Below, in pieces: positions 1 through 64,000 of a stretch of DNA of 64,000 nucleotides. The notes below the pieces were generated by a model. The model was not told the DNA's origin. It worked only from the letters and a program-made list of their open reading frames with translations, and ran no database searches. Where the stretch lies: contig OX597831.1 of assembly GCA_951406725.2 (NCBI GenBank), forward strand, positions 38,378,001-38,442,000. The letters run 5' to 3'. The position numbers were made by a program, and so were the translations under genes. Origin of the DNA: Octopus vulgaris. Lineage: Eukaryota. Position 1 is the first letter of the stretch. Each line of letters starts with the position of its first letter.

Positions 1-57
1 TTATATGTACGTGCATATGTATATATATATATATAGAGAGAGAGAAACAGACAAACG

Positions 58-114
<57 letters not shown>

Positions 115-1130
115 TTAGACAGACAGACAGACAGACAGGTAGAGATAGCAGTCAGACAAAGATATAGATAAATACACCAAGTTTTAAGATCGATGCCTTC
201 CAATATCTTCGATTGCATTATAGGCAACTCACGATGTTGGAATAATGGGATAGAAATCCTTTAATCCGGAATAACGCGGACCCTTTGTTACTGACGGTTC
301 AGGTTTGAGAAATTAATAATAATGATAGAGTAAGACTTGCTTGTATAAATTCTAAGTTCGTGGAGACATTAACCTCAGCAGCAGAGTATTGAAAACGCAG
401 TGAGCGAGAGACTACCTTACGTTGTGCTCATAAAAATGTAACAATGGATGTATAACAGGCATTATCACAAATACATCAATAGTTGAAGTAAAGCAATTCT
501 TTATGCTTGAAAAAAAAAAAAAAGCACGTCATTATATCACTTCAATCAGAGCACGTCAATATAGAAATCTAATACTAAACTACACAAGAGGATGAAATAT
601 GCAACTCACAGGAAGTCTTATTGAAGTTTCAGTTAACAATTGTCCAACAAATTGCAGCAAGATATTGGTTCCGATAATCGAATTATTTCAAATCATCACA
701 CTTGGGGGAAAAAAATTTATTCAGCAACCATTCATGAGAACACATCGCCTACATAAAACGTATCTGGAACTGATATATCCTTGTCTGGGAATGTTTGCTG
801 TCATATCATTTTTGCAAACAAGCTGATATCTGGTGGTGAATGTCTTTTTCTTTTGTTTGTCTGTTTTTTTTTGGTTGTTTTTTTTTTGCATGTATTAGAT
901 AAAAAAAAATTTTTTGTCTGTTTCTGCTTCTTAGTGAAAGTGAGTAATCATAATCACCCAGGAATTAACTGCAGAAAGAAATTTAATTTACGTGGGGTTT
1001 TTTTTTTATACCTTTCCATCATGTATTCTCGACTGAATGTCTGTAGCACGGTAGTGCAATACAAAGAACCATCTTTGAAAAAAATGAATAACATTAACAT
1101 ATGTTCGAGATAAAGTTATAGGTAATAAAA

Positions 1131-1280
1131 TGGTGGTAAGAAAGTTGGTACTCAAATACATGGTTCCGAGTTCGCTGTCAGTGCGTGGAAATTTCGGCAA
1201 GAGTTTTCTTCTATAGTTCAAGGTCAAACAAATGCTTGTGAGTGGATTTATTGGAGGGAAACTGAAAAAGGCCCGTTGTA
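1131..1280 (+). mobile_element. tRNA-derived SINE head (octopod family A), degraded
   Basis: gtggtaag...catggttccgagttcg (A/B-box-like) ...cttgtgagtggattt...gaaactgaaaaaggcccgttgta followed by (TG)n; homologous copies at 12350, 19581, 25670 and 42510. Confidence 0.75.
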
Positions 1281-1560
1281 TGTGTGTGTGTGTTTGTGTG
1301 TGTTTGTGTGTGTGCGTTTCTGTATGTGTTTCTCTTTATCGTTATGGTCGTTCCCCCCACTATGCCTTGCAAACGTACACACACACACAAGACAATGTTT
1401 CCTGAGGCTAAATAGCAGTATCATTCGTCCTAATCACCACTGCCACATTATGTTGGCAAATAATCCTCACTCCAGAGTACTGTTACTGAGTGTCTATCGT
1501 TCAGAGCTTTTAAGATAGTATATATATATGTGTGTATATATATATATATATGTATGTATG

Positions 1561-1615
<55 letters not shown>

Positions 1616-1622
1616 ATATATA

Positions 1623-1658
<36 letters not shown>

Positions 1659-1665
1659 TGTATGT

Positions 1666-2090
1666 ATATAAGGAATAATTAAAATTCAGTTGAATTAGGT
1701 ACTTAAATTGAGGCAGTACGTCAATCCGGTATTAGCCGCACAGCTCGAAGGTGAATAAAAAGCAAATAAGTAACAAGGATGTCCAGGTACTAGTGCGTTA
1801 CGGCTGTTTAAAGCGGCTCCATTTAATCGATCAACGTGAGCATTACATCAATTTGAAATACACCACCTTCCTTGGTTGAAAAATACCATATGGGTTTTGA
1901 ACATACAGGATACTCTATTATATTTTTTTTAACAAATTTTTATCAGAAATAGAGAATAAAATTATTACAAGATTGTTGCTATTATTGTAGCAAAATGAAC
2001 TTAGGGAAAAAATAACCCAACTATAATTTGAAGTAGCAAAAGAATAACAATGGAGGTCACGTGATGGTAATATACCTACGTTTATCTTAC
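1666..2090 (-). mobile_element. Left arm of a diverged inverted repeat; Penelope-like pLTR-type segment with decayed HHR
   Basis: Reverse complement aligns with 4360-4725 (e.g. gccgcacagctcgaaggtgaa / ttcaccttcgagctgtgcgg; aacaaggatgtcca / tggacatccttgtt). Confidence 0.65.
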
Positions 2091-2580
2091 TCGTTATGAC
2101 AATCAGAAGATCTAATACGGTTAGAATTCTACATCCACTAGAGAAATAAAACCACTGGGAATTGACGGTTAAGTTCTAACTGCTGGTAAATCAATTAATG
2201 TCAGATACTCTTCCCTACACATATTTTGCAGTGGCAATAAATTCGCTATCTGTACATAGAGGAACATTTCTCAGACGATGCCAATAAGATTATGTCAAGA
2301 AAGAGGGTGGTTAGGTGTGACACAGATTATTTTACTATTATCATTTTGAAGGAGCCTAAAATAGAAAACAATGCAGGTCACAATGACATCTAAATAAGCA
2401 TTTAGTGTACAGGGGAAAAATTATATCCAAATTTAGTTAAACTTATATATTTCTATGTTTTGTATAATAAATAATAAATTTCTTTAAATTTAGAAGGTGA
2501 TTTAAGGACCAAGTAAGAGAAAAAGGATATATAAAGCAATTTAAGCCCTAAAAATGTAGACTATTATATAAAACAGAAAA

Positions 2581-3156
2581 GGCGTCGATCTGACAGAATC
2601 ATTAACATGCCGGGAGAAATGCGTAGCGGTATTTCGTCTGCCGTTACGTTGTGAGTTCAAATTCCGCCGAGGTCGACTTTGCCTTTCATCCTTTCGGGGT
2701 CGATAAATTAAGTACCAGTTACGCACTGGGGTCGATGTAATCGATTTAATACCTATGTCTGTCCTTGTTTGTCCCCTCTGTGTTTAGCCCCTTGTGGGTA
2801 ATAAAGAAATAGGTATTTCGTCTGCCATTACGTTCTGAGTTCAAATTCCGCCGAGGTCGACTTTGCCTTTTATCCTTTTGGGGTCGATAAATTAAGTACC
2901 AGTTACGCACTGGGGTCGATGTAATCGACTTAATACCTATGTCTGTCCTTGTTTGTTCCCTCTATGTTTAGCCCCTTGTCGGTAATAAAGAAATAGGTAT
3001 TTCGTCTGCCGCTACGTTCTGTGTTCAAATTCCGCCGAGGTCGATTTTTGCCTTTCATCCTTTCAGGGTCGATAAATTAACTACCAGTTGAGTATTATGG
3101 TCGATATAATTGACTACACCCTCCCCAAATTTCAGGTTTTGTGCCTATAGTAGAAA
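2581..3156 (+). mobile_element. Nin/Deu-domain tRNA-derived SINE, tandem trimer (184-bp period)
   Basis: Core gaggtcgactttgcctttcatcctttcggggtcgataaattaagtaccag occurs three times; units restart at ggtatttcgtctg (2628, 2812, 2996). Confidence 0.9.
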
Positions 3157-3410
3157 CCTCATAATGCTTCATCTTAGCAAATCATTCAACATTGAACCCA
3201 TAATTAAATTCAGATTTCATCAGAGAAAGAGGTACACATATTCTATTGACTGAAAACCAGCGATTAAAGGCAGAAAAAGGATATAATTAGTTCTATAAGA
3301 GATAAAATTATTTAAAAAAACACTTTCGGAAAATATAATTACATGGAAATATTAAAAATATTCGAACATTAATAAAAAATCTTGAAGGATATAAGGAAGT
3401 ATCAAAAGAT

Positions 3411-3479
<69 letters not shown>

Positions 3480-4359
3480 GGCGACTTATTCGTGATCACA
3501 GTTGTTCGAAAACCGAGGTACTTACTCTATGTGTATCTATAAAGTAAGTATATAATGTAAATACAAATGAATAAAAAAAATAATATAATTACCATATTGT
3601 ACTATATTATACAACGATTAACTGTAGAGAGAAGTCACAACGTGCCCGCCAATCATCAAATGCACCCTAGTATATACGAGGGTAAATATGTATAGAAAAT
3701 ATGTAAATACATATACGAGGGTAAATATGTATAGAAAATAGACAATAATATAATATATAATATAATATAATATAATATAATATAATATAATATAATATAA
3801 TATAAGAGAATAAATAAAATACACCGAAAAATAAGATGAAGAAATATGTATATGTATATAAAATGTCAATATGGTATCTATCAAATGAAAAATAGACATA
3901 AGGTTAAATTTTTTTCATTTCAGAAGCCTTAACTTACTGGATATAAAAAGAGATAAAGGATAAAGAATAAAAATAGAAATATGAAATAAGAAAAAATAAT
4001 AATAAATCGATAAATCATAAGGACAGGTCGAGGTATTCTTAACAAAAGCAAATAAAAAAATAAAAAATGTAAAATGAGGATACCACACGATGTGGTTTAT
4101 AAAATATGATGTAATATTAAACGATCTGATGCACGTAGAATCATAGAGTCCCAAGTGGGAAAAGAGTATACCTAAGGGAGGTGTAAAATTTGATAATTCA
4201 TTATAAATATACCTATAATGACTGATAGGGAAGAACGTCTTGGAACCGAAGGGAAAACAATGTAATTACCGTATAGGATGAATTCAGACTAAACTGGCAG
4301 GGGTTAAGAGGGAAATATTATATACAATATACAATTTACTACACTAGTAGGTATGTTAT

Positions 4360-4725
4360 AAAAGATAGATGAAGCTATATTACCATCTCTTGAACCCCGT
4401 TATTATTCACTCCTGCCACTCCAAATTATAGTTGCGGTAGTTTCTCCCTAAGTTCACCCTCTTACAATGATAGCAACAATGAAGCAATTGATGAAGTATC
4501 CTGTATGTTGAAAACCTATCTGGTCTTTTGCAACCGAGGACGGCGGTGCATTTCAAACTGATGTAATGCTCGCTATGATCAATTAAATGGAGCTGCATGA
4601 AACGGCCGTAATGCACTTATACATGGACATCCTTGTTATTTATTTGCTTTTTTTCACCTTCGAGCTGTGCGGATAATACCGGACTGACTTGCTGCCTCAA
4701 CTGAATCTTAATTATTCCTTATATA
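4360..4725 (+). mobile_element. Right arm of the inverted repeat; carries an HHR-like motif at 4546-4616
   Basis: gtgcat-ttcaaa-CTGATGTA-atgc...gcat-GAAAC-ggcc-GTA-atgcac; stem I gtgcat/atgcac, palindromic stem III ACGGCCGT. Confidence 0.6.
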
Positions 4726-4782
4726 CATATACATACATACATACATACATATATGCATACATACATACACAAACACACACAC

Positions 4783-4852
<70 letters not shown>

Positions 4853-4881
4853 ATCAAAATAAACACATGACAAGGATCCGA

Positions 4882-4937
<56 letters not shown>

Positions 4938-5289
4938 TATTTCTAAATCTCTGAACGATTGACATTCAGTAACAGTACTCTGTACTTTGTAAAATGTCTG
5001 ACTATCTTTCGTATACAAATTGATATATTCCCATTAGACTGTATTGTTTAAGTATTCTTTTCTTGTGATAATTTTCTATTAACGAAGTTGAGCCATGTTA
5101 TATTTATGTGTCTTCGTGATGAACAGCATTCAGTGACATTGTCACGATACCGACAATTGTTATCTTTCTTTATGTAATATCGTAGCCACTCGGCATTCAC
5201 ACATTTGGTTGTTGACATTGTAAAATAAAAATATTTAATGAAGATGTTATATATTCGTGTCATTCATAAAGATCAGTTTCGTAGCAAAT

Positions 5290-5480
5290 CCTTTCTAAAA
5301 TGAGCACAAGATTCCGAAACTTTCGGAGAGGGGTCTAGTCCATTCCACTGCTCAAGTGTTACTTATTTCATAAACCTCAAAATGATGGAAGACCAAGTCG
5401 GATTTGAACCCTGAATCTAAAGACGGGCGATCTATCGCAAAGCAATTCGTCTAGCGTGTTACCAATTCTGCCAGCTTGAC
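5290..5480 (-). mobile_element. Degraded Nin-domain SINE
   Basis: aagtcggatttgaacc...ctagcgtgttaccaattctgccagct matches the reverse complement of the SINE head. Confidence 0.6.
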
Positions 5481-5993
5481 TGTATAATTGATATTAGAAT
5501 AATATACTGTATTTACTATATTTGATAGTGGCAAAATTGCTTTAAAATTTGAAAGCAACAGACACTCACACACACACATACACACACATATACCCTTATA
5601 TTTATAAATATATATATATATATGTATGTATGTATGTATGTATATTCCATTTGTGACACATTAGTCATAAATAGAACCTACTCTGGTAAGCATATAGAGA
5701 AATACATGAAGACGTTAACACATCTATATTTGTTTAGTCATACTGTATCGGAAAGCGGATATCTATTTTTAAGAAGCGAAGGTGTATATTTTTATGTGGC
5801 TGTTTACATCTAGCCACCCGTGATCCATGTGTAGGCTGTCTCTTTAAATGAAAGTCGATTATGTGATTGGCATAAATTTTCACAGATCAACCTATGGATA
5901 CAGATATATAATCAGTCAAAATCTAATATAGGAAAACGATGACTTTAAACCATAAATATACACTCCAGTATAAACGTTTTTTCCTGCAGTTGC

Positions 5994-5995
5994 AA

Positions 5996-6056
<61 letters not shown>

Positions 6057-6108
6057 TGTAGTAGTAGTGGTAGCAGCAGCAGCAGCAGCAGCAGTAGCAG
6101 TAGCAGCA
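5994..6108. repeat. (TAG)n/(CAG)n compound microsatellite
   Basis: Directly visible. Confidence 0.95.
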
Positions 6109-7329
6109 GTTGATATACTTCATACTCGATTCGATTATCACGTGGCTTTCCTTCTAAAACGCGGCAGAGTATGATTTCAGGTAGACTTGCTGCCACTTTT
6201 AGCTCGCAGAATGTTCCCTGTTTTTAGTCATTTTAGCAATTTCTCTTGCCTTATCAGTAGATACAATCTAACTCTGCTTTATGAACATATTATCGCAATA
6301 TAATTTTAATTAATATCAGAACCGATATAGAAGAACTCTAAACTCCAACGAATCCTCATATCTACCATTATCAAACAAAAATCCCCCAATGTCATTCCTG
6401 GAAATAGAAATGGTTTTAAAATCAGCGAAGTACATTTGGAACAAATTTGACAATAATTTCGCATTTCTAACAGTTTTACATTCGAAATAACACTTTGATC
6501 ATATTTAATATATGGTTAATGGCCTGCGTATGTTGAATGAATGTGTTGGATTTTCTGATGATTACAATCATGAATACTTTATGCATTTCATGCCAGACAA
6601 CAGGCGTTAAGAGAATAAAATATGTCTAATTGATATTCATAGACATATATAAGGGATATGTCTCATGTTGTTCACCAGAGTGCATCACTGGGAAAATCAG
6701 CATCAAAAACAGAGAATTCGTTTTGATGTTATATTTACATTGATTATAATAGTTATCATAAATTTGGATGCATTTTACTGACTGATGATTCCCATTGAAA
6801 CTCGAAAGAATTATAAATAGCAGATAAATATGAAATGCAGCCATTTTATTTGCGTGTATGACATCTTTTGTAGTTCATCGAAAATCGACTATTTCATATT
6901 TATTTATAATAGAGTAAATTATACACTGATTTATTTATATGAATTTTAGATAAGTAATGATACAGAACATCTTGAATTATCGCTAGCCTTTTCAGATGCA
7001 GTTGAATAATTTTAAGTACCGCTTCAGAATTAAATAATTACGCCGATATTGTGGAAATATGTGAAGAGGATAAAATTTTGTTTCGAAATTTGTACACGTC
7101 CAGCAATTTTGAGTGGTGGATATTTGTCGATTTGATCGAGCCTAATTCTTATTTCATTGGTATTTCATCGACACTGAAAGAAAAAAGTCAAAGTTGGCCT
7201 CGTTAGCATTCGAATTCGGGTGATAAGAAGTTGGTAGAAATGCCGTCACACATTTGGCCGCAGTGCAGGCTGGCCGCTTCGATGGAATGTTATCGGGAAA
7301 CTAATATTACGATAACTGGAACTAAATAT

Positions 7330-7733
7330 CTTTTCTACTCCAGACACAAGATCCGAAATTGTTTTGATGGAGGAGGGGGGGCCAGTCGATTAAATCGACC
7401 CAGTAGGCAAGTGATACTTGATTTATCCACTCAAAAAGGATGAAAGACAACGTCAACCTCGCCGGAATTTGTACTCAGAACGTAAAGACAGACGAAATAG
7501 CTATTTCTTTTCTACCCACAGGGGGCTAAACACAGAGAGGAAAACAGGGACAGACAAACGGATTAAGTCGATTACATCGACCCCAGTGCGTAATTGGTAC
7601 TTAATTTATCAACCCCGAAGGGATGAAAGGCAAAGTCGACCTCGGCGGAATTTGAACGCCGAACTTAGCGGCAGACGAAATACCTCTAAGCATTTCGCCT
7701 GGCGCGCTAACGTTTCTGCCAGCTCGTCGCCTT
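7330..7733 (-). mobile_element. Nin-domain SINE dimer with 14-bp TSD
   Basis: Full head ...tctgccagctcgtcgcc; flanked by ctggaactaaatat (7316-7329) and ctgaaactaaatat (7734-7747). Confidence 0.9.
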
Positions 7734-8763
7734 CTGAAACTAAATATTACACAAGGTAACCTCAGAATTCGGTTTGGTTGTCAACCACATACATCTATTT
7801 TCTTAATGAAAAGAGCAAAATACATCCATATAAAAATTTTTTAATCATTTCTCCTTAATTTTCATAATATTTTCATTGTAGGCTCAAAGACTGATCAATG
7901 TGTATCGTTCGTTGTGGTTTAATAAAATATACACCGGTCAGATACTGAGCTCACTTATATGAAATACATGCTTTATTTAAATCAATAGCATTATTTCTTT
8001 TTCACAAATAGCTAACATTATTGATCCATTACGAAAGTTACAAAGAATTCTCATCTAACGAAACCAAAACAAACTAACTCCAAATTGTTTGTACTTCGTT
8101 CAGTCTCCCTTATGAAATCAGTGTTGGAAAAGTTAACTGAAACACGCCTCTGTGTTTGCATGAAAATCCGCTCGTATGAAAATAAAGTATTCGATGCATG
8201 AAAGATGTACAGGCATAGACGAGAAAACAAGTTTTAATGCGTTAAACCATGGAATATTGGCCTAAATTTAGAATATATTGGAGAAAATATATTGTCTTAT
8301 ACGTTATCAAATACTGTATATAGAATGTCTCATTCACATAAACCATGGACAGTTGCATAAGACCAAAGTATATTGATTAATGTACAGAAGACGATTTGCT
8401 TTTTACTGAATTAAAATAAAATTACCGTTGCAAACAAATATTAGGTAGAACAGAATTATAAAGTCAAGGAGAATTATTTCCATCATTAAATTAAAATTAA
8501 TTCTTTTTTCTGTTTGGTTATTTTGATTACAATAATTGTTGATAATAGAACATCATTTCTTTAAATACATGACATGAATTGGTATGTCGAGACAATATTT
8601 TCGTGGTGCTTAGTTGTAAGTTTATTATACGTCATACTGCAATTCTTACACTGATAGACTGTCCATAATTTCCAAATATATATATATATGTATGTATGTA
8701 TGTATGTATATATATATATATATATACATATATGTGTGTATGTAGGTCGGTAGATAGATATAC

Positions 8764-8832
<69 letters not shown>

Positions 8833-9464
8833 CATACGCGAATATACGTGCGCGTGTGTGTGCATGTGTTTGTGTGTAATCTGAAATGTGTACTTCAGAT
8901 AAGTAAAATATTTTTCAACAATAATATATTGACATATTTTATATCATTATTTTCGTTTATTTTCTATTTAGCCTTTTTAATGGCAGGATGACAATGCCTT
9001 TTCTTTAAATACCTCCAATTTCAACTAAGTGAAAACTGTTTTATACATGCTAAAACCTCGAAGTGGAATATGAAAATATATATATACTAAAAACCAAAGT
9101 AAACAATATCCACAAGTAGTAAATACGTGAATTGAAATCCTCTGTCAACAGTAAATTCAAGAACATAACAAATAACAGAAATTTATCTCTTGAAAAATAA
9201 TAATTTAAGAACAAATTCGTATAATAAATAAGGAATTTTGAGATTTACTTTTCCAGATGTAGATTTTTTATAATTCAGATAGATTTCCGTTTGTTTTGTG
9301 ATTTTATTTCCCTATTTTTATAGGCAAAAATTGCTCTAATCTGACAGAAATTTATTTAGATCTTGCAATAGAGAATTCGTTCTATATAACAATCGCAGAA
9401 GGTAGGAGGAAAGATCTATAATTATGTGTCTGAGTTTATTTGTGTGTGTTTGTCTTAGTGAATA

Positions 9465-9519
<55 letters not shown>

Positions 9520-10138
9520 AATACACACACACAGAAACAGACACTTACATACACATATAGATTAATATCAAAGATACATAGAAACAGATATATATATAGA
9601 TAAATATATATTTATGTATGCATAAATTCATGCATACAAACACACACACACACACATATATATAAATATGTGCGTGCGTGTGTACTTATGTGTATGTACT
9701 TATGAATACATGCATATACTCACACATATATACGTACACGTATACGTATATATATATATATATATATATATATAGCGAGTGAGAGAGAGAGAGTAAGAAA
9801 GAGACCTATTGTTGATTGTGATATCTATAGATATGATGAGCAATGTATATCTGTTGATATGTTGTGTGTCACACTGTGTATACCTTCTGAGCTTTACGTT
9901 GATAAGATTCTATGCACTTGTGGCTTTAGAGAGGGAGCGAAATTGTGCGATTGTTAAAGAAAAAATAATAAACTCAGGCTAAATAGCATTATCTGTTCGT
10001 ATTTTTATATCTCTTCTCACGGACGAAATAAAGAATTAAATTCTTCTTAGTATGTACTTAATTCCACAATTCTGTTTCATTTCCAAAATCCTGTACAGAT
10101 CTTTCCAAAATCATGACATTACTAACAACTCTCATATA

Positions 10139-10468
10139 TCAGGTCATCCCATAAGTTCTGTTCGATTTTACTGTTTTTAAAAATTGAATGAAATTTAATT
10201 GTATTTTAGAATGTCTAATGGAATTTTAAATTATTTTTATGCATTTATGTACATTTAAACTAATTAAATATTATTTTACAGAATAATCGAATTAAAATTT
10301 CTTTGATTAAAGCCCTTTCTAACATGGAAGCATCCAAAGAGCATTTGAGGCACAAAATGCTTTATGAGTACAAAAAATGAAACTGTGCAGCCGAAGTGAC
10401 TCAGTTTATGGGAAAGAACGCTTGAACGAAAGAACTTGCAAAAGTTGGTTTGCCGAAAACTGAAAGAC
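10139..10468 (+). mobile_element. Mariner 5' fragment (TIR plus N-terminal HTH pseudogene)
   Basis: TA-tcaggtcatcccataagttctg TIR-like end; from 10324 MEASKEHLRHKMLYEYKK*NCAAEV..VYGKERLNERTC..WFA, typical of the mariner N-terminal HTH. Confidence 0.75.
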
Positions 10469-10593
10469 ATAAACACCAGGGCACATATACATACGCACAT
10501 ATATATATATATATCATCATATATATGTTATATGTAGTTTATATAATATATATAATATACATACATGTATGAATACATATATATATACATATA

Positions 10594-10641
<48 letters not shown>

Positions 10642-10663
10642 TTTATATACATATATACATATA

Positions 10664-10720
<57 letters not shown>

Positions 10721-10722
<2 letters not shown>

Positions 10723-11346
10723 TGTTATATTTCGGAATGGTCATTTAGCCAGTTTAGCCAATAAAAACACAGGCACTATATATTTGGTGTTATTTTGCTT
10801 CAGTGTTATTTATTTTTTACATTAATCTTAATCTTTTTTTTTATTAAATTTTTTTTATTTATCTATTTATTTTTTTTCGATTCGATTTATTATTATTATT
10901 ACTAGTATTGTTGTTATACATACAAGCATATGCTAATAATAAGTGGATGTAAACACATGAACAAAATAAGAATAAACAAAAACAACAAAAACAAAATACA
11001 AATTACATGAACATATATAAACAGAAGATACAAATATTACAGGCATCCCCCCACATACACACACTAAATAAACATAAACGCACATAGAGATATAAGCATG
11101 CGCAAATGAAGACATACAATAGAAATACAAAATGGCTGACGGTTAGTAAGGAGAGACACAAATAAGAAAGAAGATAACAAAGGACCACTGATGCGGTCAC
11201 AGGAGTGTGACGAATGAACTCTGGCCGAAATAAGATTAAGATTAATGTAAAAAATAAATAACACTGAAGCAAAATAACACCAAATATATAGTGCGTGCGT
11301 TTTTATTGGCTAAACTGGCAAAATGACCATTCCGAAATGTAACAAT
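10721..11346. mobile_element. About 630-bp element bounded by 115-bp inverted repeats; internal HHR-like motif
   Basis: 10721-10835 is the near-exact reverse complement of 11232-11346; accaCTGATGC-ggtca...tggcc-GAAAT at 11184-11231 abuts the right arm. Confidence 0.75.
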
Positions 11347-11411
11347 ATCTGTTTCAACACACGACTTCACATAAAAAATCTTGCACAACAAATATTTAAA
11401 CGTATATATAT

Positions 11412-12337
11412 ACAACTCAACTCCAGTCTGATCTATATGCTGTGAGTCAATGGGCAGACAGAAACAAAATGCAACTGAATGAGGGAAGATTTGATCTGAT
11501 GCATTTTGGAAGAAATTCCTCCCTAAAACAACCATACTCTCTTCCTTCAAGGGAACCGCTCACAGCCTCTAACAATATCGGAGACCTGGGTGTAATTGTT
11601 GATGACGATCTCACTTGGAGTGCACACATCAACAAGAAGGTCGATGTAGCTCGTAGGATGAGTTCCTGGATCTTAAGAACTTTCCGTTCCAGAGAACAAG
11701 GTGTCATCATACCACTTTTTTCCTCCTTTGTACGGCTACACCTTGAATACTGCTGCCCACTGTGGTCTCCCCATACAAGACAAAACATCTCCAGAATTGA
11801 GTCACTCCAGAGGGCACTCACTAAACGAATTGAAAGCATGGCTGCTCTCGATTATTGGGATCGCCTTAAAGCCATGAAACTTTACTCCCTCCAGCGTCGC
11901 CGTGAGCGGTACATCATTTGTACGATGTGGAGAATATACCGCCAACTTTGCCCAAACGACCTTAACATTGGCTTCAAGGTTCATCCAAGACTGGGACTAC
12001 GGGCCATACGTCCCCTGCCCAATTCAAGATCACAACATACATGTACACTGCAACATAATTTCTTTTCCTGAAAAGGCCCTGCCCTATTTAACATTGTCTC
12101 GAGGGAGATCAAAGAGGAAAAGGATCCCATCAACTTTAAACGGAGTCTGGATATATTCCTTCAAAGAATACCAGATAAGCCACCCATAATTGGATACAAC
12201 TCACCCAACAAGAACTCACTACTTGAACAAAACTTGACTTAAACAGGATTCGAATAATCCTATCAGGTAGTGCTATTAAGTTAGACATGGCTCGGACCAA
12301 TCTTTGGTCGAAACATATCTAAGTTTATCTAAGTTTA
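11412..12337 (+). mobile_element. CR1-group LINE, 5'-truncated (RT C-terminus, 3' UTR and tandem tail)
   Basis: ORF 11442-12071: WADRNKMQLN..DLGVIVDDDLTWSAHI..FVRLHLEYCCPLWSPH..IESLQR..LYSLQRRRER; continues frameshifted; ends in (atctaagttt)2. Confidence 0.9.
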
Positions 12338-12349
12338 TATAATTATATA

Positions 12350-12508
12350 TATGACGGGCTTCCGTACAGTTTTAGTATATCGAATCTACTCACATGGCTT
12401 TGACCGGCATGGGGCAATAGTAGCAGGCAGTCGCGCAATTTGCCATGCAGTGGGACTGAATTTCATACCTTGTGGTTGTGAAGCAAACTTCTTACTACAT
12501 AGCCATGG
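12350..12508 (-). mobile_element. tRNA-derived SINE head (family A)
   Basis: gacgggcttccgtacagttt...gcagtgggactgaa...cttcttactacatagccatg. Confidence 0.75.
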
Positions 12509-12789
12509 CAACAAAATGAAATAGTCTCTAAAGTTAGATGCACAATATTTCCCCTACTTCCAAAAATATGAAAGAAATCCAACCATACATGTATCTGTAT
12601 ATAAACTTCCTCAGCAATTACCGCCTCCACAACTACGAACATCACCACCAGCACTCCGCCATTGTAACATTTTCCGTTTGAGTTGGAAAGTCCCATAAAA
12701 TCTTAAACTTCTCCAACTCCAATCCTCTTTCGAATCGATGATAGTACAATGTGTTTCCAGCTTCAAATCCCCGTTTCTGACACACTTTC

Positions 12790-13105
12790 CAAACTTTTAC
12801 AACCTGGTTCTGCCTTCATTTCTTATATTCTTCTTGGGGCAACTTGGGGCATTCTGTCACAATGGGTGCCAGTGTCTCGTTTCAAGTTCCACAAGCACTA
12901 CATTTTTCTGTCACATTCTCTCCATAAATATTTTTCTCAAATTGTTTTTATCGTTGGATTTTGTTCCACATACGTCTTCAATGGTCCTCCAAAATTTGCC
13001 ATACATAGGTTTCTCTTTGATCTGCCTGATGTGTTATTTTTGTGTTTCAATTTTGTCCTTTTTTCCTATTTTGCGCTTCACCACCTATGCGTCATTCGCT
13101 GTCTC
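12790..13105 (-). mobile_element. R4/Dong-type non-LTR fragment (CCHC region)
   Basis: Minus strand gives C.ACG..ETLAPIVTECPKLPQEEYK, the zinc-knuckle region upstream of the RLE domain. Confidence 0.6.
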
Positions 13106-13111
13106 TAGTTG

Positions 13112-13154
<43 letters not shown>

Positions 13155-13269
13155 CATCCTCATCCTCATCATCATCATCATCTTTGCCATTATTATTGTG
13201 TTAAAACTCACAGCTTTTTTTTTTTTTTGGTGTGTATGATGGAAAGAGTCAGCTGCCTACAGCCAGCAG

Positions 13270-14135
13270 ACGAAGGTGACACTTATTTAATCGATTACTC
13301 TTCGAGAACCCTGCAAAGAATTCTTGCAGTTCCAAGCAATGCTGATTTTTGTAGGTGTTCTACCTTCACACTTGCACTGATCTTTATCAGCCATGTTGAT
13401 ACTTCAGTGCTGATAATTCCAAGTGCACCAATTACTATTGGTATCGCCTCTACTTTCTTTCATTGACAACAAATTTGGTTATTTCCCACTAAATCGTCAT
13501 AGTTGTCTATTATTTCTTCTTCTTTCACATTGATCCTTTAATCACTATATAGAATGCTATATCTTCTGGTTCTTTGTTTTTTATTCAACACAACAATGTC
13601 CGGCTTCCGATGTCTGGTCAGTTGATCGCACAGGATTTTGCAATTCTCATTTTCTGTAACTCCTTCTGGGGTTTTCTGATACCAGTTCTTTGCTATTTGT
13701 AGACCATGATTTCCAGAGAGGTCCCAATAGATCATTCTTGCCCATTGATGTGGCGTCTTTTGTATTCACGTTGAGCCAATTTAGGGTATTTGCTAACGAT
13801 GTGCCAAACCGGTTCACTCCTCTCATCACACGTTCTGCATTTGTAGCTGTTAGTGGTGTTGTCTATTCTGCGCTTCATATAATTGGTCATTAAAGCTTAT
13901 TCCTGAGCTGCGCATACGAGTGCTTTTGTCGCTATCTTCAGGTCACTCCTGCTCATCCATAGCCACCTGCGTCTGTCTTGGCATTCACATCTCTGTACAT
14001 ATTCTTTTCCTTCCATGCATTTCCTATTTTTTTGTTCATATCTTGTTTAAATTTTTATTTGATTATACAATTTTCGGTTTTGATGACGCCAGCCTCCTTC
14101 GTGTGCTTCAACAATGGGTCCACAGCATTTATTAT
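13270..14135 (-). mobile_element. R4/Dong-type non-LTR 3' fragment (RLE endonuclease)
   Basis: WYQKTPEGVTENENCKILCD..HRKPDIVV..IPIVIGALG..LQKSALLGTARIL. Confidence 0.85.
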
Positions 14136-14169
14136 ATAACACCCTTGGCTGTCATTATTTTTTTTTTAA

Positions 14170-14227
<58 letters not shown>

Positions 14228-14257
14228 CATTATTATTAGTAGTAGTAGTAGTAGTAC

Positions 14258-14710
14258 TGCCTTTGCACAGCTTCTCACGCTGGAGATGTACTACAGTGTC
14301 AGCTGTTCAATACTTGTGAACTAAGATAACACCTCTTATTTTTCGAGCACCTTTCGGAGTTTTCGAGCGGTTTCACTCAGTGATGTTTTCTGTAAGTGTT
14401 CCACCCTTATCGCAGCCCCTATTTTTTCTACGTACTTCTGGAGACTTTCGCTCACTGTTCCCAGACCTCCGACAATTATTGGCACTACTGCTACCTTTTT
14501 CATCGAACACAACTGCTTATCTTCCCAAACTAACCTGTCATGTCTCTCGACTTTTCTTTCTTCCTCATCGCATACCGTGTTGTCAGCTGGGCATGCTATA
14601 TATATGATCCAGCATAGTTTGTGTTCTTTTTCAATTAAGACTATGTCCGGCTTCCTATTCTCTATCTCCTAGACGCACTGAAACTTAAAATCCCATAGGA
14701 ACTTTGCGTT
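14258..14710 (-). mobile_element. Second R4/Dong-type 3' fragment
   Basis: FLWDFKFQC..ENRKPDIV...TARKLRKVLE on the minus strand; adjacent to a (TAA)n array. Confidence 0.7.
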
Positions 14711-14774
14711 TCTATTTTCGACGATGCCTTCAGGTGTGTGATCCTACCATATTATTATTATTATTATTATTATC

Positions 14775-14865
14775 GTCGGCCACTAAAAGACATGGTCAAC
14801 TGGTTAAGGTCAAACATAGGACAAGCAAATCTGTAGTATTGAGCAGGATATTTGCTGTAGCCCTA
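14775..14865. repeat. Short copy of the (TAA)n-associated repeat family
   Basis: gacatggtcaactggttaaggtcaaaca...atatttgctgtagccctattatt, shared with 36085-36161 and 59995-60070. Confidence 0.75.
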
Positions 14866-14875
14866 TTATTATTAA

Positions 14876-14920
<45 letters not shown>

Positions 14921-15239
14921 CATCATCATCATCATCATTATTATTAACACCACTAGCACCACCATTACCGCTACCAACACCGTCACTTCTACGTTCGGTA
15001 CCTTTTCAAATAACACTGCTTATATGACAACCATCAATAATAGAGCTGCGGTTGTAACCCCTCCATCACCACTTCCCGCTCTTCCAGCAACAACACAACA
15101 GCAGCGCCAAGACTGTCTGTAGCCAATTTACTTATTGGTGCCAATGTAGTTTTTTCCATAATATCACAATTAATATCATCTCTGAACAACATGTCCAAAA
15201 TCAGTAACGTATTCGTCACGACTAAACAACCGCCAGTAT

Positions 15240-15296
15240 CATCATCGTCATCGTCATCATCATCATCATCATCACCATCATTATCATCACCCTCAC

Positions 15297-15346
<50 letters not shown>

Positions 15347-15519
15347 ACATCAACGTTATCCTCATCATCATCATCATCACCATCTTATTGCCAGCATTTC
15401 CTTTCCTTTGCGTCCTCCTTATCATCATTCACATCAACATCTCTACCATCAGCAGGAACATGATGCGTAACAAGAGCTTATCTATTACGATGATGATGAT
15501 GATGATGATGATGATGATA

Positions 15520-15552
<33 letters not shown>

Positions 15553-15611
15553 ATCAACATTATCGTGATCTTCATGATCATTATGTTCATGACGATGATA
15601 ATGATCGTTCC

Positions 15612-15650
<39 letters not shown>
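15240..15650. repeat. (CAT)n/(GAT)n compound microsatellite field
   Basis: Directly visible; explains the poly-S/M/I ORFs. Confidence 0.9.
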
Positions 15651-15654
<4 letters not shown>

Positions 15655-18344
15655 TTCATCAACGCAACGGACCTCTTCAATATCGTTTTATCAGCCACTC
15701 TCAGCATAAACATCACCAGGCTATTGAGAACCTCTTAAATTGTCACTCAATTTTTAGTAAATCACAGCAAAACCTCACCTGTATCTCAACATCTGATCTT
15801 TCTAACGGAAAGTAGTCGATAAATAAGATGATATTCTCACAGGTGGAACATCTACCTTCTTCATCACAACACGCCGCCATCAAATTCTTAGCCATCGTTC
15901 TCAAGAACTTAAACATTAACAGCGCCACCGCCACGACCATCTACATCACTACCTTCTTCTCATCCTTTTTTCAGTTCATCATCATCGTCATCCTTCTCAT
16001 CATCATTTTATTCGTCATCGTTATCACCACCACAACCACCACCACCACCACCGCCATCATGATTACCATTATCATCACCATCGCCGTCGTCTTCATCATC
16101 GTTATCGTCATGGTCGTCATCATTATCGCCCTCGTCGGTGTCATCGTCGCCATCTTTGTTAATAATAACAATATCATTTATTTGCATGTCCCTGCATCAT
16201 CATTATCTATACTTGTACAGTGGTGCTAATATCGCCATCAACTAAAGTATCACCAACATAACACCTTATCATTAACAACAGCAACAACAACAAAACCAAC
16301 AACAACGAAGATAACTACCGTATGAAACAAAACGATAATAAAAAAGCAAAGCAACAATAACATATATGCAATGATTGTTTGCGAAACGAAGAAAAAATAT
16401 CGTTTATATTGGTGAGAAAATGTAAGGATAATTTGGTTATTTTCACTATGTTTTATTTATTTAGATTTCTCTGCTTTTTTTCCAGAATTAGTAAATAATG
16501 GTCCAAAAAGTAAAGCAGAAACCATTGCTACCACCCAATTTGTTCCGTAAGCGAGAATTCCATGAAAGAAAAAAATATATATATGTACTCATACAAATAT
16601 TTGTTTACTAACGTCAAACATATAATGTTATCGAAGACGTGTAATTTCTTCCAATTAAGAAAAAAATAGGCCTATTTAAGCAGAAAAATAAGTGCGAAAA
16701 ATAAACAGATGTACGTATGTGTACACATAGAGATAAAAATAAATTGTAGTGCTAACACGCTACATTAAAGATGGAGTTATAATTGTAACATAGGAGTTTA
16801 GTAAACAACTTTTGCATGGGAATTAGTAAGCAAATTAGACAATATATTCAATTGATGGCGGGTTATAAAGAGTGGTAGAAGTCCTGATGTACATGTTTTC
16901 TTTAGCTCAGAGCATTTATAGTTTTTTAGTATGAAATAATAGTTGATTGATTAGACCTATTACGATAGATTTCCAACATCGCATTCAGCTAATATTTTGT
17001 ATATCAGATAAACTGTCTGTAATGCATTGTTTATAGGTCGTTTTGAAGTAAGTTGTTTGCAATATCTAATCTATTGCTCGATTAGTAGCGGGTTATTTTG
17101 TTGACTAACGCCTTTCTTTTACTCTAATCACTGATTGTATATACATAAAAGGACAAGCATTCAGTTCAACGAAAACCCCATTCTACTATGTCCTTTTTTC
17201 CCTGTCATATGTGAGAGATGTATTTCCTTTTACAGAGTTCCTACTCATTGGTTGAAAGGAACCAACCATTAAAATAACATATGCTTAGTTGCATGCATCA
17301 TCTCTCTCCCGTCCTAACATTCTTCACCTATAGCAGAATCATTTTGTTAAGAAGTTTCGTCGAATGCACATACTTCGATCAGAGTTTTGTTTAACCAACA
17401 ATGTTATTTCCTTGAAATATTCAAACTTACGGAAAATAGAAGCAATACTTTTCACAATGATTTTCGTAATTTGTTGTTCGTTCTTGCTGGCATCTACCTA
17501 TATTATCCCGCTTTAAATGATTATTTTTTACAAACAACGCGATATTGGTTTTTGGTTTACTACCGACATATTTTCTTCACTTTCAGTCACAACTATAACA
17601 GGAAAATTGTAAATTCCTGTTCGAATTTCGAACATGACGATCTACGAAAACAAGCAGCGAATCTTTCCTTATGTCACACTTCTAATTTACTTTGGAATGG
17701 TTTAGATTCCTGTCATCGAAGACAGTTTAAAGCATCCATATTCATTGGCATGAAGCTTAGAATGTTAATTCTGAGTTTCCATCGGTTTCCACAAAGAGAG
17801 ATGTTACTACTGAAGCTGTATAAACAGATAAAGACCATTGCTGTTCTTTTTGGTTTGTTTTATAGTTATCTATTTTTCATATAATTCTTCACACCCATTC
17901 TTCATGTGTTCCCAAGTCCCATGTTATTTTACCGCTACCATCTCCATAACGCAATTATATAACTTCTAATCCATCATCTGGAACAAACACAGAAACACAA
18001 ACATATTTACACACACTTATATATATAAACATATAGCACATTTCGTATCAGCTTTCCTTATTACCCCAAATTTATTCCTTGTTGCATGTTAATGCATATT
18101 TGTGTCCTACTACTCCAAATTAGAACCTCACTAACTCTATGTACTGTTATGAGGGAAAAAAAGTCAGATCGTGTGAATTTTCCAAAATTCCTTTCTCCAA
18201 CCCCTCGGAAAAATTCTTTCTCATAAATCTCTATATAGTCTGAAGCGTAAAATATTATACAAATCATTAGAATTGGGAATCAAATGTGAAAATATTATCA
18301 GGGAGCTAACATGAAACTTCTTTTTGCTGACATATTGTTGTTGT

Positions 18345-18852
18345 GACCCCCTTCGGTCATGAATGACCATGTGATTACACCTAGAAAGTTACCCTCCAAG
18401 GCACAAGTCCAGTTAAGGTGGTTTATGGAAGACCAGCAGTAGCCCATGCACACCAGCCTCCCCTCTCCACGCCACCGATATTATCCAAGGGAAACGCAAA
18501 GGCCCATACAGCTTGGCACCAGTGACGTTGCAGCGCATTTACTAACGTGCAAGTGGCCGAGCATTTCACAGACACATGTACCCTAAACGTAGTTCTCGGG
18601 GCGATTCAGCGTGACCCAGATTGTGACAAGGCTGGCGTTTGAAATATAGGTACAACAGAACCAGGATGAAAGAGTGAGAGAAAGTTGTGGTGAAAAAGTA
18701 CAGTAGGGTTCACCACAACCCCCTGCCAGAGCCTCGTGGAGTTTTAGATGTTTTTGCTCAATAAACATACACAATGCCCGGTCCTGGGAATCGAAACCGC
18801 GATCCTACGATCGCGTGTCCGCTACCCTAACCACTGGGACATTACGCCTACC
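18345..18852 (-). mobile_element. tRNA-derived SINE (family B head) with an alternative Meta-like tail
   Basis: 18541-18852 matches 25901-26292; 18345-18540 is an unrelated tail (reverse complement ggtgccaagctgtat...gtggcgtggagaggggaggctgg...ctaggtg). Confidence 0.75.
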
Positions 18853-18857
18853 CCCTG

Positions 18858-18950
<93 letters not shown>

Positions 18951-19580
18951 GCATATATATGTATGTGCATACATATTTATGTACGTATTTATGTCTCAAT
19001 CTATGGGTGGATAGATGAACGGATGTATGGATGGGCAGAGGGATTAAAGGACTGATGTATGGATAGATCGATTGATGCATCCATACGAAACAGGGCAAAC
19101 GCATAGAAAACATATTAGTTGGTGTAAAAATAAATCAATATATATTCATCAGCTGTCAACACAATAAATATTCACACTTTTTATCGTTTTTCGCAATAAC
19201 AGCAATTTACTAAAATAGGCGCAAATATATGGAATAATGAACAGCGACCGCTATGTGAGAACCAAGTCACGAAATATGATGGTTAAATTAGAGTATGGAA
19301 GGATTTGATCGCAGTAAATTCACTTATTACAGCGCGCTAATTTGTTTCACATTCTACGAAATCAAAGTTTTCATCTTTATGCTACCCAGCACCATTATAT
19401 TATATATATTTAACATAGCCATACAATAGAACAACTGAATAGACGCTAACTAGGGATAGACTGATATTTACCAGTCGTCTTCAATTAGTGTGTATGAAGC
19501 GTATTTTTCTGAAAGGTATTAATGATTTAGTGACGAGAATGTTTATGGTTACAGCAAATATACGTTTTGCTAACGGAAAA

Positions 19581-19745
19581 TGGCGGCGTAGCTAAAAAGC
19601 TCACTAAGTAACAATGCTTTGTCTGGCCCATTGTTCTAGTCCTGGACGACACCTTGAGCAAATATCTTCTACAATAGCCTTCGGCATGACTGAAGTCTTC
19701 TTGTGAGTGAATATCCTTAAGAGAAACCCTAGAACCTGTCCTATA
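19581..19745 (+). mobile_element. Degraded SINE head (family A)
   Basis: caccttgagcaaatatcttctacaatagcct...cttgtgagtgaat. Confidence 0.6.
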
Positions 19746-19788
19746 ACAGCACACATATTCACACACAATCATGTTTACACGCGCGCTC

Positions 19789-19843
<55 letters not shown>

Positions 19844-20139
19844 TGTGTGAGTATAAATGTGATGTGTTTGCGTTTCTGACTTTGAATTTTCACCCACTGC
19901 TTCAGAAACAATATTGGTTTTTTACTTAATCGTAATTTAATGGAATGGCAAAAGCGATCCATTGCAGAAGTGCCAGAATTTAAAATGATGTCTTCGAATA
20001 AAACCATCATCACAGTACTCCAGCCTGGCCATAGTCCAATGAGTAAGACAACTAAAATATAACAGATACGTTCTGGCATTAAAACATCATATAATATGAT
20101 TCAACTTCAACAGAACGTTGCACTATATTTTGAATTACT

Positions 20140-20253
20140 TTGCCGAGGTCGACTTTGCCTTTCATCCTTTCGCGGTCGATAAATTAAGTACCAGTTGCGT
20201 ACTGTGGTCAATCTAATCGACTGAGCCCCTCACCCAAAATTTCGGGCCTTGTG

Positions 20254-20255
<2 letters not shown>
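20140..20255 (+). mobile_element. 5'-truncated Nin-domain SINE
   Basis: gccgaggtcgactttgcctttcatcctttcgcggtcgataaattaagtaccag...aaaatttcgggccttgtg. Confidence 0.85.
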
Positions 20256-20293
<38 letters not shown>

Positions 20294-20316
20294 GAGGAGG
20301 AGGAGGAGGAGGTGGA

Positions 20317-20349
<33 letters not shown>

Positions 20350-21044
20350 GAGGAGGAGGAGGAGTGGAAGGAGGAGAGATGTAATATAAAGATAAAGATA
20401 AAGTAGTAGTAGTAGGAGGAGGAGGAGGAGTGGAAGGAGGAGAGATGTAGGATAAAGATAAAGTAGTAGTAGTAGTAGGAAGAGGAGGAGGAAGATGACG
20501 ACGACGACGAAAAATACAAGAAGGAGAGGAAGAGTGGTATTGAGTATTATCTAATTAAGCTTTGTCTTGTGCTTGTCATATTCCAATTCCATTAGTACGT
20601 ACATATTATTATTTTGTTGTTTTTGTTTTTTGTTTTACTCTTTGAATTGAGAAAAGACGGAGAATGAGACGAGAAACGAAGTGAGTTGGAAGAAAGTGAA
20701 ATTTTAGAAGTTTGGTGGAGTGATAGAAACGAGAAATAGGGAAGAATTACGAGAAATGGAGAACGAAAGAGATAATCGAATTAGGTAAATAAGGTCAAAT
20801 ATCGAATAGTTAAATATTTCATGAAAGGAAAGAAATATGTCTATTATTCTTTTGATAAAACTTGTAGATTCTGATAAATATATAAAATTAATGTGAATTA
20901 CGTGGTTTATCGGTAATTTGTATAAGATCAATAGAGTGATAGCTTTCAAATTGCTGTGATGGATGGGTAAGTGAAGAGTTAGTTATAGACAGGGATTAAG
21001 CTAAAGGATTGGCTCTTGATTCTATTGTTATTGTATTAGATGAA

Positions 21045-21430
<386 letters not shown>

Positions 21431-21581
21431 TAATAACAAATATAGGAATAAATAAATAAATAAGTTTTACAAAATTTTTGATGTGAAATCTTGTGTTGAA
21501 ATAGAAATTGTTATACTTGGTGATGTTCATTTGTTTGCCAATTAATCACACGCACTATTACTGTTCTTCACTTTAGTACTA

Positions 21582-22134
21582 TTAGGTTGTCCGGAAAGTT
21601 CGTGCCGATTTATAGTAGCGTACCTTTCCACTTATTTTAGAACATGGTTGAGTCCACAAAATAGGATTTGACTATACCTCTATTTAGAGCAGTCTTTTCG
21701 TGGAAGAAGATTTATGTTCCTATAACATGTGTTAATTCTGTAACCCTTTAAAGCGGAAGATAAGAAAGATCATTTTCAGCACTAGATGCTTTGGGAACCA
21801 GACAAACATTGCTGCGTCTCAGCTGGGATGTGTTACCCCAGCCTCCATATTCACCAGATATTGCTCCTTCAGATTTCCACTTATTCAGGTCTCTGCAGAA
21901 TATTCTTAATGGTAAAAAGTTCAATTCCTTGGATGAGGTAAAAAGACACCCTGATGAATTCTTTGGCATGAAACCACCTCAATTCTGGAAGAGGGTATTT
22001 TCAAGTTAAAAGAAAGATGGAGACACATTGTGCAACAATATGTTTCATATTTGGTTGATTAAAAATGTAATGGCAAATATTTATTGACCTTTTCTTTCCT
22101 TTAAAAATCGGCATGAACTTTCCGGACGACCCAA
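21582..22134 (+). mobile_element. Non-autonomous mariner deletion derivative
   Basis: TA-flanked TIRs ttaggttgtccggaaagttcgtgccgattt / aaatcggcatgaactttccggacgacccaa; retains WDVLPQPPYSPDIAPSDFHLFRSLQN. Confidence 0.92.
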
Positions 22135-22530
22135 TATTTGTATTATTTTTCGTTTATTTGTCAAGGTTCTTTCGTCACACATCCTGTAACAGCTTCAGTG
22201 ATTTTGTCTTTCTCAAAACAAAATGAAATAGGCGGGATAAGTGGAGAGACATGGGATAGAAAGTTATTGAAAATTCGTGGTATGTGTGACGAAAAATATT
22301 TGATAAATAAATAATGAATAATAAATCTATAGTGAAGATAAAATACAAAGCGCGTTTGTCTAATTGACAAAAGATGACCATCCCCAAGTATAAAAATAAG
22401 TTAATAAATATATAAATGAAGGATTAATTATGCAAAAAGAGACTGCATTATCAAATCCATGTAGTCACAACAGAAGTTGCTGGGGAAAATATGTGGGATC
22501 GGCTGATGAAAGGAATACTAAAAAAAGAGA

Positions 22531-23715
22531 CTGAGGCATGACAGAAGTAAATAGACAACCCATAAAACGTCGTTTTATGATTATTTTAACATTTAAAGGT
22601 TTATATATTTTTATCAATTAACATCCTTATGTTTCTATGTTTCAGGTTCTATATGTGACTGTTTAATCATGGCATATACAAAAGAAGACTTTGAGCTGTC
22701 TGAATTCAAAAGAGACTGTACTGTGGGTCATTCTGAAGGTGGACAAAATCGCAGAAAATCTTAGGATTCCGATTACTAGAGTTAATAGTATGATTATGCA
22801 ATTCACCAGAGAGGGGAAGGAGTCCACATCATCTCGCCCAGATTGACCAGAGTCCTCTGACAGGACCCTTTTCTTTGCTAAATGAAGTGTGAAGAATAAT
22901 TTTCGTTGCAAGGCCTCTGATATTGCAGAACTATTTGATGATGATGCCCGTCCCAGAATAGTTGTCAGGTAACTCCACAAACTTAGTTACTATGGCAGAG
23001 CAGCAAGAAAGAAGCCACTTCTTCAACCAGCCAATATCAAGAGGAGAAAAGATTTGGGACACTGTCATATTTTCTGAGGAGTACAGATTTGCTGTATTTC
23101 CTGACAGTGTTCGAGTGTGGGTCTGGAGACTATGTGATCAAGAATTTAATGTGAAAATGTTGCAGCCAACAATGAAACACAGCAGCTATTCTGTGATGGT
23201 CTGGGGAGTATTTGGGGCCATGTTTGATCAGAGCTGGTGGAGTGTGAGGGAAACATAAACTCGGATAAATATCTGTTCATATTGCAGAAAGGACTCCTTC
23301 CAATTTTCTCCAGAGTTGAAATGATTAAAGACAATTTTATTTATGGAATATAGGACTCATTATCATACGGCTAAAAATTACCCAAGATCTATTGAATGAG
23401 AATGGCATTAAAAAGCTTCTATGACCAAGCCAGTCACCAAATATGAATCCCATTGAAAACTTCTGGAACAGAAAAAGAACAGGAAAGGATCTCCAAAGCA
23501 AGATATTTTTGAGCCTACTGTATGAAACCTGTCGGGAAATTCGGCAAGAGAACATTCGTCTTCAGATCAGCAACATGCCTAACAAGGTCTTTGACATGTC
23601 TACTAAATATCAAATATTCACATTATTACAATTGATAAATAATTTGAAAGTATAATTTCAGATTTAAATAAATTTTAATGATTATAAGTGAGTCTATTTA
23701 CTTCTGTCATTTCTG
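22531..23715 (+). mobile_element. Decayed Tc1-like transposon (transposase pseudogene about 22669-23600)
   Basis: TIR core atgacagaagtaaatagac / gtctatttacttctgtcat; fragments GRAARKKPLL, WDTVIFSEEYRF, QPTMKH..VMVWG, PSQSPNMNPIENFW. Confidence 0.85.
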
Positions 23716-23967
23716 TATACATGGAATTGAGGGAAAAGAATTAACACAGTCTTCCTTTAGAATATAGATTTATAATATATTTCATATAATATTCTACTAT
23801 ATCTTATCCATATCATTAACTTATTTCATAATATTTCTATTATAAAATATCATATAATACATTATGCAAACATTTAGACGTGAGTGATACAAAAATTCAC
23901 GGAGGACTCTCTAAACAAATTTGAGTTTAGATTGAGAAAAAGAATAAAATTTTTAAAATTGCTGCCA

Positions 23968-24040
<73 letters not shown>

Positions 24041-24807
24041 TATATATATATATATATATATATAATGTTAAAATAAAAGAATGTGTAAAATCGAAATTTG
24101 AAGTAAGAGATTTAAAGAATATTTCAGGTAACATTGAATATGACAGGATATATGCCTTCAGCATAATTATTTTTTTCCAATTTAATTTTACAAACAATGG
24201 ATCAACTCATAATTCTGGGTGAAAATAACGAATTGGGAGTAATTAATATCCATTTCTAATTTAAGTGCATGCAAGTTGATAGCTTAATAGATAAATACCA
24301 TGGAAAATTTGAAGTTTTGGAAATATAGGATTTAGGCATGAACTAGAAATCTAAGCTGAAATTTCGATAAAAAGATGATGGATGATTAAAAAGATTAAAG
24401 GGAAGCTAAAGATTAAATGTTAAAATTCTTTCATAAATTTTATCAAGATAGATTTCATTTTTATTAAAAGATTTTATTGTATGATGAATAGATCTGAAAT
24501 TGAATCATATGATTTTTAGGAAGTGAATATAAATTTATTCGTGTTTAGATGAGTGGCTTAAAACTTACTTTTCGTCTATATGTTTGAAATTAAGTGTGTG
24601 TAGGTATGTAGGAAGAAAAAGGTTTCGAAATCAAATATATTTGAACAAGTCTCAAAATTTTCAAAGCTGATAAAATGTAAATGGAACAATGACATTTTAT
24701 TCAAATAAGAGTGTACTTGATACTGAAGTCGACGTTTACATGAAGGGATGGTAAAATTGTTATTGATTCACTAAAGTACTCTGATATTCAAGCGAATTGA
24801 AGTTAGG

Positions 24808-24862
<55 letters not shown>

Positions 24863-24944
24863 ATTATAGCAACAGAATAGGTATGAAGATAAATAATTCT
24901 ACAGATAAGTTACTGAGTTTCGTTAAGTGTCAGGTGAGTCTTTT

Positions 24945-25145
24945 AAAATCTTTTACTTGGTTGAGTCATTTGACCAAGGCCATGCTGAAGCACCGCCTTT
25001 AGACAAAGTTATCGACCCCAGGACTTGTTCTTTGTAAGCCTAAAACTTATTCAACCGGCTCTCCTTTGCCAAACTGCTAAGTTATGGGGATATAAACACA
25101 CCAGTATCGGTTGTCAAGCGATGGTGGGGATAAAAACACAGATAC
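24945..25145 (-). mobile_element. 3' half of a family A SINE
   Basis: Reverse complement of 26945-27168 (ggccatgctgaagcaccgcc...tcggttgtcaagcgatggtggg). Confidence 0.75.
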
Positions 25146-25353
25146 ACACACACACACACACATATATACATATATATATGTATATACGATAGCGATATAT
25201 ATCGCTAATTGCATGATTACGTTTCAGTTTAAATATAACTGTTCCACACACGTATACACATACACAGACACATAGCAGACACACACACCCTCATATATAT
25301 TTAGATAGACAGAGAGAGGGAGAGAGAGAGAGATAGAGAGAGAGAAAGGTAGG

Positions 25354-25411
<58 letters not shown>

Positions 25412-25486
25412 TACGTATGTGGGTAGCAACAGATACGTTTGTAGGTAGCAACAGATACGTTTGTGGTGTAAGTATATAAATATATG

Positions 25487-25518
<32 letters not shown>

Positions 25519-25900
25519 AGTGTGTGTGTGTGTGTGTGTGAGTGTTAGTATGTATGTATATACATGCGGTGTGTGTCAAAATGCAAAGGTTACGACTGTT
25601 ATCAACCATAAATTTTATGCGTTTAAGGTTAAGATTCCCGAAAATCTGCTCAGTGAACTCGCACATGTCAGGAGCGGTTAGTGGTTTGGAATGATAGAAT
25701 AAGAAAATTTAATGTTTTTCTTCCAAACACATATTTCTGAGTTCAGTCCTACTGCGCGGTACCTTGGGCAGGTATGTTCTACTATAGCCTCCGGCCGACC
25801 ATATATTTGTAGAAAGAGGGGAGAGAGGATTGTGAGTGGGTTTTGTAGAAAGAAACCGGAAGAAGGCCGTCGTGTATGTATATTAAAATAGTGTACAATT

Positions 25901-26292
25901 GGAATGGAATGGAAGCACTCCGTCGGTTACGACGACGAGGGTTTAGTCGACGAGGGTTCCGGTTGATCCGATCAACGGAACAGCCTGCTCGTGAAATTAA
26001 CGTGTAAGTGGCTGAGCACTCCACAGACACGTGTACCCTTAACGTAGTTCTCGGGGATATTCAGCGTGACACAGCGAATGACAAGGCCGGCCCTTTGAAA
26101 TACAGGTACAACAGAAACAGGAAGTAAGAGAAAGTTGTGGTGAAAGAGTACAGCAGGGATCACTGCCTGAGCCTCGTGGAGCTTTAGGTGTTTTCGCTCA
26201 ATAAACACTCACAACGCCCGGTCTGGGAATCGAAACCGCGATCCTACGACCGCGTGTCCGCTGCCCTAACCACTGGGCCAATGCGCCTCCAC
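25901..26292 (-). mobile_element. Full-length tRNA-derived SINE (family B) with 11-bp TSD
   Basis: Reverse-complement head gtggaggcgcattggcccagtggttagggcagcgg...ggtttcgattcccagacc (A/B boxes); TSD agtgtacaatt at 25890-25900 and 26293-26303; (ttcca)n tail. Confidence 0.92.
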
Positions 26293-26475
26293 AGTGTACA
26301 ATTAAACACAAAAGAAATTACCCTTTAACAGGTAATTTTACGTGCTAGAAGAAACAGCCAACACGGTCAAAACCACGATTTAATAGCAATTTTCGAAGGA
26401 AATGTGTTGGCTGCTTCTTCTAGCATGTAACATTACCTGTTAAAGGGTATTTTCTTTTGTGTTTAAATGTACACT
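26293..26475. repeat. Palindrome, about 72-bp arms with about 39-nt spacer
   Basis: agtgtacaattaaacacaaaagaaattaccctttaacaggtaat... / ...attacctgttaaagggtattttcttttgtgtttaaatgtacact. Confidence 0.9.
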
Positions 26476-26596
26476 ACTTTGAAATTTGAATAAGTTGTCT
26501 ATTGACTATTTATACATGCTAGGCCACTGGTGGTGATATAACGAATATTCGCTACCCTATATATGTTTATATATATACATACATACATATATATAC

Positions 26597-26630
<34 letters not shown>

Positions 26631-26634
26631 GCAC

Positions 26635-26710
<76 letters not shown>

Positions 26711-26724
26711 CATACATATATATC

Positions 26725-26905
26725 TAGTGAGAATTTACAAAATAGCAAAAGGCGAAGACGGGTGTATAAACAACAAACAGCTGTAATTCTTTAACTGCCC
26801 GGGAAGTGAGGAAGTCTTTTACGTTTCGAGCCAACGCTCTTCAACAGAAAGGAACAGAGAAATAAACTGGGAGAGAAAATAGAAAAAGGTTTAGTGGTTA
26901 ATGGC

Positions 26906-26910
<5 letters not shown>
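26725..26910 (-). mobile_element. Penelope-like pLTR remnant with minimal HHR variant (26816-26851)
   Basis: Reverse complement: cttt-CTGTTGA-a-gagc-gttg-gctc-GAAAC-GTA-aaag; second copy at 40948-41092. Confidence 0.65.
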
Positions 26911-26946
<36 letters not shown>

Positions 26947-27334
26947 TTGTGTGTGCGTATCTGTGTTTGTCGCCGCCATCGCTTGAAAGCCGATGCTGGT
27001 GTGTTTATGTCCCCGAAATATAGCGGACCGGCAAAAGTGACCTATAGAATAAGTACCAGGCTTAGAAAGAATAAATCCTGGGCGCGATTTCTTCGTCTAA
27101 CACCCTTTAAGGTGGTGCAGCATCATGGCCGCAGTCTAAGGACTGAAACAAGTAAAAGAATAAAGTAAAAATATAAGAATCTTTAGCAGGGAAAATTCCT
27201 CCTGTCTACAGTTCTTCGATGGCAGCTTCCATTTTAAAGTTCGTTTCTTTTATGGATCTGGTCCATTTCATTTACGCCAGATTAAGTGATAAGCGGAGAT
27301 ATTAAAATAAAATGATATAATAATATAATAAACT

Positions 27335-27930
27335 GATTCTGCCGATGTCGACTTTGCCTTTCATCCTTTCGGGGTTGATAAATTAAGTACCTGTTGCGTA
27401 CTGCGGTCGATCTGATCGACTGGCCACCTCCGCAAAAATTTCGAGCCTTGTGCCTAGAGTAGAAAAGAATATTTTTCTTATGCAAAGGCGGCGGGCTGGC
27501 AGAAACATTAGCACGCCGAGCAAAATGCGTATAAAGAAATAAGAAATAAGAAACGTTATCACGCCGGGCGAAATGCTTAGCGGTATTTCGTCTGCCGTTA
27601 CATTCTGAGTTCAAACTCCACCAAGGTCGACTTTGCTTTTCATCCTTTCGGGGTCGATTAAATAAGCACCAATTACGCACTGAGGTCGATATAATCGACT
27701 TAATCCGTTTGTCTGTCCTTGTTTGTCCTCTCTGTGTTTAGCCCCTTGTGGGTAGTAAAGAAATTGGTATTTCGTCTATCTTTACGTTCTGTGTTGAAAT
27801 TCCGCCCAGATCGACTTGGCCTTTCATCATTTAGGGGTGGAAACTAAGCACCAGTCGCGTACTGAGGTCGATCTAATCGACTGGCCCCCTCCCACAAAAT
27901 TTCGAGCTTTGCGTCTAGACTAGAAAAGGT
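27335..27930 (+). mobile_element. Cluster of Nin-domain SINE units (truncated unit, head, dimer)
   Basis: Core repeated at about 27345, 27625 and 27810; junction aaagaaattggtatttcgtct. Confidence 0.85.
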
Positions 27931-28427
27931 TATTCTAAGTATCATAGTGACACGGTTAAGTAAATTGCAACTGTAAATCTGATCCACATAGATATATACA
28001 GATTACATACATACTCAGTTACATACATATAGATATTCATACACATACACACGTGGATGCCTAAAAAAAGCTCTTATTGTTGGTTTCCTTATCCTGTTTT
28101 TATTCTTTATGTGTATTGTATTTTTACTTATTCGTATTGCTTTTACATCCTGTTCTTGTCACATTTTTTGTTTTTTTTTACTCCTCTGCAAAATAATTTT
28201 ATTTAATTCATTATGCAGGAAAGACTGCTTCCGTCGGATCGTGTTCTGCCCTTACCTTCGAAACACGCATTGAATCGAACCAGGCGCAGCTGATGAAGGA
28301 GAATATTCCTTGTATTGTTAGTCTTGTACTCTGTTTTTTCGTTGTTAAAAAAACTTCGTTTCCTTGTTTGTTTTTATGTTTTCGTTTCTCTTTGTGTTCT
28401 ACGTTTGTTTGTGGTGTCCTGTACTCG

Positions 28428-28459
<32 letters not shown>

Positions 28460-28544
28460 TGTATATACACATATAGATGTAGGTATGTACATATATGTAT
28501 GCATGTATGTATGTATGCATATGTTTTATTTGTTAAATTGTCAT

Positions 28545-28604
<60 letters not shown>

Positions 28605-28751
28605 TGTGTACAGTAATCCTTCGCCATATTGAGGTTTATTATTTAAGCTTGCGTCGATTCCTCCGTGGTGTTGTGCTGCATTTGTAATAATGTAGATATA
28701 AGACAAATTATAAAAATAATAATCTTTTCTACTATATATATATATATATAT

Positions 28752-29005
28752 CATAAGGGACTAAAGCCATCTGAATATGGCTAGGGACAGGGCAGGGTGG
28801 TGGGGGTGTTACTGTTGCGTTTAGCCCCAGGCGAACATGAACGTCGCCAGATAGGCTTGACACCATCACGACGTCCTTTATCCTGCCGTGATGGTGTCAA
28901 GCCGATCTGGTGACGTTGATGTTCGCCTGGGGCTAAACGCAACAGTAACACCCCCACCACCCTGCCCTGTCCCTAGCCATATTCAGATGGCTTTAGTCCC
29001 TTATG
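28752..29005. repeat. Near-perfect GC-rich palindrome, 119-bp arms, 16-nt loop
   Basis: 28752-28870 versus 28887-29005; three mismatches seen, all near the loop. Confidence 0.95.
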
Positions 29006-29051
29006 TTATGGAGCAGTTACTGTCTATATCTCATTTAGAGAATTATCATTG

Positions 29052-29150
<99 letters not shown>

Positions 29151-29163
29151 ATATATATATATT

Positions 29164-29218
<55 letters not shown>

Positions 29219-29841
29219 TACAGTATATATTTTGGACATTGTGCCTAGAGTAGAAAAGAATATTATAAACTCATATCAGTTTAATTCGAAAGGTCAGCTA
29301 GCACATTAGCCTAAAATACTCTCCTCATCATACACATCTCTACCAGTTCGAGAAAATGCCCCATTTTTCTGCTCTTTACATTTCTGTTTCAAGTAATATC
29401 AGCTTTTTCCTATCCAGCTGCTAACATTTCCTGCACACTTGCCTATATATTCTGAACACCGGATCACCAATACTTCACTCGGTATCCATTCAAATAATCG
29501 GAATTGTGAAATGCGAGTAAGAAAATGCCTGGTGCCATCTGCTGTAATCATAAGTAGCACTTAATTTCGGCATTCACTGCTGTTTTAAACTTCTTCTCTC
29601 GCCATATATACTGTGTTTGTGTGTGTGATATGTGTGTGTGTGATATGTGCGTGTATGTGTGCATATTTGTGTGTGTGTGTGTTTATATTAATATCCTTTC
29701 ACTAAGAGAAGCTTCTCTCGTCGATTCTGCATAGAATATTTTGTTACTCTTCATTGCATTAGGTGTGAAAACACTCAACTCCTTTTCTCTTTATGTACAT
29801 ATTCACCAATACTTATAAGTATGCATACATATATATAAATA

Positions 29842-29894
<53 letters not shown>

Positions 29895-30276
29895 GGAGAG
29901 AGAGTGTGAGAGAGAGATAGATAGAGACATACAAAAATAGGGAGATACACAGAGGGAGAGAAATAGAGAGAGGTACCGAGCTACTTAGGTAGTTTGATAC
30001 CTTCATACATGCATAGCTTTATATACATAAATACATAAAAATACGTACGTAAATATGAACATACTTACGCTAACGCGAGTGCTGAAATGTGCGTGCATGT
30101 TTTGATGTATGCATGCGTGTGCATTTATGTGTGACTCGTGTATGATGTTCATTCATATGTAGCGTATCTATTTATGTCTAGCGGCATATAGTTGCATGTC
30201 TTTCTATTATTATTTACCTGTTTGATTCTCTGTCTATGCATTTATCTGACTATCTATCCATCTGTCTACACACATA

Positions 30277-30361
<85 letters not shown>

Positions 30362-31134
30362 GTGTACACAGAGGGGTCGTGTGTATATATATATATATAT
30401 TTATATATATATTTGTATGTATATGTATATACAATTGTATATATACATATACCTATCTATCGATCAATCTACCTACCTATTTAACTATCTATTTATCATC
30501 CCTCTATCAATCTATCTATCTTCCTATATATCTATTTTCCCTCTATCTATAACTCGATATATCTATCTATCCAGTTATCTATATTTCTACGTATCAATCT
30601 AATTATTTATCAATCTATTTACATATCTATCTATTTATCTATCTATCTATTGTATCTACAGTTATCTATCTACTATATTATATCAATCTATCTATCTATC
30701 TATTTATCTATCTATCTACCTATCTATCTCCTATCTGTCTATTCAATTATCTATCAACTTATCTATCTCTCAATGTTTCACTCTGTCATGGTGTGTGTAT
30801 ACACTTATATAAGGAGAAACATTTTTATTGCTGAAGATTTCTTTCCTTGGAGACATAAAATTCATATGAAACTGATATATTAAACAATACCCACTAAAAT
30901 AAGCCAAAATTTTCAAAGGAGAAGAATCCAACAATGGACGATGAAAGAATCGTTGTAAATGGAATTCAAGGTACATTGATTTCGATCAAGATTTATGGAA
31001 TTTGATTTTAATTCTAAGCATCCAACTGAAGACATAATTTATTTATTATTTTTGTAATTTTTTCATATATATGTTTGTGCGTGTGCGCGTTTGAATACCT
31101 TTGTTTGTTTGTTTGTGTGTGTGTATGTGTGTGT

Positions 31135-31171
<37 letters not shown>

Positions 31172-31649
31172 TGTGTGAATTTGAGCGTCCATAAAGCATC
31201 CAGATATTAAATACAAAAGACTGAAAAACAAATGGCACAAACAGACACATACATACATATGTACGTACGTATAGGGACTTACACATAAACATACATGGCC
31301 CTATACTTGCACACACGTGTATGCATATGTTCATATACACACACACAATCATAAACACATACGTACATGAAATATGTGCATTGTTGCATTAAGCGAAAAC
31401 AAACCTAGCAGTCACACACAAAGACACATACACAAAAAGACACACATACACACACGCACACAAACACATACTCGAAAATAGAAATCTTCGTATAAATTAC
31501 ATAGAGTAATTGTTGAATACGCAAATTTACTCTATTTTTAAAGATGAGCAAATAAATATTTCATCGTCACAAACAAGAGACTGTCATTTTTAACATTCAT
31601 CCTCATCTTCTTCAACGTAAACAATGCGTAAACGCTGACACTGCTACTG

Positions 31650-32148
31650 CCGATGATGATGATGATGATGAGGAGGAGGAGGAGGAGGTGGAGGGTGGTG
31701 ATGATGGTGACGACAACGGCGACGACGACGATGATGATGATGATGAGGATGATGACGACGACGACGACGATGATGGTGACTAAGATGATGATGATAAGGA
31801 GGAGGATGACCACGATGATAATGATGGTGACTAAGCTGATGATGAGGCGGAAGGGGATGACCACGATAATAATGAGGATGGTGAGGTGGAAAAGGAAGGA
31901 ATTGTGATCAAATTCATGAGTACCCATGATGAGGGATATGACGACGACTACGACGACGATGACGACGACGACGACGACGACGACGATGATGATGATGATG
32001 ATAAGAATGAGGAGGAGGAATAGGTGGACGACGATAATAGCAACAACGAAGATGACATTGAGGAAAATGGCGACGACAGTGAAGGGGCTGGCATTGATGA
32101 CAGCGACAACGATAGTGATGATGAAGATGGTGATAATGATGACGGTAG

Positions 32149-32189
<41 letters not shown>

Positions 32190-32290
32190 ATGATGATGGC
32201 GATGATGACGATGATGGCGATGATGATGATGATGATGATGACAATGACAACGCCGACTACGACGACGACGACGACGAGAACGACGTTGAT
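31650..32290. repeat. (GAT)/(GAC)/(GAG) degenerate trinucleotide field
   Basis: Directly visible; produces the poly-D/M/I ORFs. Confidence 0.9.
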
Positions 32291-32519
32291 GAATATCGTA
32301 TCTCTAATTAGGCTGAGGAGTCGGCTGAATGAGTCGGTTGGATTGTCTTTTGACGATATCCACGTCAATTCTAAGAGAACCGTCGGGAAATGCTGACAAT
32401 TGATGCCAACTTTTAACTGCAGACGACAGGAGCGTGCTATCAGTGGGAAACTAACAGCTGCTTGACAGAAACTGAAAGAATCCCGTAGTATACATACATA
32501 CATACATATATCACTTTAT

Positions 32520-32660
32520 TTCACGTTGTTCCAGTCCAGTCAGGTGGTGAAAATGAGTTACCCTGTGATGAACTGGCGTCCCATCCAGGTGGTGAATTTA
32601 TACGCCGTGGAAACCGGGGAACCGACCGTCTTGAGTTAGCTTGTCTCAAGAAGGTAATCT
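32520..32660 (+). mobile_element. V/Meta-type SINE core fragment
   Basis: ccctgtgatgaactggcgtcccatccagg...ggaaaccgggg resembles the V-domain core. Confidence 0.45.
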
Positions 32661-33126
32661 TTAACTTTATCTTTTCTCTGCCTCACGTAATATTTTGCAT
32701 ATATTTTTTGTAAATTTCTGTTGTTGATTTTCCCATTCCTCCATCATATCTGTTATTTTCTTCATTTTCTAGTTTGATTTAAACACAGAACCAGTTTTCT
32801 TGTATTTGTTTTGTAATTAGGCCATAACTTATTGTTATACTTTACTAGCTAATCTCGTTGTCATTCAGTGAATACTATATACTAATCTCTATAGTTACAT
32901 GACGCCCTAAATCATTATATTACTTTTAAGTATAAGCTTTTTAAGTCATAATCTACATGGTGCCTTCTAAATATATTCACCGGGCATTTTTCGATTTCTC
33001 TTCTAAATACATTTACCTCCCGGTCAATGATATCATAGCATATTACTGATACAGCCAGCGTATGAATGCCTATCAACAAACTCTTTGCTTTTCTCTCTGT
33101 TTCAATTCATGGTATATAGTTTCTGT

Positions 33127-33352
33127 AGGCGGCGAGCTGGCAGAAACGTTAGCACGCCGGGCGAAATGCGTAGCCATATTTTGTCTGCTGTTATGTTCAA
33201 ATTCCGCCGAGGTCGACTTTGCCTTTCATCCTTTCGGGGTCGATAAATTAAGTACCAGTTACGCACTGGGGTCGATGTAATCAACTTAATCCGTTTGTCT
33301 GTCCTTGTTTGTCCTCTCTGTGTTTAGCCCCTTGAGGGTAGTAAAGAAATAA
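33127..33352 (+). mobile_element. Nin-domain SINE monomer with 15-bp TSD
   Basis: Head ggcggcgagctggcagaaacgttagcacgccggg; TSD gtatatag(t/c)ttctgt at 33112-33126 and 33353-33367. Confidence 0.92.
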
Positions 33353-33399
33353 GTATATAGCTTCTGTGATATATCTATGTAACCATGTTTTTCTTTACG

Positions 33400-34100
33400 T
33401 GTTGTTCTACGTCTAATGCAATGATTCCTAAAGTCTGAGTATTGTATTGGTTGTTCCTATTTCTGTTTCTATATCTAGCATCATAACCATGTAGATAATT
33501 AATTGTCCTTTCTCCATTATTCCCTTGGCGCATTTCCCTAATCTAAATTTCATATCTATTCGGCTAATGAAACCATGATGTACATTTCGCAGCTGTATGT
33601 CCACTCGTTAATCATATGTAGCGCACATCTTGAAGGAAGCTGTAGACTTCAAATAAAAAATGATTGATTAACTCCCTATAGCATTTGTATTGGAGTCTCA
33701 CCTGGTTTAATATGTTAGTTAAAGGTGTTATCACAGAGCAGAAAAGAAGTTGGAAGAAAGAGCTCACTTGGAATATCTATATTTTAAAGAGATGTTCGTT
33801 TTACAAATCATTTTTGCATTCTGCAGAATATTATTTCCCTTACCCATAATGCATTTATCGCTTATCCTTATCTTCTATATTACCATGCTGCAAGCTAATA
33901 TTTCCAAAAACAATAAATACTGAAAGGATTATCTAGTAGACAATCCATTCCATGCTTAGAGCACTTTCCGCATTAGTGGACATTGGTTATATCTTAACTG
34001 ATCTGAACCTTTGTAATATTACTGCTAATCTTTAAAGATATTTTCTTTTACTATTTTAACGATTTTTCACCGTTATTATTCAGAAGATATAAAAAAGCAT
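33400..34100 (-). pseudogene. Highly decayed R4/Dong-type RT fragment
   Basis: Minus strand IFQ.SS...LLFC..ITPLTNIL (cf. GIFQGDSLSPLLFC) and IDMKFRLGKCA (cf. IGMEFGLDKCA). Confidence 0.55.
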
Positions 34101-35073
34101 GTGAGACTTTGAAAGCTTTAAGAAACGGTTCTCTTACTCTGTAGATTTTTTGGATTTTTTTCTGGTTCTTGTGTTTCTTTAGTCGACAGGATAAAGATAG
34201 CTTCCCACACAGAGGTCAGTCAGATGTCTCCTGCTGCATAAGTATCAGATAAACTGTTTACGCTAGCATAGAATGAATCCTAACTAAATATTGTAGTCAA
34301 AAGTTAGCAATAATGCCACCGAGTTGTTTGATTATTGCCTCGCCTACGCTTTGCGTTATTACGGCTTCACTCTGTTGTTCAGTGCTGGACAATTTGTTTT
34401 AACCATTCTCGTCTGTATCGATTCATTCACTGTCCATTACCATGCCGCATATTCCTTTCATGTCTCTTGCAGTAGGAACTACATTAACTTATGTTTCATC
34501 GTTGCCTAAATATTGCGCAGCACTATAACAATATGTTAACATCAACATCTGACAAATAAAACACAAGAGACGTATATAACACAACGTAGTTTCTCGCAGG
34601 CGTGTTGCAACAGAACAAGCATGATAAATAAAACCTATCACGAGTAATCTATCATTGAATCTAAAAACAACCTATATCACAGGAATCTATAAAGTGACTT
34701 AAGAAAAAAGTCATGTAAACAAGCAGAGATACCAGCAATATTATCTCCTCATCATTTTCAACATTTTCTAAAGAATTGTAGCTGCTCCAATTACATTGCG
34801 AATATAGTTTTGCTAAGCAATAATTATATAAACACACAGAGAAATATCAAGCACTGGTGTGCTTGCGATATTGTCTGATAGATCATCTACTGACACTCGC
34901 TATAGGCGAATCTGCTATTAATTTATCTTCTTGTCTGAGAATTCACAGTTAGCAAGAAATTAAGTTTAAGAGCAAGCAATCACGACCTGCTTAATAATAA
35001 AAATGCATTAGAGGCATCGATTATTCAGTCTCTTGTTTGCTGAGAACAACTTTCCTCTTCCTTCTTCAATATA

Positions 35074-35647
35074 TAGGGTGAGATGGGTAAAATGTTACCA
35101 TTCTATATTTTGCATTTCGCGCATGCACATTGTATGTTTTCGATTTAATCGACTACAGAGTATTGTAGAGTCAGTTTGGCACTGTCTGTGAGTAACACGG
35201 CACCATGACGCAATTTACTCTGCCAGGAATTTGGAAACGATATGCTGTACTGTTTGGCCTTCGTGCCGGAAGCTCCAATATGATCATTTAAGAGTGTTTG
35301 GGTGTCAATGTGAGGACAGTGCAATCTGAGAAAATGTACTGAAAGTGATAACACTTAAACATCCAGTGAATATCATGGTGATGCTAACGTTATAATTCCA
35401 TTCATCTTCTCACACAGCTGCAGAGTCAACACGGATGCCTACATAAAGTGCCTGGAGGAGGTAGTGGTGCCTTGGGCCACGACGGGACTCTGCACAATGC
35501 AACGTAAGGAGATCCCACTCATGGTTGTCAGAAATTTCTGGGACCACATCACCTCGAAAATCTGACCACTTAACTCCTCAGACTGCAACCTCCTTGATTA
35601 TAATGTGTGGGTCGCAGTTAAGTGAGGGACCTACAATTATCCCTGTA
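35074..35647 (+). mobile_element. maT/DD37D-like Tc1/mariner remnant, internally deleted
   Basis: TA-tagggtg terminus; PFIF.H..RVNTDAYIKCLEEVVVPW and NFWDHIT..I*PLNSSDCNLLDYNVW (cf. WPPNSPDCNPLDY.VW). Confidence 0.75.
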
Positions 35648-35713
<66 letters not shown>

Positions 35714-35715
<2 letters not shown>

Positions 35716-36161
35716 TGAGTGAGAGAGCAGTGCATGCCATCAAAGTGACACTGGGGTAAAATATACGACGCCCAGTATACCCATCATGAGTACCCGTCTG
35801 ATAAGAGTACGCAAGGTACACGCATCACAAACATGTGTGCGACATGGTGATCTCATATCAAGATAAACAGCGCATGACCTTGCATGTGGGGCCCAGTTAT
35901 AATTTTCTTCTGGTCGAGTAACCCATCCCGCTCAAAAGGTCCTTGAATAAGGGCCGTTTAAGTATGTTGAACGAAACACCCATGTTTCCAGAGGTGAATT
36001 AGTCAAATCCCAAAGAATCCTTTTCAACACATAGCTACGATGCTCCCCCACTACTTCTGCTCGGGATCATAGATGCACATAAAGGACATGGTCAACTGGT
36101 TAAGGTCAAACATATGACGAGCAAATCTGTCGTATTGTGCAGAATATTTGCTGTAGCCCTA
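35714..36161. mobile_element. Unclassified interspersed repeat inserted in (TAA)n
   Basis: Second copy at 58870-59230 continuing at 59975-60165; (ATT)n on both flanks. Confidence 0.8.
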
Positions 36162-36184
36162 TTATTATTATTATCATTATTATG

Positions 36185-36238
<54 letters not shown>

Positions 36239-36241
<3 letters not shown>

Positions 36242-36850
36242 TAGTTTTATTTTTATAGCGTGCTTTCACTTCACTACCGAGCGCAGCTCTGTGTGCCTTG
36301 GGTATGTGCTGTGATTTGTTGTGATGCTCTGATGGTTATTGTATGGAAAGTGTTCTGCGTAGGATGTGTGCAGTGCCTAGTAGTGCAATTTTCTGTATGT
36401 TATATGTGTTTGTAAGTCCTGGTGTTTCATTGCTGTATCCAAGTCTATATCTCTATTATTTTCCTTCCATATTTTATATGTATGTGTTGTTGTATTTTCA
36501 TTTTGTGGGTAGAGCATTGCTGTGAAGTATGCGTGTAATATAGAAATGTATTCCTCACGTGTCCATTTACGTCTTTTGGGTTTTAATTGCGGGACATGAG
36601 GTACAACGTCCGGCCCATTATTTTGACGGTCGTCATTTTCGTAGGGTACCGGTCCGTTTATTTCTGTTGTCACATTATTTCGCACGTGTAGTTTTTCGTA
36701 CATTTTTTGTTGTAGGTTTAATGTACGTACCGCTCGATTGTTATTCTTGGGTTGAATAGTATCGGTGGCATTTAATTTCTTCGTAGTTCCTTTGTACATG
36801 GTGTTTGAGGTCGGGGATGATCGTGTTGTTCCACGCATGTTTACATGTGT
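36239..36850 (-). mobile_element. Internally deleted R4/Dong element (N-terminus fused to last codons and 3' UTR)
   Basis: KPKRRKWTREEYISILHAYF.. joined near 36428 to TPGLTNTYNIQKIALLGTAHILRRTLSIQ*; 3' end nearly identical to 62586-62775. Confidence 0.75.
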
Positions 36851-37080
36851 TGTGTTAGAGGTGGAGATAATATCGAGTCAAAATACATAATTTCGTTTCG
36901 AAAATAGTAATAAATTTCAATTCGTATTACTTACTCGGATATAGTCCAATTCTTTGTTAGTAAATCTTTGGCTCCATAGGGTGTCCTTGTTTTCGATGTT
37001 TGTGGATAGATTTCGGAGCTCTGTATTTTCCTTCTTACATCTTAAACGTCCCCGGTGTCTTCTCCCGTCCCCGGTGTCTT

Positions 37081-37199
<119 letters not shown>

Positions 37200-37398
37200 T
37201 GATATTATAGCAATAAATATGTGATGGCAGTTGGGGAGAGTAGTGATACACTAGCTTAATGAGAATTGTCAGAGAAGTCACAATGGTAGAATTATATATA
37301 GATATGTGTGTGTGTGTGTGTGTTTGGGTCTGTGTACTTTTATATATTCTTTTATGTACATATGTAAGTTTAGCAAGCATGCATAACTTTGTGTGTGA

Positions 37399-37496
<98 letters not shown>

Positions 37497-38344
37497 TGTC
37501 TATATGTATCTGTGCTTTTATTAGAAATAGCAAAATAGCAGACAAATCTTCCTGAAACTAGAGGCTCCTTGGCTCCTGAAAACGGAAAAGAAACTTTATA
37601 TAATGTAGTTTCTGGACGCATAAAACCTGCAAAAATCACGGCATAGTCACGGCTTGAGTACCTTTGATCGTAGTTCTGCTTGCTCAGCGCTGCCCGTCGT
37701 TGGCTAATAGATTACAACAACAACAACAACCACAACAAAAATATCCGCAAAAATAACCAAAATCATAACAAGAGCAGCAGATACACGTAGTAAAATAGTA
37801 ATCAAATAAATAGAAGTCATTTATTGTTTAATCTATTCTGAAACAGAATAGATATAAAAGGATGCGCGAATTCACACTTTACATTCGTAACGGTTAGATA
37901 TTTGGCTAAAAACTAATAAATGGAACCTATGCTGAGTTTAAAGTTCAGGGTAGTACTTGCGAGTGATATAAAAAGTCAATATTGGTCAGTAGTGTGTAAA
38001 AGGCGGCTTTGTAATTTTATACATTAGATTCCAACACCAAAGAGAGCAGTTATATAAGTACATTAGAGAATATTATATGAACACGGTATTGATAATAATA
38101 AAGTAAAAACGTGGCTGGAAGGAAATAAGGAAACACTGGGAATAGTTAGGTTTATTACAATATTGCATTATAAATACTCAGACGTGTGTGTATTCATATA
38201 TATATAGATATATATGGATATGTGCATGCGTGTATCCATATGTGTGCTTGTCCTTGTGTGTAGATCGGTGGACAGGTAAATAGGTTGATATATATAGACA
38301 GACAGATACGGATATATATCTTTATATATATAGAGATATACATG

Positions 38345-38396
<52 letters not shown>

Positions 38397-38440
38397 AATA
38401 TATATATGTGCATACACATACATATATATATGTATATGTG

Positions 38441-38492
<52 letters not shown>

Positions 38493-39092
38493 TATATATA
38501 TACAGGCAAACACTCAGAGACATACACAAACATGTATATATGTATATACACATACAAGCATATATTAAATATATATATACAAGCATATAGGTACATACTT
38601 CGACGAGTAAATATTCCCTTAGTATGATATGTCTAGCATAGGAACCAACTCGACCGTGTTACAAAACGTAAGGACGCATTGGATAATAAAGACCTATATA
38701 CATAACGTCTGATTGAAATAAAGGATGGAAATGCCTGGAACACGTTTGATCATTGGTCTACTCGAAAAATTCTGGCCTGAGTCTAAGAAGCACGATGAAA
38801 ATATATAGAGAAGTATATATATATAAGTTGGAATTTCCGACATGTAGGAGGTTTCCTACTGACATGGTCAAACACATTTTCTCTATAACATCAAAAGTAT
38901 AATTCTCAGAAGCCTTCGAGGGGCAGACGAGGAAAGGGTCTGTTTCTTTCTTCTGTGTAAAACATTAAAAACATATACATGCAGACGTATATATATTTGA
39001 TATATATATATATATATATATAAATATATATACATGAGCACGTATATATATATATATGTAAATGTATATATATGTATATATATGTATGTGTG

Positions 39093-39130
<38 letters not shown>

Positions 39131-39415
39131 CTATATAAGTAATGCAAGAACATTACAAAAAACTCAAATCCGCGCGCATCCAAATATACACATAATTAAC
39201 ATGTGTATTATACTTAGCGTCTCTCTCTCTCTCACTCTCAATATATCTATCTTTTTTCTCACTCTCTCTCCCTCTCTTCCCCCTCTTTCTCTCTTTGCAT
39301 ATATGTACATGTGTGTATATGTGTGCATGCGTGTATTTATGCGAGTGTGTCTGTGTGCGTCCATATGTGTGTGAACATATGTGCACATATTTAAGTATAT
39401 AAACATTGGTGGTTT

Positions 39416-39467
39416 GCACCTGAAGAACGTGTTTGGATTTTCAGACACGTGAAACTATCAGTAGCGC
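39416..39467 (+). ncRNA. Type I hammerhead ribozyme motif
   Basis: gcac-CTGAAGA-acgtgtttg-gatttt-cagacacgt-GAAAC-t-atc-a-GTA-gcgc; intact core, 9-bp stem II, 3-bp stem III, stem I with one mismatch. Confidence 0.75.
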
Positions 39468-39740
39468 CCGAAGATATGTATTGTGATCCTTAAACAAAAA
39501 TATCTCACTCACACCAGATGGAGTGCTCTGTTTGTTGAATTATACCACGTACCAAAATAAGCAACATGGATATCCAGAGGTAATGCAGAACGATTGTTTC
39601 ACGCAACTTAATTTAATTTGGACAATGCAACCATTATATCAATTTAAATGCAGAGCAATCCTCAGCTGCACAAAGACATAGAATTCAATTAGATTGAGAC
39701 AGAAGTAACATATTCATCTGAATATATCTAACTATGCATA

Positions 39741-40071
39741 TGATTTTGATTTTGATTTTTCCAGTTTCAGCTCATGAGCTGTGGCCATGCTGGGACACCG
39801 ACATTTTGTTTGCTACATGATTTTACCTCACGAATGCTTTTTAGCAACTGTCATTTGGTGCATGAGAGAGTTCGATGCAGCTGCCCTCATCTGTACCTCC
39901 TGCCGTGAAGTTGGTTCATCCGGGACACCTGACAGGAAGAGATCCAGTCCTACTTTAAGGACATCCGCATCTACACCATGCAGGTCCCTCAGGTTCTTCG
40001 GGAGGATATTGAAGAGCTGTGGGCCTCTGAAGCCCAGGCTATCACAGTATCTTGTCCTACATCTTGATGGC
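39741..40071 (-). mobile_element. CR1-group LINE 3' fragment
   Basis: SLGFRGPQLFNILPKNLRDL..LKVGLDLFLSGVPDEP..AAASNSL; (aaaatc)n tail. Confidence 0.8.
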
Positions 40072-40309
40072 AATATATATTTATATATAAATATATATAT
40101 ATATATATATTTATAATTGTGCGTAGTGTTTTATATAAGATATCTTATACATAACTATAACGAATTTTTTACTTGTTATTTTCATATTTTAATTGCTTGC
40201 TTTAGCAGGCTATCATTCTGATATAATGAATATTTATTAGAAATATTTTTTTTCTACTCCCTAACAAAGTCTGAATTGTTCCATTTGAACTTATTTTTTC
40301 ACACAGACA

Positions 40310-40426
<117 letters not shown>

Positions 40427-40659
40427 ATGTATATGTATGTATACTTATGATTTACGAGTTTCAATAAATGGATTACTTTTATAATAGACCCTTCTTGTAG
40501 GGCTTCGTCAAACAGATCGACACAAGCAATTATTTTCTGTCCGGTACCTGTTCTTAGGGATCATTTTTCCTGGAACCAAGATTAGTTTAGGTGAACATGT
40601 TAGCCACACGGCCTTGCCTGCTGCTTTATACATATGTATATAATATCTTATATTATAAT

Positions 40660-40870
40660 TTTTTTTTACTACCCACCAGGGGCTAAACACAGAGGGGACA
40701 AACAAGGACGGACAAACGGATTAAGTCGATTACATCGACCCCAGTGAACTGGTACTTAATTTATCGACCCGAAAGATGAAAGGCAAAGTTGACCTCGGCG
40801 GAATTTGAACTCAGAACCTAACGGCAGACGAATCACGGCTACGCATTTCGCCCGGCGTGCTAACGTTTCT
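40660..40870 (-). mobile_element. Nin-domain SINE
   Basis: ggggctaaacacagaggggacaaacaagg...catttcgcccggcgtgctaacgtttct. Confidence 0.9.
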
Positions 40871-40947
40871 ATACATATTTAGTATATTATATGTACATCT
40901 CACACATAAATGTGTATGAATATTTATATGTATGTATATATGTATAT

Positions 40948-41092
40948 GGAGAGAGTTTACGAAAAAAAACAAAGGACGAAGACAGGTGGTGTACTAAACA
41001 AACAGATGTATTAGTATAACCCTTAGGAATAGAAAAGTCTTCTACGTTTCGATTCTACGCCCTTCTACAGAAAGGGACACAGAAAAAAGAAG
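40948..41092 (-). mobile_element. Penelope-like pLTR remnant with decayed HHR (41039-41074)
   Basis: Reverse complement: cttt-CTGTAGA-agggcgtagaatc-GAAAC-GTA-gaag; homologous to 26725-26910. Confidence 0.6.
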
Positions 41093-41191
41093 ATGTGTGT
41101 ATATATATGTACATATACATTTATGCATATATATATATGTATCTATATATGTATAGATATATATATGTATATATATGTATGTATAGATATA

Positions 41192-41231
<40 letters not shown>

Positions 41232-41317
41232 CGTATACATATATATATATGTATACATATATATATATATATGTATGTATGTATGTATACACAGATAAAT
41301 AAACAAATAGAAATGAA

Positions 41318-41365
<48 letters not shown>

Positions 41366-41372
41366 TGTGTAT

Positions 41373-41414
<42 letters not shown>

Positions 41415-41609
41415 GTATATGTGTATATATGTGTATATATATTTTTTTTTTTCGATTAGATTTATTATTATTATTACTAATATTGTTGTTATACATACAA
41501 AACCCAATAATAATTCTCATAAGATGAGAATTTAGAGTTGTATTCCGTTCGGTAATTCTAAATATATTACCTGAAACATACAGGTTTCCTGGAGTACATA
41601 TTATCAATA

Positions 41610-41930
41610 ATAATGATAATAAAGATTATTGCGAAATGGCGTAGCGTTATCTTCAAATTCTTTTGAAAATATACAGCTCTACATAGATCTAAACATGTCT
41701 CAACTGCGTCGATTAGTAATAGTTGCAATTGCAACCTTATTATAATAGCGGCGCAGTATCAAAGGATATAAAAGTGAAGACCTTGAAGAAACTGCGCCGG
41801 CATTATAGTAGCGTTGCAATAGCAATTGTTTCAATGTAGTTGAAACATGTGTTGGGCGATGTAAATCTGCATATATAAAGAGAAATTAAATTTAATACTT
41901 TGCCACATCGTAATTATCCTTATTATTAAT
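41610..41930. repeat. Old imperfect palindrome containing an HHR-like motif (41779-41857, + strand)
   Basis: acatgtctcaactgcg / tgtagttgaaacatgt; attgcaac..cggcgcagt / actgcgccg..gttgcaat; gacc-TTGAAGA-aactgcg...tgtagtt-GAAAC-atgt-GTT-gggc. Confidence 0.7.
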
Positions 41931-41958
41931 ATTATTATTATTATTATTATCATTATTA

Positions 41959-42061
<103 letters not shown>

Positions 42062-42071
42062 CCTTACTATG

Positions 42072-42111
<40 letters not shown>

Positions 42112-42114
42112 CTT

Positions 42115-42253
42115 TTTACCTGTTTCAGTCACTTGATTTCGGTCGTGTTAAGACACCACCCTGAAATCTTAGTCGAATACATCGATACTAGTATTCTTTT
42201 TTAAAGCGTGGTGCCTTCTCTATCGGTTACATAACAAGGACGAAAGCATGCCA

Positions 42254-42319
<66 letters not shown>

Positions 42320-42660
42320 GTATGTATGTATGTATGTATGTATATATATATATGCATATATATACACACACATACATGCATGCATTACGCACATACATAC
42401 ATACATAAATACATACATACATACATACATAAATACATACATACATACATACATACATACATACATACATACATACATACATACATACATACATGCATGC
42501 ATATTTATGTCACGTTTCTTCCAGTTTCCGTCTACGAAATCCACTCATAAGTCAATGATCGGTTCGAGACTATTAGAAAACACCTGCCTAAGGCGTCACG
42601 AAGTGGACTGAACCCCGAATCATGTGGTTGGGAAGCAATCTTCTTACCGCACAGCCACGT
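42115..42660 (-). mobile_element. Family A SINE with internal (TA)/(TACA) microsatellite expansion
   Basis: Tail 42115-42240 and head 42510-42660 separated only by microsatellite. Confidence 0.75.
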
Positions 42661-44498
42661 GTACAAGTATATATTTACAAATACAGATTTGTATGTGAGT
42701 CTGTGCTATATGTTTGTGTGTGCGTGTTTGTGTGTATACGTGTGTGTGTATGTGTGTATGAGTGTCTTTATATGCAGACATGTATATGTGTGTGAGTGCG
42801 TAGGCGTTAAGAATATCACAGCACAACAACGTAAATACGCATTCAACACATGCCAGAATATGACCTTCTGTACGCCTGACAAGTCCTGGAACATCATTAT
42901 CTCAAGCTGAAGCGACACTGAGTACAATTTGCATTTCATTTAAATGCCACTCTAGTACGTTTACCCAAAATTTAAATTATGTTGTCGCAAATTCTTTATA
43001 CAAAACCACATCTGCCATGCACTTTATGCTAGTTTGCACAAATATCTATGCATTAATGCCTTTCAATGTCACTAATAAAATACCATTTGACATATTTCAT
43101 ATAAATATTGTTCAATAGCGTTACTCTACATGTTGACCTTTCCAACTTAAGTTGTTATATAGAAGTTTTTATTAATTATATAACTTAATATTCTTAAAAG
43201 TTGCTATATTTTCTCAGGCATAGGTAAATCTTGCCAAATATGGACCCATTAATTATTGTCAAGTTTCTGGTGTTGTCGACGCCACACGACGGAATCCAAC
43301 CGATCGGTATATTTTCTCTCTACAATTTCTTCTATCTCAATCTGCATTTCTTTATTTCTCTCTGCTCCTTTTCTCTCTTCACATTCCTTCTATTTCTTCC
43401 TCCATTCACCTCGTCCAACTATTTGTCATTTATCCATCTTCAACCCCGTCTACCCCTCTCTTGCTTTGTCTCTGTCTCTCTGTTTCTCTCTCTGTGTCTT
43501 TCTCTCCTCACTCGCTCCTTCTTCACAACTGCTCCTCCCTAAATTTCACCACTCCGCTTGTTTCACCCCCCTATTACTCACTCCTCGTCTTTGCCTGATC
43601 CTTGATTTTTCCCACTTTTTGTCTTTCTCTACCCTTCATCAGCCTGTTTTCTTTCCCACTCACCCCTTTTCGGCACCAGGTGAGCATCTCATTTCTGCAT
43701 TATCCAACCCTTCTCCTGCTTGACTGCTCACCTGTCAGTCATCCGTTCTTGGGCTGTCATCATAGCATTCATTTTCAACCCGGAATTCGCCTTAATTTTC
43801 CACACATTTCATACTACTATCAATTTCTTCCATCTTTCCATATTATTTTTTCTGTCTTCTTAACTCCCTACTTTCCTTTTCAAGTCCTATTGGACATTTT
43901 TTCGTAAGCATTACTTCTGCACATGTCTTGACTTATGCTGTCTCATAATCAAAATGCCATTACACGTAAGTATATGTTTATATATATATATATATATATA
44001 TGTGTTGTTTTCCATAATGTCCTATCCTTATTTTATCGTGCTTTACTAATTCTTTCTCTTCTTTGTCATCTTTATTTATATTCAACCAGTTATCCCTGCA
44101 GCGTTTCCTGTTGACGTCAGCAAAATGAACAACAGTCTTAGTGAAAATGGCGTGACAACGTGATGAATATGGCCGATAGTTGATGATAATTGATGTCCGT
44201 CTAGTGAGCTTGATTTTCTCGGTTTTTGCTCCATTGTCACCCCTCATAGATAGATAGATATATAGATAAATGGATGGATAGATAGTCAAACTGATAATGA
44301 TACATATGTATCCATATAGACACATATATAAATATATATCATATATGTATATATATATATATATTATACAAACACACATATTCATATATATAAAAATATA
44401 TATATATATATGTATATATATATATGCATTATATATACATATATATATGTATATATATACACGAAAATATACGAATATATGTATGCATGTATGTAAAT

Positions 44499-44535
<37 letters not shown>

Positions 44536-44550
44536 GATATATGCGTATGA

Positions 44551-44595
<45 letters not shown>

Positions 44596-45903
44596 TATAT
44601 ACATATATATACACGTATGTATGTATGTATGGGCATTTATGTAAATATGCGAATATATTCGGTGGCGCGTGTATTTGTGTACCATCATTCGTAATAATTC
44701 TCATTTGCATGGGATTTTACTTTCTGTCCATTGAATAAAACACAAGCAATTATTAATACGTCAAACGACAAACAATTAAATACGAATCCCTTACAAGAAA
44801 ATAATATTATAATATATCAGATAATTCAATCAATTCTTTATCTATGTGATAGCAGTTCAATCTACATCGTACAGTTTGCAGTTTAATTAGGCCCCTCTCT
44901 CTAATTATATAGTCTCCCTTGACCACAAGTGGCCTGAACTCTTTACATGAACACCACCCTGTATAATAACTCTATGTCCCCCTACATGGCCTTGCTTTTT
45001 GCTTTTTGAGCCAAAAAATAACTAACTAACTAACATATGACATTTAGTTTATAATTAAGTATAGATGGCTGTTACACTGATTGTAGCTTGGGGAAATTTC
45101 TGTCACGCTCAGCTAATAATATTGCTTTCTCTGTCCGTTCCTCGCTCACCCGATGAGGTATGAGTATCTAAATTTTGCAGTCTCGCGAATTGTATTACTA
45201 AAACGTTGATACTATTAATTATAGTATTCTTTTTTCATCTCATTGCTTTGCAGTAAGCTATGTGTTGGTCCCTGGTAGAGTAGATATATTGGAAATTTTG
45301 TGCAGTCATCACTTTTCAGTCATTTTAAATGGATTGGGAATGACATTATCGGATTTGTGGCTTGCGTATTCCTGACTGTTCTTATGTGATGTACGTTAAG
45401 CATTGACGTGACTGGGACGTCATGTCGCGTCACGAATATGTCACAGAAAAATATCGCCTGTATGAGATGCGACGGATGCTTCCGAGTTACATTTCCGGTT
45501 AGTCTACGTGACAATGAAATTACTGAAGAAATAAAGGACTTTCATAACTTTAATTTTTTACTCAAAGAATTGCAATATTATGTGTCATTGAGAATATAAT
45601 GTTATGTGAATATTATGTGTGCATTCAGGAACGATCGATATTCATTTGAACATTTGCTCAGCAAAACGAAATTGAACCACAAACTGAATACGTGTATTAT
45701 AATACAATAGTTTTTCACCATATATGTGTTATATATTATATTTACATACATATATAAAACATATATGTGTATGTGTGTATACATATATATATATACATAT
45801 ACATATACATGTGTGTATATATATACACAAGTGTTCTCTTGTTTGGATTTACTTTATATATGTATATATATATATATGTATTTATGTATATATATACATG
45901 TAT

Positions 45904-45934
<31 letters not shown>

Positions 45935-46004
45935 GTATATATAGGTACGCACACAGCTAGACACACATACATACACACAAACATACACACACACAAACAC
46001 TCAA

Positions 46005-46072
46005 TAGGGAATCGAGACTGTGATCCTATGACCGAGAGTCCACTGCCCTAACCACTGGGCCATTGTGCCTCC
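46005..46072 (-). mobile_element. Family B SINE head only
   Basis: gggaatcgagactgtgatcctatgaccgagagtccactgccctaaccactgggccattgtgcctccac. Confidence 0.8.
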
Positions 46073-46194
46073 ACATATACACATACATACATACGTACAT
46101 GCATACATACAGGTTTCTTTCAGATTCCTTTATCTAAATCCGCTCACAAGATTCCACACTCTGAGACTGGACCCTGAATCATGTAGTGAAGCAA

Positions 46195-47825
46195 CAGGGT
46201 CGGAGGTGGCCGGTCTTGGAAATAAATTTGTTAAAATCCCGTCTCACTACCGACACAGAATTATCAGGTAGAGGGTGAGTCTCCACCTTTCCTTTTCTCG
46301 TGGGATCGGGGCAGGTAATCCATGAAATATAGAATTATTAAAGTCTAATCTCATTGATGATACTGTCTTACGGTATTTGTTTTGTAAAATTCTATGAGTC
46401 TTATTTCAGACTTCATACATGTCATAATTGGTAAATTTCTCTGTAGGGTTATCTTTTTCGTTTTTTCTTTTGCAGTCTTAATCAATTGAATGTCTCTCAT
46501 TAGCTCGGTATCTTTAGTGTATATGGCTATTAAGCCTTTTTCTCTTCTGGCAGTCTTTTTTTTTGATCGCTGTTGTGTAGTAGTCACCGGTTTCGGTTGA
46601 GCTACTTATTGTATTTTCCTTTTGTCTGTTGTTTTCTTCTCATCTTTTTCTTCCTTTTCTTCTTCCTCTTTTTCTTTTTTCTCCTCTTCCTCCTCTTGCT
46701 CATTTTCCTTGCAGTTCCTTCGGATGTGGCCTAATTGACCACATAAAAAAAACATCGGGTTTTTCGGCCCTCAACAAACACCACGAAGGTCTCCTCCCCT
46801 ATCTCAATTGTCTCGGGAATTGCTTCAATTATTTTAGAGTCAGTTTGAATGATGAGATTAACTGTTTGACCAGTCCAGTTAGCGTTTTCGGTAGCGGCAG
46901 CCTGGAGGAGAGTAATTTTCTCTTCCTCTTTGATTAGGACTGTCGCCAGCAACCACATAGGATCTACTTCCTCTGGGACCCTTGTGATTTTAATTCTTGA
47001 CGTTCTCATCCCCATATAGGTGGAGATGAGCGTCACGTCGTTCGTTTTCAGCGTTTCTACTGAATGCTTCTGTGCAATTTCTTTGTTGGTAAACCTTACT
47101 ACCAACGTTCCGATTTTATGCCTCTTATCAGATAAACCACCTTCAGGCATTTCTCTATCTTCTCTTCTGTAATTTTCTCAATTTTTCTTTTTTGCAAACA
47201 GTAAGTTTTGAATAGTGTTGTTTTCTTCTAATATTAATTTCTCCAGTGGGTGTATTTTAACTACGTTGTCATTTATTTGCGTCATTTCACTGTATTTCAT
47301 AAAATCACACTTATTCGTCGAAGGCGGCCGGATTCCACCCCAAGCTGCCAACGCAAAACTTTTTTTCTGTTTTTGGCTGTTCAGTTTGGATGCTAGGTAC
47401 ATCAATTATTATTTTTGGACAAAATACTTTTGTTGTTTGGCAAACTCGGGAATTCTTCTAGTGAAAGTTCTGATGAGCTTTCAGACACATCTCCAACTAC
47501 ATTTCGTTATTCTTTTTTGCAACGGGGGAATCTATTATTTCTTTGTTCTTTATTGGCTCCTCGCCAGACAACATGTAATTCTCCATTTCAACAGGAGAAA
47601 CAAACCTTTCTGTTCCAACAGTAGGCTCCTCGCTAGATGACGTTTCCCCCCACCCGAACGGGGGAATGAACAATGTGTGCTTTCTACAAGCAATTAGTGT
47701 TTTCAAATGAAAACTCCAACAGTTAAGAAATTCAACAATTTTACAAGAAACAGCAGTTATTAGCAATATTAACACCAAGAAACAGCAATTTTCACCACGA
47801 ACACATGTGCCACGCGTAAGAAACA
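46195..47825 (-). mobile_element. ORF1-only (HAL1-like) L1/Tx1-related retroelement, disrupted
   Basis: RRM-like GTLVVRFTN..RTSRIKITRVPEEVD..IPETIEIGEETFVVFVEGRKTRC, then across a T8 frameshift C-x-x-CGQLGHIRRNC (CCHC); no EN/RT downstream. Confidence 0.65.
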
Positions 47826-47827
47826 AA

Positions 47828-48247
47828 AGAGACAGACAAAATACCTATTTCTTTACTACCCACAAGGAGCTAAACACAGAAGGGACAAACACGGACAGAC
47901 AAACGGATTAAGTCGATTATATCGGATCCAGTGCGTAACTGGTACTTATTTAATCGACCCCGAAAGGATGAAAGGCAAAGTCGCCTCGGCGGAATTTGAA
48001 CTCAGAACGTAGCGGCAGACGATATACCCACGAGGGGCTAAACACAGAGTGGACAAACAAGGTCAGACAAACGGATTGAATCGATTGTATCGACCCCAGT
48101 GCGTAACTGGTACTTAATTTATCGACCCCGAAAGGATGAAAGGCAAAGTCGACCTCGGCGGAATCTGAACTCAGAACGTAACCGCAGACGGAATACCACT
48201 AAGCATTTCGCCCGGCGTGCTAACGTTCCTACCAGCTCGCCGCCTTA
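47828..48247 (-). mobile_element. Nin-domain SINE concatemer
   Basis: Two tandem cores plus the start of a third (aaatacctatttctttactacc junction); head ...accagctcgccgcctt. Confidence 0.9.
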
Positions 48248-49163
48248 TAGTGATATTGTTAAATGAGATGATCAGTGCAGGAAAAATTTTAAACTCATGC
48301 CTTCTCTAGCATGGGCTAAACAGAAGCTGCCACATCTACAAGAAAAACAGCACTTACGTCAAGGGAACAGAAAAAGCCAAATATTAATTTTAAAAAAAAA
48401 GAACTCACACACATTTACTATTTGTCGATGCAGATCAATACTAATTTCCTTGGTTTTAAACTTTTCATTTATTAACTAATACTTGTACGATATAATTTTC
48501 ACTGTAATATGCCAATCAAATAATTGAATAAATAATCGAGAGATAAATATACATTTACCTTCATTCACACATGCATACATACGATCGTGTGTGAGATATA
48601 CTGAATAAAATGACGCATATTCACACATGTAAAGAGTGCATACTAATACAGAGAAACTGACTCACGAATGTACTTCCATAGATTAAAAATAAGAGATATA
48701 AAAAAAATGAAACAAATCATAAAAAAGTTCAGAAAAAATAATTGAGACTAAGAATTTAATGGATGAATCTTCCACTTCAGGTCTCTTTTTTTTCATTATT
48801 TTTCATTATTATTATTATTATCGGTTCGAATTTTTTTTAGAACTTCTCATCAATGATTAAATTAAATAAGTATATATTATATCAAGTGTATCAAATAACT
48901 AATATCTCTCGATTTCGTTACTTCTTTGATGTGTCAATTTATGGACAGCCAGAGATAGAGTGATAGAGACGGGTATGTGGTGGGGTTGAAAAAGTAACGG
49001 GGAAAAAATATATACATCTCGATTCTATTTTTTGACGTATTGCTTTTCTGCACACATACATACATTTATGCAGTAATACATAGCTATATACATAGTCATA
49101 CACACACACACACACACACATACACACACACACAGACACACACACACACATACACACACACAC

Positions 49164-49205
<42 letters not shown>

Positions 49206-49327
49206 CACAATGTAGATATGCTATATGCATTCTCTTATATATAATTGTATGACTTTATATTATGTATGTTACTATCTATGTCTATAACATTATCTGCTGA
49301 CACCAATAAATATATATAGACATATGT

Positions 49328-49450
<123 letters not shown>

Positions 49451-50654
49451 CGTATACCTACATATATATGGCCTTGCATATACTAATATCTATACACGTA
49501 TAAGTGTACATGTGAATGCGTGTGTGTGTACTTATGTGTATATCTGAGTGTCTGTGGTTTGCATAAAAAATTATGTTTTCAGCCATTTTGCAGTGTCGGA
49601 CATTAATATCATCAAAGACAAATAAGAAAATAAAATTAAAATATCAGAATGCTTTTTCTAAACATAAAGAATAAAAAAATAAGCAAAACCGAAATTAAAA
49701 TAAGAGGTTATTGGCTCCATCTAAATTTCACTGAAAAATAAAAGTCAGAATTAAACTTAGTTTGCTTATTACCGTGCTTATTACGGCATAACAAATACTA
49801 TTCAGATAAATACACAAATCTACAGTGAAACACAGCGAAGACTTCGTGTAGATGAATATTTATTAATCCTATACCTGAAAGCAATAGGTAAAATGTATTA
49901 GCTACATTTTAAAGTTCGAAGGTGTCCATCAATATGATATCAATCCTATTGACATCAAATGCACAATATGGCGGAATAGATGCGTTGTTTTAGTGTATGT
50001 GACCTATTCCCAAATATATTAGTAGTTTAGGTGAAAAGAAATTACAACATCTGCGAATCAAACGAATAGAACAAAGACGTAGATACGTTACTATATTGAT
50101 TTCGAATGTAGTAATATAGCCAAATATATTTTTGTAGTGGATAATATGATCGATTCTCAGTAACGTATGTACTTGAATTGGGGTTACATTGTCGACCTCA
50201 GGAAGCGAGAAAAGTGACGTGGAAATATGTTAGACTTGAAGCCAGAAAGTAATGTAGGATACAGGTACTTTTTTTTTCTTTTCCGTTGCTTTTCCTATTC
50301 CACCAATCCGAATCCGGGAAGAGATATTTAGAAAAAAAAATTGAAAGAAATTCATTGCCACCAAAGAAATGTTAGTCACGCGCATACACACACATACACA
50401 AACACATATAAATGCACGTACCTCCACATATACAGACACAGACATAAACATACACACCCCGGAATACCCCCCCAATTCACACATATATTTATATATATAT
50501 ATATACATATATATATACATATATATATATATACACAAATATACATACTTACATATTTCCAAACATACATATGAATGTGTGTACGTACTTTTACATAGGC
50601 ACACATGTATACACATATAAACATCCATATATATATATATATATGTGTGTGTGT

Positions 50655-50719
<65 letters not shown>

Positions 50720-50790
50720 GTATATTTAATTTTATTTGTTGGGGAATAAAAATTCCGGCATAACAGGGGTTCAAATTCTCAATGAAGAAA

Positions 50791-51002
50791 TATATATTTT
50801 CATTTAGAGATAGTAGGCCCCTTCATCTCACCATATAAAAAATTATTATTATTTTAAATACCTACTAACGTGGCTTCACTTGTTTCATGAGGTACATTCA
50901 TGTGCCTCATGAAACACGTGAGCCAAGTTATAAAATAGTAGGTATTTAAAATAAAAATTCTTTTTATGTGGTGAGTTGAAAGGGCCTACTATATCTAAAT
51001 GA

Positions 51003-51010
<8 letters not shown>
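50791..51010. repeat. Palindrome (about 105-bp arms) centred on an HHR-like stem II/GAAAC
   Basis: ttttcatttagagatagtaggccc.. / ..gggcctactatatctaaatgaaaa; centre tgtttcatgaggtaca-ttca-tgtgcctcatGAAACacgtg. Confidence 0.85.
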
Positions 51011-51085
<75 letters not shown>

Positions 51086-51879
51086 TGACATATATTTATG
51101 CATACTCATACGTATATATTTAGATCTGCATGTATATATATATACATAAGCATATGAGTATATTCTCGACGTGTGCAAGACTATCGCTGCACTTTTCCAC
51201 TTCAATAAATAACTAGTCCTTGCCCTCACGAAACGTAACTATTAATTACTTTATTATTTATATTTTACTATTTATGTAAATGAAATTTGGTTTAGATTGT
51301 CCTTTTTTATTTTAAGCCCAAATCATTTGGTCTTTCACTGCGATTATTTAGCTTAGCAAAGTCCTCTCTGTACCTTCTTGATTGTGGAATATATCTTCCT
51401 TGTGAACCAATGCCAACATCTTGATTTAGGTACACTATAATTGATTTAGGATGTAAATATGCAGAACGATTATAAGTCCAGGATTTATTTCATTCTTATT
51501 AATGGTAATATGTCAACATGTCCCTCGAATATGGCTTCTTATATTATATCACATGCTTAATGGAAATTCGGTTTGGCTGCTTTGAATTTTAATTAATTTA
51601 GGATTACAATTCTCTGTAATTTAGCTTAGTTCATTCGGTGGCATTACGACATCGTGGAAATAAAAGCCAAATGTGGCCTCACATCAGACATATGGTTTTA
51701 GAACCCATAGGAGATACTCGAAAATGAAGCCCTAGATATAATTGAAAGAATCGAGGGAAGGTTCCGAGGCACATCATTTGTCATAGAATTTCCGTCTCAT
51801 ATTCAAAGTGGGGATCAAAACCAATTACAATAATATACTTCATCGAGGTATTACGTACGTGCTGAAATATATTGATTTC

Positions 51880-52080
51880 AAATTTGGCACAAAGGGCAAC
51901 TTGTTAGGATGAGGGATATATCGATTGCATTGACCCCAGTGCTCAACAGATATTTATTTTACCGACCCAGAAATGATGAACGGTAAAGTCGACCTCGACG
52001 GAATTTGAACCCAGAATGTTGCGACGAGTGAAGTACACCTAAGCATTTTGCCCGGCGTGCTAACGCTTTTGCCGGGTCTC
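51880..52080 (-). mobile_element. Degraded Nin-domain SINE
   Basis: aaagtcgacctcgacggaatttgaacccag...cattttgcccggcgtgctaacg. Confidence 0.8.
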
Positions 52081-52804
52081 TACTGAAATGATTGCTGCGT
52101 ATATTTGACATAATAATCCTTGACGATTCACAACTAAATACATTATTATTCCCAAATGTAAATACTGAAAGAATTAGACAAACAAATAGTGTTATGTTTC
52201 AGACAAACAGCTGTAAATATTTTAGTAATGATAAAGAGAAAAAGAGGTGAAAAGACATATTGGGGCAGATTAGAAGGAAAATATACTTAGTGACTTCGTT
52301 AGGAAATTAGTTTTCCCTATCGATAAAAACCAAGAGTGGCTGTACTCTGATACAATCTTTATTATTTAGCAAGAACAACACACTTGAAACCAGACGTCGT
52401 AGTTGATTGAATGGTAAGACTGCAGAAAGAGTTAACCAAATCTACAACAGACGACTATGTCTAGAAACCAATACCGTTAACAAATTAATTTTTCAACTCA
52501 GAGTCAACATATACACAAGATCGACAACATGTCACCTTCAAGTGAGAAAAGCAGGAACATTTTCATAATGCAGCACGAACTGAATTCAATCAGGCAGTAA
52601 AATTTTATGAAAAGACTATATTTCAATGAGTTGCTTCCTTTGTATTTATGTATTTCTCCTTTATTGTTGTTATGGTTGTTGTTGTTAGTAAGGTTGCTGT
52701 TGTTATTGTTGTACTGCCCCAACTTCTCTGCCATGGAGCAAATTTACGATGAAAAGCTTTGCGAATGAGAATATTTTTAATATTTGGATATCACAGTATA
52801 TATA

Positions 52805-53369
52805 TTGGGTTGTCCGGAAAGTTTGTGCCAATTTATAGTAGCTTACTTTTTGACTTATTTTAGAACATGGTTGACTCCATAAAATAGATTTTTACTACAC
52901 CTCCATTTAGAGCAAAGTTTAAACTATTTTTTCGTGGAAGAAGTTTTATGTTCCTATAACCTGTGTTAATTCTGTAACCCTTTAAAATGGAAATTAAGAA
53001 AGTTCATTTTTGGCACTTGATGCTTTGGAAACCAGACAAAAATTGCTGCAGCTCGGCTGGGATGTGTTACCCCACCCTGCATATTCACCAGATATTGCTC
53101 CTTCGGATTTTCACTTATTCAGGTCTCTGCAGAATAGTCTTAATGGAAAAAATTTCAATTCTTTGGATGACGTAAAAAGATACCTTGATGAATTTTTTGC
53201 CATGAAAGCACCTCAATTCTGGAAAGAGAATATTTTCATGTTAAAAGAAAGATGGAGACACATTGTGCAACAAAATGGTTCATATTAGGTTGATTAAAAT
53301 TTTAATTGCAAGTATTTATTGACCTTTTCTTTCCTTTAAAAATCGGCACGAACTTTCCAGACATCCCAA
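52805..53369 (+). mobile_element. Non-autonomous mariner deletion derivative (second copy)
   Basis: TA-flanked TIRs; MEIKKVHFWH fused to ALETRQKLLQLGWDVLPHPAYSPDIAPSDFHLFRSLQNSL..RWRHIVQQNGSY. Confidence 0.92.
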
Positions 53370-53544
53370 TAGTTCCATGTATTCCATGACATCTACTTGT
53401 GATTTCTGTTCTGACTTGAGGGATGGGGTTGGCTGTTATTATCATCTGATCGAAATTAAAGCGACAAACAGACAGAATCGTTAGCCCGTTGGGCTAAATG
53501 CTTAGAGCCATTTCGTCAGTCTTTACGTTCTGAGTTCAAATATA

Positions 53545-53755
53545 TCTGTATAACGTAACTACATGTGTTTGTTGGCCACCTTTTCCTCCGTCTTCCTTTT
53601 CCCTTGGACTTTCCTCTGTCTCGTGTTTCTGAAGAAGAGCATTGCTCGAAACAAAAAAAGCAACCTTTCCCTGGGTGTCTTTTAATACTTTCCATATACC
53701 ACATCCTCGAGATGTTGCTTTTCCATGTTTTTTTTTTCGTCTTTTGGATTAATTA
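53545..53755 (+). mobile_element. Penelope-like pLTR remnant with HHR core (53626-53655)
   Basis: ttt-CTGAAGA-a-gagc-att-gctc-GAAAC-aaaaaaag; cleavage triplet eroded. Confidence 0.55.
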
Positions 53756-53794
53756 TACACACACACACACATATATATATATACACTATATATA

Positions 53795-54305
53795 TATATT
53801 ATATTAAATTAGAGACAAAACCACTATTAGGCAAATCAAACAATGAAAAACTTAAGCCAATACATAAGATATTTAATTTATATTATTTAAATATATAACA
53901 AAATTATTAAAAAAATATAATTAATATCACACTACGATCGTTTCATGGCTGCTAACTTCTTCAAATTTTTGAGTCACAGTCATTCATCAGGTGGTTTAAA
54001 TATTTAAACATCGCCAAGATAAATATTTAAACCAACTGATGAATGAGTGTGACTCAAAAATTTGAAGAAGTTAGCAGCCATGAAACGATCGTAGTGTGAT
54101 ATTAATTATATTTTTTTATAATTTTGTTATATATTTAAATAATATAAATTAAATAATCTTATGTATTAGCTTAAGTTTTTCATTGTTTGATTTGCCTAAT
54201 AGTGGTTTTGTCTCTAATTTAATATAATATAATATTTTACTATAAAATTGGATTCAATCCTAAATCTGATTTTTCCCTGTAAGTTTGGATTTATTCCCTA
54301 ATATT

Positions 54306-54310
<5 letters not shown>
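53795..54310. mobile_element. Fold-back element: about 212-bp arms (53795-54006 / 54020-54231) with back-to-back HHRs plus a 3' extension
   Basis: Arms near-perfectly complementary; HHR on minus 53930-53993 (cac-CTGATGA-atgactg..cagccat-GAAAC-gatc-GTA-gtg) and on plus 54033-54096. Confidence 0.85.
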
Positions 54311-54342
<32 letters not shown>

Positions 54343-54380
54343 CTTACATACCTATATATATACATTCGCACACATTCAAA

Positions 54381-54436
<56 letters not shown>

Positions 54437-54589
54437 CATATAGTTATAAATACAAATAGTTATGCGCATGTATTTATGTTTTCAAAAATAATTATGGCGA
54501 AATCAGATTTTAGGACACCATTCTAAATGTCGAAACTGTTTTACCAATTCAAGAAGATTACACGTGACTTTCACGTAAATTTTATTTTC

Positions 54590-54870
54590 TACTCTAATTT
54601 TAAGAACACAACTCACAGGGTACCAGAAGACATATTTTAAGATGTGTCTCGAAACATTTTTAGCATCCTATACAAAGTAACTCTAAAAGTATCAAAATTG
54701 AAGAAATAGTTATTTCATCAACAATGATTGTCAAATTGAAAATACCACAATGTTTTCCAAGGATACTTCATAACTGTGCGATATCTTTTAATATCTTCTT
54801 CTATTTGATATTAAAGAATTGTTTCCAAAATAGGAATTTAGCTTAAAAATCTATTATTGGCATCATCTTC
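54590..54870 (+). repeat. Inverted duplicate of 57945-58225
   Basis: aactcacagggtaccag / ctggtaccctgtgagtt; catcaacaatgattgtca / tgacaatcattgttgatg; aaaataggaatttagctt / aagctaaattcctatttt. Confidence 0.85.
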
Positions 54871-54986
54871 CTTTTCTTTCTTCATATTACATTATATTGT
54901 AATGCTATTTTCGATGTTATTTTCAACCAACATATGTATCATATATATGTATATGTCTATTGTGTACGAATGTATATATGTATATG

Positions 54987-55047
<61 letters not shown>

Positions 55048-55082
55048 CTCTATATATATATATATATATATACATATGTATT

Positions 55083-55133
<51 letters not shown>

Positions 55134-55146
55134 TATATATATATGC

Positions 55147-55180
<34 letters not shown>

Positions 55181-55529
55181 TATATAAAATCACTTCTGTT
55201 TGCCTGACTGTGTGTCTCTAGGATCTCGAGCATTCTCCATCCGATTGCGCTCAAATTTGATATGTAGATACCGACGATATCAGGGCGTGTATAAGTCTTG
55301 AAAAATTACAAAATCGACTCCAGGTGAGAACGCGATCGATAAAGTGAATAAAATCGTTTCTCTTTGGAATAGAAAAAAGTGTATCTTTATCTCTACTTTT
55401 GCTGGTGTCTCAAATGTAGGTTATATCAGCGATTCTCAAAGGAACGGTTGGACAATATGTTTTGAGAAAATTTGACTTAAATCCTTTTACAACTTCAGCA
55501 CCGTCCATTGGACGGTGGGCGTTTTGCTC

Positions 55530-55530
<1 letters not shown>
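55181..55530 (+). mobile_element. Non-autonomous Helitron
   Basis: 5' tatataaaat..ctgtttgcctgactgtgtgtc; 3' hairpin caccgtcca-t-tggacggtg (55499-55517) followed about 10 nt later by CTCG (CTAG-like) and T. Confidence 0.7.
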
Positions 55531-55577
<47 letters not shown>

Positions 55578-55578
55578 C

Positions 55579-55906
55579 TAATAAATATTAGGGAATAAAT
55601 CCAAATTTACAGGGAAAAATCAGATTTAGGATTGAATCCAATTTTATAGTAAAATATTATATAATATATAATATTAATTAGAGACAAAACCACTATTATG
55701 CAAATCAAACAAAGAAAGACTTAATCCAATACATAAAAAAATTTATACAAATTAAATAAAATTAAGTTATCCACTACAATTGTTTCTTGTCACTTCTAAG
55801 GACATTCATCAGGTGGTTTTCAGACCTTCTATTAAATTTTAAATTACGAAGTCTGAAAACCACCTGATGAATGTCCTTAGAAGTGACAAGAAACAATTGT
55901 CTCTAA

Positions 55907-55917
<11 letters not shown>
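55579..55917. mobile_element. Second fold-back element of the same family with back-to-back HHRs
   Basis: Minus HHR 55771-55816: ccac-CTGATGA-atgtc..gacaa-GAAAC-aatt-GTA-gtgg; plus copy 55860-55901; 55579-55655 is the reverse complement of 54235-54310. Confidence 0.85.
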
Positions 55918-55961
<44 letters not shown>

Positions 55962-57102
55962 CTGTATATTAGCTCAGTATTTCTATCAAGTAGACGTTAC
56001 CTGAACAGGTGGAAGGCGTACCACACTTCAGATGTTGAAATTATTGCCGAGCAGCCTGAGAGGAAATGTTTTGCTCAAGAACACAACGCACCACCCACTC
56101 GAGTAATTGAAACCTCGAACTCACGATTGTGAGTGCAACTCCCTGACTACTCTGGCTTGGGTCCTCTCCTCAACTCTCTTGCTTTGACAGCTACTTCCTC
56201 TCTACACTTCTACCCACCTTCTCTCTTCATTGATACACCCGTCCACCCGCACCCCACACTTACACACACACCACTCACAAACACACCACTCCCACATACC
56301 CCACACCTACTCTCACACCTGCAACCAAACTCACATCCCCACCTGATACCCCTCATATCCTCACACCCACATCCCCACCCAACACCCCTCACATCCACAC
56401 ACGCCCCACATCTCCACACCCCTACACTACAGCACCCACACATGTCCATACCACACAACATCACAACAGCCCACACCACTCCACACACACACTAGCATTT
56501 TCCTCTTCCCAGCACCCACACCACGGACCATCATATATTTATATGATATTCCATCTGCCTTCTATAACCTTTCTCTCCTACGACGCGACCGGTGCGCGGC
56601 CAAGGTGATACTGTCCTTTTACAGCCTGACCAGATTGGTTACTGCTGGTTTGGGCTCCTTCTATGTCTCCTAGGACTCTTTCAATGTCATCGCTACGCCA
56701 CCTCACTAAGTTCTTTCGATAGCTGAAAAGCTATTTCTCTTGTATTTGTGTTATATGAATAATTATTAGTTTACTATTGTATATCCATAAGGCTTCGTTT
56801 TGTTATATATGGTTAATTCTTCGTTGTTTTTTTCTGTCCTTGTATACATTTGTTAGTTTTTTCCAGAAGTTTAACGCCCTGGCGCCTCCAAAATTGAGTA
56901 GTTTCAATGGTAAATGGTGCAAAATCACAAGGATATTTTGGGTCATTGACGATGAAATCAGCTGCGAATACTCCGTAGATCGTGTTTTTGTTTAAATTTC
57001 CCGTCCCTTAAGCTTTCGTCTGCTTTTCCATTGCTCCGCTGTCATCTCATTTTTTCACCTTGTGTTCTTTCTGTTCAACACTTGATGTATATGTATATAT
57101 AA

Positions 57103-57226
<124 letters not shown>

Positions 57227-57789
57227 ATAGAAAGGATTGAGGTAACCTCTCTTGAAGATTCTGGTCATACAGTGATCAATGGCTTCCACGGAAGCTACAG
57301 CCCAGAGGACAGCTCAACAGACTCAGTACAAAGACAAATTTAACTTTCCACTTCGCTATGAAAACGTGGTCCAACGGATGACCTACAAAACGCTATTGAG
57401 GACGGGTTATCTCTTCTGGACCAGAAGATAAAAAGTGGCTATAACCAAAAATTTTACGGTCTCACATTAGCCTCACCAGCACATTCACACATATACATCG
57501 TATCCATAAATTATCTTTGATTTGGAAAATTGAGAAAAAATGTTAAATAAGGATAACTCGGCAGAGATTGATGGAAACAGTCAAACAAATAGTTTCTGTT
57601 CTATGTGTTCAGTATCCAAATATTGTTGAGTAGGGAAGAGTTGTCAAACAATTGTTGCCTGTTGGATGAATCTGGCTATGCGTAAATCCCATAGCCATCA
57701 TTGCTACGCCGCCCTTCTCTGTTGTAGAAAGGGACGAGTTCTCCTCTATCTGGTATTTATGGTAGAACAAGTGTTCTGGTTCTTAAAAC

Positions 57790-57930
57790 TAGCAGAATGA
57801 TTAGCTCGCCGGGCTAAAGGATTTCTTTTGTCTTTACGTTTTGGTCAACTTTGCCTTCCATTTTTTCGGGGTCGATAAATTAAGTACCAGACAAACGAAG
57901 GGGTCAATGTAATTGACTAGCCCCTTTCCG
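57790..57930 (+). mobile_element. Variant Nin-domain SINE (internal deletion)
   Basis: gttttggtcaactttgccttccatt..aaacgaaggggtc. Confidence 0.7.
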
Positions 57931-58249
57931 AAGAAAGGAAACTAAGATGTTGCTAATAATAGATTTTGAAGCTAAATTCCTATTTTCGAAACAAATCTTT
58001 AATATCACATAGAAAGCAATATTAAAAGATATCACACATTTATAAAGTATCTCTGGAAAACATTGTGATATTTTCAACATGACAATCATTGTTGATGCTA
58101 TAACTATTTCTTTAATTATGATATTTTTAGAGTTGCTTTGTGTAAGATACTAAAAACGCTTCGAGCCACATCTTAAGATATGGCTCCTGGTACCCTGTGA
58201 GTTCTGTTCTTAAAGTTAGACTACACAATAAAATAGTTATTATAATGAA

Positions 58250-58440
58250 AGCGACGGTCTGGCAGAATAATTAGCAGGTTGGGCGAATTGACTTGCAGCA
58301 TTTCGTCTGTCTTTCCGTTCTGGTCGACTTTGCCTTCCATTCTTTCGGGGTCCATGAATTAACTACTAGATAAACGAAGGGGTCGATGTAATTGACCAGT
58401 CAACTCCCCAAAGATTTGAGGCCTTGTGCCTATAGTAGAA
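58250..58440 (+). mobile_element. Variant Nin-domain SINE (same deletion)
   Basis: gttctggtcgactttgccttccatt..aaacgaaggggtc. Confidence 0.75.
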
Positions 58441-58473
58441 ATGATTGTTATCATTATTATTATTAGTAGTAGT

Positions 58474-58570
<97 letters not shown>

Positions 58571-58787
58571 TTTTACTTCTCAGAATGTTCGGTCTGTTTG
58601 TTCAGGTAGATTCTGTGAGGGCGGACTGCAGCCTGCAATCAGAGGATCAGCGGTTTCACAGGGTTCTTTGCACACTTTATAAGCTTGCTATTTGGTCGTT
58701 AATTATCATGGGAGACATTCACCATCCAAGTATCAATCTCAAAATCCTAGCTGTCCCCCAAGGAGCAGTTTATTATTATTATTATTA

Positions 58788-58846
<59 letters not shown>

Positions 58847-58869
58847 GTAATCATCATCATCATAATTAT

Positions 58870-59230
58870 TGAATGAGAGCCGTGCATGCCATCAAAGTGA
58901 CACGGGTAAAATATACGAAGCCAAGTATACCCGTATACCCATCATGACTACCAAAGCGTACACTAGGTACATGCATCACAAACATATGTGCATGACATGT
59001 TGATCTCATATCAACATAAATAGCACATGACCTTGTAAGTGCGGCCCAGTTAGAATTTTCTTCTTGACGAGTAACGCATCCTGCCCAAAAGGTCCCTGAT
59101 TAAGGATTGTTTATGGATCTTGAACGAAATACCCATGTTTCGAGAGCTGAATTATTCAAACCCCAAAGAATCCCTCTCAACACATGGCTATGATGCTCCC
59201 TCACTACTTCTGCTCGTGGTCAGAGATGCA
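58870..59230. mobile_element. Copy of the (TAA)n-associated repeat (35714 family)
   Basis: tgaatgagagccgtgcatgccatcaaagtgacac...ctacttctgctcgtggtcagagatgca. Confidence 0.8.
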
Positions 59231-59256
59231 CTCCTACTTCCTGTTTCTGTAATTTC

Positions 59257-59575
59257 CGGGCATTGTGGGTGTTTATTGAGCGAAAACACCTAAAAGCTCC
59301 ACGAGGCTCTGGCAGGGGATGGTGGTGATCCCTGCTGTACTCTTTCACCACAACTTTCTCTCACTCTTACTTCATGTTTCTGTTGTACCTGTATTTCAAA
59401 GGGCCGGCCTTGTCACTCTCTGTGTCACGCTGAATATCCCCGAGAACTACGTTAAGGGTGCACGTGTCTGTGGAGCGCTCAGCCACTTACACGTTAATTT
59501 CACGAGCAGGCTGTTCCGTTGATTCGGATCAACCGGAACCCTCGTCGTCATAACCGACGGAGTGCTTCCATCCAT
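59257..59575 (+). mobile_element. 5'-truncated family B SINE
   Basis: Reverse complement of 25901-26220; ends gagtgcttccatcca. Confidence 0.85.
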
Positions 59576-60219
59576 ACACCATGCAGTTAAAGAGAAGAGA
59601 CTGATTAAATTAGCCACTGCTCATTTTATCCCATTTTAGACATCACTTTGTGAAAATTGGAAATCATCAAGTCAGACATCAGTGTGGGGGAAAAAAAAGG
59701 AAGAAACTGACTTGGAATCTAAGAGAGGAAAGAACATTGATTGGTAAACACCAGGAATTGTCCAGATCTTTTATATAGCAATCTCAATCAGAATTGGGTC
59801 AAAGTTGAAGAAAAATTTCTTGGAAAAAGAGGACCTGTCACCTGACTATGTTTCAGGATTCCTCAACTTCAACAAAAACAACAAGTATTCTTCCTTCCTT
59901 CCTTCTTTCTTTCCTTTCCTGAGCGTCCAATAACACTATACTTGCTCCACGTCCTTGCGTTATTTACATCAAAAAGGTGCATCTCTGACTAACAGACATG
60001 CTCAACTGGTTAAGGTCAAACAATTGACAAACAAATCTGTGGTATTGAGCAGAATATTTGCTGTAGCCTATCTGTTATACCAAGACAAAACAATGTAAAT
60101 GATAACACTTACAATCAGTTAAGATCAGAAGCCACGAGAGCTACTGCCTTGTTCTGCATCAGAGCATTAGTATTACTGTTGTTGTTGTTGTTGTTGTTGT
60201 TGTTAGTATTATTAAGGCT

Positions 60220-60410
60220 GTGTACTGGTAAAATCGTTAGCACGCCGGGCAAAATGCTTAGTAGGATTTCGTTCGTTCTAACGTTCTGAACACATATTCC
60301 GTCGAGGTCGACTTTGCTTCTCATCATCTTGAGGTCCACGATATAAGAACCATTGGAATACTGTGGTCGATGAAATCTAGTAGCCTCCTTGTGCCTATAT
60401 TAGAAAAGAT
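60220..60410 (+). mobile_element. Degraded Nin-domain SINE
   Basis: atcgttagcacgccgggcaaaatgcttag...gtcgaggtcgactttgc. Confidence 0.75.
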
Positions 60411-61119
60411 TATTATTATGAGTAGTAGTAGTAGTAGTAATAGTAGTAGTAGCAGTAATAGTAATAGTAGTTGCTATTATTGTTATTATTATCATGATCA
60501 CACTTATCTGCATGATTATCAACATCATCCTCGTTGCAGTTCTCACCATCATCGTAAATGTCATCATGCTCATTTTTATGATTGCAAAACTCTACTATCT
60601 ATAACATTAATACATGATACATATATAATACCATTATGTAAAATACTGTTTTGTATTGCAATTCCATTAACAGATATTTTTTTGTATTTCGCTCACTACA
60701 CAATGTAGCAATAACCATCTCATATCTATAACTTATCCACTTTGTTTATAGGAAGTCCACAGAATATAGAAACAAGGTAAAACAGTAAAAATTTGTATCT
60801 TCCTGATAAAACAAAGCAAAATATTAGATATTTGTATATTATACATTCATAATTTCATAGTAATATGATTATCTACATGTTCTGTATACATGAATATGCG
60901 CGAAAATAATAGAAATTATTTTGTACGTTAGTGTATGTGTCTATGTATATATATATGTGTGTGTGTGTATGTGTATTTGTGCCTGTATCACTATGCAATT
61001 ATATTTCCGTTTATTGCAAATTATTATGTAAACTGTGCGATCAATATTTTTTCACTGCGTTCGTACAACTTACAAGATTACACTGAATATTTCTGTGTGA
61101 AATATATATATATATATAT

Positions 61120-61185
<66 letters not shown>

Positions 61186-61213
61186 ATATATATATTTATG
61201 TGTGTATACATAC

Positions 61214-61257
<44 letters not shown>

Positions 61258-61321
61258 ATAATATATATATATGCACATACACAATAATATACACACACAT
61301 ATTTATACATATATATAGGTA

Positions 61322-61382
<61 letters not shown>

Positions 61383-61399
61383 GCATATGTTGTAATTTA

Positions 61400-62418
61400 T
61401 ATTGCTACGGGTCTTTGTTTTCTTCCGTTTCTCGCCGAGTGTTTTCCGTACACCTAGGGCTAAGAAGCTCATTGTATGCATTCTCGGATTACACACGCAA
61501 ATTCACAGGTAAAATATATATTTAAAAATTAATAAATAAATAAATTCATGGATGGATGTTGTTTTTCACAGCGATAATGCTCTTCTCAGTACATGAGCCG
61601 TTCCAGTTAACACGATTTTTTGCACTTCCTGTAGGGATGGTAAGCCTGGTATCATTTTCAAATAGGTTTCAGTACCTTTTTTCATCATTGCTAGAGATCC
61701 TGCAATCATTGGTACTGTAGTCGCCTTGAGATGCCACATTTTTTGCAGTTTCTATTAGCTAGTCTCTATATTTACTGATCTTGTCAAATTCCTTCGCCGC
61801 TATATTGTGATCGCAATGAATACTCATATCAATTAATAAACACATCTTTTTTGTCTGATCTTTTATAATATCCGTTTCATTGGCTTTTATAGTTTTGTCG
61901 ATATGTACGGTGAAGTCCCATAGAATCGACAGATTTTCTGCCTCAGTCACAGCTTCAGGATGGTGTTTATACCATTTGTCAGCGGTTTTGATTTTATAAC
62001 ACCGACATATTGTCCAGTGTAAAATACTGGCCGACTCTGCCATATCTTGCTTTATATTATACAGATGCTAAGAGTCTACACTCTGAGATTAGGTGGTCTA
62101 TAGTTTCAATCTCATCGTTACAGAATCGGCATTTTAGGTCAGCTCCATTTTGTATCAAATTGGCTTGGTAGTTCCGGGTTAATAAGCTTTCGTTTTGAAA
62201 GGCTAATATGAAACTTTCACTCTCCGCTTTTAGCCCTGAGCTTCGTAACCATTGGTGCGTGTGTATCTGGTCGACATCAGCTTGTTTGGTACGGGCCACA
62301 TGCTTGCCATGCAGAGGTTTCAGTTCCCATCTGCTAGCTAATTTTTCATGTGCTTTTGTCTTTGCAATTAATTATATTTTCTTTGCAGCAGCAGTTGGCG
62401 CATTTCTTTCAACGTAAT
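61400..62418 (-). mobile_element. R4/Dong-type non-LTR 3' part (CCHC, RLE endonuclease and 3' UTR)
   Basis: QWLRSSGLKAESESFILAFQ..CRFCNDEIETIDHLISEC..KWYKHHPEAVTEAENLSILWDF..CLLIDMSI..KEFDKISKY. Confidence 0.88.
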
Positions 62419-62462
<44 letters not shown>

Positions 62463-62477
62463 TATTATTATTATTAC

Positions 62478-63216
<739 letters not shown>

Positions 63217-63289
63217 GTAATTATTATTATTATTATTACTATTATTATTATTATATCTGTTGCGGAGTAAATCGGACGTATTTTCGAAC

Positions 63290-64000
63290 GCTCGAGGTAA
63301 GTCCTTTTTAATACAATTTTTTTACACTATTTTGGTTCAGTTTATTCGCCTTACACTTTGTTCCAAGTTGTTAATAGAAACAGCAAGAAACTGTCACTGG
63401 GTTTCTGTGTTTGGTTGCCCCCTCCCCCACCGCCGGTCTTCATTCGACACCCACTCCAAATATGTTCAGTGGGTTTTTTCATTTGTAATTCAAAAAGATG
63501 CCGGCCCGCATCTTGACAGAGTTAAGAAAAACTACTGCCCCTCACGTAGGTCTAGTGACCTCTGAAGATATCCCTGCCCTTCACTCCGTTACTGGCAACA
63601 ATACAGGAGAGGTGTCACATGTAGGACAGATTCGGTTATCAGCCGAATCCCCGCCACCTTCTTTTGGCCAGGAAGGAAATGCAGTTTTCCTGTAGCTATA
63701 GCGAAAGAGGTAGTGTGGTGGATGAAGCTGAAAGGACTGAGGACAGACACTTTCCTCTTCAGCCGAGCCCTTATCGATATTTTCAAGTTCCACTCGAAAA
63801 AGAAAGTGAGGGTAGAGAGACAAGTAATGTTGTTGAATGGTGGGTGAATATTCCGAAAATGACTCGTGTGAATGGCCCTACTCTGGATTTCGTTTGTAAG
63901 CCGGAGCATTTGACGGAAGAGGGGTGCCTACCTAGCGTGCTCTTTGCAGTTGAGGTGACCAGGATGTGTGGGGTGTCCTAGTTGGCCTTGGGTGGAACTC
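63290..64000 (+). mobile_element. Probable Tx1/L1-clade remnant (ORF2 C-terminus about 63610-63880)
   Basis: AIAKEVVWWMKLKGLRTDTFL..IFKFHSKKKVRVERQV resembles the AK..IW..R C-terminal motif of L1/Tx1 ORF2. Confidence 0.45.

Follow-up and report, generated by a model that had tools for sequence, protein, structure and literature searches.

Two fold-back elements in Octopus vulgaris are probably head-to-head, ribozyme-bearing 3' ends of one abundant repeat family

The 64-kb stretch of Octopus vulgaris DNA analysed here (hereafter the window) contains two fold-back elements, element 1 at 53795–54310 and element 2 at 55579–55917, each with a pair of hammerhead ribozyme cores. We consider it likely that each hairpin consists of two head-to-head, ribozyme-bearing 3' ends of one abundant repeat family, left by a single dead-end insertion in which the enzyme of a Penelope-like element (PLE) copied the pseudo-LTR (pLTR) alone. 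So read, the locus shows what insertions of a known retroelement class ordinarily leave behind, and the arrangement itself is already in print.

To locate the ribozymes, a hammerhead descriptor (CTGATGA-N15-45-GAAAC-N4-GTH) was run over the 64-kb window. It matched at 53933–53990(−), 54036–54093(+), 55775–55812(−) and 55864–55901(+), in every case inside the two elements. The chance expectation was 0.03 matches, and four or more matches were obtained in 0 of 100 shuffles. This bears out the two elements and four cores that the initial annotation had described. As both cores within each element are copies of each other, the four matches represent two events. The cores lie head to head and are directed away from short central spacers, as had also been claimed; these measure 13 nt (54007–54019) and 18 nt (55830–55847). 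C3 is at 53990(−) and 54036(+) in element 1 and at 55812(−) and 55864(+) in element 2, which gives separations of 45 and 51 nt. Among the four motifs in the window there was no same-strand ribozyme pair at monomer distance. For the hammerhead scan that had been proposed, the descriptor gave these matches; no hammerhead model was among the listed matches of three Rfam scans (all matches in two of them, the best 150 of 206 in the third). The Rfam matches near the elements were mostly to miRNA-precursor or other hairpin models, every one of them below the gathering score. What supports the ribozyme call is therefore the descriptor match together with conservation across the family.

A conserved core, a short stem I and a self-complementary stem III with loop 3 occur together in two of the four motifs, those of the left arms. 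The motif of the element 1 left arm (E1-left, 53930–53993, minus strand) combines a 3-bp stem I, a CUGAUGA core, a 39-nt stem II region, a 2-bp stem III with a palindromic GAUC loop, and a GUA triplet with a predicted cut after 53933. Its counterpart in element 2 (E2-left, 55771–55816, minus strand) has a 4-bp stem I, the core, a stem II region of 19 nt whose A-A mismatch lies beside the core, a palindromic AAUU loop 3, and a GUA triplet with a predicted cut after 55775. The E1-right motif (54033–54096, plus strand) is damaged by private changes: stem I loses its closing pair to an A at 54035, and stem II loses a pair to a G at 54047. The earlier statement that stem I is kept holds for the left arms alone, that is for two of the four motifs, as the closing pair is broken in E1-right and the 3' strand of stem I is deleted in E2-right. 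The palindromic stem III, on the other hand, was confirmed, as the stem III strands of both elements are self-complementary 8-mers, with predicted homodimer duplexes of −10.0 and −6.4 kcal/mol.

Covariation between the elements had been overstated. Their stem II versions are non-alignable, differ in length by 20 nt and each contain a mismatch (A-C, internal, in element 1; A-A, at the core-closing position, in element 2), and the sole two-sided change is that of loop 3, GATC versus AATT (n = 2). The base of stem II is A-U in element 1 and A-A in element 2, and the G10.1-C11.1 pair, called highly conserved in PMC4209133, is absent from both. The consensus given there, an extra nucleotide after A9 together with the G10.1-C11.1 pair, is matched by neither element, and the motif is therefore classed as a variant and not as a consensus minimal hammerhead. 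We also considered the ATG in stem II as a protein start and rejected it; the frames end after 19 and 12 codons and are not common to the subfamilies.

Element 1 is made up of pieces of 225, 212 and 79 bp. It begins with an inverted, 5'-truncated arm of 212 bp on the minus strand (53795–54006), whose short 3' end runs into (TA)n, and continues through the 13-nt spacer (plus strand) into a direct, pLTR-like arm on the plus strand (54020–54231). A one-sided tail of 79 nt (54232–54310, plus strand) follows on the right arm only and ends in (TA)n; it contains GTAAGT at 54279–54284, which we take to be a candidate splice-donor-like sequence. The two arms, of 212 bp each, match except for three substitutions and two indels of one base. 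Element 2 has the corresponding parts: a one-sided 79-nt tail (55579–55657, minus strand) that is identical to the tail of element 1 at 78 of 79 nt, a tail-bearing arm of a different subfamily from element 1 (55658–55829, minus strand), the 18-nt spacer at the apex, and a tailless arm (55848–55919, plus strand) that keeps the core and whose short end runs into (TA)n. The tail-bearing arm aligns with element 1 at the 3' end in 185 columns, at 87% identity, and is unrelated to it upstream of the core.

The tailless arm of element 2 has suffered a 92-nt internal deletion from the cleavage triplet onward, with 4 nt of microhomology at the 55900/55901 junction; the missing stretch corresponds to 55684–55775 in the other arm. 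Element 2 is palindromic over only ~70 nt. Contrary to the description of both as long palindromes, the elements are not symmetric, each having the 79-nt tail on one arm only. We considered the deletion as a trace of in-vivo cleavage, its 5' breakpoint lying 1–5 nt from the predicted cut, and rejected this as unproven. Equally close 5' ends are found in 5 of the 58 possible microhomology pairs in the E2-right arm, and none of the four joints listed for the element 1 arm begins at the predicted cut.

These differences between arms bear on whether the hairpins are real. Palindromes in microsatellites are hard to assemble, and no listed contig covers the whole of the element 1 stretch analysed, as might be expected of a fold-back artefact of assembly or library preparation. 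Such an artefact is nonetheless extremely improbable, because the element 1 arms differ at five sites, the element 2 arms differ by the 92-nt deletion, and both elements terminate at family-typical ends in the published asymmetric manner. A fold-back DNA transposon of the MITE type, whose long inverted arms would be bounded by TA target duplications, is likewise hardly credible. It would account for non-coding palindromes with TA runs on their flanks, but the ends are not symmetric terminal inverted repeats, the tail is one-sided in both elements, contigs of the family end in simple repeats at two places (see below), and the conserved ribozyme core implies selection on RNA.

The two elements are inverted relative to each other, as had been noted, with their tails facing each other (54217–54358 versus 55531–55672, 90%). 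They do not form one unit: the 1268 bp between them (54311–55578) lie outside both elements and are made of microsatellites, a ~305-bp dispersed repeat (54579–54883, with a second copy at 57930–58234) and, at about 55180–55530, a piece that from its terminal hairpin we take to be Helitron-like. In view of this composition, we read elements 1 and 2 as insertions that two subfamilies made independently of each other within a single TA-rich patch. A composite of which they are the two ends was considered and rejected, as they belong to different subfamilies, have other repeats between them and each possess their own complete ends. All four outer ends adjoin TA-rich runs, and a target-site duplication is unreadable within (TA)n. 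The window as a whole is eukaryotic in appearance, AT-rich and dense in microsatellites, and blastn found no further copies of the family in its 64 kb besides the two elements.

The apexes of the two elements are unrelated in sequence, yet in both of them the arms pair up to 16–17 nt upstream of C3, and in neither does an arm extend further than about 35 nt upstream of the core. The shared turn at 16–17 nt hints at a preferred stop, from two elements that were picked for keeping both cores.

Next, we turned to the repeat family in public sequencing runs. Part of element 1 is present in 20 of 24 listed runs. Four runs were aligned to the spacer and right arm of element 1 (three of them are referred to here as X1, X2 and X4) and contained 3175, 3116, 2758 and 221 fitting contigs. 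The repeat family is therefore very abundant; summed contig depths, however, do not give copy numbers. No run containing element 1 is recorded as RNA; the run with 221 contigs was guessed to be RNA, which is not evidence of transcription. Motifs of the family had no matches in metagenome contig and viral contig collections, in the metadata-workbook supplement of PMC8557442 or in supplement file 2 of PMC4209133, and no publication on the family was found among open-licence papers and preprints.

The contigs show which parts of the arm are constrained. Among 25 variant places listed at a frequency of at least 3%, none falls within the 22 positions of the core, stem III and the 3' side of stem I, whereas nine fall within the 39-nt stem II region. 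An invariant core beside a variable stem II supports selection on the hammerhead fold in the parent. At all three substitution sites that separate the arms of element 1 (54035, 54047 and 54168), E1-left carries the majority base of the family, and in X1 about 99.8% or more of the family depth has C at both 54035 and 54047. This means that the E1-right ribozyme has decayed. At four other positions (54050, 54070, 54074 and 54098) both arms of element 1 carry a base that is in the minority in the family, which points to a common template, or a common subfamily, for the two arms.

Two 3' ends occur in the family, one short and one long, and they match the ends of the two arms. At the short end, all four runs have contigs that exit behind 54219 and 54231 into simple repeats or (TA)n. 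At the long end, they exit into simple repeats behind 54305, in 36 contigs of X1 and 26 of X2; exits at 54305 are listed for two of the four runs, with 24 rows shown and 304 not. Upstream of the right arm, the spacer of element 1 is native family sequence and not a dedicated loop, as depth over 54007–54017 in X1 is 49,763, about two thirds of the ribozyme depth, and as an X2 contig (record 9) aligns from 54006 to 54111, joined to the right arm and with 29 other letters upstream.

The apex of element 1, by comparison, is rare. Depth at 53985–53995, an upper bound for copies with this apex, compared with depth at 54029–54039 is 102/75,816, 4/14,704, 409/59,945 and 0/705 in the four runs, that is at most 0.03–0.7% of ribozyme depth in three of them and zero in the fourth. 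As the apex stays below 1% of ribozyme depth, it is not this palindrome that amplifies. In X4, a contig of depth 363 runs across the apex at 54002 with four extra bases, and related junctions may therefore recur.

The initial annotation had proposed a recurring, non-autonomous palindromic unit, and this found no support where it was checked. In its strongest form, the whole hairpin would be a dedicated ribozyme element that is transcribed, cleaves itself and re-inserts as a unit. Two neighbouring copies from two subfamilies that both fold back and turn at a near-equal distance from the core would fit such an element, as would the X4 contig with its near-identical apex and the lack of an ORF after the ribozyme. 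We nevertheless regard it as very unlikely, since the apex of element 1 is so rare among family copies, the spacer consists of ordinary family sequence from upstream of the arm, the two elements have apexes of unrelated sequence, two of the four ribozymes are broken, and the core is predicted to be fully paired in read-through RNA.

A second possibility places the mobile unit in the single arm, as a SINE-like or retrozyme-like RNA moved by some other enzyme (e.g., a microsatellite-targeting non-LTR retrotransposon), with the palindromes arising as later DNA inversions. The arm has no coding frame, in X1 the depth of the 3' module exceeds that of the ribozyme about 20–40 times, and other non-LTR fragments are present in the window, with a zf-RVT match in one of its 81 ORFs (62060–62371). 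The depth excess stems partly from subfamilies that diverge upstream of about 54170, and for this reason we considered the gradient only partly usable as a sign of 5' truncation; loose ends before 54171 mark this divergence. Further, a DNA inversion is not expected to end, in both elements, at the alternative 3' end of the family with the same one-sided tail, and the head-to-tail ribozyme tandems of retrozymes, as described in PMC7229834, are not seen here. We judge this alternative unlikely.

Our preferred reading, insertion by a PLE enzyme, starts from the layout of the elements. An inverted 5'-truncated copy, a direct copy, a one-sided tail and flanking (TA)n together are the insertion footprint published for PLEs (PMC8557442, PMC3846280, PMC11167929). 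The link to pLTR hammerheads and inverted junctions of PLEs that was drawn earlier is thereby supported, and we adopt it as the explanation. PLE parentage is inferred from this footprint and not from protein, as no RT or GIY-YIG sequence is linked to the family; among the 81 ORFs of the window, none carries a PLE domain. The parent family may itself be non-autonomous, and non-autonomous, pLTR-forming derivatives of PLEs have been described (PMC8557442). Against a PLE there also stand the tail, which is about twice the usual 30–40 bp, the lack of the G10.1-C11.1 pair, and the absence of an ORF after the stem II ATG.

Published PLE biochemistry suggests how such a hairpin could have formed. A GIY-YIG endonuclease would nick AT-rich or (TA)n DNA, and reverse transcription would start internally, at one of two sites on an uncleaved element RNA, the interval between the sites becoming the tail. 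Both cDNAs would halt just upstream of the ribozyme, one 16 or 17 nt and the other about 29 to 35 nt upstream of C3, and inverted microhomology of a few bases, in AT-rich sequence, would serve to join their ends. The joining could involve priming from both nicked strands or snap-back of one cDNA, and the data fit either route: priming from both strands would explain the one-sided tail directly, whereas snap-back would directly explain the minority bases common to both arms. The hammerhead would be the minimal, dimer-type pLTR ribozyme of the parent, carried along as a passenger.

A bolder version of this scheme seems to us doubtful, if worth stating. The parent would be a PLE-dependent non-coding RNA of ~300 nt, with its 5' end just upstream of an uncleaved hammerhead, and the palindrome would be its normal product. 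A dimeric enzyme would prime both nicked strands with starts 79 nt apart, and the cDNAs would stop 16–17 and about 30–35 nt upstream of the core, irrespective of the sequence there. If this were true, palindromic stubs across the genome would document two-ended target-primed reverse transcription and reveal the in-vivo start and stop points of PLE copying.

Little function is expected of the ribozymes at this locus itself. Two of the four copies are broken, and the other two are predicted to be base-paired to the antisense arm. Whole-element folds reach −306 and −304 kcal/mol for element 1 and −119 and −126 kcal/mol for element 2, with the core paired in each, and the probability that the core is unpaired is at most 0.01 in read-through folds, also with the fold ended at the ribozyme end. 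In isolation, the hammerhead conformation is less stable than the free fold in four of four motifs. The head-to-head layout means that in a read-through transcript the antisense arm is made before the sense ribozyme, and folding thus predicts that the ribozymes are zipped shut in such RNA. The competition between self-cleavage and a long dsRNA fold that had been envisaged is therefore unlikely. If transcribed, the hairpins may be a source of long dsRNA, with small RNAs and A-to-I editing as possible consequences.

The broader interest of the family lies in how PLEs form their inverted junctions. Self-priming on an antisense template has been proposed (PMC3846280), while in vitro both strands of AT-rich DNA were shown to be cut and extended by a PLE protein (PMC11167929). 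A family of high copy number that has two sharp 3' ends, and whose junctions cluster beside the ribozyme, could be used to test these models statistically.

Among known systems, the closest are the insertion units of endonuclease-bearing (EN+) PLEs, as described by Craig et al. 2021 (PMC8557442) and Arkhipova et al. 2013 (PMC3846280). In the former, PLE insertions have an inverted 5'-truncated copy, a tail of 30–40 bp at one end and a bias towards microsatellites or (TA)n. In the latter, head-to-head is the most frequent PLE arrangement, microhomology deletions are reported, and Pen2a of Adineta has 218-bp pLTRs, a 181-bp inverted pLTR and a 31-bp tail, to which the 225, 212 and 79 bp of element 1 compare. 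Both elements here likewise have an inverted head-to-head copy next to a direct copy and a tail on one arm (two of two elements in each respect), with a junction near the 5' end of a pLTR of ~200 bp; they lie in microsatellite surroundings, and element 2 has a microhomology deletion of the kind reported for dead copies. As in EN+ PLEs, the type I hammerhead is in the sense strand of the pLTR and at most a few hundred bases from the 3' end. Unlike those units, the elements consist of the pLTR only, without an ORF body, have a tail of 79 nt instead of 30–40, lack a readable target duplication and are assigned by footprint, not by protein.

The ribozymes resemble the metazoan PLE hammerheads of Cervera and De la Peña 2014 (PMC4209133) in that helix I is short, helix II is long and the small, palindromic helix III would suit cleavage as a dimer, and in the presence of several families per genome and of close opposite-strand pairs. 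Minimal pLTR hammerheads with a palindromic helix III show weak, dimer-dependent cleavage, and opposite-strand hammerhead pairs 100–700 bp apart were reported in 2014 and attributed to truncated PLEs (PMC4209133). The motifs here differ in that they are without G10.1-C11.1, have C3 spacings of 45 and 51 nt against about 100–700 bp, and are predicted only. Similar, too, is the Poseidon element PAc of Anolis carolinensis (Frangieh et al. 2024, PMC11167929), in which two 3' ends delimit the tail, the target is AT-rich, the ribozyme is retained uncleaved and stem II starts with an ATG. Its tail is the interval between two internal start sites of reverse transcription on the RNA; its main template is uncleaved RNA, and the ribozyme cleaves only when the protein is present. 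The ATG of PAc opens an ORF with the start sites inside, whereas here the frames are short, at 19 or 12 codons.

Finally, the family shares with animal non-LTR retrozymes (PMC7229834; bioRxiv 10.64898/2026.07.22.740005) a non-coding, AT-rich unit of about 300 bp with a type I hammerhead, and retrozymes have been proposed to derive from the pLTRs of PLEs. Retrozymes are head-to-tail tandems in which two same-orientation ribozymes free the monomer between them (PMC7229834). The elements described here are head to head, an arrangement that releases no circle-forming monomer.

The two arms of element 1, a head-to-head hammerhead palindrome (53795..54310), differ by substitutions at positions 54035, 54047 and 54168. 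At all three the derived state lies on the right arm, which carries the 79-nt one-sided tail, and two of the three substitutions break ribozyme pairs. Three substitutions are too few to claim a right-arm bias of derived states. Among contigs from public sequencing runs aligned to element 1, a single contig of run X1 and a single one of run X4 contain an opposite-strand joint between positions 54071 and 54149. This joint is a further inverted junction of the family to which elements 1 and 2 belong, with a different turning point.

Other repeats also occur. A dispersed repeat occurs in two mutually inverted copies in the window (54579-54883 and 57930-58234), which share 87% identity over 305 bp. 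Adjoining element 2, the second hammerhead fold-back (55579..55919), is a non-coding piece set in (TA)n (55180-55530), which ends in CTCGT after a subterminal hairpin near 55499-55517 and which we take to be Helitron-like; no second copy of it was found within the window. Decayed fragments of non-LTR retrotransposons were also observed at 61759-63157 (-), 14336-14668 (-) and 11400-12071 (+). Among the window ORFs, a zf-RVT match was found at 62060-62371 (E 9e-06, slightly below the curated cut-off). The ORFs at 62747-63157 and 14336-14668 presumably resemble a restriction-like endonuclease end, and that at 11400-12071 presumably a LINE RT end; none of these three had a match in Pfam.

Two further hammerhead-like motifs lie at 39414-39470 (+) and 39585-39671 (-), in convergent orientation and about 115 bp apart. 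The first, from a family other than that of elements 1 and 2, has a CUGAAGA core at 39420, a GUA triplet, one mismatch within stem I, a predicted 10-bp stem II and a non-palindromic 5-nt loop 3. The second has a CUGAGGA core at 39665, a GUU triplet, a 6-bp stem I and a long predicted stem II (58-nt), and shows no sequence relation to the family of elements 1 and 2.

The tail of element 1 contains the hexamer GTAAGT at 54279-54284 (+), 26 nt upstream of the long 3' end, which we take to be splice-donor-like from its motif. Among the variant places listed for the run contigs aligned to element 1, no variant of at least 3% falls in this site, and element 2 differs from element 1 there by one base. 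The donor-like hexamer may indicate that the family's parent, putatively a Penelope-like element (PLE), has an intron in its 5' UTR. Such an intron is reported for other PLEs in PMC8557442.
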